Position numbers and translations under genes: made by a program
Part shown: one piece after another, positions 1 through 61,823 of the stretch
How the letters are laid out: each line of letters begins with the position of its first letter
How positions within the stretch are numbered: position 1 is the first letter of the stretch
Notes under the pieces: generated by a model
What the model saw: the letters and a program-made list of their open reading frames with translations, nothing else
Databases searched by the model: none
What the model was told of the DNA's origin: nothing
Source of the DNA: Macrostomum lignano
Lineage: Eukaryota
Reading direction: 5' to 3'
DNA length: 61,823 bases
Assembly: GCA_002269645.1 (NCBI GenBank)
Contig: NIVC01004070.1
Span: 1 to 61,823, forward strand

Positions 1-352
1 TGGACTCGTTGTAGAAACTGAAGTCTTTGTAATGATCCCAGCGTAGCCGCGTGTCCTTCCAGAACTGACGCAGGTACATGTCCAGCGTAAACTCCATGTT
101 GATGACGTCCACCTTGTTGATGCTGAGAATCTTCATGTTGACGTCCACGTCGGTCGAATCCTCTTCTATGGTGCCGTCCGGCTTCTGCCGGCTAGCGGGC
201 ACGGGCCGCTGGTGTTTGTTGTAGCCGCGGAAGATGTGGAACACGATGCGGTCCACGATGTTCGTGTAGTTGGGTGCGGCGCCGCAGTCCGCAACCTGCA
301 CCCAGGCCAGCAGAACGGCCAACAGAACCAGGAGCAGCCGCGCTGGCGCCAT
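1..352 (-). CDS. Cys-loop (pentameric) ligand-gated ion channel, N-terminal part, GluCl/GlyR/GABA-like; runs off the window edge
   Basis: Hand translation from ATG at 352: MAPARLLLVLLAVLLAWVQVADC (signal peptide)...IFRGYNKHQRP...VDVNMKILSINKVDVINMEFTLDMYLRQFWKDTRL. This matches the Y-x3-RP, V-x-V-x-M-x-I-x-SI-x2-VD-x2-NMEFTLD-x-YLRQ-x-W-x-D-x-RL pattern of anionic pLGIC extracellular domains. It is absent from the ORF track because it has no stop in the window. Confidence 0.88.
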   Translation of the reverse strand, partial: MAPARLLLVLLAVLLAWVQVADCGAAPNYTNIVDRIVFHIFRGYNKHQRPVPASRQKPDGTIEEDSTDVDVNMKILSINKVDVINMEFTLDMYLRQFWKDTRLRWDHYKDFSFYNES

Positions 353-355
353 CTC

Positions 356-709
356 GGGCGCCTTAGACGGAGACTAGCGGCTTCTGCTGGCGCGATCGCG
401 GCGCCTCAGACGGAGGCTAGCGGCTTCTGCTGGCGCGATCGCGGGCGCCTCAGATGGAGACTAGCGGCTTCTGCTGGCACGATCGCGGGCGCCTCAGATG
501 GAGACTAGCGGCTTCTGCTGGCACGATCGCGGGCGCCTCAGATGGAGACTAGCGGCTTCTGCTGGCGCGATCGCGGGCGCCTCAGACGGAGGCTAGCGGC
601 TTCTGCTGGCGCGATCGCGGGCGCCTCAGACGGAGGCTAGCGGCTTCTGCTGGCGCGATCGCGGCGCCTCAGACGGAGGCTAGCGGCTTCTGCTGGCGCG
701 ATCGCGGGC
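356..709. repeat. 43-44 bp CpG-rich minisatellite, about 8 copies
   Basis: Unit GGGCGCCTCAGACGGAGGCTAGCGGCTTCTGCTGGCGCGATCGC, starting 3 nt upstream of the channel ATG. Confidence 0.95.
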
Positions 710-3700
710 CCGACGCCCATGCGGCTTTGGTCGCTGGAGGCCTCGCTGCAACTGCCGCACAGAGGACGGAAAACCCTGGGACCAGGCCGGTGATCCGAGC
801 TGTCGGTGTCTGAATTCCCGCTGAAACTTTGGATGGCCGTGCTAATTCGGTGGCGCTCGGTGGGCCGAATTCCAACTCTCTGAAGTATCAGCCGCGGGGA
901 CTGGCGTACAGCCGTTCAGCTCGCTTGTGCGCAAAGGCTTGGCGAGGCTGCTATGGACGGGTCACGGGCTGAGTTGCTGCAGAAGGCCGCGGGAGAATCC
1001 CCCTCTGGGAGGGGCTGCAGAGCAGCGCGGGCCTGCTCGGCTCCCATTGGCCCGCTAGACTGTTTAGGGATGAACGGTCGGAGGTGAGGTGGCGCTCACG
1101 CAGGGAAACCGGTGCGATCCGGAGCGGACGGGCAGGGTCTCCCCTTGCCCTCTGTCCCCCCAGCGAGCGGTCGCCACAACCCGCCTTCCCATTGTTGTTG
1201 CAGTGATCGATGGCTCAGTGGGAAACTCGCAGCAGAATCTGAGAACTCAGTGTTAGTGCAAAGCCTGAGGGAGCTGTTCATGCTATGCTGAATTTTTTTT
1301 GCTCAGCAGAAAGCCAGCAAGGTGCCTTGTATTCAGTTTCGACGCAGGAAGACAGTTGGATACAGATGGCGCAGCTGAATTCCTGGAACAAGGCAGCTGG
1401 GAAATTCTTGCTTATCTGCAGAGTACTCCCTAATGGTTCTGTGTTCTGCCTGGCCGGCACTCAGCCCCAGCCTCTCCTAACACCCCTAAAAGATTCGCAG
1501 CCTGACAGGCAAACAAGAGAAAGATTATTCAAGCGACAATCCCCTCCCGCAAGAGGAATGCAGCCGGCAGGAAGTCGTCCGCATAAGGCGGGAGAAGCCA
1601 ATTAGCAAAGCCCTGACGACAGATTCTCGCGGACTGGGAACCAGCACAACGAAGTCGGCAACAGGCAGGTCTGGCACTTTTCGCTGGAGCCCTTGGCATG
1701 TTAGCGCAGAGTCAGACACGATCCGCAGTTTCTCCTAGCCGACGCGGTGCGCTTTCAGTAGCGGTCACCCTTCGGTGCACTTTTACTACTAATGCATTTA
1801 GTCCACGGGCCGGGTGGCTCCAGCGAGCGGTAAAGCCGAAATAATTGAATAATTATTGCCGCTCAGGCCGACCACCTCGAGCTAGTTTGAGCAGCTGAGC
1901 TTTATCGCACTGATTTCATTAGTTCCCCCGAAACCCCAGACTTGCACTTTTGTCTCCATTGTTGGTCTCGGCTTTTACACAGGCTTTGGCCACAAGCTCA
2001 TAGCGCGCTTCTACATCAAGGATTAATCGAGACCGATGACTTTCAGCAGAGCCAGGCTCATGCGGACCGAGCGCCGAGCAGAAGAAAATGAAGCACCGAC
2101 AGTCATAAGGAGAGCTGCATGACCCGTGGCATGAAATTAATATTGAAGCCCGCCGTGCCATACGGAGTCGAATGGCAGCGAAGGGGGCCTAGCGCTGCTC
2201 GTACTTTCACTCTGTTTGCCAGCCCGGGTGGGGCGGCGGAAGAGTCGCGAAGGCTGCTGCGATTCCCCCCTCCCTCAGGAATCTCTTTGGCCGCCTGCCC
2301 TGCCCTGCTGCTCCGGAGAAACCTCAGCCCTCTCCCGGGCCAGCGCACCAACTTTGAATTTGAGGCCTGCCGGGAGACTCAGAGGCAAGTGGGAGTGGCA
2401 GCATGCAGCCCACTCCCTGTTCATCTATCCCAGCCTGCTCACGGCGACACGCGAGTTGCCTCCCCCTCCGAAGTCCCAGACTAGCGGACCACTGCGGGAA
2501 CACCGGCAGCGCGCTGGAGTGACGGTCTCTAGTAATAGGTCGCTTGCCCTCCCAAGAAGCTGCCTGTGCCTCTTCCACTTTCTCCTAGTTTCTGTCTGTC
2601 TGTCTTCTCAAACTCTCGAGCTACAGATCATGCAAGAGCAGAGATCGGTAAATTAGCCCGCGCTCGGCCATCACGATGGGGCAGCTTTAAAAGTCCCATC
2701 AGTCTTAGGCGGGAGATTCTCCAAAGAGATTCCGATCATAGCAGCTACTCTAGGAACGAAAAATTGCTCTGCCCGCCATGCATTGAGAAAGCGTTTTTGA
2801 GCATGAGAACTCATTTTAAAGCTGAGAGCCTTCAGAGAGCTCCTCCGTCTTTCACGTCTCCTACACTACAAAAATCCTTGAGTCGATGTGGGCGTAATTT
2901 GCTCCGAGATAGAGTCAGCCGCATGCTTAGCCAGCCCTGCGAGTTATAAAAGTTTGCATCTTCATCACGCAGTCCTGAGCGGCGTTCGCGATGAAGTTAA
3001 TCCCAATTTGCTTTGAGGCTGGCGGCCCGCCCCGGGCGAAGTTGTCACTAATCTGCTCCCGATTTCAGCTTAATCCGGCGGCCTCACCCCAGGGACACAG
3101 GGGATGGGGCGGAACTTCAGGGGACAGAAAAGCTGATGAGAATTTCTGAGCCCCTCACGAGTCTCTGGACTCGTTGGTTGAGAGAAAGTGCAGCACAGCG
3201 GCTTCAAAATTTTCTCCGGCGTGAATTCCGGCTGGAGCTGCGAGCCACTTCAACACGAGAGCAACCCGACACCCCCTGCTCAGAGCCCGGACTCAAACAA
3301 GGCAACGGCTTCGCTCAAGAGGGACATGGGCTATAATTTGTATTTTTGCCGAAATAACTGACTGTGAATTCAAAAGAAATCTACTAATAAGAATTCTGCA
3401 CGACTTGAAGGCGCTGCAACTCGAGAGGGAGCTCAGCAAGATCCCGTGATGCCTGCTCTCAACTTATGACACACAATCGATTAACTCGCTGCATCGGACT
3501 AGAGGCTCTGGAATCCAAGCATCATCTACCCCTCAGCTGCAGCCGCTGTGGAGGCCTATTTCTCTGCCTGTCTCAGCTGCCCCTCTCTCGCACCCGCGAC
3601 AGAGGAGGGAAGGCGCGTCACTTCGCATTACGCGTGAAAACGGGAAATTGCCTCGCGAAACGGAAGACGCTGCCTTTTCCTCCGCTGGCTGGGCCGCTCG

Positions 3701-4863
3701 GGCCAGGGCGGGGGGGGGCACGGGGACTCGGCTGGGCAGAGTTCGTCTGACCTGCAGTTGCTCAGTAGAGCAGCTTCTACTCTGTCTTAATGAGCGGCAG
3801 CGGGGCTGTTGAGCACTGCATGCTAGCTTTGGCATGCGGAGGTATTGCAGCAGCGGATATTATAATAGTTCAGGTAAGCGAATCTCCGCTAGGCTGAGTG
3901 CTAGGGCATGCAGAGCATAAATTTGCTTGTGCTCTGCCCGTGCCTCCTCTCTCCATTGAGAAGATCTTGTTTGTACTTTTCACTACCAAAGCTTGGCAGA
4001 GTTTATTTTGGGATGCTGCATCAATAAAACACCTAGAGAATGCAGAATTCAATATTCTCCCATCAATGAAAATGGGAATAAAAAGATAATAGCCACCCAC
4101 ATCCAGCTTTATGGCCTCAAACATGCCTACCAGGTTCACTGCAGTGTCTTCCATCGGAATGGCCGCTCTATAATTGCTTGCCAGATTTTTTATAAGACAG
4201 CAACCGGCTGTCTCGTAGCGATAGATCTGGTCGAGTGAGCTGCAGCAGGGCGCCCGCGCTGCCCCTTCCCTATCCCGATCTCCCTTTGTGCCGAACTTTC
4301 TAAAGAAGGATCGCCTTTGGACTGAGAGCTTCCTGCCCAGCACGACCGGCTGCTTTCTGTCCTCTTTAATTTTCAGCGCAATTCATAAGTGGATCTCAAG
4401 CCCTTTGCTCTCTGGCTTCTTTAAACTACAATAAAGACTCCAAAACGGCTTTTACTTGAAAGGGTAGTCCTGCATCCTGCACAGTGGCTGACTGCAGACA
4501 GTGTAGCATTGGCTAAGCCCGAGGCATCATTTTTCTTTAAAGTACTTTGCACAAATAACTGTCTTGGAATAGCAGAATCGTGGTGGCGAAGGGCAGGTCA
4601 GCTAATGGGGGTGCAAGAGTTGTAGCTGCAGCAGGGCACAGTATAGGCTCAGCCAGGTGCATAAACAGACATACTTGAAGATTATTAGCTAATTTTCATA
4701 TTCTCGCAACAGTGTACGAGCGTAGAGTGTCATATCTCTGCACGGAGGGTGTACAAAGCAGTGTACACTTATCTTGCTACCCAGATAAAGAGAAGAACAA
4801 ATGCCATTAAAGCTTTTCTAGGCCGAGGTGAGACAGACTGTTAAATACTAAGCCGAGTGAAAA

Positions 4864-5715
4864 ATGTTGACTGTAGCAGTACGCAATGGCTGGACGCGGT
4901 GCCGCCTGCTGCTGCAGCCGGTGGCCTTCGGCATCCGCCAGCTCAGCGGGAACCGGGGTGCCACAACAGCGGCTCAGCAGAACTGGCAGGCCCGGGTGGA
5001 CCTGGCGGCAGCCTACAGGGCCCTGGACCAGCTGGGCTACAACGAGGGCATCTGCAACCATCTCAGCCTGATGACGCCATCGGCTGACGGCTCCGGAGCC
5101 GAGCTGATGCTGCTGGTGCCCTACGGCCTGCACTGGTCCCGCGTGCGTGCCTCCGACCTGGTCGGCCTCGACGCTGCAGGTCGGGTAGTGGAGGGCAACG
5201 GTCGCGCCGAGACGTCCGCGGCCACAATCCACCGACCGCTGCACGAGGCCCGGCCCGAGGCCAAGGCGGTCTTCCACCTGCACAGTCCGTACGCCACCGC
5301 CCTCAGCTGCCTGCAGGACTCCCGACTGCGCATGGTGCACCAGAACTGCCTGTACTTTCTCAACAGCATTGCCTACGATCTGGACTACAGCGGCGTCTCC
5401 GTCCAGGACTCAGAGGGCGCTCGGCTGGCTTCCTGCCTGGCACCTGACAAGACCTGCCTGATGATGGCCAACCACGGCTACCTGGTGCTAGCGGAAACCG
5501 CGGCCATGGCCTTCCACTACTCCTACTACTTGGAGCGCTGTGCCATGTACCAGTTGCTGGCCATGCAGACGGGCCGCGAGCTTAAGGAGCTGGATCCGGC
5601 CTTCGCCAAGGCGGCGCAGCAGGACATGCTTAAGTTTGCCGAGCGCGACGGAGATCAATTCTTCCGGGCTGTGCAGCAAAAGCTGCGTGACGAGGGCTCT
5701 GACTTTGAAAAGTAA
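4864..5715 (+). CDS. Class II aldolase/adducin-head family protein, intronless, probable mitochondrial presequence
   Basis: 283 aa. NEGICNHLS, TIHRPLH, VFHLHSPY and MMANHG give the Zn-binding His set of class II aldolases. The first ~40 aa are R/A/L-rich with no acidic residue. There is no adducin C-terminal tail. Confidence 0.9.
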   Translation: MLTVAVRNGWTRCRLLLQPVAFGIRQLSGNRGATTAAQQNWQARVDLAAAYRALDQLGYNEGICNHLSLMTPSADGSGAELMLLVPYGLHWSRVRASDLVGLDAAGRVVEGNGRAETSAATIHRPLHEARPEAKAVFHLHSPYATALSCLQDSRLRMVHQNCLYFLNSIAYDLDYSGVSVQDSEGARLASCLAPDKTCLMMANHGYLVLAETAAMAFHYSYYLERCAMYQLLAMQTGRELKELDPAFAKAAQQDMLKFAERDGDQFFRAVQQKLRDEGSDFEK

Positions 5716-6662
5716 CGGCGAACTCGTCACGATGACAAATTGAAATTTGTTATTTCCGTTACTCGTATAATAAATGTCATTCGGCTAAGTGATAATGTGC
5801 TTGCAAAATATGAATAATGTGCTTGCCAGTGCTGGATGATGATAAAATGACTGCATTGAATTTCGCCAAGAGACTCATGAAGACTTTCCTTACACTCAAG
5901 CTCATTGCAGCTGACGATACCAATCTATTGTAGCCATCTAAATGTTCCTATGTTGCTGAAAATGTTTTTGAAACAGGCCAAATGGAGCCACACGTCTGTA
6001 TCCGCTATCTAAAAACGCTGGCCTTTCTGAAGAATCGATCGAAGGGCCGCGATCAATTTTTAGTGGCAGCTGATGAAGTTTTCTGCCCGTTTCCATGAGG
6101 CCCAGAAATCGATTTTGTCCGACCAGCGGGCGGGAGCTGAGACTTGCTGGGCCGGGGGAGGCATCGACCCGCGCCAGCCGAGGTGCCCTAAGGCTGCCAG
6201 ACTGCGGCCAGAGTATTAATTAGAACTCAATGTAACGGGCAAAGAATGAAGCAAATAAAAGTCACGGAAGGTTTAAAGAATGAGGCTGGTAACTAGCAAA
6301 CACACAGAGTTCCATTCTGAACCCCGAGTTGCTTTAGTAAAAGCATCGAACACTGAAGCAAATTAACACGGTAAGAGAGTGCTGAACCGCTCACAGATGG
6401 TCCTGCTAGTCCAGAACACTACGGTCACAATATTGCTGATATTGCCATGCAAACCAAGGCGCAAACCAGGTGGTCAAAGCAGAGTCTATTGTTGGAAATC
6501 AATCCATCTTGCTAGTTAGCTGAAGTTCGCCATGGCAACCGGGATATTCGAAGTTTACAGAAATGATCTACGCATCAAAGTGCTGCCATGACGGACTGTA
6601 TGAAAACCCAGTCTAAGCCCAGTTCAGCCAAGTCTGAAGTCGCTGGCAACTCATGGCCTCCC

Positions 6663-7771
6663 CTAAGCTCGGCAACTGGCCGGCAGTGCCTCCTTGAGTT
6701 CACCGGCCTGCTGCATCTCCCGCACAATATCCAGGCCGCCCAACAGCTGCCCATCAGCGTACAGCTGCGGGAAGGTCGGCCAGTTGCTGAACTTCTTCAG
6801 GCCCTCTCGCACGGAATTGTCCTGCAGGATGTCGAAGTGGCCGAACTGGACGCCCTCGGAGCGCAGCAGCTCCACGATCTGCCGGCTGAAGCCGCAGCGG
6901 GGCGCGTCTGGCGAGCCTTTCATGAACAGCATGACTGGCGCGGCCTTGACCAGCTTCTCCAGGCGGGCCGTCACGGCGGCTTTCAGCGCGGGGCCCAGCT
7001 CGCCGGCCTCGTCCATCTCGCGAACAACGTCGAGACCGCCCAGCAACTCGCCGGCTGCGTACAGCTGCGGGTAGGTTGGCCAGTTGCTCAGCTTCTTCAA
7101 GCCCTCTCGCACGGCTTGGTCGGTGAGGATGTCGAAGTGGTCGAAAGGCGCCACCTCGGCGTGCTTCCGCAGCAGCTCCACGATCTGCCGGCTGAAGCCG
7201 CAGCGAGGCGCGTCTGGCGAGCCTTTCATGAACAGCAAGACTGGCGAGCGGGTCAGCAGCGACTTCAGGCGGGCCTCCAGCTGCGCCTGCGTCTCTTTTG
7301 GCGCCGCGGCGACGTCCCGCCGGTAGCCGGGCGGTGGCGGACACAGCGGCCGAGAGCTTGGCGGCCAGGGCCGCGGGGTCAGCACCGTTCAGGCGGTCCA
7401 CAACTTGCGGCTGCTGGCTCTCAGCCGCCCTGCGCACAAGCAAAAAGGTGGGCACCGCCAGGACGCCAAACCTGCTGGTTACCTGCGGCACCTGCATGCG
7501 ATTTGATTGAATCAAATGGATTTTGCAACTCACTTTGACCAGCAAGCAGCTCCGCACAGCTCACCTGTTCAGCCTCCACATTGACAAAAGTGACAGCTGA
7601 GTAGGCCGGCTCCTTGGCCAGCTCGTCCATCACCAGCGACATCTGGACGCACTGGGCCGCCCAGTCAGCTCTGAAGTGCAGCAGGCAGAGGCCGCCCGGC
7701 TTAGCGGAGGCCAGGGCGGACTCGAAGGTCTCGGTCGAGGTGGCCAGCACCACTCTAGCGCTGCTAGTCAT
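6663..7771 (-). CDS. GLRX3: Glutaredoxin-3 (PICOT): Trx domain + two CGFS Grx domains; exons 7771-7565 and 7491-6663; frameshift in the linker near 7316-7331
   Basis: [10 protein letters not shown] Trx-like motif. The GT-AG intron 7564-7492 joins EAEQ|[16 protein letters not shown]. Two [14 protein letters not shown]...NWPT(Y/F)[12 protein letters not shown] domains follow. The Trx and Grx frames differ across the linker. Confidence 0.93.
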
Positions 7772-8408
7772 TGGGCAGTCAGCAGCAGTTGCCAGACAGA
7801 AATTTTGTTATATTTTCAACATAAGTTACTACTACTACGAGTACAAATAATATTATTATTATCAGGGGGCGGTCAAACAACCAGGGTTCGTAGCGTGAGA
7901 AAGTTAGCGAAATTTACCGCTGAGCTACCCTGTCCCCTAGCATAATTTGCTAAGCTACTACTTACAAACTAAATTAGAAGTAGTCTCATTCGTTGACAGG
8001 TAAAATTTTGGCTAATAAGCAGTCAAAAAGTTGATAAAGTAACAAACTTCAATTCGGTTCAATTGGTAGCAAATGCTTGTATTATAAAACTGAGAAAATA
8101 ACCAAAAACAGACTGCCATCAAGCCGGATAGAATATAATGCAACCAGTGAGGCAACGGTAACGCTAAGGTAAACTGGAGCAATAAAGGGATACTTTTAAG
8201 CACTCCCTAATAAATATAGAAAAATCTGCTTTGTGAGCATAAAATGCGACACCGGGTCAAAGGTACTGAATGAAAGCAGAACAATGTCATTGAAACAGAA
8301 ACGGCTGGATTTCATTATTGCACAACTGCAAGTCACCAGAGCAGATCGGCAAACAAACCAAAACGATCTGTTGGCTACGAAAACACGATTCGATAAACGC
8401 AGTAAAAT

Positions 8409-8954
8409 TTATTTTTGGAAGGTCAGGCCCCGGTATTCCAGGTGCTTGTCGGAGGCCAAGCCCCGGTACTCCAGGTGCTTATCAGAGGCCGAACCCTGGC
8501 ACTCCAGGTGCTTGCCAGAAGCCAGGCTCCGGTACTCTTGGTGCAGCCGGTTGACCAGCGCCAGCTGGCGCCGCTCCTGCGCCATCATGCTGGCGCGCAG
8601 GTCGACACCTTCCAGGTGGGCAACATCGGCACCAGCCGCTCGCGGTGGCAGCGGAGTGTTGCACAAGCGGCAACTGTGGGCATCGGGCGGGTTCAGCAGA
8701 GTGCACGCTGGACACGGGGCGTCCTCAGCCTTGAGCCGAGCCGACTGATGGCGCGTAGAGCTCGAGGCAGCCTGGGGGATCTCCTTGCGGGTGGCGCGGT
8801 GGCTGCGGCGCTCGGGGTGGCCATGCCAGACAGCATCGCAGGCGCAGCAGAGGCGCTTGCAGCGGGGCGCAGAGCAGGCCACTGCAGCGGGCTCATCGCC
8901 GCAGTACTCGCACAAGAGGTTGGCAAACTGCTGCTTCTGGCCAGTTGCTGGCAT
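8409..8954 (-). CDS. B-box + RanBP2/NZF-type zinc finger protein, resembling the HOIP/RNF31 N-terminal modules, with a C-terminal 33-bp repeat
   Basis: CEYC...C..PRC...LCCACDAVWHGHPERRSH is similar to the HOIP B-box; CPACTLLNPPDAHSCRLC is an NZF. The tail carries about 3 copies of an 11-aa KHLEYRGLASD repeat. Confidence 0.7.
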   Translation of the reverse strand: MPATGQKQQFANLLCEYCGDEPAAVACSAPRCKRLCCACDAVWHGHPERRSHRATRKEIPQAASSSTRHQSARLKAEDAPCPACTLLNPPDAHSCRLCNTPLPPRAAGADVAHLEGVDLRASMMAQERRQLALVNRLHQEYRSLASGKHLECQGSASDKHLEYRGLASDKHLEYRGLTFQK

Positions 8955-9174
8955 TGCCTGGAGCTGCAGAGGGTGATTGACATCTCAGTTTCGAGGTTGG
9001 CTCTCAATCAAGTTGTCAGAATGTGTATAAAATCAGACATTGACGTTATTTATTTTTTAACTGTGAATTTACAAAGGGCAATTGATTAAAAAATATTGAG
9101 GCAACACTGAGCTTGCTTGCACCTTAATTGACTGCACTGAGAATGACTGTATGCTTGTTATGACTTATTAGCCT

Positions 9175-9809
9175 TACTCTTGTACCAATACTCTTGTACC
9201 AATACTCTTGTACCAATACTCTTGTACCAATACTCTTACACTAATACTCTTACACTAATACTCTTGTACCAATACTCTTGTACCAATACTCTTGTACCAA
9301 TACTCTTGTACCAATACTCTTGTACCAATACTCTTACACTAATACTCTTGTACCAATACTCTTGTACCAATACTCTTACACTAATACTCTTGTACCAATA
9401 CTCTTGTACCAATACTCTTACACTAATACTCTTGTACCAATACTCTTGTACCAATACTCTTACACTAATACTCTTGTACCAATATTCTTGTACCAATACT
9501 CTTACACTAATACTCTTGTACTAATACTCTTGTACCAATACTCTTGTACCAATACTCTTGTACCAATACTCTTACACTAATACTCTTGTACCAATACTCT
9601 TGTACCAATACTCTTGTACCAATACTCTTGTACCAATACTCTTACACTAATACTCTTGTACCAATACTCTTGTACCAATACTCTTGTACCAATACTCTTA
9701 CACTAATACTCTTGTACCAATACTCTTGTACCAATACTCTTGTACCAATACTCTTGTACCAATACTCTTGTACCAATACTCTTGTACCAATACTCTTACA
9801 CTAATACTC
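9175..9809. repeat. 14-bp minisatellite (AATACTCTTGTACC / AATACTCTTACACT variants), about 45 copies
   Basis: Direct reading of the sequence; periodic pseudo-ORFs in the track. Confidence 0.97.
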
Positions 9810-10474
9810 ATGCACCTTGCCTTCATAGAATTTTATAGTCCTGGGCCTGCAACCCCATTTGTTCTCTCATTGCTCTAGTTAACATTTAAACAAATGCTTA
9901 TATTCTGTTAATTCATCTAGTAAAATAGATAAAGCAGGGAAAATTTTTCACAATGATTGCATTTGTTTCAATCAAACGATATGTCAATATATATTTATAT
10001 TAATTTTTAATTTTTTTAAAAAATCTCAGGTCTAAGCTATTAGCTCAATGAATATAAGATATAATTATAGACTTTATATTAATTATAAAATCCAAAGCTT
10101 AACAAATGATAATACAAAGAAATAATACTGTTCAAATCTCTAAATTAGGGCTAAGAAAGTACTACTAGGGACTATTATATGATAAAAAACTTTGCAAATA
10201 ATGTTTAATAAAAACTCTTACCATATTTTTAGTCAAAACTAATCCACATGACAAGTATAATATAATTTTAGAAATTGCATATATGATATCAGTATTTCTA
10301 GCCTAGAACTAACAAAAAACTCAAAATATTTTAAATAGATATTAAGAAATATTTACTATTTATTATAATAGAGGGACTTACTCATTAAAAAATGAAGATT
10401 TTATAAAAGCAATAACAATAACTTTAAACTGTAGGCCTACCTTATAGAAACATAATATTTATAATATTGTAATA

Positions 10475-10498
10475 CCCTAACCCTAACCCTAACCCTAG
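10475..10498. repeat. Short interstitial telomere-like tract (CCCTAA)3 CCCTAG
   Basis: ccctaaccctaaccctaaccctag at an AT-rich/GC-balanced junction. Confidence 0.6.
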
Positions 10499-11559
10499 TC
10501 TACTACTGAGGCAACATTGAAGGAGTCCAATGGCAAGGCTATGCTGCCAACATCATCAACAGCTGACAGACAAAACCACTGACAGTGCTGCACCTACTGG
10601 CAACAAAGCCAAGGCCATCTGCCAGCCATTATCGAGACATGCAGAGGTTATTTACCAGCTTTAGCAGCACGACATGTTGCCTTACTAGGAGCCGCCATCT
10701 ACTAGCTGAAGGTGACAAGGACTGGGACCATAGCATAGCCAGTGACAACCACTGCCAACCCGCTTGCTATCTGGTGTTTAAGAGAGTGAGGTTCAGCAGC
10801 AATGCTGACAGCTGCTACACCTTGTCATCTGCTGACGTATCTAAATCCAACAACAATGACGCCAAAGCCATTGACAAAGATTGACCTTTAGGCACCTCAA
10901 CAACCTGGCAACTGGTCTAAGTAGCAATCATATAGAAGGAGCTCCAGACCCCAACCCATGCCACTACAGCCAAAGCTGCACCAACAAATCCTACTAACAG
11001 ATGCCAAACATTAAACTTAGCTGATCATATCCCAAGACCAGTCATCTACAAGGAGCTCCAAATCCTACTGATTTGGAACTGAATCTGAGTTGACAACCGA
11101 AACTGCCACTAAATCAGCAATTAAACATGACAAGAGATGAACAAAACCTATTAGCATTTTAGAAAGCTTAATATCAACATTTGAATATGATTGCAATTTC
11201 TAACAACTTTGCACACCATTGTGCATTGTTAGGATTTTATTAGAACAATTTGAGAAAGTGAGATTGAAAACGATTGATTAAATATTGGTTTTTGCAACAT
11301 ACACGGGTAAGGAGGGTAAGATTGAAAACAATTGATTACAACTTGGCTTTAACAACATACATAGGTAGGTAGGAGAGAAAATTATAGATTAAGATTGAAA
11401 ATTAAACCAAAAGTACACAATTCTTGTTCAGTGGTCAAAAGGCAGAATCAGGGGCGGTAGCTTAAGTAAATGAACATCAAGTTAAGTGTACACAGCATAC
11501 ACGACTATGTCACTCACTGTTCAGAAAACGCAGAGAACGTGACCTGCACCACTATGTTG

Positions 11560-12210
11560 TAACTAGGTATTGGAATTCGGGGTCTGAGCTTTTATGTGCA
11601 GCCATGCAGGGCCTTGAGAATTCTAAGTTTGGCATCAGTATGGCTTTGGTCAATGATTTTAAAGTGTTCTTTTGGTTTGCAGTCATTGCAGTTAGTGCAT
11701 TCAAGGAGGTGAGTTTGTATAGCAGATGGTTTGAGCCAGTGTTCCCTGATCCTCGTGTGTAGGTGTCTTTTGGTTTTCCCCACGTAGGAGACACTCTGGT
11801 CCACAGAGCAGTTAAATTGGTAAACAACACCTGCACACAGAGTACAAGGAACACGCAACTTTAATCTGCTAACAAAGTTCCCAATCTTGTTTGTGTGGAA
11901 GACAACCCGGATATTACTATTGAAAGAGGCAAAGAATAACCTATGCATTCTGTTTTTCAAGGCTAGAGATGGAGGTCCAAGGAAGGGGAGACGCAGAATG
12001 GGTTCAAATTCTTCAGTGGTAACAGATTGCTTAGGTTTTTGTTTGGTGATTTTGTCCGAGATGAACTTGTTGATGATTTTTTGAACCAAACAAACGGGGT
12101 AGTCATTTTGATGGAACAGTCTGGTGAGGAACTGCACCTCCCAGTCAAAGTTGATCCAGATGTTACAGGTAGTGAAAGCTCTATGTAGGCACTTCAGTGA
12201 GAAAATTAAA
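11560..12210 (-). mobile_element. Penelope-like element fragment (end of RT/thumb + GIY-YIG endonuclease), 5'-truncated and degenerate
   Basis: LHRAFTTCNIWINFDWEVQFLTRLFHQNDYP...LRLPFLG...GVVYQFNC...YVGKTKRHLHTRIREH is the typical PLE C-terminus. The terminal LHIK..RP.LN motif is frameshifted. Confidence 0.85.
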
Positions 12211-15200
12211 TTTCAGAAATTGTTATAGGCTGCTATTTCACTAGATAGATCTTACTTTCCCATTTCCAAAATGGCCAAACTTTAGTGATTTGGTTGAGTA
12301 ATAAGGAAACTACAGCTATTTTAGTAACCCCGATTTGTGCCTTTAGCCAATGGAATTTTTACATTACGGTTTGTGATCATTTTTGGCCAAAAAGTTGGCT
12401 TTTTGTCTTTGAACACTTGTAATTAATTTTCTAGCCAACCAAAATGACTGTGCTTGGTGTCATTTTGTTCAGTTTTTTAGTGTTAATTGTATGAATTATA
12501 TATTTTAATATTATTTTATATGCCCAAGTTGCTAAGCTAATTGAAACAGGATGGGTGTATGAAATTTTGACTATTTTAACCAGATACGCAATGATTGCAA
12601 TTTTAAAAATACAATAGCATCTGTTCTGCTTGCTTAATTTATACAAGGCTAGTGTCATTTTGTTCAGGTTTTTACTTACTATAATACTATTCTACTTCTT
12701 GCCCTAAATTTTTAATGCATGACAGACACCCCAACTGCAATGTAATGTGCTGTACAGGCTTTGCGCATGGGTTTATTAAAAAACGGTTTTGCCTATCGTG
12801 TTCAGCATAGCAGAATTAGTTAAATGACACAGAGAACTAGTTTGCCGGAAGGCAGAGTCTCACAAAAAACACGAAATACACGTTTCAATGGGTATTTTAC
12901 ATGTAAACGTATCAAAAAAAGAAACCTCCACAAAATTTTTGCGCCTATAGCTATTGGCAAGCGGTTTTTTTTACTGTGCTTGTATTGTCAATAGGTAATG
13001 AAAAATATAAAGAGAAACAATGCAGGAAAAGGATTTCATGGAAAATTTTGGATTTGAAATTTTGCATAGAGCCATATGGGCATTAAAAGAAAAAAAAAAT
13101 TTTTTTTAACACCAGAAAAATGTTTCTAAATTATCCCTTTACACTATAAAACCTTTGTTTCCATTATAAGAAACACATTGCAGCTAAGAAAAAGCATTTT
13201 CTGAACCACTGTTTTTTTATTCATTTTGGCTTCAATTTTATATTCCTCCTAAAAAATGGTCAACTTTAAAAATAGACAGTGCAAAAAGTATAACAAAGCT
13301 AGACTTGCAGTTGGTGTCATTTGAAAGAGCTCCTTTTTACCTTTTAAATGCATATTTTACTTTCATCCTGGCTTCTATAGTTTCTTTAAAATCGCCCTTA
13401 AAAAATTGGACTTTTTTCTTACTTTTTTGCCATTGGCACGCACTTCTTATAACTCACTGAAGTCCCTACTCTATGGAGCAAACACCTCACAAGCCCAGTT
13501 TTCCATTGTCTGGGGCAAGTGGCTTAAAAGTTGAGAATGAGATTGGTAAAGCTTTTCTTATGGAAGACTTTTGTAGAGAGGGTTTCCTTACTGTAATCAA
13601 TGTCATTGTCAGAATTTGGGGGCACAGTTAAGAGACATCCAGTTTTTGGTTTCCCAGTGGGCCAAGCAGACATTTACCAGAGTGGGGGCCAAGGGGCTTG
13701 CCCTAACTAGGCCTATCATTTGAGATAATTTGCCTTTTCATAGTTCTAGTTCTATTACTTTCTAAAAAGCTTTTTGTTTAGAAAATTATTTTTTATTAAA
13801 TATATATTGCACTTATAATTTATATAGTATTATAGTCATTTGCCTTAAAACCAAAAAAATAAAAAAGCTTGGCTCATTGGTTTCATCTCATGAATCAATT
13901 TTATAATTCTTAGGCTGAGGCTCTAGTTGACTATAACAATATTATATAACAGATAGAAAAGATAAATAGATTTATAAAAATGATGAGTAAAGCTATGCCA
14001 TGCATTTTATTCTTTTTAGGTATAGTATAGAAAATATCAATACGACAATAGAGCTAGGCCCTATAAAAATGAAAACCAGTTTCTGTAATGTATTTCTTTT
14101 GAAAAAAAACCTGGCCTCCTAATTGACCTAAATTCAAAATTTTCGAAGAAACATAGTTTCCAATTCTTCTACTTGCGCAGGCCCTAGCTCAGCCTATTGA
14201 CGACCGTCTAGTCGGTAATACAGCAACTAAAATTATGGCGTTTAGACGGGAGCACGGCAAGCTGAGCTGCCGCGCCGCGTTAGACCGTCAGATAATTTGT
14301 GCCAGGGTTCTTTCAGCGTTTAAATCGGTGCTTAATTTCCGGCAGTCCAACTCAATGCAAACAAACGATTAGCCGAAGGGAGCTCCGGCTCAGGCTTAGG
14401 AAGCTCCGGCTTAGGCTCAGGGGGGGGGGGGGGGTAGCTGTGGTTGTGGTTAAGCATTCAAAGATGATTCCATCCTATAGAATGCCTAGAAGACAGGATA
14501 GCCGTTACGGAGAATTTAGTAGAATGTAAGTAGATTTGTCGAATATATTACTTTTAGCAGATCGCTGCCGGAGACTTAAAAAATAGCTAGAATTAGCCTG
14601 AGAACTCTTCTTGGTTCAGATCGCTAAGGATCAGAATATGCAATCCCGAGGTTGCGGAGCCTTAAGGAATCCAGCTTACCAGCAGCGCGCTTGCGAGGTT
14701 TGCGCGTCTGAAGGTGTTGAACGGATGAGGTTTAATTAAAAAACAGAATTAATTCAAACAAAAATAAATGATTGCTTGTAGTCGGGAAGGGAGCTGGTCG
14801 GGTTCGGGTTAGTCGGGCTTACAATTAGGGGCCTGAGGTATTGAAATTTAAAGAAAAGGGCTAGCTGAGTTGTTGGTATTGTGTATTTTTATTTCTGAGC
14901 TGTTGTATTCCAGAAACCCGAATAGGGTATAAATTCAACACGAGTAACCAAGAGGAGGCCGGCTGAATTCAACACAAGTCTTGGCCCAGGACGGGGCGAG
15001 CGCAAAGTCCACCGGGTGGGAAAGGAGTTACCCCCGGGTGAGGAGAGGGTTACACACGCATGCAGTGGAAAGATCGAGGGGTTGCACCCGGCCGGGTGGT
15101 GACGATTAAACAACGGGTGTACCCTACTGAATTAAGTTAAAACGAAAATAATATGAAGGTGGTGCCCATGGTTACATTGGGTAGTAAAAGTGATTTCCAA

Positions 15201-15353
15201 GCAGGGAAAACATGACGTACAGTATTTACATGTACGCAAAGTGGAAAAGATTACACACAGTGGGGGGGGTAAGTTTACGCCAAGTGGGAGGCTTTGCCTA
15301 CCACAATAGAACATTTTTATAGGAAATTAATATGTTTATTAAGTTTTTAGAAA

Positions 15354-15623
15354 GGGCCTTTTCATATTGCTTGTTCTGGTTCCAGAACCAGAACCAATTT
15401 GTAAAGTATAACTTTTTGTCTCCATAACTAGAGGGAGATACGTGCTATAAAGTTTTTATTATTGAATGACAATCGCCAAGAAGAAAGTGAAAAATTGTGC
15501 AAAGTGAGGTTGTTAAGGCAGTCAAACATTCAACAGAATTAAATAGTTATACTGCTGTTTTTCTTGGAAGATCCGAACCGATTCTGATTCTGGAATTGGT
15601 AATACGCTCGTATGAAAAGCCCC
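15354..15623. mobile_element. MITE, PIF/Harbinger (Tourist)-like, 270 bp
   Basis: Termini GGGCCTTTTCATA / TATGAAAAGCCCC (12/13 inverted match) with further imperfect inverted sequence (CCAGAACCAGAACC vs GATTCTGATTCTGG). Flanked by AAA on both sides (3-bp TSD). Confidence 0.6.
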
Positions 15624-16030
15624 AAAGTGAAAATTCCGTAACAAACTCTTAAACTTTTGAATCCATAAAGTTTGGCTGCGTTTTGTTTGAATTTAGTTCA
15701 GAAGTTCAGAAAATATCTGCAAATATAACATAAAATCGTTGTCTATTAACTATCGTCTTCGACTTCGACTATTATTGCATCTTATAGTAAAATACGAGTA
15801 TTCTGAGTGGTCCTAAGAGTGCGTCAACATTGAGCACTATGGCCTATACTAAGGCCAGAATTTCTTGACACCATGCAGCTAGTATGCGAAAGGAAGACAT
15901 AACTTTCAAATGAAAGCTCTTCGGAGGCGAATTTTTACGTCATATAAGCTCATCGGATGCAATTTAAGGGTTATGTATTGTTCTACATAGGCTCTCAAAA
16001 CTTTACTGCCCACTGATTTGGCGCCCCTTT

Positions 16031-16349
16031 TTTAAGCGACATGGCACACAACCAGCGAGAGGCATTACTGCCCATTCCGCCGACTCCCCTGAGCAGGCAT
16101 ACAAGCGCGCGGATACGTACGCAGGCACACACTCACACACACAGGAGTGTACAGCGGCCCTAACTTTATTTTATCGTTAGGCATGTACACTTCACTGCGC
16201 CTTGGGGGGTTGGCTCTCAAGGCCGTTAATTGCACGAGCAGAGCCAAGCCGAAATTCTAATTCAACCCCAAATTAATGACTGCACTTGGAATCGAGCCTG
16301 GGTCGCTGGCACACCAGAGCAGCTGCGCTACCGCTGGGCTACGGCCCCC
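16031..16349 (-). mobile_element. tRNA-derived SINE with a 13-bp target-site duplication
   Basis: Minus-strand head GGGGCCGTAGCCCAGCGGTAG...GGCTCGATTCC has Pol III A and B boxes. It has a short A tail, and TTGGCGCCCCTTT occurs at both 16018-16030 and 16350-16362. Confidence 0.85.
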
Positions 16350-17534
16350 TTGGCGCCCCTTTAACAACAATTATTAAGTTTAACACCCACTGTCCCTAAT
16401 TCTAGCAGTTTCCCAGAAGTCAGATTAAAAAAAATTGCTTATGTCTCGCCTCTTACATTTAAAAAAATTAACTAGTAGGCAACCTTCGAATCAACATAAA
16501 AAAGCCTAATGTAAACATACATGTACATTAGAAGTCCAGAAAGCAAGATATTACAATAATTTTTTTGCTAGGAACTTAGTAAGGCCCAGCGGCTTGCTCA
16601 GCGCATTTAAAAGCTCAGTGCCTCCATTAGGCAAGTCTGAAGTGGGCAAAATGAATCCAGGGAAGCTTTTAACCAAAACTCAGGAGAAGCCAACTGGACA
16701 GAAGCTGTTTCAGCACACGTGTCTGGATGCTGACCAGGAAAAGCTCTGAAGCTACTCTTGTAGGCGCCCGTCTTCTCGTCAAGCAAGGAGGTTTAGGCGT
16801 CTGCAAGATGCCTCTCCAACTGCATGTCGAATCTCTAACCGACCGAGGGTGACTCTCAAGTCCAGAATAAAGTCAACTTATCAGAGTGCTTAGAGCAGTC
16901 TCCATGGTAATGGCGCTGATAAATCCTCGTCCATCAGTAATCCTTTGTGCAGACTGAATTTACGGAAAGAGAAAAAATTCAGTCTTACACTCGTGCCAAC
17001 TTGAGGACTAATGTGTTGCGAAATCGCTTCCCAGAACCTTACGATAGGTGTGCAAGATGATGCCAAATCAATGTTTGTTTCAGAATCGTGGAAGACAGCA
17101 GAATCCACTTCAGGACCCGAAGTCTCATAGGCTACTGAAGTATAGCTTTCATAGCACAGAAGTTTGCCTTCAGGCTTGTGCGATTCTCCCGCACGAGGGC
17201 CAACCTTCATGGGAATGTGCGCGTGTGGTGCTCAGGGCTCAGCGGAATCGGCTTCCTCGCTGATGGGGCCGTCAACTGTCGCCTTGATTTGCGGCAGAGA
17301 TTCCTAACTTGAGCTCGAACTTGCTTGGTTTAAAAGGGGTGCGGTAAACACCTGTGAATGATAAAGGCCAGGTCACTATTCAGGATCGACCCCAAATTAG
17401 AAGATAGAGATTCTGCTTCTCAGAGATTGACAACTCAGCTTAGGTTGCAGAACGCTTTTTGTGCCACTCAAGCGGAGGCATTGCGGAGCTGCGGAAAAAT
17501 CAACACACAGAAGCAAATTTGCGCATCGCTGCTA

Positions 17535-18853
17535 CGAGGGGTGATCAAAAAGTTCTGCAACCTTTTGTTATAGCTTTTAGTTATAGAATCAGCAAAAGCC
17601 AAAAACTTACACATATGCGGCTATATCTGTTTGCTATATTTATATGCATTTTTGGCTTCCAAATGTGCTCCAGTAAAATTTCACAGCCATATATTTTCCA
17701 TGTGTTTTCAGTAGCTGATGGAAACATCAAAAGACAGTGTTCGCTTCTATATCTTTATGTGCATGCAACTTGGTTGCAAAGTGACAGAGATTCACACCAT
17801 GTTTTGTGAATGTTTTAGCTGACTCTGCTCCATCATTTGACACAGTTGCCTGCTGGCTGCGCCATTTCTTGGAAGGCTGGGACAGCTTCAACGATGAACC
17901 AAGGTCTGGCCGACCCCGGACATCCGTGACCGAAGATGTCGTGGCCCATGCCGATGCAATAATTCATGAGGATTGGAGCTTTTTGCTAAGATTCATTGCC
18001 TATGAGCTTGGTGTCAGCTATGGAAGTGCTCATAACATCATGCATGAGCAACTAGGCCGCACAAAGACCTGCGCTCGGTGGGTACCCCATCTTCTCACTC
18101 CGGAGCAGCAAGCAGAGAGGGTGCGCATCTGTCGCTTGTGGCTGCAAATGTTTGAGCCCCACGGCCCACGACAACTGTCAGATGTCATCACAGGAGACAA
18201 ATGTTGTATCTCCTTCTTTACCATGAGGGATAAGCAGTCCAACATGGTCTGGCTGGCAGAAGATGAGCCAAGGCCTGAGGTGCTGAAGACCGGATTCCGC
18301 AGTCGGAAGCGGATGTTCACCATTTTTTTCAACTCTCAGGGTGTTGTATCGGTGAACATCCTTCCAGCGGGTGCCACAGTGACTGCCAGGTACTACACAG
18401 ACACTGTTCTGCCAGGCGTGCTGCAGGAGCGGCAGGAACGTGCGCGAACCAGGCATGGACCTCGACTCCTGCTGCACCATGACAATGCGGCACCGCACAG
18501 AGCGGCATCAACCATGGCGTACCTGGAGCAGCAGGGGGTCCGGCTGCTGCCCCATCCACCCTACTCTCTAGACCTAGCACCTTCCGACTTTTGGCTGTTC
18601 CCGAGGATCAAATCCGTCGTTTCTGGGAGGCCGTTTTCACGCATGCAAGACCTTGCCCAAGCGGTACATTCAGCTCTACAGGGTATACCAACTTTGGAGT
18701 ACCATGACTGCTTTCAGACATGGTGCACACGGATGCGACGGTGCATAGATAGTGGTGGAAAGTACTTTAAGGGAATGTGACACTGATTAGACGCCTCGGC
18801 TGCTGCAGCACAGAGTTGTGAGGTCACTTGCAGAACTTTTTGATCACCCCTCG
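17535..18853 (+). mobile_element. Mariner DNA transposon (DD34D), probably irritans-subfamily-like, defective
   Basis: Perfect 26-bp TIR CGAGGGGTGATCAAAAAGTTCTGCAA, TA on both flanks, 1319 bp long. Confidence 0.95.
17806..18780 (+). pseudogene. Mariner transposase remnant
   Basis: WVPHLL, VITGD, HHDNA-(34)-D within YSLDLAPSDF. The 5' end is broken by a stop and frameshift near 17807; the usual DE-x-W and YSPD motifs read DKC and YSLD. Confidence 0.9.
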
Positions 18854-19074
18854 TACCTGATCAAAAGAATTGGCCCCAACTTAGCCAATGAAAATGGCCC
18901 AGCCATCCTCAGCCATTCATCGGTCTTCAGGGCAACAAAACACCATCAATCCAAGCACCTTCTCACAGCCTGAAAGCTTAAATCTCTGAGCAGGCTGAGT
19001 TCAAGAAAACTTACAAAGGAGCTTAAGTCTAAAACAAAAAAGAACTGTAAAGTAGAAATTCTAGGCATTTTGAA

Positions 19075-20923
19075 ATGCGATCTGCCTTCCTAGCGCTGCT
19101 CTTCGGCTGCACGGCTACTGTGATAGGTGAGACTTCTCTTGCACAATGCACAAGCAGTCCCTGTGAATGCGTCAAGTCGATTTCCAAACCCGTAAAACTT
19201 TAAGAATTGAACATTTTCGAGGTAGACCACCGTTAGCTCGTAAAAACCGCGCTGTGGTGGAGGAGCCACAGGTTGCAAAAAGCCGAATCTCCTTCAACCA
19301 ACAGGCGCCCAGCTCCACCAAAACGGCCGCTTCATTAAAGCAAAGGGATCCGTCCTGATCGGCAACGCCTCCAGCAGCGAACTCGTCAACCTGACCGGCG
19401 TCCAGACCCGGCTGGAGTGTCTGGCAGCATGCCAGCGGAAGGGCTGCCTGCTGGCTTCGCTCATCCCCAGCTCGCGCGCCTGCCAGCTGCTGCTGCTGAA
19501 CGACGCGTCTCAGGCGCCGGGACCGGACGGGACTCACGTGCAGAGACTCGTGGGCTCCGAGCCCGGCGCCAGGCTGTGGACGGCCGAGAACTTCACGGAG
19601 CTGATGAGGAAGAGGATGCTGAATGTCACCATTGAGCTGAGAAGTGAGGAGAAGCCCATGTTTGCTAAGGTAACTGTAGTTCGCTGGCCTAGTGGGTCAG
19701 CACATTTACTGCCAGAGCTGCAAGTTAAGCTGAGTTGGCCGTAGTTAGTACGCAGCTGAATGGGTAGGAAGGAAATGCAGGGTTCCGATCCCCAGAGTGC
19801 CTTCACAGAACAAACTGCACACAGAGATCGAAATTGCAGCGGCTGTTCTGTTGGCTGCCCACCGGCAGTTGGATTGGTGTGTCTTGCTGTGGGTCAGGTG
19901 TATTTCCATTCTGTGTCGTACCTTGAGTGCGAATAGAGTCCTCTCTCACTGCAGACAGCGGCACGGGCACAGCCGGCTCCATCCAGTCCGTGACGATCCC
20001 CTCGACCGGCTGCTACCGGATCGAAGTGTCGGGTGCCAGAGGCGGCACCAACTCCTTTTCAGGCAAGGCTGGCGGCAGCGGCGCCTTCGTGTCCGGCGCC
20101 TTCAACCTGACGGCCGGCACCAAGCTGAGTGTCGTGGTCGGACAGGCCGGCGGTCCGCCCAGCAGCTTGTACGCAGGTGGCGGCGGAGGCGGCGGCAGCT
20201 TCGTGTACCGGACGGCAGACGAGCTGCTGCTGGCTGCAGCCGGAGGTGGAGGTGCCGGGACCTACCATAGGGACGGTGAGTGCAGTAAAATTACATAGGT
20301 CTATAGGGAACACAGCACCAGCTTCAGATTTCTGACAACACACCAACTTCAAACGGACTCCACTTTGAGTACACTCAGCTTGAGCTTATCTCAGAATTGA
20401 CTGCTACGCAGCTGGTAAAAGCCGAATCCAAAATTTCAACAGGCCTGCCCGGAGAGGCCGGCGTCAACGGCTCCGTCGCGAATCAGAGCGGAAACAGCCA
20501 CGGCGGCAGCAACGGACAGCCGGGCTTCCACAACTCCAGCGCCATGACCGGCAACCAGAACCTCGCTGGCTGCGGCGCCGGCTGGCTGGGGAAGCCGGTG
20601 TGCACCAGGCGGGGACCGGACGACGGTGACGGAGGCGGCAGTCGGGCCGAAGGCTGGCTGGGCGGCGACGCCGGCAGCTCCAACACCGGCGACGGCGGGT
20701 TCGGCGGCGGCGGAGGAGGCGGCACTTCGATCCCCAACTGGGGCGCTGCCGGGGCCGGCGGCGGCTTCAGCGGAGGCGCCACCAGCTTCTCGGGAGCCCT
20801 CCAGGAGGTGGCGGCGGCTCCTTCTGCTCTGGCAGCGGCTGCAGCGGCACCACTGGCGGCAACGCCGGCCAGCACGGCCTGGTGGTCATCCGGCTGGTCG
20901 AGCCGCTGGGCGACTCTTGTTAA
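19075..20923 (+). CDS. Secreted PAN/apple-like + ALK/LTK-type glycine-rich domain protein; exons 19075-19126, 19305-19669, 19955-20275, 20443-20923
   Basis: Signal peptide MRSAFLALLFGCTATVIG (phase-1 intron fits). LECLAACQRKGC...RACQL is a PAN-like Cys pattern. IQSVTIPSTGCYRIEVSGARGG...LSVVVGQAG...GGGGSFV is a Gly-rich domain. The exon2-exon3 phase mismatch is unresolved, and a frameshift near 20787-20791 restores GGGGSFCSGSGC...GLVVIRLV. Confidence 0.7.
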
Positions 20924-21372
20924 TAATGATTTCATAGAAACTGAACGTTTGCCTCCCCCTTTATGAGCCGCCAGAGATTCCAGAGATTTGTGAGATCGCG
21001 ATAATTCAGAGCTGCTGTGTTGGACCATGTATGCTTTTCTTCGATTTTGGAAGTCGTATGAGTTTTTTAACTATTGGAATTAAAATTTGGTCACTGCGGG
21101 GCGAATCTTTGGTAAATTATTCCGAATATAAACTGTTTCCAGTTGCATCGCATACAAACGTGTGCAATAATTAGATTTTGTCTTGATGTTTCTGTACTTT
21201 CCACAACTTAGCTCAGGCATAAATAAGCTTTGCTATAACATTGACGTCTGGGGTTTGCCGTGTCCACATTGCTAACAGCATTTCCGGAATCAGTGTTTAA
21301 TCACTGCTCTGCACTGCCTCTCATCATCGATTTCTAATAGCTAAGCAGTTAAGGTAAGTAGTTTTCCATTCA

Positions 21373-24300
21373 GTGTCTATGGCCACGCTTACCGTGACTC
21401 ACCTCTCTCTTTACCGACCTTCACCTCTTGTGTCTATGGCCACGCTTACAGTGACTCACCTCTCTCTTTACTGACCTGCACCGCTTGTGTCTATGGCCAC
21501 GCTTACCGTGACTCACCTCTCTCTTTACTCACCTGCACCACTTGTGTCTATAGCCACGCTTACCGTGACTCACCTCTCTCTTTACTCACCTGCACCTCTT
21601 GTGTCTATGGCCACGCTTACCGTGACTCACCTCTCTCTTTACTCACATGCACCACTTGTGTCTATAGCCACGCTTACCGTGACTCACCTCTCTCTTTACC
21701 GACCTGCACCTCTTGTGTCTATGGCTACGCTTACCGTGACTCACCTCTCTCTTTACCGACCTGCACCTCTTGTGTCTATGGCCACGCTTACCGTGACTCA
21801 CCTCTCTCTTTACCGACCTGCACCTCTTGTGTCTATGGCCACGCTTACCGTGACTCACCTCTCTCTTTACTGACCTGCACCGCTTGTGTCTATGGCCACG
21901 CTTACCGTGACTCACCTCTCTCTTTACCGACCTGCACCTCTTGTGTCTATGGCCATGCTTACCGTGACTCACCTCTCTCTTTACCGACCTGCACCGCTTG
22001 TGTCTATGGCCACGCTTACCGTGACTCACCTCTCTCTTTACCGACCTGCACCTCTTGTGTCTATGGCCACGCTTACCGTGACTCACCTCTCTCTTTACCG
22101 ACCTGCACCTCTTGTGTCTATGGCCACGCTTACCGTGACTCACCTCTCTCTTTACCGACCTGCACCTCTTGTGTCTATGGCCACGCTTACAGTGACTCAC
22201 CTCTCTCTTTACCGACCTGCACCGCTTGTGTCTATGGCCACGCTTACCGTGACTCACCTCTCTCTTTACCGACCTGCACCTCTTGTGTCTATGGCCACGC
22301 TTACCGTGACTCATCTCTCTTTACTGACCTGCACCGCTTGTGTCTATGGCCACGCTTACCGTGACTCATCTCTCTTTACTGACCTGCACCGCTTGTGTCT
22401 ATGGCCACGCTTACCGTGACTCACCTCTCTCTTTACTGACCTGCACCGCTTGTGTCTATGGCCAAGCTTACCGTAACTCACCTCTCTCTTTACTGACCTG
22501 CACCACTTGTGTCTATAGCCACGCTTACCGTGACTCACCTCTCTCTTTACTGACCTGCACCGCTTGTGTCTATGGCCAAGCTTACCGTAACTCACCTCTC
22601 TCTTTACCGACCTGCACCTCTTGTGTCTATGGCCACGCTTACCGTGACTCACCTCTCTCTTTACCGACCTGCACCTCTTGTGTCTATGGCCACGCTTACA
22701 GTGACTCACCTCTCTCTTTACTGACCTGCACCGCTTGTGTCTATGGCCACGCTTACCGTGACTCACCTCTCTCTTTACTCACCTGCACCACTTGTGTCTA
22801 TAGCCACGCTTACCGTGACTCACCTCTCTCTTTACCGACCTGCACCTCTTGTGTCTATGGCCACGCTTACCGTGACTCACCTCTCTCTTTACCGACCTGC
22901 ACCGATTGTGTCTATGGCCACGCTTACCGTGACTCACCTCTCTCTTTACCGACCTGCACCTCTTGTGTCTATGGCCACGCTTACCGTGACTCACCTCTCT
23001 CTTTACCGACCTGCACCGCTTGTGTCTATGGCCACGCTTACCGTGACTCACCTCTCTCTTTACCGACCTGCACCTCTTGTGTCTATGGCCACGCTTACCG
23101 TGACTCACCTCTCTCTTTACCGACCTGCACCTCTTGTGTCTATGGCTACGCTTACCGTGACTCACCTCTCTCTTTACCGACCTGCACCTCTTGTGTCTAT
23201 GGCCACGCTTACCGTGACTCACCTCTCTCTTTACCGACCTGCACCTCTTGTGTCTATGGCCACGCTTACCGTGACTCACCTCTCTCTTTACTGACCTGCA
23301 CCGCTTGTGTCTATGGCCACGCTTACCGTGACTCACCTCTCTCTTTACCGACCTGCACCTCTTGTGTCTATGGCCATGCTTACCGTGACTCACCTCTCTC
23401 TTTACCGACCTGCACCGCTTGTGTCTATGGCCACGCTTACCGTGACTCACCTCTCTCTTTACCGACCTGCACCTCTTGTGTCTATGGCCACGCTTACCGT
23501 GACTCACCTCTCTCTTTACCGACCTGCACCTCTTGTGTCTATGGCCACGCTTACCGTGACTCACCTCTCTCTTTACCGACCTGCACCTCTTGTGTCTATG
23601 GCCACGCTTACAGTGACTCACCTCTCTCTTTACCGACCTGCACCGCTTGTGTCTATGGCCACGCTTACCGTGACTCACCTCTCTCTTTACCGACCTGCAC
23701 CTCTTGTGTCTATGGCCACGCTTACCGTGACTCATCTCTCTTTACTGACCTGCACCGCTTGTGTCTATGGCCACGCTTACCGTGACTCATCTCTCTTTAC
23801 TGACCTGCACCGCTTGTGTCTATGGCCACGCTTACCGTGACTCACCTCTCTCTTTACTGACCTGCACCGCTTGTGTCTATGGCCAAGCTTACCGTAACTC
23901 ACCTCTCTCTTTACTGACCTGCACCACTTGTGTCTATAGCCACGCTTACCGTGACTCACCTCTCTCTTTACTGACCTGCACCGCTTGTGTCTATGGCCAA
24001 GCTTACCGTAACTCACCTCTCTCTTTACCGACCTGCACCTCTTGTGTCTATGGCCACGCTTACCGTGACTCACCTCTCTCTTTACCGACCTGCACCTCTT
24101 GTGTCTATGGCCACGCTTACAGTGACTCACCTCTCTCTTTACTGACCTGCACCGCTTGTGTCTATGGCCACGCTTACCGTGACTCACCTCTCTCTTTACT
24201 CACCTGCACCACTTGTGTCTATAGCCACGCTTACCGTGACTCACCTCTCTCTTTACCGACCTGCACCTCTTGTGTCTATGGCCACGCTTACCGTGACTCA

Positions 24301-25194
24301 CCTCTCTCTTTACCGACCTGCACCGATTGTGTCTATGGCCACGCTTACCGTGACTCACCTCTCTCTTTACCGACCTGCACCTCTTGTGTCTATGGCCACG
24401 CTTACCGTGACTCACCTCTCTCTTTACCGACCTGCACCGCTTGTGTCTATGGCCACGCTTACCGTGACTCACCTCTCTCTTTACCGACCTGCACCTCTTG
24501 TGTCTATGGCCACGCTTACCGTGACTCACCTCTCTCTTTACCGACCTGCACCTCTTGTGTCTATGGCCACGCTTACCGTGACTCATCTCTCTTTACTGAC
24601 CTGCACCGCTTGTGTCTATGGCCACGCTTACCGTGACTCATCTCTCTTTACTGACCTGCACCGCTTGTGTCTATGGCCACGCTTACCGTGACTCACCTCT
24701 CTCTTTACTGACCTGCACCGCTTGTGTCTATGGCCAAGCTTACCGTAACTCACCTCTCTCTTTACTGACCTGCACCACTTGTGTCTATAGCCACGCTTAC
24801 CGTGACTCACCTCTCTCTTTACTGACCTGCACCGCTTGTGTCTATGGCCAAGCTTACCGTAACTCACCTCTCTCTTTACTGACCTGCACCACTTGTGTCT
24901 ATGGCGACGCTTACCGTAACTCACCTCTCTCTTTACTGACCTGCACCGCTTGTGTCTATGGCCACGCTTACCGTGACTCACCTCTCTCTTTACTGACCTG
25001 CACCGCTTGTGTCTATGGCCAAGCTTACCGTAACTCACCTCTCTCTTTACTGACCTGCACCACTTGTGTCTATGGCGACGCTTACCGTAACTCACCTCTC
25101 TCTTTACTGACCTGCACCGCTTGTGTCTATGGCCACGCTTACCGTGACTCACCTCTCTCTTTACTGACCTGCACCGCTTGTGTCTATGGCCACG
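21373..25194. repeat. 57-bp satellite, about 67 copies, with higher-order structure
   Basis: Unit GTGTCTATGGCCACGCTTACCGTGACTCACCTCTCTCTTTACCGACCTGCACCTCTT; 19-aa periodic ORFs. Confidence 0.98.
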
Positions 25195-26018
25195 TGCATT
25201 CACATGGCAATGGAAAAGATTTTTCGCGATGTGAATGCTATCGAATAATTTAGAGCACGAATGCATGTAAATCAGTCTATCTTTGACTTCACGTCATAGA
25301 ATAACTTTCCACACTGTGGGTACCACCGCCCGCCGTAAACTGAGCATAATCTTTATGATAATTTACTTTAGATGTTCCATGTCCCTGTTCTATGTTCCCT
25401 GTTGTCTGTTTCCTATTCCCCAGCGCGGCCGGTTAGCAAATACTTAAATAAAAAATCCCTATCTTTGTCGCTGTTTGCCGATCACGCCAATTGCAGAGCG
25501 CCAAACTGGATGCTATCTTAGGCTAGGCTGCTATTCACCGTTGGACTGAAGACCGCGAACTTACTCAGCAATAAAGTAACTGCGAATACAAATGCGTAAT
25601 GTGTGAGATAACCAACGGAGTTTCATTTTCAGTTCCATTTGGATTCACTGACTCGCAGGATTCTCACGCACTGGCAGTGCTTTGTAAGCCGAAGTGCGAG
25701 CGAAGTTCAAGCGGTAAAGCAGTCAAAGTTCTCAAAATTCAATAAATTGAACGCAATTGACCAATGCCTTTTTGATAAATTTTCAGAATTTCTTCGATCA
25801 CGGTATTTTATGCTCTACACTCGTAAATGCATTAAATTAGTTTTTAACATCCTATAATTACCAAGTAGCATGCAGTGCATGGCATGACTCATGCAGCTGT
25901 TTGACCATGTGTAGACTTTCCTAAGTGTCGACTAGGGTTTTATCGAAGCACTTTCACAAGCCAGGTGGAATGTTTGGCTTTCCAAGACAACCGAGTCAAA
26001 TTTTTTTTAGTAGTGTTG

Positions 26019-27168
26019 CATGAGGCATCTGTCTGAGTCATGAGGCATCAGTTTCAGTCATGAGGCATCAGTTTTAGTCATGAAAGCATCTGTCTGAGTC
26101 ATGAGGCATCAGTTTTAGTCATAGAAGCATCTGTCTGAGTCATGAGGTATCAGTTTTAGTCATGAAAGCATCTGTCTGAGTCACGAGGTATCAGTTTTAG
26201 TCATGAAAGCATCTGTCTGAGTCATGAGGCATCAGTTTTAGTCATAAAAGCATCTGTCTGAGTCATGAGGTATCAGTTTTAGTCATGAAAGCATCTGTCT
26301 GAGTCATGAGGCATCAGTTTCAGTCATGAAGCATCTGTCTGAGTCATGAGGCATCAGTTTCAGTCATGAAACATCAGTTTCAGTCATGAGGCATCATTTT
26401 TAGTCATGAAGCATCTGTCTGAGTCATGAGGCATCAGTTTCAGTCATGAAAGCATCTGTCTGAGTCATGAGGCATCAGTTTCAGTCATGAAAGCATCTGT
26501 CTGAGTCATGAGGCATCAGTTTCAGTCATGAGGCATCAGTTTCAGTCATGAGGCATCAGTTTCAGTCATGAAGCATCTGTCTGAGTCATGAGGCATCAGT
26601 TTTAGTCATGAAGCATCTGTCTGAGTCATGATGCATCAGTTTCAGCCATGAAACATCAGTTTCAGTCATGAAACATCAGTTTCAGTCATGAGGCATCTGT
26701 CTGAGTCATGAGGCATCAGTTTCAGTCATGAAGCATCTGTCTGAGTCATGAGACATCAGTTTCAGTCATGAAGCATCTGTCTGAGCCATGAGGCATCAGT
26801 TTCAGTCATGAGGCATCAGTTTCAGTCATGAGGCATCAGTTTCAGTCATGAAGCATCTGTCTGAGTCATGATGCATCAGTTTCAGTCATGAAGCATCTGT
26901 CTGAGTCATGAGGCATCAGTTTCAGTCATGAAGCATCTGTCTGAGTCATGAGGCATCAGTTTCAGTCATGAAGCATCTGTCTGAGTCATGAGGCATCAGT
27001 TTCAGTCATGAAGCATCTGTCTGAGTCATGAGACATCAGTTTCAGTCATGAAGCATCTGTCTGAGTCATGAGGCATCAGTTTCAGTCATGAAGCATCTGT
27101 CTGAGTCATGCAGCATCTGTCTGAGTCATGAGGCATCAGTTTCAGTCATGCAGCATCAGTCTGAGTCA
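26019..27168. repeat. About 20-bp two-variant minisatellite (AGTCATGAGGCATCAGTTTC / AGTCATGAAGCATCTGTCTG)
   Basis: Mostly alternating variants, each carrying the palindrome TCATGA. Confidence 0.97.
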
Positions 27169-27822
27169 TTCCGGTGCATAATACTCAAGCGTGGAAGTCC
27201 AAATTTTTTTAAATATGGTAGACGGCGAATAATTTTGGGTAATTGAGTCGCCCGTACCTTAGCGACGTACTTTAGCAATGTGCAAAAGCTTTTTACGGCA
27301 CAGAAAACACTGACGGGCTGTTGCTAGATATCATCAATAAAAATGGGTGCAATGACAGTAGTGGAACATCTTTTTACAGAGAGAATCGAGCCGATCTAAA
27401 TAATCAATCGGGTTTTGAATTGGCTGAGTGTCTCCAGGAAGTCAGGATTAGCAGTTAGGATGAGTTATGTGTTAAAAATAAAAATTCTGACATTTTTATG
27501 GCACGGAAACGGTATCCAAGACTTGAGCTTCGACAACTCTCGTCGTCTCGGCTTCCATAGCTCACTTGCGGGTAGAAATTAGTATTGAGTAATCGATCCG
27601 AGTCTCTCAACAGAAACTCGTAAGCTACGGCAGCGGAGCGAGTCCCCACCCCTACTCTCTGAATAGTCTGAACACTTACATACTTCTGGCAGATGAAAAA
27701 GCTTCCGATGGAAGGGGAATTTAACTGTGAAAGCACAGCCATGTCCGTTTTGAAATAGTTAATGAAGAGTTAAGGCTGATACGGGAGCAGTTTGAGACGA
27801 TGGCAGCCCACAATGTTTGGCC

Positions 27823-30800
27823 TCAGCGGCCCGCCAGGAAAGGGTGCCGCAGGAGGCCTTCCATGCTGGGCCGCGTGCTCGGATCCTTGATGACGCACTT
27901 GGCGTAGAAGTCTCGCAGGTTCCTGGAGGCTTTGGACGGCAGATCCGGCATGGGCTTGGAGACGATGGCGTTGATCATCTGGCCCTGCGGCAGCCGGCAG
28001 TTGGGCGGGAGGATGCACGCCATCTCGTACACAGTGCAGCCGAAGGCCCACACATCGGACTTGGTGGAGTAAATCACGCGGTCGGCGCTGCAGTCCAGCA
28101 GCTCGGGCGCCATGAAGCACAGCGTGCCGCACTGGCTGGAGCTCGAGTAGGCCACCGTGGTGGTGAAAATCTCCTTAGCCAGGCCGAAGTCGATCAGCTT
28201 GATGATGCCCTCGTTGGAAAGCATAATGTTGGAGCACTTGATATCTCGGTGCAGCACCTTCCGGCTGTGCAGGAAGTTCAAGGCATCGCAAATCTAGACA
28301 AGTGACAGGTATGAACGCGTATAATCAAATCCCTTTCACAGTTCTCAGCGAAGATTAACTTTGACTGAGCATAAAATCTCACAAAAAACGTTTTAGTTAC
28401 CTGGCGTGAAAATTTGCAGATTCCAGCCTCCTCGAATGGCTGCTTCTGGCGCCTCATCAAGTCGCACAGACTGACACCGGAGATGAGCTCCGTGAAGATG
28501 CAGAAGTCGCCGTTCGGAGCTTGTTCGCACTTGAGGAACACCAAGATATTGGGATGCTTCAGGCCGCTGAGGATCTCGATGCCCTTCTTCTCTTGGGACA
28601 CGATGCGAGTCGTCTGCTCGCTCATCAGGCCCCGCAGCTGCACAACCTTAACGGCCACGAACTGGTGCTTGTCCGTGATGGCCTTGTACACCTTGCCGAA
28701 GCCACCCTCACCAATCGGCTTCTTGGATCCGTCATTCTCGCACATGATGTTCCACCTCTTGAAGCTCGCATCGAGGCCCGCACCAGGATATCTGCGACAT
28801 AAGACAGAAGATGATCACAAGTTCACTGGAGCTGAATTTCCAGCTTGCACTTACATTGGGTATTGGAACTGAACTCCAGCTTGCACTTACATATTACAAT
28901 ACATTGGGCATTGGAACTGAACTCCAGCTTGCACTTGCATTGGGTATTGGAACTAAATTCCAGCTTGCACTTACATTGGGTATTAGAACTAAATTCCAGC
29001 TTGCACTTACATAGGGTATTGGAGCTGAATTCCAGCTTGCAATTGCATTGGGTATTGGAACTAAATTCCAGCTTGCACTTACATTGGGTATTGGAACTAA
29101 ATTCCAGCTTGCACTTACATAGGGTATTGGAGCTGAATTCCAGCTTGCACTTACATTGGCTCCTGATCAATCTCCGGCTTTGGCGGCTGCGGCCGGCTCC
29201 TACGCAGGAACCCGCTTTCAGTCATCTTCTCTCTGGCTCCAGGCTCCCGTTTGGTCTCCGTCAGCACTGTCAGGATGGCCCGCTGGTTCGCCTTTTTAGC
29301 GAGAGCCTCTGCGTTTTCTCCCTTCTGGTTTTGCTTCCTCACGCTGCAGCCGCAGCGCACCAAGTAGCTGACCAAATCGGGGTTAGAGCCGTCCATCACC
29401 GCTATCATCAGCGGAGTGTTGCCGTTGGCGTCTGGAGCGTCCATGGGAGCGCCAATGTCCTTCAGAAACTCCACCAGCTCCAGGTTGCCGCTCTTCGCCG
29501 CAAACCAGACGAGCGTTCGGCCCCGGTTGTTCTTGGCCGACACCTTGCAGCCGAGGCCGTGCAGGAGCTCCACCATCTCCTGGTTGCCTTGCTGGGCAGC
29601 GCAGAGAATCGGCGTGTCCCCATCGTTGTCCGCAATGTCCATATTGGCTCCAGCATTGGCCAGTACAGACACAACATCCGTCAGTCCATTGTACGCCGCT
29701 CGCAGGGCAGGACTTATTCCGCGTCTGTTCTTGTGATTTTTGTCACTTCCCTCTTTCAGCAGGTACTTGACGACTTCATCCGGACCCACCTGGCAGGCGC
29801 CGAGAAGGGCCGTCTCACCATTCCTGGTGTTGACGCGAGTCAAAGATACGCCCAGCTTCCTAAGCTCCTTGAGAATTTCAAGATTGGAGGAGTCCGCGGC
29901 GCCCATGGCGAGATCGTAGCCCCGAGAGTTCACGTGCTTCGGGTCCGCGCCAGCTTCCACCAGCATTTGAAACACCGGCAGGGAGCCCTGCTTTACTGCG
30001 CACTCCAGCGGCGTCCTGCCGTCTTCGTCCTCGTGGTCAACTCGGGCACCATGGCGAATCAAGAGGCTCACAATATCCTCGTGTCCATTGTTCACAGCCG
30101 AGAAAATCGGTGTCCTCCGGTTGCAGTTCTCGTGGTTCACGTTGCAGCGCTTGTCCAGAAGGAACTGGACCACTTCGAAATGGTCGTTCTGTGCTGCGCA
30201 GAATAGCGGGGTGTTGCCGCGATCGTCGGTCAGCTCGAAATCGGCTCTCTTGGACTCCAGCAGCTCGATGATGTCCAGGTGGCCATTGAGGGCTGCGATG
30301 AATGCAATGGTCCTCTTCTGCCCCAGCTGCCTGTTGTAGGCCCGGCGCTCGGGGCTGTGCTCCAGCCAGAACTCGATCACGCGGGTGTTGCCCTCCTGAG
30401 CGGCGCTCGTGAGAGTCTTCTCGTGAATGTCCGAGTCGTATTGCAGGCAGTGCGAGACGCCTTCCAGCGAGTAAACCATGTTTAAGTTGCGCTTTGCGAG
30501 GGCCACGTCGGCAGCGGAGAGGCCCTTGTTGTTGAGATGGCGCACGTTGGCGCCCTTCTCAATGAGCAGGTCGGCCGCATCGTCCTGGCGGTTCATGGCG
30601 GCCATGATGAGCGGCGTGTCGCCATCCTCGTCCACCGCCTCGATGTCCGCTCCAAGCTCCAGTAGCTCCTTCATCACCTCCAACTGACCTTCGTGCGCCG
30701 CCACGTGCAGCGCCACGATGCCCTTGTTGCCGCGAGCGTTGGGGCCGCCGGCCTTGCGCACCAGGGAGCGGCACTGCTGCCTGTTCCCTACGGCCGCCGC

Positions 30801-30935
30801 CTCCATTAAGCCCTTCACGCTCGACGACATGCTTGTGACGCTCTGGAGATCGTCAGCAGACACGCCGAATAGTGCGGCCAGCTGCATCAGGGCCTGCTGC
30901 AGCTCCTGAACTTGCTGTCGCTGGCCAGAGTCCAT
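27823..30935 (-). CDS. Ankyrin-repeat Ser/Thr protein kinase (STE/NEK-like domain), 880 aa; exons 30935-29155, 28791-28401, 28293-27823
   Basis: Many ankyrin repeats (G.TPL..AA..G...V..LL..GA) in exon 1. The phase-2 join AT|A links to YPGAGLD...GEGGFGKVY, VAVK, HRDIKCSN, DFG, GTLCFMAPE, DVWAFG. All junctions are GT-AG and in frame. Confidence 0.88.
28830..29158. repeat. 36-bp intronic minisatellite, about 9 copies, unit contains the 5' splice site
   Basis: Minus-strand unit CCCAATGTAAGTGCAAGCTGGAATTTAGTTCCAATA; the outermost copy is the real exon/intron junction. Confidence 0.92.
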
Positions 30936-32770
30936 GGCTGCAGGGTTGGATCTGAATGAACCAGGTTTGGTAGTTTCGATGTAGAGTTCCAAATGTTTCG
31001 ACAGGGATATCTTTTAGTAGGGCTAAGTAAAATCAACAAGGCTCGCTGCTGCTACATGTATCTCACTTTGTGTACAATTTTAGCTTGCATAATTTAGATA
31101 TGTTTAGCGCTTGCTGCCCAGGTTTGCTACTGTTAGTAGAATGTTTGAAATATTTTGGTGCCTTGTAGAAGTTTTGTGACTCGTTCTTTACTATCTATCT
31201 GTTGAAAATTATAGAAAAGATTTAATTCTTGAGAAATTGCCATTTAAAAATAGATAAAATGATAATCTACTGAATGTGCTTAATTAACCCTGTAATTCAT
31301 GGGTTTTACTCATCATGAGCTAAATGTAACTTATGTACAGTAATTAACCATTCAGTAATGTAGTTGGTAAAATTGTCTTCACTACAAAAGGCCCGACAGC
31401 TCTGCCATCTGAGTTCTCATATAGGTAGAAAAGCAAAAAAATTGCACATTTCTATCCATAGGATTTACTGAATTAACAATTAACAAGCGCGTCAATGCTG
31501 ACTAAAGTTGCCGATTTCTGAATGGCGCGCTACTGCAAGGCTTGAAATGACCGATTCGGGCGTTATTTTGAAATTTTAGAGAGCGTGAAAACTTACATAA
31601 TTAATTTTTTTGCGATATCCTTGTGCCAGTGGAGCTGAATACCTGCGCTGAGCTTACGAGCGTTAGCGGGAGCGCAGGGTGGCTCTTATGCGCCGCCATC
31701 CATGGGGTGGCCGCGCGCTTGCTTGTACTTTGCCCCCCCGCCACCCAGAGACAGGGTGGACTGCCTGCCTGCCTGCCTGCCTGCCCTCCTCTCTGCGCTC
31801 TGCCTGGCTGCTCTCGCACTTTCTTGCTGCGTACGCGCGGGAGAGAATGAGCGGTGGAGAGGAAAGAGCAGCGGAGGGTTGGCGCTGGCAGTGGCTACAG
31901 TTTTCAGTTGACTGCAGCAGGGCTACCAGCTGAAACAATGAGGCACTTCAGACTGCTGGGTTGCAAATCGAAATGAAAGAAAACCGCGATGCAGATGCAA
32001 CTGTTGAGAACGGCACAGACAGAGGGATGAGCGCTACAGATGCTCATTGCTCTCGAGCTGAGCAGAGCTGTGAGGGCCCGATGCAACTCGGATGCTGGCG
32101 AGCCGTTTGACTCGAAGATTTAATTGTTTTTACACCAGCAAAGACTCACCGAAAGCAGTAGAGAAGGTTCTGGAAAAGTTAAGGAAAATTTAGCTAATAT
32201 AGATATGCAAGCATGGAAACGACCTGAAATTGACGGATGTACCTTGTATAAATTCATTCCTTTTGAGTACAGCACATTGTGGCAGTGCAAATGCGCTGTG
32301 ACGGTTCTGGGCATAATTTCGGCGGCCTCCGCTACTACTAAATAGCTTATATTGTTTGTATGCAATACCGATAATTCAGTAAAATCTGCAATCGAGCTGT
32401 GTTTGAAGACTCATAATGATCAAATTGTAGACAGAGTAGCGATAAGAAGCTGAGCACATTTCCAGGTTTTGGAAGCCAGTATTTGCTACACAATCAGGCT
32501 TTTGCAGACGCAAAACTTTCAAAGCAAATACTTATCAGCTCGGGTACATGTACTAAGAGGCTTGGTGAGCTCACAAAAAGCTGCATGGCATAAACTGTCC
32601 ATAAAAAAACTCAAAGTCTATTTAAACACAGCATTAACAACGAAATCGGTTAATGACTTTGTAAACAAAATCGTATTTACATCATCGTATTTACTGTAAA
32701 CAGAATCGCTATTTCTATGATCTAGCGATTCAATGAGACTTCATCAACAACAGTGACTAAGAAAACATAA

Positions 32771-33432
32771 GCTAGATGTACATCAGCTACATGTACATCA
32801 GCTACATGTACATCAACTACATGTACATCAGCTACATGTACATCAGCTACATGTACATCAGCTATATGTACATCGCTACATGTACATCGCTACATGTACA
32901 TCGCTACATGTACATCAGCTACATGTACATCAGCTACATGTACATCAGCTACATGTACATCAGCTACATGTACATCAGCTACATGTACATCAGCTACATG
33001 TACATCAGCTACATGTACATCAGCTACATGTACATCAGATACATGTACATCAGATACATGTACATCAGCTACATGTACATCAGCTACATGTACATCAGCT
33101 ACATGTACATCAGCTATATGTACATCAGCTACATGTACATCAGCTACATGTACATCAGCTACATGTACATCAGCTACATGTACATCAGCTACATGTACAT
33201 CAGCTACATGTACATCAGCTACATGTACATCAGCTACATGTACCTCAACTACATGCATATCAACTACATGTACATCAGCTACATGTACATCAGCTACATG
33301 TACATCAGCTACATGTACATCAGATACATGTACATCAGCTACATGTACATCAGCTACATGTACATCAACTACACGTACATCAGCTACATGTACATCAGCT
33401 ACATGTACCTCAACTACATGCATATCAGCTAC
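32771..33432. repeat. 15-bp minisatellite TACATCAGCTACATG, about 44 copies
   Basis: Direct reading; MYISY/LHVHQ periodic ORFs. Confidence 0.97.
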
Positions 33433-33795
33433 TTAGCGTGATACTCATCATGCAAGGCATACTGAGTGCTTGTTTTGCTGTGATTCGTGTTGGCTAAAGT
33501 TTGCATGACATTTCTTCAGTAGTATCGTTCAAATTTTAATTAAAAACTGTCCAAGCAACGTAAATAAAGTTGATAAAATTTCTGCAAATTGCCAAAGATT
33601 TTTATTGATAAAATTTTGTGAATTTCAAAGCAATTTTTTCTTTTACATGCATTTGATGCGTAGTTAGTAAGGCCTGAAATTATTGACTTATAAAAGAGTA
33701 AACTCGGGTGTTTGCTCGCTCTGAAAAACCTTTCAAAAACCTTCTGAGGTGCTAGCGAGACACATGCGGCAGGTCCAGTTGAACATGAGCAAAGT

Positions 33796-34890
33796 CTACG
33801 TCATCACGATGTCGCTGTTCACGAAGGTGGCATAGTAGTGCTTGCAGCAGCAGTTCTGGCGCAACCTTCTGACATCGCTGCTCTTCACGCTGAAACCCGA
33901 GACGATGGAACTTGAAAAAAATCCTCGAGTAGAGAGACCGAACTGCTCAAACAAGCAGAGGTGCGCGCCTGACTTACCAATAATGCTTTGCACAGCTGCT
34001 GCAGCTATAGTCCTGGCAGCAGACGTACATTTGTACATGGCCGCTGTGTCTGCAGCAGCATGGCAGTCGCGATCTCCGCAGCGGATTCGGCTCATTGATG
34101 TTCTTCCACTGTGCATAGTTTTGCAACCAGCTAAAATGCATACTGAGGAGTTTCATTCGGCTCCAGATAGCAACAGACTGCAGGGGCCGCGGCCCCAATA
34201 GCCCACCAAAACTGAATCCTTCCAAAAGCAAAACAGAAGACGCCAACAAGCCATCTCTTGGACAGGGCATCTATGCAAACACCGAGAGGTAGCGGCGCCC
34301 ACCTGGAGAAGGGGGGCCACCTGAAGAAGGGGGGCCACCTGGAGAAGGGGGGCCACCTGGAGAAGGGGCACCCCCTGGAGAAGGGGGGCCACCTGGAGAA
34401 GGGGGGCCACCTGGAGAAGGGGGGCCACCTGGAGAAGGGGGCACCCCCTGGAGAAGGGGGGGCCACCTGGAGAAGGGGCACCCCATGGAGAAGGGGGCAC
34501 CCCCTGGAGAAGGGGTGGAGAAGGGGGGCCACCTGGAGAAGGGGCGCCCCCTGGAGAAGGGGGGCCACCTGGAGAAGGGGCGCCCCTGGAGAAGGGGGGC
34601 CACCTGGAGAAGGGGGGCTACCTAGAGAAGGCGCGCCCACCTAAGAGACAGGCGCACCCACCTAAGAGACGGGGGCGCGCACAAAGAACAAGGTGTTTTG
34701 TCTATGGTGAAACCTCACTTCCAAGAAACGAAATTTTTGCATTTCGCACTTTGCAGGCATTCCACCTCCAGACGGGGCGCCCAAAAGGCACCGAATGCTG
34801 TCGCACCCGGGGATTTGAGGCCCCAGTACAAACTGCAGGGTGAGCAGCTTACCGGCAGTTCCGACAGCTCCGGCAGCAGCGGTTCCCCAT
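33796..34890 (-). CDS. Small Cys-rich protein, 101 aa, with N-terminal MGNRCC lipidation-type motif; exons 34890-34853, 34130-33978, 33910-33796
   Basis: Two GT-AG introns (CG|GTAAGC..TTTTAG|C; TG|GTAAGT..TTCAAG|T), both phase 2 and in frame, give MGNRCCRSCRNCRWLQNYAQWKNINEPNPLRRSRLPCCCRHSGHVQMYVCCQDYSCSSCAKHYCSIVSGFSVKSSDVRRLRQNCCCKHYYATFVNSDIVMT. Confidence 0.7.
34299..34643. repeat. G-rich 18-19 bp minisatellite (GGCCACCTGGAGAAGGGG) in intron 1 of the Cys-rich gene
   Basis: Direct reading; variable G-run lengths. Confidence 0.92.
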
Positions 34891-35138
34891 GGAAACTCTG
34901 GTGAATGTTACTCGCAAAAATAGCAGGAACTTACGAGTAGTTAAGTGATGTTTCCGGACCTACTTGCAACAATATTTTGTTCTAACTGTATGCTCATATT
35001 CAGCTTCAGATGGGTTTACAATAAATACATTAAGAGAATTACTGTGTGACCATCTACAAAGTTGTACCGCCTTCAGCCTCCCCCCATGAGCAGCATGGGG
35101 CTGTACTGTCTGCAGTCATCTGGTACTTCCTAAATGGA

Positions 35139-35358
35139 GATTCGGCCATAGAGCTGAGCTCACACGGGGCTGTACCGCATTCGATCATAGAGCTGAGCTC
35201 ACACGGGGCTGTACCGCATTCGGTCATACAGCTGAGCTCACACAGGGCTGTACCCCATTCGATCGTACAGCTGAGCTCACACAGGGCTGTACCGCATTTG
35301 GTCATACAGCTGAGCTCACACGGGGCTGTACCCCATTCGGTCATACAGCTGAGCTCAC
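35139..35358. repeat. 39-bp minisatellite, about 5.5 copies
   Basis: Unit CATTCGATCATAGAGCTGAGCTCACACGGGGCTGTACCG. Confidence 0.9.
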
Positions 35359-36269
35359 TGAGCATACCATAAGAAAAGTCAGTTATACAATACTATAGGA
35401 CAGAATCTGTTACGCCAAAGCTACATGTGCTAGTTTGGTCATTTTATTCATTGCTTAGCAGTACTGTATATTTAGCAGACAAAATCAAACAATTTTGATA
35501 GAGTCGGATAATTCTGAATTTGTTTTCGTATTAAATGGAAGTAATGGATGCTGGTAGAAGTCTTATGTATAATGTTATAGCTGTATAATATTTTGTAAGA
35601 GGATTTGAACGAAGGACAGCTGGCTGTTGGATATTTGTACAGAGTTCAACTAGCTGATGAGACTCAGTTCAGCGTAGTTCCTTTCCCAAAAAGCTAAAAA
35701 TTGTGCCCCCAATACCTCAAACCAGTTTATGAAGCCCCCAGTGTCGCAGACAACCTCCCTAAGCCGCATCAGGTGTTTGCGTGCTGGCAGCAGCAGGGCT
35801 CCTTTTCGCCCTTACTTCTCGCTTCTTCTTTCACTCGTCTAAAAAGTTTTTGGGCTCCTCTGTTCGATGGTGTGCTTGGAAATACTCGTAACTTTCAAAA
35901 GACTGACATATCGTGAATGAACGACAACTTACTTGCAGTTTTCACATTGACAAATATAAAATAGCCAAAAGAACGTTAAACTTTTTTTGCAGCACATTTA
36001 GTATCTGCCGCTCGCCAAAAATTAGAGTTCCGTGAAGCAGCACAGCTTTATTGTGGCTCTGGTTCAAGATCTGCCTGCCTACAGAAGCATGCTGAATCAC
36101 AATACACATTTCATAGTTGCCAAACACGGTAGTACTGATCACATTAGGACATTGCGTCGTATTTATTCTAGGTCGAATATTGTTTGAAATGTTTCAAAGC
36201 AATTATCAGGTAGTTCCCTATGCCGTTTACAGCCACAGTAGTTTGAGTAGTTTGAGTTTGATGCGCATC

Positions 36270-37200
36270 GAATACCTGTTTGCCAAGCTGGGTTGCGACT
36301 GCAAGTGGTCCAAGCAGGCGCCTTCCTGCAGCTGCCGTTGTCCGAGGACGACTATGGATGTGGCACGACTATCAACACACAGCGAGGCCTGTATCAGCCT
36401 TCAGCAAGTGACCAGAGGTTCAGCAGGTGCATAGAATGATGTCAATCGCCACCATCGAGTGACTCTGCAAGGTCTTTGCTAGACTCAACATCCATCGGAT
36501 GCTGGTCGCCGACAACGGCTCGCAATTCACCTCCACGAATTTCAGCGAGTTCGCCTGGCGCAATTCATCCGCCACGTCCTCTCAGCGCCATTTCACCCTG
36601 CCACAAAATGCCAGGTGGAGACTTCCGTCCAAGTGGTCAACGACACCTGATCAAGATTGGTCACTCGGCGACCGCACTGCTGCAGATGCTGATGTCCTAC
36701 CGTAATACGCCGCGCTACGTCACCCCGGACCCAGCCAGATGCGCAGTCGGCTGGACCTGCTGATGGACAGCATGCATTAGCGCCAGGAACAGCGGATGGA
36801 GCAGTAGTCGCGTGCGCGCGAGTTCCAAGCCGGCAACCAAGTTCTGCTGGGAGACTCTAACTGGGGCACCAAGACCGACGGCGGCACCTGTTGAGCGGAG
36901 TCCACCGTCGTATCCACCTGAACCCGTAACTACCATCTACTGACGGTACGCCGATCAGCTGCTGGTGAGCTCGCTGCCGGAGGCAGTACCCGTGCCACCG
37001 CCGGAGATCTCAAACGAAGCAGCGGACCGGCTGAGCAACGCTACCGAGGTGACAAAGGAAGGTCCAGGAGCGGGCGCCGCTGACGAGACAGTCAGTGCCC
37101 GGTCGCAAGCAGCCACCTGAGCATCTGCAACACTGTGACTGCACTATTCGAACTGACTGGTGTTTTTTGGACTTCAACGAGGGGGGATGTCGGGAATGTT
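36270..37200 (+). mobile_element. Heavily deleted Ty3/Gypsy LTR retrotransposon remnant (integrase fragments, PPT, start of 3' LTR)
   Basis: LCKVFARLNIHRMLVADNGSQFTSTNFSEFA resembles the integrase core; YRNTP and SRLDLL pieces follow. The polypurine tract GAGGGGGGA is followed directly by TGTCGGG at 37188. The LTR end was not located. Confidence 0.72.
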
Positions 37201-38962
37201 GCTCGCTGCAGTTCTTTCACTTTATTTCTTAATTACGCTTGTAGCTTTATCAGTTCAATGTAACTTTATCTGTTTTGTCTGCTTACTTAGCTTACTATAG
37301 ACAATTCATTTTCTTAGTCGAAAACCACCATGTGTTTTCGAGATGTGCATGCTGTTTTTCTATTCGTACTTCGCGGATCGGTAAGCCTCACTTGTTCCAA
37401 TAGTCAATACAAAGCTGTATATTGTATTGCTGATCACTTCATCACTTCATCGTGAGCTAAGTGCATGCATTACTACCCTGATCGTAAGCTTGCAAACTCG
37501 AATCAGAGGTCAAAATTGGTTAGCTAATTGAACTGACTATGAGCATGACTTATTTTTACTGGTTAATAAACGTGGTGTGTTGCAATTTCCACTGCCAAAA
37601 AGAAGTCAAGATTTTGCATTGAAAGGCATGCGATGCAATCTACGGGGTACTGTACTAAAAAGTCAATTCTTTCGTATTCTGGGGGGAATAAATAAAATGC
37701 CATGCAGCAATTGAAAGAGCACATGTAGCTGTATATCCTGAGCAAAAATCTGCCCGATTCATCAAATCCGTTCAGACATGGCACAATTGCAAAATTTGAC
37801 CTTCAAAAAATTTTCCACGATTTTGGAGTGTTCAGTCCTTCTACTTAAGTTGACCCTGATAAATTCACACTACTTTTGTGGTATTTGTTAAGACAGACGT
37901 GTTCAGACGTTGCTCTGAGAGCGGACAACAATTTTATAAAAAACGCGTCAGTTTTAGTATATACAGACAATTGTTAATACAGTTCTTTAAAGTCCTTTGA
38001 AATTTCGAAAAAAAGTTACATAAAACGATATATTACAATTTTTTATTAAAAAATATCATTCCCGTTGACTGAATTTGCAAACTTTGTTAAAAATGTACTT
38101 TTGCGAAAAGTACGTCGGTCAACTATAACGAAGTTCATTTTTAGTATATTTTACAAGTAAGCAAGCATACAAACCTTAGAGATTTAGTATATTTAGATTA
38201 GAGATTTAGTATATTTAGATGTAGTACTTGTTTGTTCACGTGACACCTTGAATTGAAGACAATGGGAACGATTAATTAACAATAAAATTGAATTTATTTT
38301 TCGTTGATTTTTGTTTATATTAACTCTTTCAGAGTTCCTTTTCTTAAGATATAAATTTAAGTTACTTACGAGCGTATTCTTTATTTTTACCAATTGTGCA
38401 TGTTCATTAAAATGGAGTATTAAAATTTGTAAAATTTGTAATAAAAGCTTTTTTGTCCCTATGGACACCTCGATTTCAGGCATAAGCACTCTGTCTGATG
38501 CTATTATTTACTATTAGCGTACTTTGCTTTTCAAAATAGTCAGTCGACGTATATTTCTAATGGATCCCAGTGTACATGTAAGAGTCACATGTAAAAGTTG
38601 CGGTCAGAAAGAGTTATTGCTCAATGTGAAAAATTAAATATCATGTAACTTTTTGCTTAGCAAGATGAAAACAAAAAGGGTGACATAGGTCTTCTTTGCA
38701 TGCAAATGATTAAGAGGAAAATATGCAACCGTAAACGTGAGCGCTGCACGTTACATTTATTTATCGTGTATTTTAAGTAGTCGTGTAGATAAGCACATAT
38801 TATTTAAAGTATAGATACTTCTCTTAAATGAGTTAACCGTTGAAATAATTTTAAAATTTAGGCACAACGTGTGTGTTGTTTGTTTTAACAGATAATATTT
38901 TCATTTATACACATCTTTTTATTTTGAAAATTGAACTATTTCTTAAAATATAAAAAAGGACT

Positions 38963-38964
<2 letters not shown>

Positions 38965-39001
<37 letters not shown>
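38965..39001. repeat. (AG)n microsatellite
   Basis: Direct reading. Confidence 0.97.
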
Positions 39002-39004
<3 letters not shown>

Positions 39005-40029
39005 GAAACCTGTTTATCAAAAACCTAACCTACATTTAAATTTCAAATACTTATAAATTATGTTCATCACACCAGAGGTTAGGTCAGTGTAGCACTTCTC
39101 GCAACACAACGTTTTGGTCACTGACCTTAGCTAGATTACTTAATGTAAGAACTATTATTATTAATGTAAATGAAATTTCTCCCCATGACCATAAAATTAG
39201 GCCTTTTGTTTCTAATGTACATTGTACAGTGACCATAGAATTATAGAAATAACAGTTTCGCAATTTTTATGGCTAAATTTCAGTTAAAACCTTAAGCCCA
39301 GTTCAAGTAAGTGCATGTTATATTGACTAAATAAAAATAACCATTTTGCTATTATAGTATTTTAGTATTTATAATATTTGTATCAATAACTACTGCTTTT
39401 TTAAAAGGCATTATTTTCATTGCAATTTAAGCTGGTGAAACAGTATTTGCTGACAGCTGCATATTTGACTCATTTGTCTAAATAATATTTGAATATATTT
39501 TACAATTATCTATTTTAGTATTTGATAAGGTATTTATAGGCCTACCAGTGATATTTTTACTTTTTTAATTTTTTACTGCAACTGATATTATTTACAAATG
39601 AAAAAGCAGCATAATATATAAAAAACTTCATTTAGCTAGGCCTATTTTGCAGACAAATGAATTGAATTGGCAGATTGACAAAGCAAAGGCCTAGACAAAT
39701 TGACTAGTATTAGGCTGCCACCTAGTTAGTATTTGCCAAGTCAAAAAACAATTTTAAAAGTCTAGTATATAGGTTAAGCATATAAAGTAAACAGTTTTAT
39801 GAAATGATATCAATGCTTTTAGGAGAATATTTTTTCTCTAATCAATCACATATTTATATACAAACATAGACAACTCATTTTTAGTATATAGGATATACAA
39901 AGTCAAATTTATACTCGTTGTTTTGTCTAGTTAATTTGCCTTTCTTGAAGATAGAGATAATCTTTAAGGTCACCGATCACTTCGGCGACAGGTCACTTCA
40001 GCGACAGTTTTTTTGGCAACACATTTGGA

Positions 40030-40518
40030 CCAGGATGGAATTCTTGTATTTCTTAAGTCAAATAGAATTATGCGATTTTTTATGGCGCACAAAATATTTT
40101 TTATTGGTGGCATTTTTTATTTTGGTACTTAGCACATCACAAAATGGTAAAAACAAAAAGTAATCAATAAGACAATAATGAAAAATGCATTCTAAGAAAA
40201 TGTAGTGATTTGAATTTTTGTCCAAATATGTATGTTAGAGAATGTACAAGTTTCTACTTTTTATAGAATTTTTTTGAATTTTTGCTTTTGTGCCTTATTT
40301 AGTTTTTATTTTTTATTCTTTTTTCTTTGTGATCTTAGCTAGTAGGATTATCTTTTGCAAAATCCAATATCTCAAGCGCACTTTTGCATATATTAAGAAT
40401 TAGCAATTTTGTCTAAAATTCTGCAACGCATTTTTTCCGGATTTTTTAACGCAAAATCGCATTTTTTTCGCACAATCGCATAACGCGTTGTGATTTTTCT
40501 GCAAGAATTCCATCTAGG
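40030..40518. mobile_element. hAT-like MITE nested in the left terminal repeat of the foldback element
   Basis: TIR CCAGGATGGAATTCTTG / CAAGAATTCCATCTAGG (15/17) with the 8-bp TSD CATTTGGA at 40022-40029 and 40519-40526. Confidence 0.82.
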
Positions 40519-41510
40519 CATTTGGATTACTTTGGCAATAGACATATATTTGCATAAGCAGTAACCCTGGTAGCACCTAAAATAAAAAAGAAAGCAATTA
40601 AAAATGAATGCAAGAATAACAAATTTATAGCACCAAGTTTTTTATGCATTATAATAAAAAGCATTGCAATTATTTCGTTCTAAAAAATACTGGTATACTG
40701 AATACATTACACACTTGTACATGTACAGTGTTTAGATGTTCTTGTTCAAACAAAATCATCTTTCATTTCTCCATCTCTCTTCTCTCTTAATCTCTATCTA
40801 TTCCCCTTCTCTCTCTATATATCTCTCTATTTCTTTTTTCTCTCTCTCTCATAGCACAGTGCTAATCCTAGTAATAATATCACTTAAATATATAATATCG
40901 CTTGCATATACACTGTACTATACTCACTTATATTCAATAATGTGCCTCTATGTGCATATTCGTTTTGGCACATCTCTCTTCGGATTCATAAATTCATTTT
41001 AAAATGCTATGCATAGTTTAGCCTACCCACGTTTTATCACCTCGCTCTATCTCTTCCACACCTCAAGCAGGTTGTGCTCACACACAATACATACTGGTAT
41101 GTACTGGCCTGTGTTTAGTGTTTCATATATTCAATCTCCCAATGCTTGAGATTTACAGCTAGAATTGATTTACAGGACAATGCATTAGTTGTATAGGTTA
41201 ACTTACAAAGCTGGGTATTAGTAGAATGGGAACAGGCAGTCCTTCTCTGAATATATTAAATACATGTACAAGCTGCCTACATGTACATGTAACTTTAACT
41301 GCGCTCCGATTTACCAACTTTTACCAACACATCATCTGAAGAGGATCAATACTTATAATTTGTATCTTAATTTGACAATGCAAAGCCGCAAAGCCACTCC
41401 ATAACTGCCCTGTTTGTTTTGAGCTTGTCTCTGTTTGACATCATGCTCTGCAATGTGACCCATGTGACCATTGGTATCATCGGAAGTGTAACACAGGTGA
41501 GCAAAGTATG

Positions 41511-41563
<53 letters not shown>

Positions 41564-41586
41564 CTCTCTCTCTCTCTTTCTCTCTC
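41511..41586. repeat. (CT)n microsatellite, interrupted
   Basis: Direct reading. Confidence 0.95.
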
Positions 41587-44534
41587 TAATCTCGCACTCT
41601 GTATCTCAGAGGACGATTATCATTTTTATTGATATTTAGCTAGTTTCTCACTGTCACACTGTCCCACACTCTGCAACTCTTAATACATGTATGTCTTAAG
41701 TACAGGTCGGAGTATCAAGCTGGAGACCAATCGATTCAGTCACTTCTGGAGGCTTGCAGCAAGCTGAATGGACTGTAAGCTGTCTATGGTGCATCTGCAT
41801 ATGCTTAACTTCTGTAATGCTAAGACTTCTTTGCATGCTACATGTAACATCTTTGCTTTTAATGCATGTTTATTAATTCTCTTTCTCTTTCTTTATTTCT
41901 GCAATGGAGTGACAGAGTGTATGTGCCTGTACATGTACTTGTGTATGCCAAATAAATTTATCACAATACTTACAGTACTATATAATGCAAGTCCATTCAT
42001 TTTGTACTTTATCGTAATGGGCAAATATCAATCAAGGAAAATGTGATATAAATCTATTAATTTAATTATTGTTCATAATGAAATACTGAAAATTTGTGTT
42101 GCTTTTTTAATAAATCCGGATAAATCACACTTTTTAATCATGAAGTTTCATTGGCAAAAATATGTGTTATTATAAATGCGCTCTAAACAGAGAACTTACA
42201 GTATTTAGCTAATTGTCGCCGAAGTGATCCAAATGTGTCGCCGAAATGACTATTGCTGAAGTGACTTGTCGCTGAAGTGACTGTCGCCGAAGTGACTTGT
42301 TGCCAAAGTGATTGTAATTCATCTTTAAAGCCTATTCTAGCAGTCTAGTATTGTTTGTAAATGTCTATATATATTCAATAACTTTGAAACTTATAACTCT
42401 ATGGAAAAAATATGGAAAAACTGCAAATTTATTATATAAAACAATTAAATTTTAAAAACCTATAAATGCACACTTCAGAATAGATTCAAAATATTTTATT
42501 GCACTTTAGAATTATTAGAGATGTTCCAAAAGAGCATTTTTGTTGAAATTGAAATTTGCTAACCTTCAAAATCAAAATAAAAAAAAACTAACTTTTTTAT
42601 AACTGCAATGGATATTTATTTGCTGGAGCAGTAGCTAGCAGGAAAAGGCAGTGTAGGCATGCGGCATAGATGTTGCACACTTGTAAGTGCATTATGCTTT
42701 AGAAAATTTCAAATGTATGCCAGATGTTGTCCACAGTTTTATACCTTTTTCCTATATAGTAAAATAATAAAGGTTAGGCCTAACTTATATTTGCCAAGAT
42801 AATAATAGTAATTGAGTAGGTTAAGTATAATGCAAAGTAATTTAGGCAACTGTGGGTTGTTATCTTAGTTGCTATATATTTTGGAGACAATCTTGTTAGC
42901 ATTTGCCTTATACTGAAAAAGAAAGTAGAAAATTATTTTTTACTTTAGAAAAGATAAGAAATTATAGCCAACTAAGTAACTTGGCCTATCATTATAAAGT
43001 AATTGTTATAAAAATTTCAGATTTTTAAAAATATTTTTTACTAGACTCTTTATTATAGGCACCTAATATTTTTACTAGTAGTAGTCTTGACTTGATAGAT
43101 TAAGTTAGCATCAAGTAAGCTTGCATGATTATTTTAAGTCAATGTTATTGAATTATAAATTTATTAAAGTTATAAAGTTATTCAATTATTGATAAGCTTT
43201 AGCTTTATTATTTACTAGGCATGAGAACTAAACATAAAAAATAAATATTCCTATAACCATACTTCTATATTATGTTCTATCTAAAAACCTCTATATCTAC
43301 AACATCTAATAGTTTTATATGTAGCTGGTAGCTATATCTATATCTGTAATAGATAAAAATTAAATATTTGAAGCTAAAAAGGAAATTTTGCATGTAAAGA
43401 AAATGCTATGTTGCAAATGTCTTACTAGATGCAATAGTTAGTTTTATATGTAGAAAACTATAACTGTTAAACTAGCCAAATAAAATTCAAGATATTATAT
43501 ATGCATGCATACATGGCCAACCTAGCCAATTCAGCTAGGTAATAAAAGGTCTAGCCAAAGTAAGTTACAAAAATACCAACCCAAAAAATATAAATATAGT
43601 ACTAATTAGAATAGATAATAAGGCATTTAGCATTAATAATATAGCCATAGTTACTCTTGAAATTTATCCAACATTACATTAATTTTTGCTTTATGGTTTT
43701 TCCCATATGTAAGTTGCATTTTTGGTCAAAAAGTAAGTTGTATATCTAGATAAAATTTCTAAGTTGGGCATGTATATATGCATGGGAGAAAGGGGAAATA
43801 GGCCTGTGTTCATTGAGTATCAGGAAATAGCTAGTTAGCACTATGTTTGGTTTAATATAAAGATTGAAGAATAAATCTTAGATTGAATTAGGAAAAAGAC
43901 AAATCTTGATAATATCAATAACTATAACATGTTTGACTAAATAGCTCACTTATTTTTAGTTTAAACCATACTATATGTTATATAACAGCAATAAGTCATT
44001 TTTGCTATATATTTATTCCTTTAATGAAAAAAATCATACCTTAAGTTGACTCAATATAACTAGCAAATGACTAATGAATAAATGTATGCTCATATATGTA
44101 TAAATATGTTCCTCATATAATCATGGTTTAAGAAATTAGTATAATTAGAAAAAATAGTTATTCTAGTTATAAAATTATACAATAACCAGATTGCATTTTT
44201 TATTATTTGGATTCCAACTATTGATTGCTTGTCAACATGCATGCTTTCTAATTGCAATAATAAATACTTCATGCATAGCTATTTTTTGTTTATTTGGTAT
44301 TTGGAAGTTCTCAGAACAAATTCAAGAACCAAACAAATGCCCCCCCCCAAATGACCTATTTGGATCTGATGAAGATGGCTTATACTCGTAATTCTGAAGT
44401 CATTAGGAATTCTATGAACTTTGTTACCACGCCAATTGAAAATGTTTTTAACTAGTAGATTATACTTTTTATCTGAGCATAATTTGTGCTTAGTTTTTCT
44501 AATTTTAATGTGCTATAGTGCATATGGAAAATAT

Positions 44535-45161
44535 GGGTCCATTAGAATTGCCCGCAGACAAATTTCCCGCTGATATTTGCCCGCCGAGCTTTGCCCGCCG
44601 AGATTTGCCCGCCGAGATTTGCCCGCAATGCATTTTGCCCGTGGAGCTTTGCCCGCCGAGATTTGCCAGCAGTGCATTTTGCCCGTGGAGCTTTGCCTGC
44701 CAAGATTTGCCAGCAGTGCATTTTGCCCGTGGAGCTTTGCCTGCCAAGATTTGCCAGCAGTGCATTTTGCCTGTGGAGCTTTGCCCGCCAAGATTTGCCC
44801 GCAGTGCATTTTGCCCGTGGAGATTGCCCGCTGAGATTTGCCCGCGAGCGAATTGGCCGCCGAGTTTTTTTCCGCCGAGGTTTGCCCGCAGTGCTTTTTT
44901 TCCTGCAGCGCATTTGGCAGCTAGATTCTGTCTGCAATCCCCCCCCCCAAAAAATGCATTTGATATGCAGCCATAAAAACTTTTGATCGTGTAAATCTCT
45001 TTATTAAGACTTACTAAGCATTGGGGGAGGCAATGCAGACAAAATCTGCCGCGTGGCCAAATGCGCTGTAGGAAGAATGCACTGCGGGCAAACCTCGGCG
45101 GGCAAATCCCGACGGGCAAATCTCGGCAGGAAATTCGTCCGCAGGCATTTCTCGTGCTCCC
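44535..45161. mobile_element. Foldback/MITE-like element with TTTGCCCGC sub-repeats, just upstream of DGAT1
   Basis: The left arm GAATTGCCCGCAGACAAATTTCCCGC...TTTGCCCGCCGAG array is mirrored by the right arm GCGGGCAAACCTCGGCGGGCAAAT...GCAGGCATTTC. Ends are GGG/CCC; the flanks GGAAAATAT and AGTAAATAT match only 7/9. Confidence 0.65.
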
Positions 45162-45270
45162 AGTAAATATAGCGCTTTGATTGTTTTGCATCGCATATTG
45201 AAAATGATAATCTATCTAAAACCTGCTTCCAGACCAGGCCGGCCTGGCCTCTGTAACTGAGCACTCTGCC

Positions 45271-48200
45271 ATGTCCGAGGCTCGAAGGCGATCAGCTGGC
45301 ACTGGCGCCAAGGGTGGCGCCAAAGATGATTCCGCGCTTGCTGACCAAGGCGCCACGGTGGCGACCTCCGAGTCGAAGCGGCGCCTGCCGCGCAGCAGCA
45401 GCCTGAACCGCCTGGAGGACATGGAGACTCTGGAGCGGGCAATCAAGGAGATGGCGCCCGATAAGCCGTGAGTGGTGCATCCAGATTTATATTTGGGATA
45501 AATATAACCTATCTCGGTCTATTGAAACATAATGGATCAGATTGGATGTAGAATCGGTCAGATTGGATATAGAATCGGTCAGATTGGATATAGAATAGGT
45601 CAGATTGGATGTAGAATCGGTCAGATTGGATATAGAATCGGTCAGATTGGATATAGAATAGGTCAGATTGGATGTAGAATCGGTCAGATTGGATATAGAA
45701 TAGGTCAGATTGGATGTAGAATAGGTCAGATTGGATATAGAATAGGTCAGATTGGATATAGAATAGGTCAGATTAGATGTAGAATCGGTCAGATTGGATA
45801 TAGAATAGGTCAGATTAGATATAGAATCGGTCAGATTGGATATAGAATCGATCAGATTAGATATAGAATCGGTCAGATTAGATATAGAATCGGTCAGATT
45901 GGATATAGAATCGATCAGATTAGATATAGAATCGGTCAGATTGGATATAGAATAGCTCAGATTGGATATATGCTCTGCATTTTCCCCATACATTCGCAGG
46001 TTGCACAGCCTGGTTGACAGCCCGTTCTCCTCTTCGAGCGGCTTCAACAACTTCCGCGGCCTGCTGAACCTGGGCCTCATCCTGCTGGTGGTGTCGAACT
46101 TCCGGGTGGCGCTGGAAAACATAATCAAGTACGGTATCCTGGTGGACCCGGTCAGGCCCATCGAGATCTTCCTGTCCTCGCCTGGCCAGTGGCCGTGCAT
46201 CTGCCTGCTGCTCATGTGCAACATTTTCATCTTCATCGCCTTCGGCCTCGAGCTGCTGGCGGAGAATTTCCGGCTGGTGTCGCCCGCCCTCTCCTGTCTG
46301 CAGGTGGGCAATCTGGCCGCCCTGCTCCTCGTGCCGTCCTACCTCATTCTGAGAGACCACCCGAATCCATGTGAGCTGCGGCTGTCTGGGGGCTATAGAC
46401 CTGCCCTGTGCTGTGGGTATTAGACTTGCCTTGTGCTGTGGGGGTATTAGACCTGCCCTGTGCAGTGGGGTATTAGACTTGCCTTGTGCTGTGGGGGTAT
46501 TAGTCCTGCCTTGAGATCTGGGGTATTAGACCTGCCTTGTGCAGTGGGGTCTTAGACCTGCCTTGTGCTCTGGGGGTATTTGACTTACTTCTTGACTTAG
46601 CTGCAGGGCTGTCCCGAAGGGGACACAGCGGGAAGGCGCGGGCGCCCATTCCGCTAGTCCCTGAACGGCCGACGCGTCGCTATGGACGGAGGGTTGGCGC
46701 CGCCCAGGGAGGTCCCCCAGTGTCGCCAGCAGCTATGGTGCTCTCTGGAAAGGAGAGTTCAGCCCTGCGGGTGGCCCGAAGGTAGCGCATGAGCTGATTA
46801 AAGTTTTCGGGTTTGCACGCTTCAGTAATAGATGTGTGTGGCCCGAGGTAAGTGAGTCTGGCCCGCGTGAAGGCGGGACAGATGCTGACGAAATGCTCAG
46901 CGGTTTCGTCACCTGAGTTGCAGAAGCTACAGGTGGCGTTGGTGGCGTTGCCCTGCAGGTACTGGTGCCTGGAGAAGCAGCCGTGACCAGAGAGGGTCAT
47001 GGTGGCAGCCCGGATGTCTCTGCGCGAGAGGCGCAAGAGGAGCTTCGGAGCTGGTGAGAGGGCTGAGGGACAGCGCCTCTGGATTGCCTGCAGTTCGTGC
47101 GGTTCGCCCAAGTCGAGCGGTGCTGAGTCCTGATCCACGCTTTGATGCGCGAGTCGATGACACAGCCAGGAATCGGGACAAGAGGTTCGGGGCCGAGAGA
47201 GGAGCCGGAGGCACCAACTTTTGCAAGGGTGTCAGCCAACTCATTTCCTCGGATCCCCACATGCCCCGGAACCCACTTAAGGGTAATTTTGTTGGCGGAA
47301 CCCAACATGTTGAGGAGTTTGATACAGTCGAGGACTGTAGCAGAGTTGGTGCTGCAGCCACTGATGGCGTGCAAGGCAGCTTGGCTGTCCGAATGGAAAA
47401 TGATGTTCTTACCAGTAACGCCAGTGGCGAGAAGCTCTGCAGTGCAGGAGCTGATGGCCAGAACTTCATTTTGGAAAACACTGGAGTTGACCCCAGTGTA
47501 TTGAGCGTGGGTAGCGATGACCCTCCCGTTCAGAAAGATTCCAACACCAAAGCCGGTGTTGGCTGACTGCTTAGAACCGTCGGTGTAGCAATGAAGCTCA
47601 CCAGGGTTCTATTGGTCATTGATGTTATCGCGCGAGTCGATAGCTACGGAGTAGCGCTGTCTCAGGTTGAGCGTTGAGGCAATGCCATCGGTGAAGACGC
47701 GATTGGCCTGACACTCGTTGAGAAAGTTGAGGCACAGATCGCTATGCGGGACAAGGTTCCGCTTAGCAGGTGCTCTCATGTAAATGAATTTGACGCCGGC
47801 ATCAATTAGACGCCGCGTCGTTCTAGCCGCCTCACCCCTGATGAAGAGGTCAAGAGGCGGAAGATTAAGGAAGGCCCCCATGCCAGCAAAGGGCGTGGAC
47901 CTGGTGGCGTTGCAGATGAGCCTACACGCTCTGCCTTGGATCGTGTTGAGCAGGTCTGCATGGCTTTTGACCTGGGTAGCGCTAACCCAGACAACAGAGG
48001 CGTACGTAATGGCAGGTCTAACTACGGAAGTATAGATCCACCAAAGCCGCTTTGGGGATAGACCCCAAGAAGTGCCAAGTGCTCGTCGGAGCTGGGCCAG
48101 GATGGCTGAGGCACGCTTGGCTTTTGCTTTCACGTGGAAGGACCAGTTGAGCCGGTGGTCAAGTATGACCCCGAGACATCTGGTCTGGTGCGCGAAGGCA

Positions 48201-51200
48201 ATATCTCTGCCGTAGAGCTGCAGAGGACGTATGTTCCAGCGTAGTCTGCTGGTAAACATAATGGCAACGGTTTTGGGCTCAGAGAGTTCCAGACCATTGT
48301 CATTGGCCCAGGATTCTGCTTTGCGGATAAAGCTCTGCATCAGATCCCTGAGCGTGCTGGGAGACGGTCCTGCCACAATGGCCGTGACGTCATCAGCATA
48401 CCCGACTTTGAAGACGGGGTCGGGTCGGGAGTCACTCAAAAGAGCGTCCATGACCAGGTTCCAGAGCGTCGGGGTGAGGACTCCGCCTTGGGGTCCACCC
48501 TTACAGACTCTGGTGGAGGCAGTTTGCCCAAGAAGTTGGGCAGTGACCGTACGGTTGGAGATCATGTACATGATCCACCGTATGAGGGTAGCATGAGCTT
48601 TGCGATTTTGAAGGGCCCTCTGAAACGCTTCAAAGATAACGTTGTCGAAGGCGCCAACAATGTCAAGAAAGAGAGCCAGAGCGTAACCGTCACCCAGTAC
48701 CGCCCTTTCAATCTTCTCGACAATCGCATGCAAGGCGCTGTCAGTCGACCTCCCGGTACGGAAGGCGTGCTGATTATTGCTGAGGGGCATCGCTGTCAGC
48801 TCGCAGGACAGCAGCCGCCAGAGAATAAGCCTCTCAGTGAGCTTAAGCATTGCTGACGTTAAGCTAATAGGCCGGAAGGCCTTGACGCTTTGGTAGTCGC
48901 CCTTCCCAGGTTTGGGAATAAAGACTACCCGAGCTTCAGTCCAGCATTTGGGAACGTATCCCAGCTGGATAGAGGCCCGCATAAGATTGCGGGTGAGTCT
49001 CAGGAACGAGGGTATCTTGGCTGCTTCACGAAGGAGAACAGGGTAGATACCATCAGGTCCAGGAGATTTGAAGGGTTTGAAGGTTCTGACCGCACGAGCG
49101 ATTAGGTCTTCAGTGACAATGCCCGCCGATAGGGTGGCTCCATCCATCGAATGGTTGGGCTCCGGTCTAGCAGTAGGTACCCTCGGGAAGAATGTGCTAA
49201 GCATATGCTGAAGCACTTCTTCAGGGTCTTTAGTAAGAGAGCCATCATCTTTTTTGATCATGGCTAATTTGGACATTTTGTCCATTGTAAGGGCCTTGAC
49301 AAGCCTAGAAGTAGGTCTGTCTTGATCCAATTCATTGCAGAATTGGCGCCACTTACATTCCTTGGCCTTGCGCACTTCAGATTTGAAATTGCGGGAGGCT
49401 TGCCGGAAAAGCTCCATGTCCTCCGGGTTTCCGGTCTTCATGGCACGGCGATGAAGGCTTTTGGCCTTCCGCCTGAGTTTCCCCAGCTCCGGGTTCCACC
49501 ACGGCGCCGAGGTCTTGCCTTTGTAGGCGCGAGCAGGACAAGCCGCTTCGTAGGCTTCAATAATGCAACCTGTCAGCGTCTCAGCCATATGATCCACATC
49601 CTCGCAGGTCTCAATCGGACGTAAGTCCGTGAGTTCCTGCAGGTACAGATCAAGGGCAGCCTTGTAGGCCGCCCAATCAGTGTTGCGGATATTGCGTCTC
49701 CAAGTGATCGGAGACTGGGTTTTAGTGTCCGCGATGTTAAAGGCGATAAAGCAGTGGTCAGACAGGGAGGGCTCCTCAGACCAGACTCTCCACTCCTCAA
49801 CTCTGTCAAAGAGTCTTGGGGTAACGAGTGTGGCGTCGAGGACCTCGGTCCATCTGCTATTATTAAAGGTAGGAGTGCTGCCGCGGTTGCAGAGCATGAG
49901 GTTTGTGTTAGAGATGAGGGCCAGAAGCTCCTCTCCTCTAGTGTTGGTATCTTTACTGCCCCAGTGCTTGTGGTGCGCGTTGAGGTCGCCCCCTAAGCAC
50001 AGCTCAGCGTTCTGGGACTCGCAGTACTGCGCGAGGCGCAGTAAACTCTCAGGAGCAGGGTCTCTGTCGCCTGGGATATAAACCGAGGCAACAAGACACG
50101 TACGCGGAGAGAAATGATTAGATTGGATGACGCAAAGGTCTCCATCAGAGAGATCAGTCCTCAGCCAAGCCTGGAGATGGCTAGCAGCGAGGATAGCCGC
50201 TCTAGGGCGACTGTTCCCCGGGCCACACACATAAAAATCAGAGTAGCCAGAGGGAATGTTGGGCAACTTACCGTTGCGCATCCAGGGTTCCTGGATCAGG
50301 ATGAGGCCTGGCCTGTACAGCTCAGCAATCTTCATCAGATTTACTGACGCAGATACGCAATGCTGTAAATTAATTTGCAGACAGAATGTCGCTCCTTTGG
50401 CAGCGTGGAGCTTAGTCATACTGTATTAAATGCAATTTCTGGCTAGAGCCCAGGGCCATCAAGGAGACTTGGACAACAGATCGTCCTCGTCCCAGGCCGC
50501 TGGGGCTTGACTGGGAGATGGGAGTTGGTCGACGTCCATGGCCTCCTCACCCCCACCGGCCCCCCCAGCAGAGTCCTCAGGCTCCGATGACAGGATGGAG
50601 GAAGCTTCCTCACCTGCATCTTTACCTTCAGACCCCACCAGGGTGGCCGAGGAGAGCTCGGATTCCGAAGACCCGGCCTCGTCCTCAACTCCTTCTCCGA
50701 CTGGCAGGTTTGGTTCCCGGGGCTTGGCCGGAGCCGTTACCGCGGTCGCCGAACTGCTGCTAGCAGAGGGGCGAGACGCAGCTTTGGCTTTGGGATCGGC
50801 TTGCGCCTTTCCTTGGGCCTTAGACTGCGCCCCGCTCTTGCCGGAGATGCCGGGGTTGGCAGTAGCCTTCCCTTTGGCAGACTTTCCTCGGCGCATCTTG
50901 AGCTTGAGGGCACCCAGCTGGAAAGAGGATCCATTAGGGTACCGACTCGCCCAAGTGCTGGAAAGGCCGAGGACAATTGAGTTGCCCGTCTCCCCCCTGC
51001 GGACTTTGCGGTGATACACCAGTCCACTAGCAGGGAGGTCGGGGTTCAGACGCAGTAGGACCCGGCGAATAACGTCTGGTCCAGCTGCGGTGCTCTTAGC
51101 AGGGACGAAAACCACATAGGGTATCGTCTTTGGACGCTGGCCCTCGCGAAGAAAAAGAGCTCCGCCAAGGTCAGCATCCAAGGAGACCGTCGGTAGCCGC

Positions 51201-54200
51201 TGGAGCAGCTGCCGAGCGTCCTCCTCGCTGCTAGGAGCAATAAGAACGAATGTGCTTCGCAGCACCATCCGCTCAATGCCGATGGAGATTCCCTCCTCGA
51301 CAGTCAGCTCAATCAGATAGGAGTCAACAGCACTCCACACTTTTTGAAGCTGATCAGTGGTCCAGTCCTGGTCGCGACCTTGGATGATCACTCCCGGGAT
51401 TTTGGCCTTGGCCTTCGCCGCAAAGGTAGCTCCCGAAGGAACCTCCTTGTTGGCAGTGGCCATTTGTTGCGCCGTGGTTTCGGCCTCAGCAGCCGCAGCA
51501 GCATCTCCAGGGAGCGCCGCCGCTGAACTACCGGAGCTTCCACCGGCCGGCCCGTCTGGTTGCCTTGGGACGCCAGTCGCTTCAGCATCCATGGTGGACG
51601 CCGCCGCTTTGGCCCCCGCAGCTCCCTTCTTGGCCTGCCTTTTGGCGCGTTGTTTAGCGCGTTTGCGCTCAAGCCGAGCCCGCTGAGCTTCGTCAGATCT
51701 GCCAGATTTGGCCGGTCCTTTAGGCTCAGAGCTCGCGGTTCCCTTAGATCCACCAGCGGAGCTGGCAGGTCTTTGGGTATTTTGAGTTTGGTAGCTCTGG
51801 TCGGATCTGCCAGCAGAGCCAGCCGGTCCTTCTTTTGCCACAGTTGAATCAGTCGGTTGGGATCTGCCAGCAGGGCCGGCCGGTCCTTCGGACTGAGGTT
51901 GGGGTTTAGAAGGGTCCCCGTCCCTAGAAATAGCTTGTTTATCCATAGACGGCTCGAAGGCCATGATAGAAGGTTGGTGGGCTACCCTCAAAGGGGCGCG
52001 GTACCCACCCGGCCGCTCCACCTAACCGGGCAGTAGGCCAATAGCACCCTCAAGGCTGGCCCGACACCAGGAGGGGGACCGCTTGCGACCGGACTACTCC
52101 CCGGCCTTCCAGCCCATCGGCACGGTCAACACCTTAGGCATTAGAGAGTACGTTGAGCAGTACCACGGCCTGCAGGTTGGCGAGCCAGACCCGCATACCC
52201 AAATTCGGCCGAAGCCACTGGATAGGGTCGCCAGCGCCGGAGCCCAGTCTGTCCAGCAGCCCTAGGGACTGCCTTGAACACACGCGGGGACGAGTACCCT
52301 GGGTCGACTTGCGAGACAGCGTGGGGGGGTCTGCGGCTGCCAGAGGCAAATAGAGGGTGCAGACCTCCCACCAGCCTTGACCTGCTGAAGATAGGGGCAG
52401 GCGTGAAGCATCGCAGACCTTAGCCCATGGGCCTAGTCTGTCTCATACTTCACTGGCATGCTGAATACGCCTTCGCGTGCTCTGGGGGTATTAGTCCTGC
52501 CTTGAGATCTGGGGTATTAGATCTGCCTTGTGCAGTGGGGTCTTAGACCTGCCTTGTGCTTTGGGGGTATTAGACCTGCCTTGTGCTCTGGGGGTATTAG
52601 ACCTGCCTTGTGCTCTGGGGTATTAGACCTGCCTTGTGCTCTGGGGGTATTAGACCTGCCTTGTGCTCTGGGGGTATTAGACCTGCCTTGTGCTCTGGGG
52701 GTATTAGACCTGCCTTGTGCTTTGGGGGTATTAGACCTGCCTTGTGCTCTGGGGGTATTAGACCTGCCTTGTGCTCTGGGGGTATTAGACCTGCCTTGTG
52801 CTCTGGGGGTATTAGACCTGCCTTGTGCTCTGGGGGTATTAGATCTGCCTTGTGCTTTGGGGGTATTAGACCTGCCTTGTGCTCTGGGGGTATTAGACCT
52901 GCCCTGTGCTCTGGGGGTATTAGACCTGCCCTGTGCTCTGGGGGTCATAGACGTGTTCGCCTCCCTCTTTGCAGTCTTCAGCGCGCCAACCCTGGGCATT
53001 TACTCCATCGTGTTCCTGAAGCTGTGGTCCTACCGGGACATGAACTCCTGGTGCCGTCTGGAGCGCCAACTGCAGCTCAACAAGCGCTCAGAGCTCAAGC
53101 GGAACAAGAGCATCGCCTCCGTGCTCACGGAGGCTGGGGCCGACGGGGACGGCGGCAGCGAGCGGCTGCGGCTGGCCAGGGGGTCCTCCAGCCGGTCCTC
53201 CCTGCTGTGCTACCCGGAGAACCTGACTCTGGGCAACCTGTACTACTTCATGATGACGCCGACTCTCTGCTATGAGCTCAACTTTCCCAGGCTGATGCGA
53301 ATTCGGAAGCGATTCTTGGTCAAGCGATGTCTGGAACTCGTGTTCCTGCCGCAGGTAAGCCGGGCAGCAGGTGTCAGCAATGCAGTGTCAGACCACATAA
53401 GTCACTCAGTCGCGCAATGTCAGATCAAATGAGTCAGTGTCACTCAGTGTCAGTCAAGTCAGGCACAATTCTGCAGTCGCTTTCGTAGTGTCAGATTAAA
53501 TCAGATGAGTCAGGCACAGCTATGCGCAGTCAGATCAGATGAGTCAGGCACAGCTATGCAGTCAGATCAGATGAGTCAGGCACAGCTATGCAGTCAGATC
53601 AGATGAGTCAGGCACAGCTATGCAGTCAGATCAGATGAGTCAGGCACAGCTATGCAGTCAGATCAGATGAGTCAGGCACAGCTATGCAGTCAGATCAGAT
53701 GAGTCAGTCACAGCTATGCAGTCAGATCAGATGAGTCAGGCACAGCTATGCAGTCAGATCAGATGAGTCAGGCACAGCTATGCAGTCAGATCAGATGCCA
53801 GTCACGCAGTGTCAGCAGTCCAGCTACGCCTCGCATCCGCAGGTGATGGCGGGCCTGACGCAGCAGTGGATCATTCCGATCCTGAACAACTCCGTGAAGC
53901 CGCTGCAGGCCTCGGAATGGCCGGTGGTGCTGGAGCGGCTGCTGAAGCTGGCCATCCCCAACCACCTCATCTGGCTGATCTTCTTCTACGTGTTCTTCCA
54001 CTCCGCGCTGAACGTGGCCGGGGAGCTGACGCTGTTCGGCGACCGCAACTTCTACAAGGACTGGTGGAACAGCGAGAGCGTCACCGAGTTCTGGACGCTC
54101 TGGAATGTGCCCGTTCACCGCTTTGCCAAGCGGCACATCTTCACTCCGCTGATCCACCGCTGGGGCTTCAACAAGCTGCTGGCCTCTGTTGTGGTCTTCG

Positions 54201-55007
54201 CCGTGTCCGCCTTCTTCCACGAGCTGCTGGTATCCGTGCCGCTGCGCATGTTCCGGCTCTGGGCTTTCCTGGCCATGATTATGCAGGTGCGCGGGACAGG
54301 GCTGATCCCTGTGCTGGTCCCAATGTGCTGGTCCCACCGATCCCACCGCTGGTCCCAGTGTACTAGTCTCACTGATCCCTGTGCTGGTCCCAGTGTACTA
54401 GTCCCACCGATCCCACTGCTGGTCCCAGTGTACAAGTCCCACTGATCCCTGTATTGGTCCAAGTGTGCTGGTCCCAGTGTGCTGGTCCCAGTGTGCTGGT
54501 CCCAGTGTGCTGGTCCCAGTGTGCTGGTCCCAGTGTGCTGGTCCCAGTGTGCTGGTCCCAGTGTGCTGGTCCCAGTGTGCTGGTCCCAGTGTGCTGGTCC
54601 CAGTGTGCTGGTCCCAGTGTGCTGGTCCCAGTGTGCTGGTCCCAGTGTGCTGGTCTGGTCCCAGTGTGCTGGTCCCAGTGTGCTGGTCCCAGTGTGCTGG
54701 TCCTACTGATCTCAGTTCTGATCCCAGTGTGCTGGTCCCAGTGTACTAGTCCCACCGATCCCACTGCTGGTCACTCCTGCAGATGGGCAGCTGAGCAGGT
54801 CACTCCTGCAGATGGGCAGCTGAGCAGGTCACTCCCCACCCGCAGGTTCCGTTCGCCATGTTCGTCAGTCGGGTTCTCCGAGGCGGTCAGCTCGGCAACA
54901 TGGCGGTGTGGCTCAGCCTCATCATCGGACAGCCTCTCGCCATCATCATGTACTTTCACGACTACTACGTGAGCCTGCACCAGGGCAAGGCTGAGGGTGC
55001 TGTGTGA
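45271..55007 (+). CDS. DGAT1: Diacylglycerol O-acyltransferase 1 (MBOAT), 517 aa; exons 45271-45467, 46000-46370, 52975-53354, 53843-54286, 54846-55007
   Basis: SPFSSSSGFNNFRGLLNL, FLKLWSYRDMNSWCR, YPENLTLGNLYYF..PTLCYELNFPR, FGDRNFYKDWWN, SAFFHE, GQPLAIIMYFHDYY. All five exons join in frame through GT-AG introns. Confidence 0.95.
45533..45970. repeat. 21-bp minisatellite filling DGAT1 intron 1
   Basis: Unit GGATATAGAATCGGTCAGATT, about 20 copies. Confidence 0.95.
46385..46580. repeat. 27-bp minisatellite of DGAT1 intron 2, left part (split by the LINE)
   Basis: Unit GGTATTAGACCTGCCTTGTGCTCTGGG. Confidence 0.9.
46680..50419 (-). CDS. LINE ORF2 (AP endonuclease - reverse transcriptase - RNase H - CCHC finger), interrupted by one TAG at 47609-47611 and a frameshift near 47045
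   Basis: LQINLQHC, LIQEPW, GGDLNAHH, SDH (APE); SPGPDG, FRPISL, LDIVGAFD, PQGGVLTP, YADD (RT); after the stop CYTDGSK...EVLAI...SDSQAAL (RNase H); CSFC-x8-H-x4-C. Confidence 0.93.
50459..51964 (-). CDS. LINE ORF1 (gag-like), low-complexity termini
   Basis: Long open frame directly upstream of ORF2 (39-nt gap). First ATG at 51964, basic RKRAKQRAKRQAKK stretch, acidic tail; no clear zinc knuckle. Confidence 0.8.
   Translation of the reverse strand: MAFEPSMDKQAISRDGDPSKPQPQSEGPAGPAGRSQPTDSTVAKEGPAGSAGRSDQSYQTQNTQRPASSAGGSKGTASSEPKGPAKSGRSDEAQRARLERKRAKQRAKRQAKKGAAGAKAAASTMDAEATGVPRQPDGPAGGSSGSSAAALPGDAAAAAEAETTAQQMATANKEVPSGATFAAKAKAKIPGVIIQGRDQDWTTDQLQKVWSAVDSYLIELTVEEGISIGIERMVLRSTFVLIAPSSEEDARQLLQRLPTVSLDADLGGALFLREGQRPKTIPYVVFVPAKSTAAGPDVIRRVLLRLNPDLPASGLVYHRKVRRGETGNSIVLGLSSTWASRYPNGSSFQLGALKLKMRRGKSAKGKATANPGISGKSGAQSKAQGKAQADPKAKAASRPSASSSSATAVTAPAKPREPNLPVGEGVEDEAGSSESELSSATLVGSEGKDAGEEASSILSSEPEDSAGGAGGGEEAMDVDQLPSPSQAPAAWDEDDLLSKSP
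52477..52950. repeat. 27-bp minisatellite of DGAT1 intron 2, right part
   Basis: Same unit as 46385-46580, about 17 copies. Confidence 0.95.
53495..53795. repeat. 32-bp minisatellite in DGAT1 intron 3
   Basis: Unit CAGTCAGATCAGATGAGTCAGGCACAGCTATG, about 9 copies. Confidence 0.95.
54305..54775. repeat. 14-bp minisatellite in DGAT1 intron 4
   Basis: Unit GTGTGCTGGTCCCA with degenerate edges. Confidence 0.95.
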
Positions 55008-55710
55008 GGCACCGGCGCAGCTCATCTGGAGTCTCGTCTGCAAACTCTGGAACTTTTTATTGAAGCAGAAATTTGTCTAATAGGTACCTTGCTACTCTGC
55101 GCTGCATGCTAAGTACTTAACTATTTCAGATTAGATATGCAAGCTTTCTGTTAGTGTTTAGCAAGTTTCACTAGAATCAGTGAGCCCGCACTTATTGAGC
55201 AGCTTTATTGTCCGATCTAATTCTGATTCATTATTTGTTTGAAGCAGCCGTTTTTCTCTTTCTAATTGTGACAATTTTTCTCAACCGAGTCCCGCGGACC
55301 TTTGCTTGTGCCCTGCGCAGCCCTTGCTGCAGTTGTTGCCCAGCGCGCCCACTGATGCAGCGGGCTCGCACTGCATTGACAATTGCACGCTGTGCTGGGA
55401 CCTATTGGGACTTCTGTGTTGAGGCTGGTTGACTTTGCGGTCCGACTGCTGCAACTGGCACTGCTATCTGTACTCAATCTAATCAAATAAACTGTCCGAT
55501 CGCTGTCTTGTTATTTTTCCTCGCGATTCGAAACTCACTGGGCTGTTTTTTGCCGCTGCCTTGTAAATCATTTTGGTGCGGCAGGTGGTTTTTGGCTCGG
55601 GTTCAGCTTGCTTCCTCAGCTCTGAGTTACTTCTGTTTAAAAACCCTGGGCACCGCGTTATCCATTGACTGTGCAGTCTAAGTAGGATCTGGCACTTCTG
55701 TGCGAGCAAC

Positions 55711-56532
55711 ACCCCATAGTGGGATCAGCACCTCATAGTGGGATCAGCACCTCATAGTTGGGATCAGCACCTCATAGTGGGATCAGCATCCATAGTGGGA
55801 TCAGCACCCCATAGTGGGATCAGCATCCCATAGTGGGATCAGCACCCCATAGTGGGATCAGCACCCCATAGTGGGATCAGCACCCCATAGTGGGATCAGC
55901 ACCTCATAGTGGGATCAGCATCCCATAGTGGGATCAGCACCACATAGTGGGATCAGCACCCCATAGTGGGATCAGCATCCCATAGTGGGATCAGCACCCC
56001 ATAGTGGGATCAGCATCCCATAGTGGGATCAGCACCCCATAGTGGGATCAGCACCCCATAGTGGGATCAGCATCCCATAGTGGGATCAGCACCTCATAGT
56101 TGGGATCAGCACCTCATAGTGGGATCAGCACCCCATAGTGGGATCAGCACCCCATAGTGGGATCAGCATCCCATAGTGGGATCAGCACCCCATAGTGGGA
56201 TCAGCACCCCATAGTGGGATCAGCACCCCATAGTGGGATCAGCATCCCATAGTGGGATCAGCATCCCATAGTGGGATCAGCACCCCATAGTGGGATCAGC
56301 ACCCCATAGTGGGATCAGCATCCCATAGTGGGATCAGCACCCCATAGTGGGATCAGCATCCCATAGTGGGATCAGCACCTCATAGTGGGATCAGCATCCC
56401 ATAGTGGGATCAGCATCCCATAGTGGGATCAGCACCCCATAGTGGGATCAGCATCCCATAGTGGGATCAGCACCTCATAGTGGGATCAGCATCCCATAGT
56501 GGGATCAGCACCCCATAGTGGGATCAGCACCC
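55711..56532. repeat. 19-bp minisatellite between DGAT1 and MRPL46
   Basis: Unit CCCCATAGTGGGATCAGCA, about 43 copies. Confidence 0.97.
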
Positions 56533-56565
56533 AGGATCTGCATCCCAGTCCCCCGCCATCCGCAG

Positions 56566-57840
56566 GCTACATCAGCCGCTGTGGCTGCCCTGTGGCGATC
56601 GGGCTCAGCCGCCACTCCGGCCTCACCCGGTCTGGCCGGCTGCTCAGCGTTGGCCTGCTCATCCAGCGCAAAGCTGTGCTCACGCCTGACCTCACTGAAC
56701 TGGAGACTCGAGCCTCGGACCTCTTCACCCGGCTGGACTTTGAGCGCAGCCGCCTGTCCGACTTTGAGCTGCGCGACCGCGCCGAGTCGGAGGCAGCCAA
56801 GCGGAGCCTCAGCGCAGCCGCGGAGGGCAAAGTCCAGGTGGCCAGGGACGGCGCCGTAATTACCGCCAAGGACCTGATGCAGCGGTGGGCTGCTGAGCAA
56901 CAGGCAGTCACTCTGGCCTCCAGGTGTGCTGTCGGTTTCACTTAATGCTTTAATTGTATTGCATAGCCACTCTCGCTACTCACAGTAGCTGTTTGCACAG
57001 CTAGGTCAGCTGCAGTCCGTCCTCACTACTCACAGTATCAAATAGCTGTTTGCACAGCTAGGTCAGCTGCAGTCCGCTCTCACTACTCACAGTAGCTGTT
57101 TGCACAGCTAGGTCAGCTGCAGTCCGCTCTCACTACTCACAGTAGCTGTTTGCTCAGCTAGGTCAGCTGCAGTCCGCTCTCACTACTCACAGTAGCTGTT
57201 TGCACAGCTAGGTCAGTTGCAGTCCGCTCTCACTACTCACAGTAGCTGTTTGCACAGCTAGGTCAGCTGCAGTCCGCTCTCACTACTCACAGTAGCTGTT
57301 TGCACAGCTAGGTCAGCTGCAGTCCGCTCTCACTACTCACAGTAGCTGTTTGCACAGCTAGGTCAGTTGCAGTCCGCTCTCACTACTCACAGTAGCTGTT
57401 TGCACAGCTAGGTCAGCTGCAGTCCGCTCTCACTACTCACAGTAGCTACTCCGCATTCTCTCCACCACAGGGAGGCCGCCGACCCCAGCCTGAAGCGGCC
57501 AGCCGTGCTGCTCAGCACGGATGCTGACCTCTGCCTCCCCTGCTGCCCAGTTGTTGACGGCGACGCCAGCCTTCGAGCCGCCTGCGACCGCCTACTGGAG
57601 CTGATGGGGCTGACCGCCAGCTGCCGGTTGCTAGGCAACGCGCCAGTCGGCCTGCACACGTACAAGTACAAGAAATCCCCAGTTTCCCTGTTCCTGCACC
57701 GGGCCATCTTCACCGGTGCCGACTGGCGCAGCGCGGAGGCCTCGGGCAGCTGGAAGTGGGTGGACGCGGACTCGCTGCCCGGCCGCGTCCCGGACAGGCG
57801 GCTGCTGAAGAAGCTGCGGCTGCTGGCTGCCGAGTTTTGA
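56566..57840 (+). CDS. MRPL46: Mitochondrial ribosomal protein L46; exons 56566-56923 and 57471-57840; no genomic start codon found
   Basis: RLLSVGLLIQRKAVLTPDLTELE...FERSRLSDFELR and LLGNAPVGLHTYKY recall the MRPL46 segments WRLL.ALCLQR...ERSLYSDHELR and FLGNAPCGHY.FKF. The phase-2 intron AG|GT..CAG|G is in frame. Confidence 0.82.
56972..57448. repeat. 50-bp minisatellite filling the MRPL46 intron, about 9.5 copies
   Basis: Unit CACAGTAGCTGTTTGCACAGCTAGGTCAGCTGCAGTCCGCTCTCACTACT. Confidence 0.95.
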
Positions 57841-58106
57841 CTTTTAATTTGTAGCTTCACTGGCAGCAGCCCAGTTACTTTGTAGCCTAATGTGTTATCA
57901 TTGATTGCTAGCTTTTTCTACCCATAAAATGCACCCTACACTGCATTTTCTGCGTGCAGACCTTTGCTGCTAGAACAATTTTCTGTTGTTTCGCTTTTTA
58001 TTTTTTGTTCTTGTTAATTTTCTGCTTTTTGTTCTTAGAATTTAACTTCAATAACTTTTACTCCCTACTAGCAGTAGTCTGTTCGATCGCTCCGCAGCCT
58101 CTTCCT

Positions 58107-59695
58107 ATGCCGCTGCTGCCGCTGCTGTCCTCTGGGCGGCTGGCCCGTCTGACCGCCTCTGGCCGCCGTCTTCTCAGCTCCACCAGCGGCGGCGCGCAGC
58201 CTCCCAAGACCGGCATCCTCATGCTGAACATGGGCGGGCCGGAGACACTGGACGATGTTGGCGACTTTCTGCACCGCCTGTTCAGTGACGGGGACTTGAT
58301 CCCGTTGCCCGCACAGTCTCGGCTGTCTAAGTACATCGCCAGGAGGCGCACCCCGGCCATCAGGGAGCAGTACTACCGCATTGGCGGCGGCAGCCCAATC
58401 CTCAAGTGGACTGAGGCTCAGGTGAGTCCCCGCTCAGGGGACAGTTTTAGCTTTTGTTTAGCTTCAATCTTAGTATTCGGTGAGTGGATGCAAATTTTCT
58501 AGCGATACTGGCTTGGCATTTCACATATGAGCTTCTGCATGTGTCCAAGTGCGAGACTCGGACTCACGATTGGCCAGGACCAGTGTCTGAGTTCTCTTTG
58601 CCAGCTCAAAGACACACGCGTCAAATTTCTGTTTATCCATCAGTGCGCAACCTTTTGCACACCCTATAAGAGATTCGCTTCAAATTGTTTCCTTGCTTCT
58701 CTTCAGTAGGCGATCTCTCTTATATATCACTGTTCGGGTGCCGATATGTATCGTAAATAACTTTCCAGCATGTCAGACTTCGTAGGAGCTGACCAGCCAT
58801 GAAAGCTGACCATGGGAGAATTATCCCCAAACCCGCAGGGCCGCGCCATGACGGCTCAGCTGGACCGGCTGAGCCCGGGATCGGCGCCGCATCGCCACTA
58901 CGTTGGCTTCCGCTACGCCCGGCCGCTGCTGGAGGACGCCGTGGAGGCGATGGAGCGGGACGGCGTGCAGCACGCGATCGCCTTCTCACAGTACCCGCAG
59001 TACTCCTGCAGCACCAGCGGCAGCTCCTTCAACGCGCTGGCCGCGTACTACCGCAAGCGCAGCGGGGCCAGCAGCATTCAGCGCTGGTCGCTCATCGACC
59101 GCTGGCCGGCGCACGCTGGCTTCGTGGCCGCCGTGGCGAGCGGGTTCGGCCAGAGCTGGATAGGCTGGGGCCGGAGGAACGGGCCCGCTGCGCGCTGCTG
59201 TTCTCCGCCCACTCGCTGCCCATGTCGGTGGTGAACCGGGGCGACCCGTACCCGGCTGAGGTGGCCGTCACCGCCCATATGGTGGCGCAGGCGCTGGGCC
59301 CCGGCAGCGTGCCGTACCGGCTGGTCTGGCAGTCCAAGGTGGGTCCGCTGCCCTGGCTGGGCCCCAGCACGGAGGAGGCCATCCGCGGCCTGGTGAAGCG
59401 CGGCCGCGACCAGCTGGTTCTGGTGCCCATCGCCTTCACCAGCGACCACATCGAGACGCTGTACGAGCTGGACGTCGAATACGCAGGCAAACTGGCCGGC
59501 GACCTCGGCGCCCGCGTCCTCCGCTCCGAGGCTCTCAACGACAGTCCGACCTTCGTGTCTGCGCTGGCCGACCTGGTGCTGCAGCACCTGGCCGAGGGCT
59601 GCACCGTCAGCTCGCAGTTCCAGCTGCGCTGCCCGCTGTGCACAAATCCCAGGTGCGCCGCGGCCAGGGAGTTCTTCGCCCAGCATGGCAACTGA
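58107..59695 (+). CDS. FECH: Ferrochelatase, mitochondrial; exons 58107-58421 and 58839-59695; frameshift near 59137
   Basis: [92 protein letters not shown], and the C-terminal [2Fe-2S] motif CPLCTNPRC. Confidence 0.96.
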
Positions 59696-60530
59696 CTGGC
59701 TGCTGTCTTACCGGTGCTGATCCTCCTTTATTGCGTCTGTTCAGCAATTGTATGTTTTTGTCTTACCGGCTGCATTCGGTTGACGATTTTGGTTTACCTG
59801 CGACGGCCCACAATGTATAACTGGGGCTGATATTTGCACCGCTTGTTCTTATAGTTAGTTATAGGCAGGTGCATGCCTTTGGCGCTGACCTGCTTCTCCC
59901 AGATTCCTTCGCTTTGTTCTGCTTTATTCGGCATTTTCAGCTAGTAAAAATGAATTGTATGGCTGTAACTGTGCATTAATTATTAATCATATCGAAATAA
60001 ACTCGGAGTTGCTGGCGCCTCTGTGAGAGCTCTGCAACTGATCAGCTTTACTACTTGACAGAATATCTAGTGTGGCTTCCTGGACAATCGTACCTGAGCC
60101 AATAATTAATGGAATGCGTTCTCGTTGCTGGGTTAATGTGATTTTTGCTGCGCTATTTGGCAGGTACTTTGTGAACTTATTAGAACCCAACAGGCAGACA
60201 TTATGGCTTATGCGGTCACATGATGCAATTACAGCTACGAATATGCACATGGAAGAGTCAAATGTAGCACCTCTAGCGAGCGGCGACTTCTCTTAACTCA
60301 TTCACTCTACACTCGGAGGGGTCTACTATAAAGCTGTCGTAGCGTAAGTTCGATCGTACGTCGGAACTTTTACACTGCGGAAATAAGAACAATCTTATGT
60401 TACGATGGCTTTGTAGAACTGGCCCGGATATTTTAACATGGCACTGAGAGGAATCTTAAACTCCAGATAGTTATCATTGCTTCACAATGGACTTCGGTGG
60501 GCTGGATTCCGGGACTTCAGAGGGGCCGTC

Positions 60531-60899
60531 TCCCCAGTGCTTCAGTGGACTGGCTCCCCAGTGCTTCAGTGGACTGGCTCCCCAGTGCTTCAGTGGACTG
60601 GCTCCCAGTGCTTCAGTGGACTGGCTCCCCAGTGCTTCAGTGGACTGGCTCCCCAGTGCTTCAGTGGACTGGCTCCCCAGTGCTTCAGTGGACTGGCTCC
60701 CCAGTGCTTCAGTGGACTGGCTCCCCAGTGCTTCAGTGGACTGGCTCCCCAGTGCTTCAGTGGACTGGCTCCCCAGTGCTTCAGTGGACTGGCTCCCCAG
60801 TGCTTCAGTGGACTGGCTCCCCAGTGCTTCAGTGGACTGGCTCCCCAGTGCTTCAGTGGACTGGCTCCCCAGTGCTTCAGTGGACTGGCTCCCAAGTGC
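60531..60899. repeat. 24-bp minisatellite, about 15 nearly identical copies
   Basis: Unit CAGTGCTTCAGTGGACTGGCTCCC. Confidence 0.97.
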
Positions 60900-61693
60900 A
60901 TGTACTAAACTTATTTTTTTAAAAGGCTCAAAAGATTTTCATGAAACTTGCACCGTTCGATCATAAAGGCACTAGAATGTTTCGCAAACAAACTCATTTA
61001 TTAAATCTGAAGTACTTTTGGCAAGGATGACTAAAGTAACGCATATATATACTTAAGTAGTCCTTGACTTTTGGTTGGATTAGAAGCCGCAAAGTGAAAT
61101 ATTTATTATTTGATTTTGCTTTAGATTTTAAATATTTATATTTTGCTTTAACTCGATAGATAGAAACTTCTCTTTAGTTGGTTGGAGCCCTACTATAGCT
61201 TGTATTTGTATACACGAGTATTCAGTATTAGTAGTTCTTGAGCAGAAGACAGGCCCCTGCTGAATGTAAGGTTGGTTGGCTTACTTCTAAGGCTTTGTCC
61301 AGCGAGTCAGGCTGTGGAGAGAGGCTTCTTTCTGTGTGTACAGTCATTTAGCGCTGGAAGGCGGGGACAGGCGAAAAGAATGTACATTGACGCAGGGCAG
61401 AGTGTACATTTGTGCACGGCAAGGGGTTTCTAGAAAGAGTCGAGGCATTGGGCTTCATTTCTCTCCCCGCGGCGCAGCAGGGAGAGGCTGACAGGCGCTG
61501 TGGGTAGGTAGGGCCTGGCTTGTACATTAAACCTATTATAAAAGAAGAAGGCAAGCAACGACAAGAATGAAAACGAAAAATGAAAACTGAGGCTTCCGGA
61601 TTTAGCAGATAATTTGTTTTCTGTTTTTACGTTTTTAAATTAAAAAGCGAGTCAGAAAGCTGAATAAAACTCTGACATCATCGTCTCAAGCAA

Positions 61694-61823
61694 ATGGCCA
61701 CCGATCTCAGAGACAAACTCAAAAGAAGGCATTCCCCACTGCTCGATGAGTCCGAGCCCAGCGTCAAGTCAGCCGAGCCCACAGAGAAGCACCTGACGGA
61801 GCTGCGGCAGTGGCGCTTCGCCC
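61694..61823 (+). CDS. Start of an unidentified gene, runs off the right edge
   Basis: ATG after an AT-rich stretch, then GC-rich codon-like sequence MATDLRDKLKRRHSPLLDESEPSVKSAEPTEKHLTELRQWRFA with no stop. Confidence 0.5.
   Translation, partial: MATDLRDKLKRRHSPLLDESEPSVKSAEPTEKHLTELRQWRFA

What the first reader, a model, noticed from the sequence alone, without database searches (positions are those of the whole stretch)
55486..56640. MRPL46 lacks a genomic start codon: candidate spliced-leader-donated AUG
From the DGAT1 poly(A) signal (AATAAA, 55486) through the 19-bp array to the acceptor CCATCCGCAG| at 56565, I find no plus-strand ATG. The first in-frame ATG (~56877) would delete the conserved L46 N-terminal region. 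Adding AUG directly at the acceptor gives MATSAAVAALWRSGSAATPASP, a convincing mitochondrial presequence, which joins RLLSVGLL after one added base near 56628. Flatworm spliced leaders end in AUG and can supply the initiator Met (established); that this occurs here is inference. A possible donor (AA|GTAGGA, ~55682) just before the array suggests the intercistronic repeat is itself spliced out.
Basis: partly seen in the sequence, partly recalled or inferred. Interest (0 to 1): 0.75.

Follow-up and report, generated by a model that had tools for sequence, protein, structure and literature searches.

The report
Flatworm mL46 gene borrows spliced-leader AUG
In this Macrostomum lignano contig the mitochondrial ribosomal protein L46 gene has no start codon of its own and almost certainly gets it from the AUG at the end of the trans-spliced leader. 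That mechanism is already established in flatworms, so this is a correct but ordinary finding, complicated here by a one-base assembly deletion.

Summary
The window is the whole contig NIVC01004070.1 of the Macrostomum lignano assembly Mlig_3_7. In detail: there is no plus-strand ATG from 55356 to 56876, the longest such gap in the window.

The mL46 (MRPL46) reading frame begins directly after a CAG acceptor at 56563-56565. An in-frame TAG lies 66 nt upstream with no ATG between. The first in-frame ATG (56877) lies downstream of the whole Pfam MRP-L46 match.

Three near-identical paralogous contigs and two independent UniProt models read ATSAAVAALWRSGSAATPGLTRSGRLLSVGLL. So the window lacks one G in the run at 56619-56620, not near 56628. 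FECH has a second private one-base deletion at 59136. Both are probably uncorrected PacBio errors.

GenBank annotates a paralog's mL46 CDS as 5'-partial, starting on the first base after the acceptor. DGAT1, mL46 and FECH carry locus tags of one transcriptional unit. [quoted passage not shown]

Best reading: a DGAT1-mL46-FECH operon in which the leader's terminal AUG starts mL46. No leader-bearing read was seen directly. The suggested GT donor at 55682 is unnecessary and unsupported. This is a new example of a known mechanism.

The parts
55005..55007 (+). Stop codon (TGA) of DGAT1, the upstream cistron
   Evidence: The GenBank DGAT1 CDS (PAA48745.1) ends at window 55007; sequence.
55486..55491 (+). 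AATAAA poly(A) signal of DGAT1
   Evidence: It is the only AATAAA within 1.8 kb upstream of the junction, and it is conserved in all four copies.
55492..56565 (+). Intercistronic spacer between DGAT1 and mL46. It has no ATG and is discarded on trans-splicing. About 250 nt remain once the array is subtracted.
   Evidence: The repeat-adjusted spacing fits the operon criterion of PMC8629364.
55710..56532 (+). 19-bp tandem array (consensus CACCCCATAGTGGGATCAG, 43.3 copies). Each unit carries a TAG, so all three frames are closed within its last units.
   Evidence: Copy number is 43/42/35/10 in the four paralogous copies. The frames open only from 56481, 56500 and 56519.
56544..56565 (+). Pyrimidine-rich tract and CAG trans-splice acceptor (cccagtcccccgccatccgCAG|)
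   Evidence: Sequence. The GenBank paralog CDS starts on the next base. It is conserved in L003 and L005; L004 reads CATG here.
56566..56923 (+). mL46 (MRPL46) exon 1. It has no genomic start codon and is read as M(leader)-ATSAAVAALWRSGSAATPGLTRSGRLLSVGLL... after repair of one base.
   Evidence: Pfam PF11788; PDB mL46 hits at about E 3e-9; paralog products; alignment.
56619..56620 (+). G-run with a private one-base deletion (GG here, GGG in three paralogs). It shifts the frame between the presequence and the mL46 body.
   Evidence: Protein models P0242, P0245, P0246, P0248 and P0249 all read AATPGLTRSG.
56924..57470 (+). mL46 intron (GT...AG), mostly a 50-bp tandem array (56970-57447)
   Evidence: The splice reproduces the annotated paralog proteins.
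57471..57840 (+). mL46 exon 2, ending in TGA (57838-57840)
58090..58421 (+). FECH acceptor (ctccgCAG|, AG at 58096-58097) and FECH exon 1 (58098-58421). Its own ATG at 58107 lies 9 nt in frame behind the junction.
   Evidence: The GenBank partial CDS PAA48746.1 starts at 58098. The junction is identical in all four copies.
59136..59136 (+). Second private one-base deletion (a C missing), which truncates the annotated FECH

Best explanation

Proposed mechanism:
1. DGAT1 is cleaved and polyadenylated just after AATAAA (55486).
2. The 35-nt spliced leader (...UUGCAUG) is trans-spliced onto G56566, at the CAG acceptor 56563-56565.
3. The roughly 1.06-kb spacer, including the 19-bp array, is discarded. 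No cis donor is needed.
4. The leader's terminal AUG becomes codon 1, in frame with the exon. The product is M-ATSAAVAALWRSGSAATPGLTRSGRLLSVGLLIQRK..., a 243-aa precursor.
5. The first ~25-30 residues have no acidic residues and are rich in Arg, Ser, Thr and Ala. They serve as the mitochondrial presequence ahead of the conserved mL46 body.

The frame break in this contig is a one-base deletion in a G-run (56619-56620). It is most likely an uncorrected PacBio assembly error, like the deletion at 59136 in FECH.

Shown here: organism identity; absence of any genomic ATG; the acceptor; the frame in the paralogs; the annotated CDS boundary; the deletion.
Inferred: that leader-bearing mRNAs exist at this junction, that the leader AUG is the one translated, and that the N-terminus targets mitochondria.
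For: - Organism. The window is GCA_002269645.1 contig NIVC01004070.1, and its DGAT1 is PAA48745.1 [Macrostomum lignano].
- Leader and operon criteria. The leader is CGGTCTCTTACTGCGAAGACTCAATTTATTGCATG, the acceptor motif is YTNCAG, and operon spacers are often inflated by repeats, with a repeat-adjusted distance under 1 kb (PMC8629364). The terminal ATG is regarded as the likely start codon in Macrostomum (PMC10468722). Use of the flatworm leader AUG as initiator is established (Cheng et al. 2006, as cited).
- No genomic start. No plus-strand ATG lies in 55356-56876. The same holds in L003 and L005. The in-frame TAG upstream has no ATG between it and the junction.
- mL46 identity, and need for the N-terminus. 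Pfam PF11788 scores above its cut-off, PDB mL46 hits reach about E 3e-9, and the domain match lies upstream of the first ATG.
- Annotation. Paralog product PAA71769.1 (242 aa, partial) starts with the first codon after the acceptor. The FECH partial CDS also starts on the first base after its CAG. Gene boundaries in this annotation come from leader-bearing and poly(A) reads.
- One transcriptional unit. The locus tags run Mlig014809 g1/g2/g3 for DGAT1/mL46/FECH on one contig, and all copies in the Mlig000493 family share that prefix.
- Deletion. Exon 1 is otherwise 100% identical in the four copies. Window, L003 and L004 show no substitutions in 2.6 kb, only private one-base deletions.
- Imprint. 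L004 carries CATG| instead of GCAG| at positions -4 to -2, the exact 3' end of the leader. The assembly was Pilon-polished with RNA-seq.
- Presequence. The first 40 residues have 5 Arg/Lys and no Asp/Glu.
Against: - No leader-bearing read or cDNA was accessible. Exact look-ups of M+mL46 and of leader read-through products found nothing.
- The window copy as assembled is frameshifted, and GenBank annotates no mL46 CDS on it. This copy could be a real pseudogene.
- The acceptor CCGCAG matches YTNCAG only partly.
- Two other paralog CDSs start 15 and 18 nt inside the exon rather than at the junction.
- Reading the L004 CATG as a polishing imprint is my inference.
Confidence: 0.85

Rival explanations
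1. This particular copy is a genuine pseudogene. The one-base deletions in mL46 (56619-20) and FECH (59136) are real mutations in a redundant duplicate of a polyploid genome. The leader-AUG mechanism would then operate only in the intact paralogs.
For: Two frameshifts lie in coding sequence on one contig. GenBank annotates no mL46 CDS here and only a truncated FECH. M. lignano carries many duplicated genes (PMC10468722).
Against: Window, L003 and L004 show no substitutions over more than 3 kb. They differ only by private single-base deletions in short homopolymer runs, including in non-coding sequence of L004. That is the spectrum expected from residual PacBio errors in multi-copy regions that short reads polish poorly, not from decay.
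Confidence: 0.1
2. mL46 is expressed by cis-splicing from DGAT1 as a DGAT1-mL46(-FECH) fusion protein, as in UniProt models A0A1I8G7S7 and A0A1I8G984. DGAT1's ATG would then serve all three.
For: The two UniProt models join ...HQGKAEGA to ATSAAV... at the same acceptor. GT dinucleotides sit just before the DGAT1 stop. Sharing of acceptors between cis- and trans-splicing is reported in parasitic flatworms.
Against: The transcript-based GenBank annotation separates three genes, with DGAT1 ending at its stop codon and an AATAAA 480 nt downstream. The fusion models are gene predictions on an older assembly. Fusing an ER membrane acyltransferase to two mitochondrial proteins that each have their own presequence-like N-terminus is biologically implausible.
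Confidence: 0.04
3. The gene has a genomic ATG after all. The L004 form (cccATG|GCTACA) is the true sequence, and the CAG forms are the errors or are non-functional.
For: L004 has an in-frame ATG exactly at the junction.
Against: Three of four copies, including the diverged paralog L005, have CAG. The L004 change is a cluster of three adjacent substitutions among copies that otherwise show none, and it reproduces the last bases of the leader. The assembly was polished with RNA-seq. The change also destroys the acceptor, and GenBank does not use this ATG.
Confidence: 0.04
4. Translation starts at the first genomic in-frame ATG (56877) or at a non-AUG codon, and the upstream open frame is fortuitous.
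For: 56877 is the first genomic in-frame ATG.
Against: Starting there would delete 103 residues, including the whole Pfam MRP-L46 match and the region aligning to human mL46 residues 45-130. The upstream frame is conserved and open exactly to the acceptor in the paralogs.
Confidence: 0.02

Closest known systems
[quoted passage not shown]
   Same: The leader ends in AUG. The recipient exon starts directly with the second codon. There is no alternative AUG upstream of the conserved N-terminus. The N-terminus matches orthologues only if the leader AUG is used.
   Different: Those cases are in parasitic Neodermata and rest on cDNAs and reporter assays. Here the species is the free-living macrostomorph M. 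lignano, and the evidence is genomic plus annotation only.
Macrostomum lignano SL trans-splicing and operons (Wudarski et al. 2017, PMC5730564; Ustyantsev and Berezikov 2021, PMC8629364)
   Same: There is a single 35-nt leader ending in ATG. The cistrons lie on the same strand. The downstream cistrons start at CAG acceptors. The spacer is inflated by tandem repeats but short after subtracting them. The genes are conserved housekeeping genes.
   Different: Those papers do not discuss this gene or quantify leader-AUG-dependent ORFs. In this contig the mL46 CDS is missing from the annotation because of a frameshift.
Caenorhabditis elegans SL2-type operons
   Same: A polycistronic pre-mRNA is resolved by 3' end formation of the upstream gene coupled to trans-splicing of the downstream gene.
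   Different: Nematode leaders do not end in AUG and do not supply the start codon. There is a dedicated SL2 for downstream genes, whereas M. lignano has one leader. Spacers are typically about 100 nt without large repeat arrays.

Membership tests
SL trans-spliced mRNA with leader-donated start codon (flatworm type) | The organism has an SL RNA whose exon ends in AUG | tested here: met
   The window was identified as M. lignano Mlig_3_7. The leader sequence ending in ATG comes from PMC8629364 and PMC10468722. No SL RNA gene lies in the window itself.
SL trans-spliced mRNA with leader-donated start codon (flatworm type) | [quoted passage not shown] | tested here: met
   A CAG lies at 56563-65 behind a pyrimidine-rich tract. 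No plus-strand ATG lies between the DGAT1 3' UTR and the acceptor in the window, L003 or L005. The match to YTNCAG is partial (CCGCAG).
SL trans-spliced mRNA with leader-donated start codon (flatworm type) | The leader AUG is in frame with the conserved ORF, with no stop in between and no earlier usable genomic AUG | tested here: met
   Met in paralogs L003, L004 and L005 and in five protein models. In the window itself it is met only after restoring one G at 56619-20.
SL trans-spliced mRNA with leader-donated start codon (flatworm type) | Leader-bearing transcripts are observed at the junction | tested here: inconclusive
   The evidence is indirect only. The GenBank partial CDS starts exactly at the junction, and the annotation pipeline uses leader-bearing reads. 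L004 carries a CATG imprint. Direct look-ups found no transcript-derived product.
SL trans-spliced mRNA with leader-donated start codon (flatworm type) | Translation actually initiates at the leader AUG | not testable with these tools
   This needs Ribo-seq, N-terminal proteomics or a reporter assay.
M. lignano operon (criteria of Ustyantsev and Berezikov 2021) | Adjacent same-strand genes, the downstream one trans-spliced, with a repeat-adjusted intergenic distance under 1 kb | tested here: met
   AATAAA to junction is 1080 nt, of which 823 nt is array, leaving about 250 nt. From the mL46 stop to the FECH junction is 257 nt. The locus tags share one transcriptional-unit prefix. Trans-splicing itself is inferred, as in the row above on leader-bearing transcripts.
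mL46 (MRPL46, Pfam PF11788) | Sequence match to the family profile and to solved mitoribosome mL46 chains | tested here: met
   PF11788 scores 24.3 bits against a cut-off of 21.9. PDB mL46 chains match at E 2.5e-9 to 6e-9 over residues 10-231.

The most novel reading that the evidence does not exclude
The ATG at the junction in paralog L004 (NIVC01002568.1; cccATG|GCTACA in place of ccgCAG|GCTACA) could be real rather than an RNA-seq polishing artefact. One gene copy would then have hard-wired the leader-derived start codon into the genome, for example by gene conversion with a trans-spliced cDNA, while losing its acceptor. That would be a snapshot of a gene escaping dependence on trans-splicing.
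Probability: 0.05. Interest if true: 0.6.

Novelty: new member of a known kind. Interest (0 to 1): 0.25.

Why it matters
For biology this is one more documented case of a flatworm mechanism. It concerns a conserved mitochondrial ribosomal protein in a free-living model flatworm whose start codon and presequence exist only after trans-splicing.

Its practical value is for annotation:
- Genes of this kind are deposited as 'partial'.
- They get fused into chimeric models, as in UniProt A0A1I8G7S7 (DGAT1+mL46+FECH).
- They get dropped altogether when an assembly indel breaks the frame, as happened to mL46 on this contig.

The finding also flags two likely one-base assembly errors, and a probable leader imprint introduced by polishing a genome with RNA-seq.

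Tried and rejected
- **mL46 homology search.** It returned nothing. This was later explained: all M. lignano mL46 products sit in a 90% cluster represented by DGAT1, because the fused UniProt models link them.
- **FECH homology search.** It returned no Macrostomum hit, for the same reason.
- **Retrotransposon ORF look-up, to list nearby annotated genes.** Not on record.
- **Exact-sequence look-ups.** I tried M+mL46, a leader read-through form (VSYCEDSIYCM+mL46), M+FECH, FECH from its own ATG, the product starting at the 56877 ATG, and the window's frame-2 product. None is in the collection.
- **Rfam scan of the window.** No family matched, so no SL RNA gene lies here. No fragment of the leader of 8 nt or more occurs in the window or the paralog loci.
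- **Supplement and full-text searches for Mlig000493, Mlig014809 and MRPL46.** Nothing found.
- **Alternative acceptor at 56533-34.** It is in frame with mL46 in the window as assembled, which made it attractive before the paralogs were seen. I rejected it because it falls out of frame in the three intact copies.
- **GT donor at 55682.** It is conserved in all copies only because the whole spacer is. It matches GT[G/A]AG poorly, no model uses it, and trans-splicing does not need it.

Full report
**1. What the window is**

An exact-protein look-up of a single-exon aldolase-II gene placed the window on NCBI assembly GCA_002269645.1, contig NIVC01004070.1. That contig is 61,823 bp, so the window is the whole contig. 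The DGAT1 gene upstream of the finding is GenBank PAA48745.1, 'BOX15_Mlig000493g7, partial [Macrostomum lignano]'.

**2. The observation**

- The plus strand has no ATG between 55355 and 56877. That 1522-nt gap is the longest in the window; the next is 769 nt.
- 823 nt of the gap is a 19-bp array (55710-56532, 43.3 copies) whose unit cannot contain ATG.
- The remaining 696 nt of unique sequence would be expected to hold 8.0 ATGs. None of 2000 dinucleotide-preserving shuffles had zero. The region was chosen after the fact, so I treat this as real but only moderately beyond chance.
- AATAAA at 55486 and the acceptor ...CCATCCGCAG| ending at 56565 are as described.

**3. The gene**

- Exon 1 (to 56923), a GT...AG intron (56924-57470, mostly a 50-bp array) and exon 2 (57471-57840, ending in TGA) encode mL46.
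- Pfam PF11788 scores 24.3 bits against a cut-off of 21.9. Solved mitoribosome mL46 chains match at E 2.5e-9 to 6e-9.
- The Pfam match covers query residues 26-103. All of that lies upstream of the first in-frame ATG at 56877, so that ATG cannot be the start.
- Each array unit carries a TAG, so the three frames open only from 56481, 56500 and 56519, with no ATG.

**4. The frame problem**

As assembled, the frame that opens at 56566 (ATSAAVAALWRSGSAATPASPGLAGCS...) is not the mL46 frame.

The 90%-identity cluster of the DGAT1 protein turned out to contain everything needed:
- Three GenBank mL46 products from paralogous contigs:
  - P0246 = PAA71769.1, 242 aa, starting ATSAAV...
  - P0242, 237 aa
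  - P0245, 236 aa
- Intact FECH products.
- Two fused UniProt models, A0A1I8G7S7 and A0A1I8G984.

All five mL46-containing sequences read AATPGLTRSGRLLSVGLL.

I fetched the three paralogous loci: L003 (NIVC01001140.1), L004 (NIVC01002568.1) and L005 (NIVC01001141.1). Exon 1 is 100% identical in all four copies apart from two differences. The window has CCGG (56617-56620) where the others have CCGGG, and L004 differs at the junction, as described in section 6.

It lies at 56619-20 rather than about 56628, and 'ASP' is not part of the protein.

Over a further 2.6 kb, window, L003 and L004 show no substitutions and differ only by private one-base deletions. One of these, a missing C at window 59136, frameshifts FECH and explains the truncated GenBank product PAA48746.1. 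L005 differs by 11 substitutions and is a true diverged paralog.

A spectrum made only of deletions, in short homopolymer runs, among otherwise identical contigs of a Canu PacBio assembly points to residual assembly error rather than decay.

**5. Evidence for trans-splicing at 56565|56566**

- **Leader and operon criteria (literature).** M. lignano has a single 35-nt leader, CGGTCTCTTACTGCGAAGACTCAATTTATTGCATG. The acceptor motif is YTNCAG. Operon spacers are often inflated by repeats, with a repeat-adjusted mode near 100 bp and a working threshold of 1 kb (PMC8629364).
- **This spacer.** AATAAA to junction is 1080 nt, of which 823 nt is array. Array copy number is 43/42/35/10 in the four copies, so its length is not constrained.
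- **How the annotation was built.** Transcriptional units were cut into genes at peaks of leader-bearing reads and at poly(A) reads (TBONE; PMC5730564).
- **CDS boundaries.** The L003 mL46 CDS is 5'-partial and starts on the first base after the CAG. The FECH partial CDS likewise starts at window 58098, the first base after ctccgCAG|.
- **Locus tags.** On the L005 contig, DGAT1, mL46 and FECH are Mlig014809 g1, g2 and g3. The other copies share the prefix Mlig000493. By the paper's naming rule this means one transcriptional-unit family.
- **No room for an upstream exon.** No plus-strand ATG exists anywhere between the DGAT1 3' UTR and the acceptor in the window, L003 or L005. An independent ATG-bearing first exon has nowhere to sit.

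**6. A curious extra**

L004 reads cccATG|GCTACA where the others read ccgCAG|GCTACA. Positions -4 to -2 are changed to CAT, which are exactly the last bases of the leader (...GCATG). Window and L003, the copies otherwise identical to L004, show no other substitution in more than 3 kb.

Mlig_3_7 was polished with Pilon using RNA-seq mapped by STAR. I therefore read this as an imprint of leader-bearing reads on the consensus. If that is right, it is indirect RNA-level evidence for the junction. This reading is my inference; a real allele is the low-probability novel case.

**7. Mechanism**

The leader's terminal AUG becomes codon 1 and yields M-ATSAAVAALWRSGSAATPGLTRSGRLLSVGLLIQRKAVL... The first 40 residues have 5 Arg/Lys, no Asp/Glu and 8 Ser/Thr. 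Mammalian mL46 aligns from about residue 45 onward to RLLSVGLL. This fits a cleavable mitochondrial presequence.

Use of the flatworm leader AUG as initiator is established (Cheng et al. 2006, as cited). For Macrostomum it is stated as likely.

**8. What is not supported**

The GT at 55682 is not needed, because trans-splicing discards the spacer. It fits the GT[G/A]AG donor motif poorly, and no model uses it.

The fused UniProt proteins splice the end of DGAT1 to the same acceptor. I regard them as gene-prediction chimeras of an operon.

**9. Limits**

I could not see a leader-bearing read or cDNA. Look-ups of the expected transcript-derived products found nothing. The window's own mL46 is not annotated in GenBank. 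It could be a true pseudogene copy, to which I give about 10%.

**10. Verdict**

It is an instance of a known flatworm mechanism in a known trans-splicing species, so interest is low to moderate. The useful by-products are the two probable assembly indels, the chimeric database models and the likely polishing imprint.

Noticed in passing
window 59136 (FECH exon 2, 58839-59695): A private one-base deletion (a missing C: GTGGCGAGCGGG here, GTGGCCGAGCGGG in three paralogs) frameshifts ferrochelatase. GenBank therefore carries a truncated 239-aa product, PAA48746.1, for this contig.
   Followed up: yes
L004 3326-3331 (NIVC01002568.1), equivalent to window 56560-56565: The acceptor GCAG is replaced by CATG, which matches the last bases of the spliced leader and creates an in-frame genomic ATG. 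This is probably an artefact of Pilon polishing with RNA-seq reads that carry the leader.
   Followed up: partly
window 45227-45271: The DGAT1 5' end lies behind a consensus TTCCAG| acceptor (junction 45232|45233). A leader AUG here would be out of frame and open an 8-codon uORF (MTRPAWPL*) that ends before DGAT1's own ATG at 45271. So the first cistron may also be trans-spliced without using the leader AUG.
   Followed up: partly
window 58098-58109: FECH's own ATG (58107) lies 9 nt behind its acceptor and in frame with it. A leader AUG would add Met-Pro-Leu-Pro ahead of it, so two alternative starts are possible.
   Followed up: partly
UniProt A0A1I8G7S7 / A0A1I8G984 (P0248, P0249): These 1156-aa and 1143-aa 'Ferrochelatase, mitochondrial' models are chimeras of DGAT1 + mL46 + FECH. 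The operon was predicted as one gene on the older assembly.
   Followed up: yes
window 47609-52021, minus strand: A non-LTR retrotransposon (a 936-aa ORF with endonuclease and reverse-transcriptase domains, plus a 520-aa ORF1-like protein) sits inside a DGAT1 intron. It is not annotated in GenBank.
   Followed up: partly
window 17806-18780, plus strand: A mariner/Tc1-like transposase ORF (Pfam Transposase_1 and HTH_32) that starts with GTG. It is probably a decayed element.
   Followed up: partly
window 52477-52952, 53500-53797, 54302-54754, 56970-57447, 60530-60899; also about 21.5-25.3 kb: There are many high-identity tandem arrays (periods 14-50 bp) in introns and spacers of this gene cluster. 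A multi-kb array around 22-25 kb shows strong GC and AT skew. The mL46 spacer array is one of many, not a special element.
   Followed up: no
L001 (NIVC01003883.1): A fifth contig duplicates the aldolase-II and glutaredoxin end of the window. Its glutaredoxin-type product differs in length (344 aa against 315 aa). I did not determine whether it also carries the DGAT1-mL46-FECH operon.
   Followed up: no
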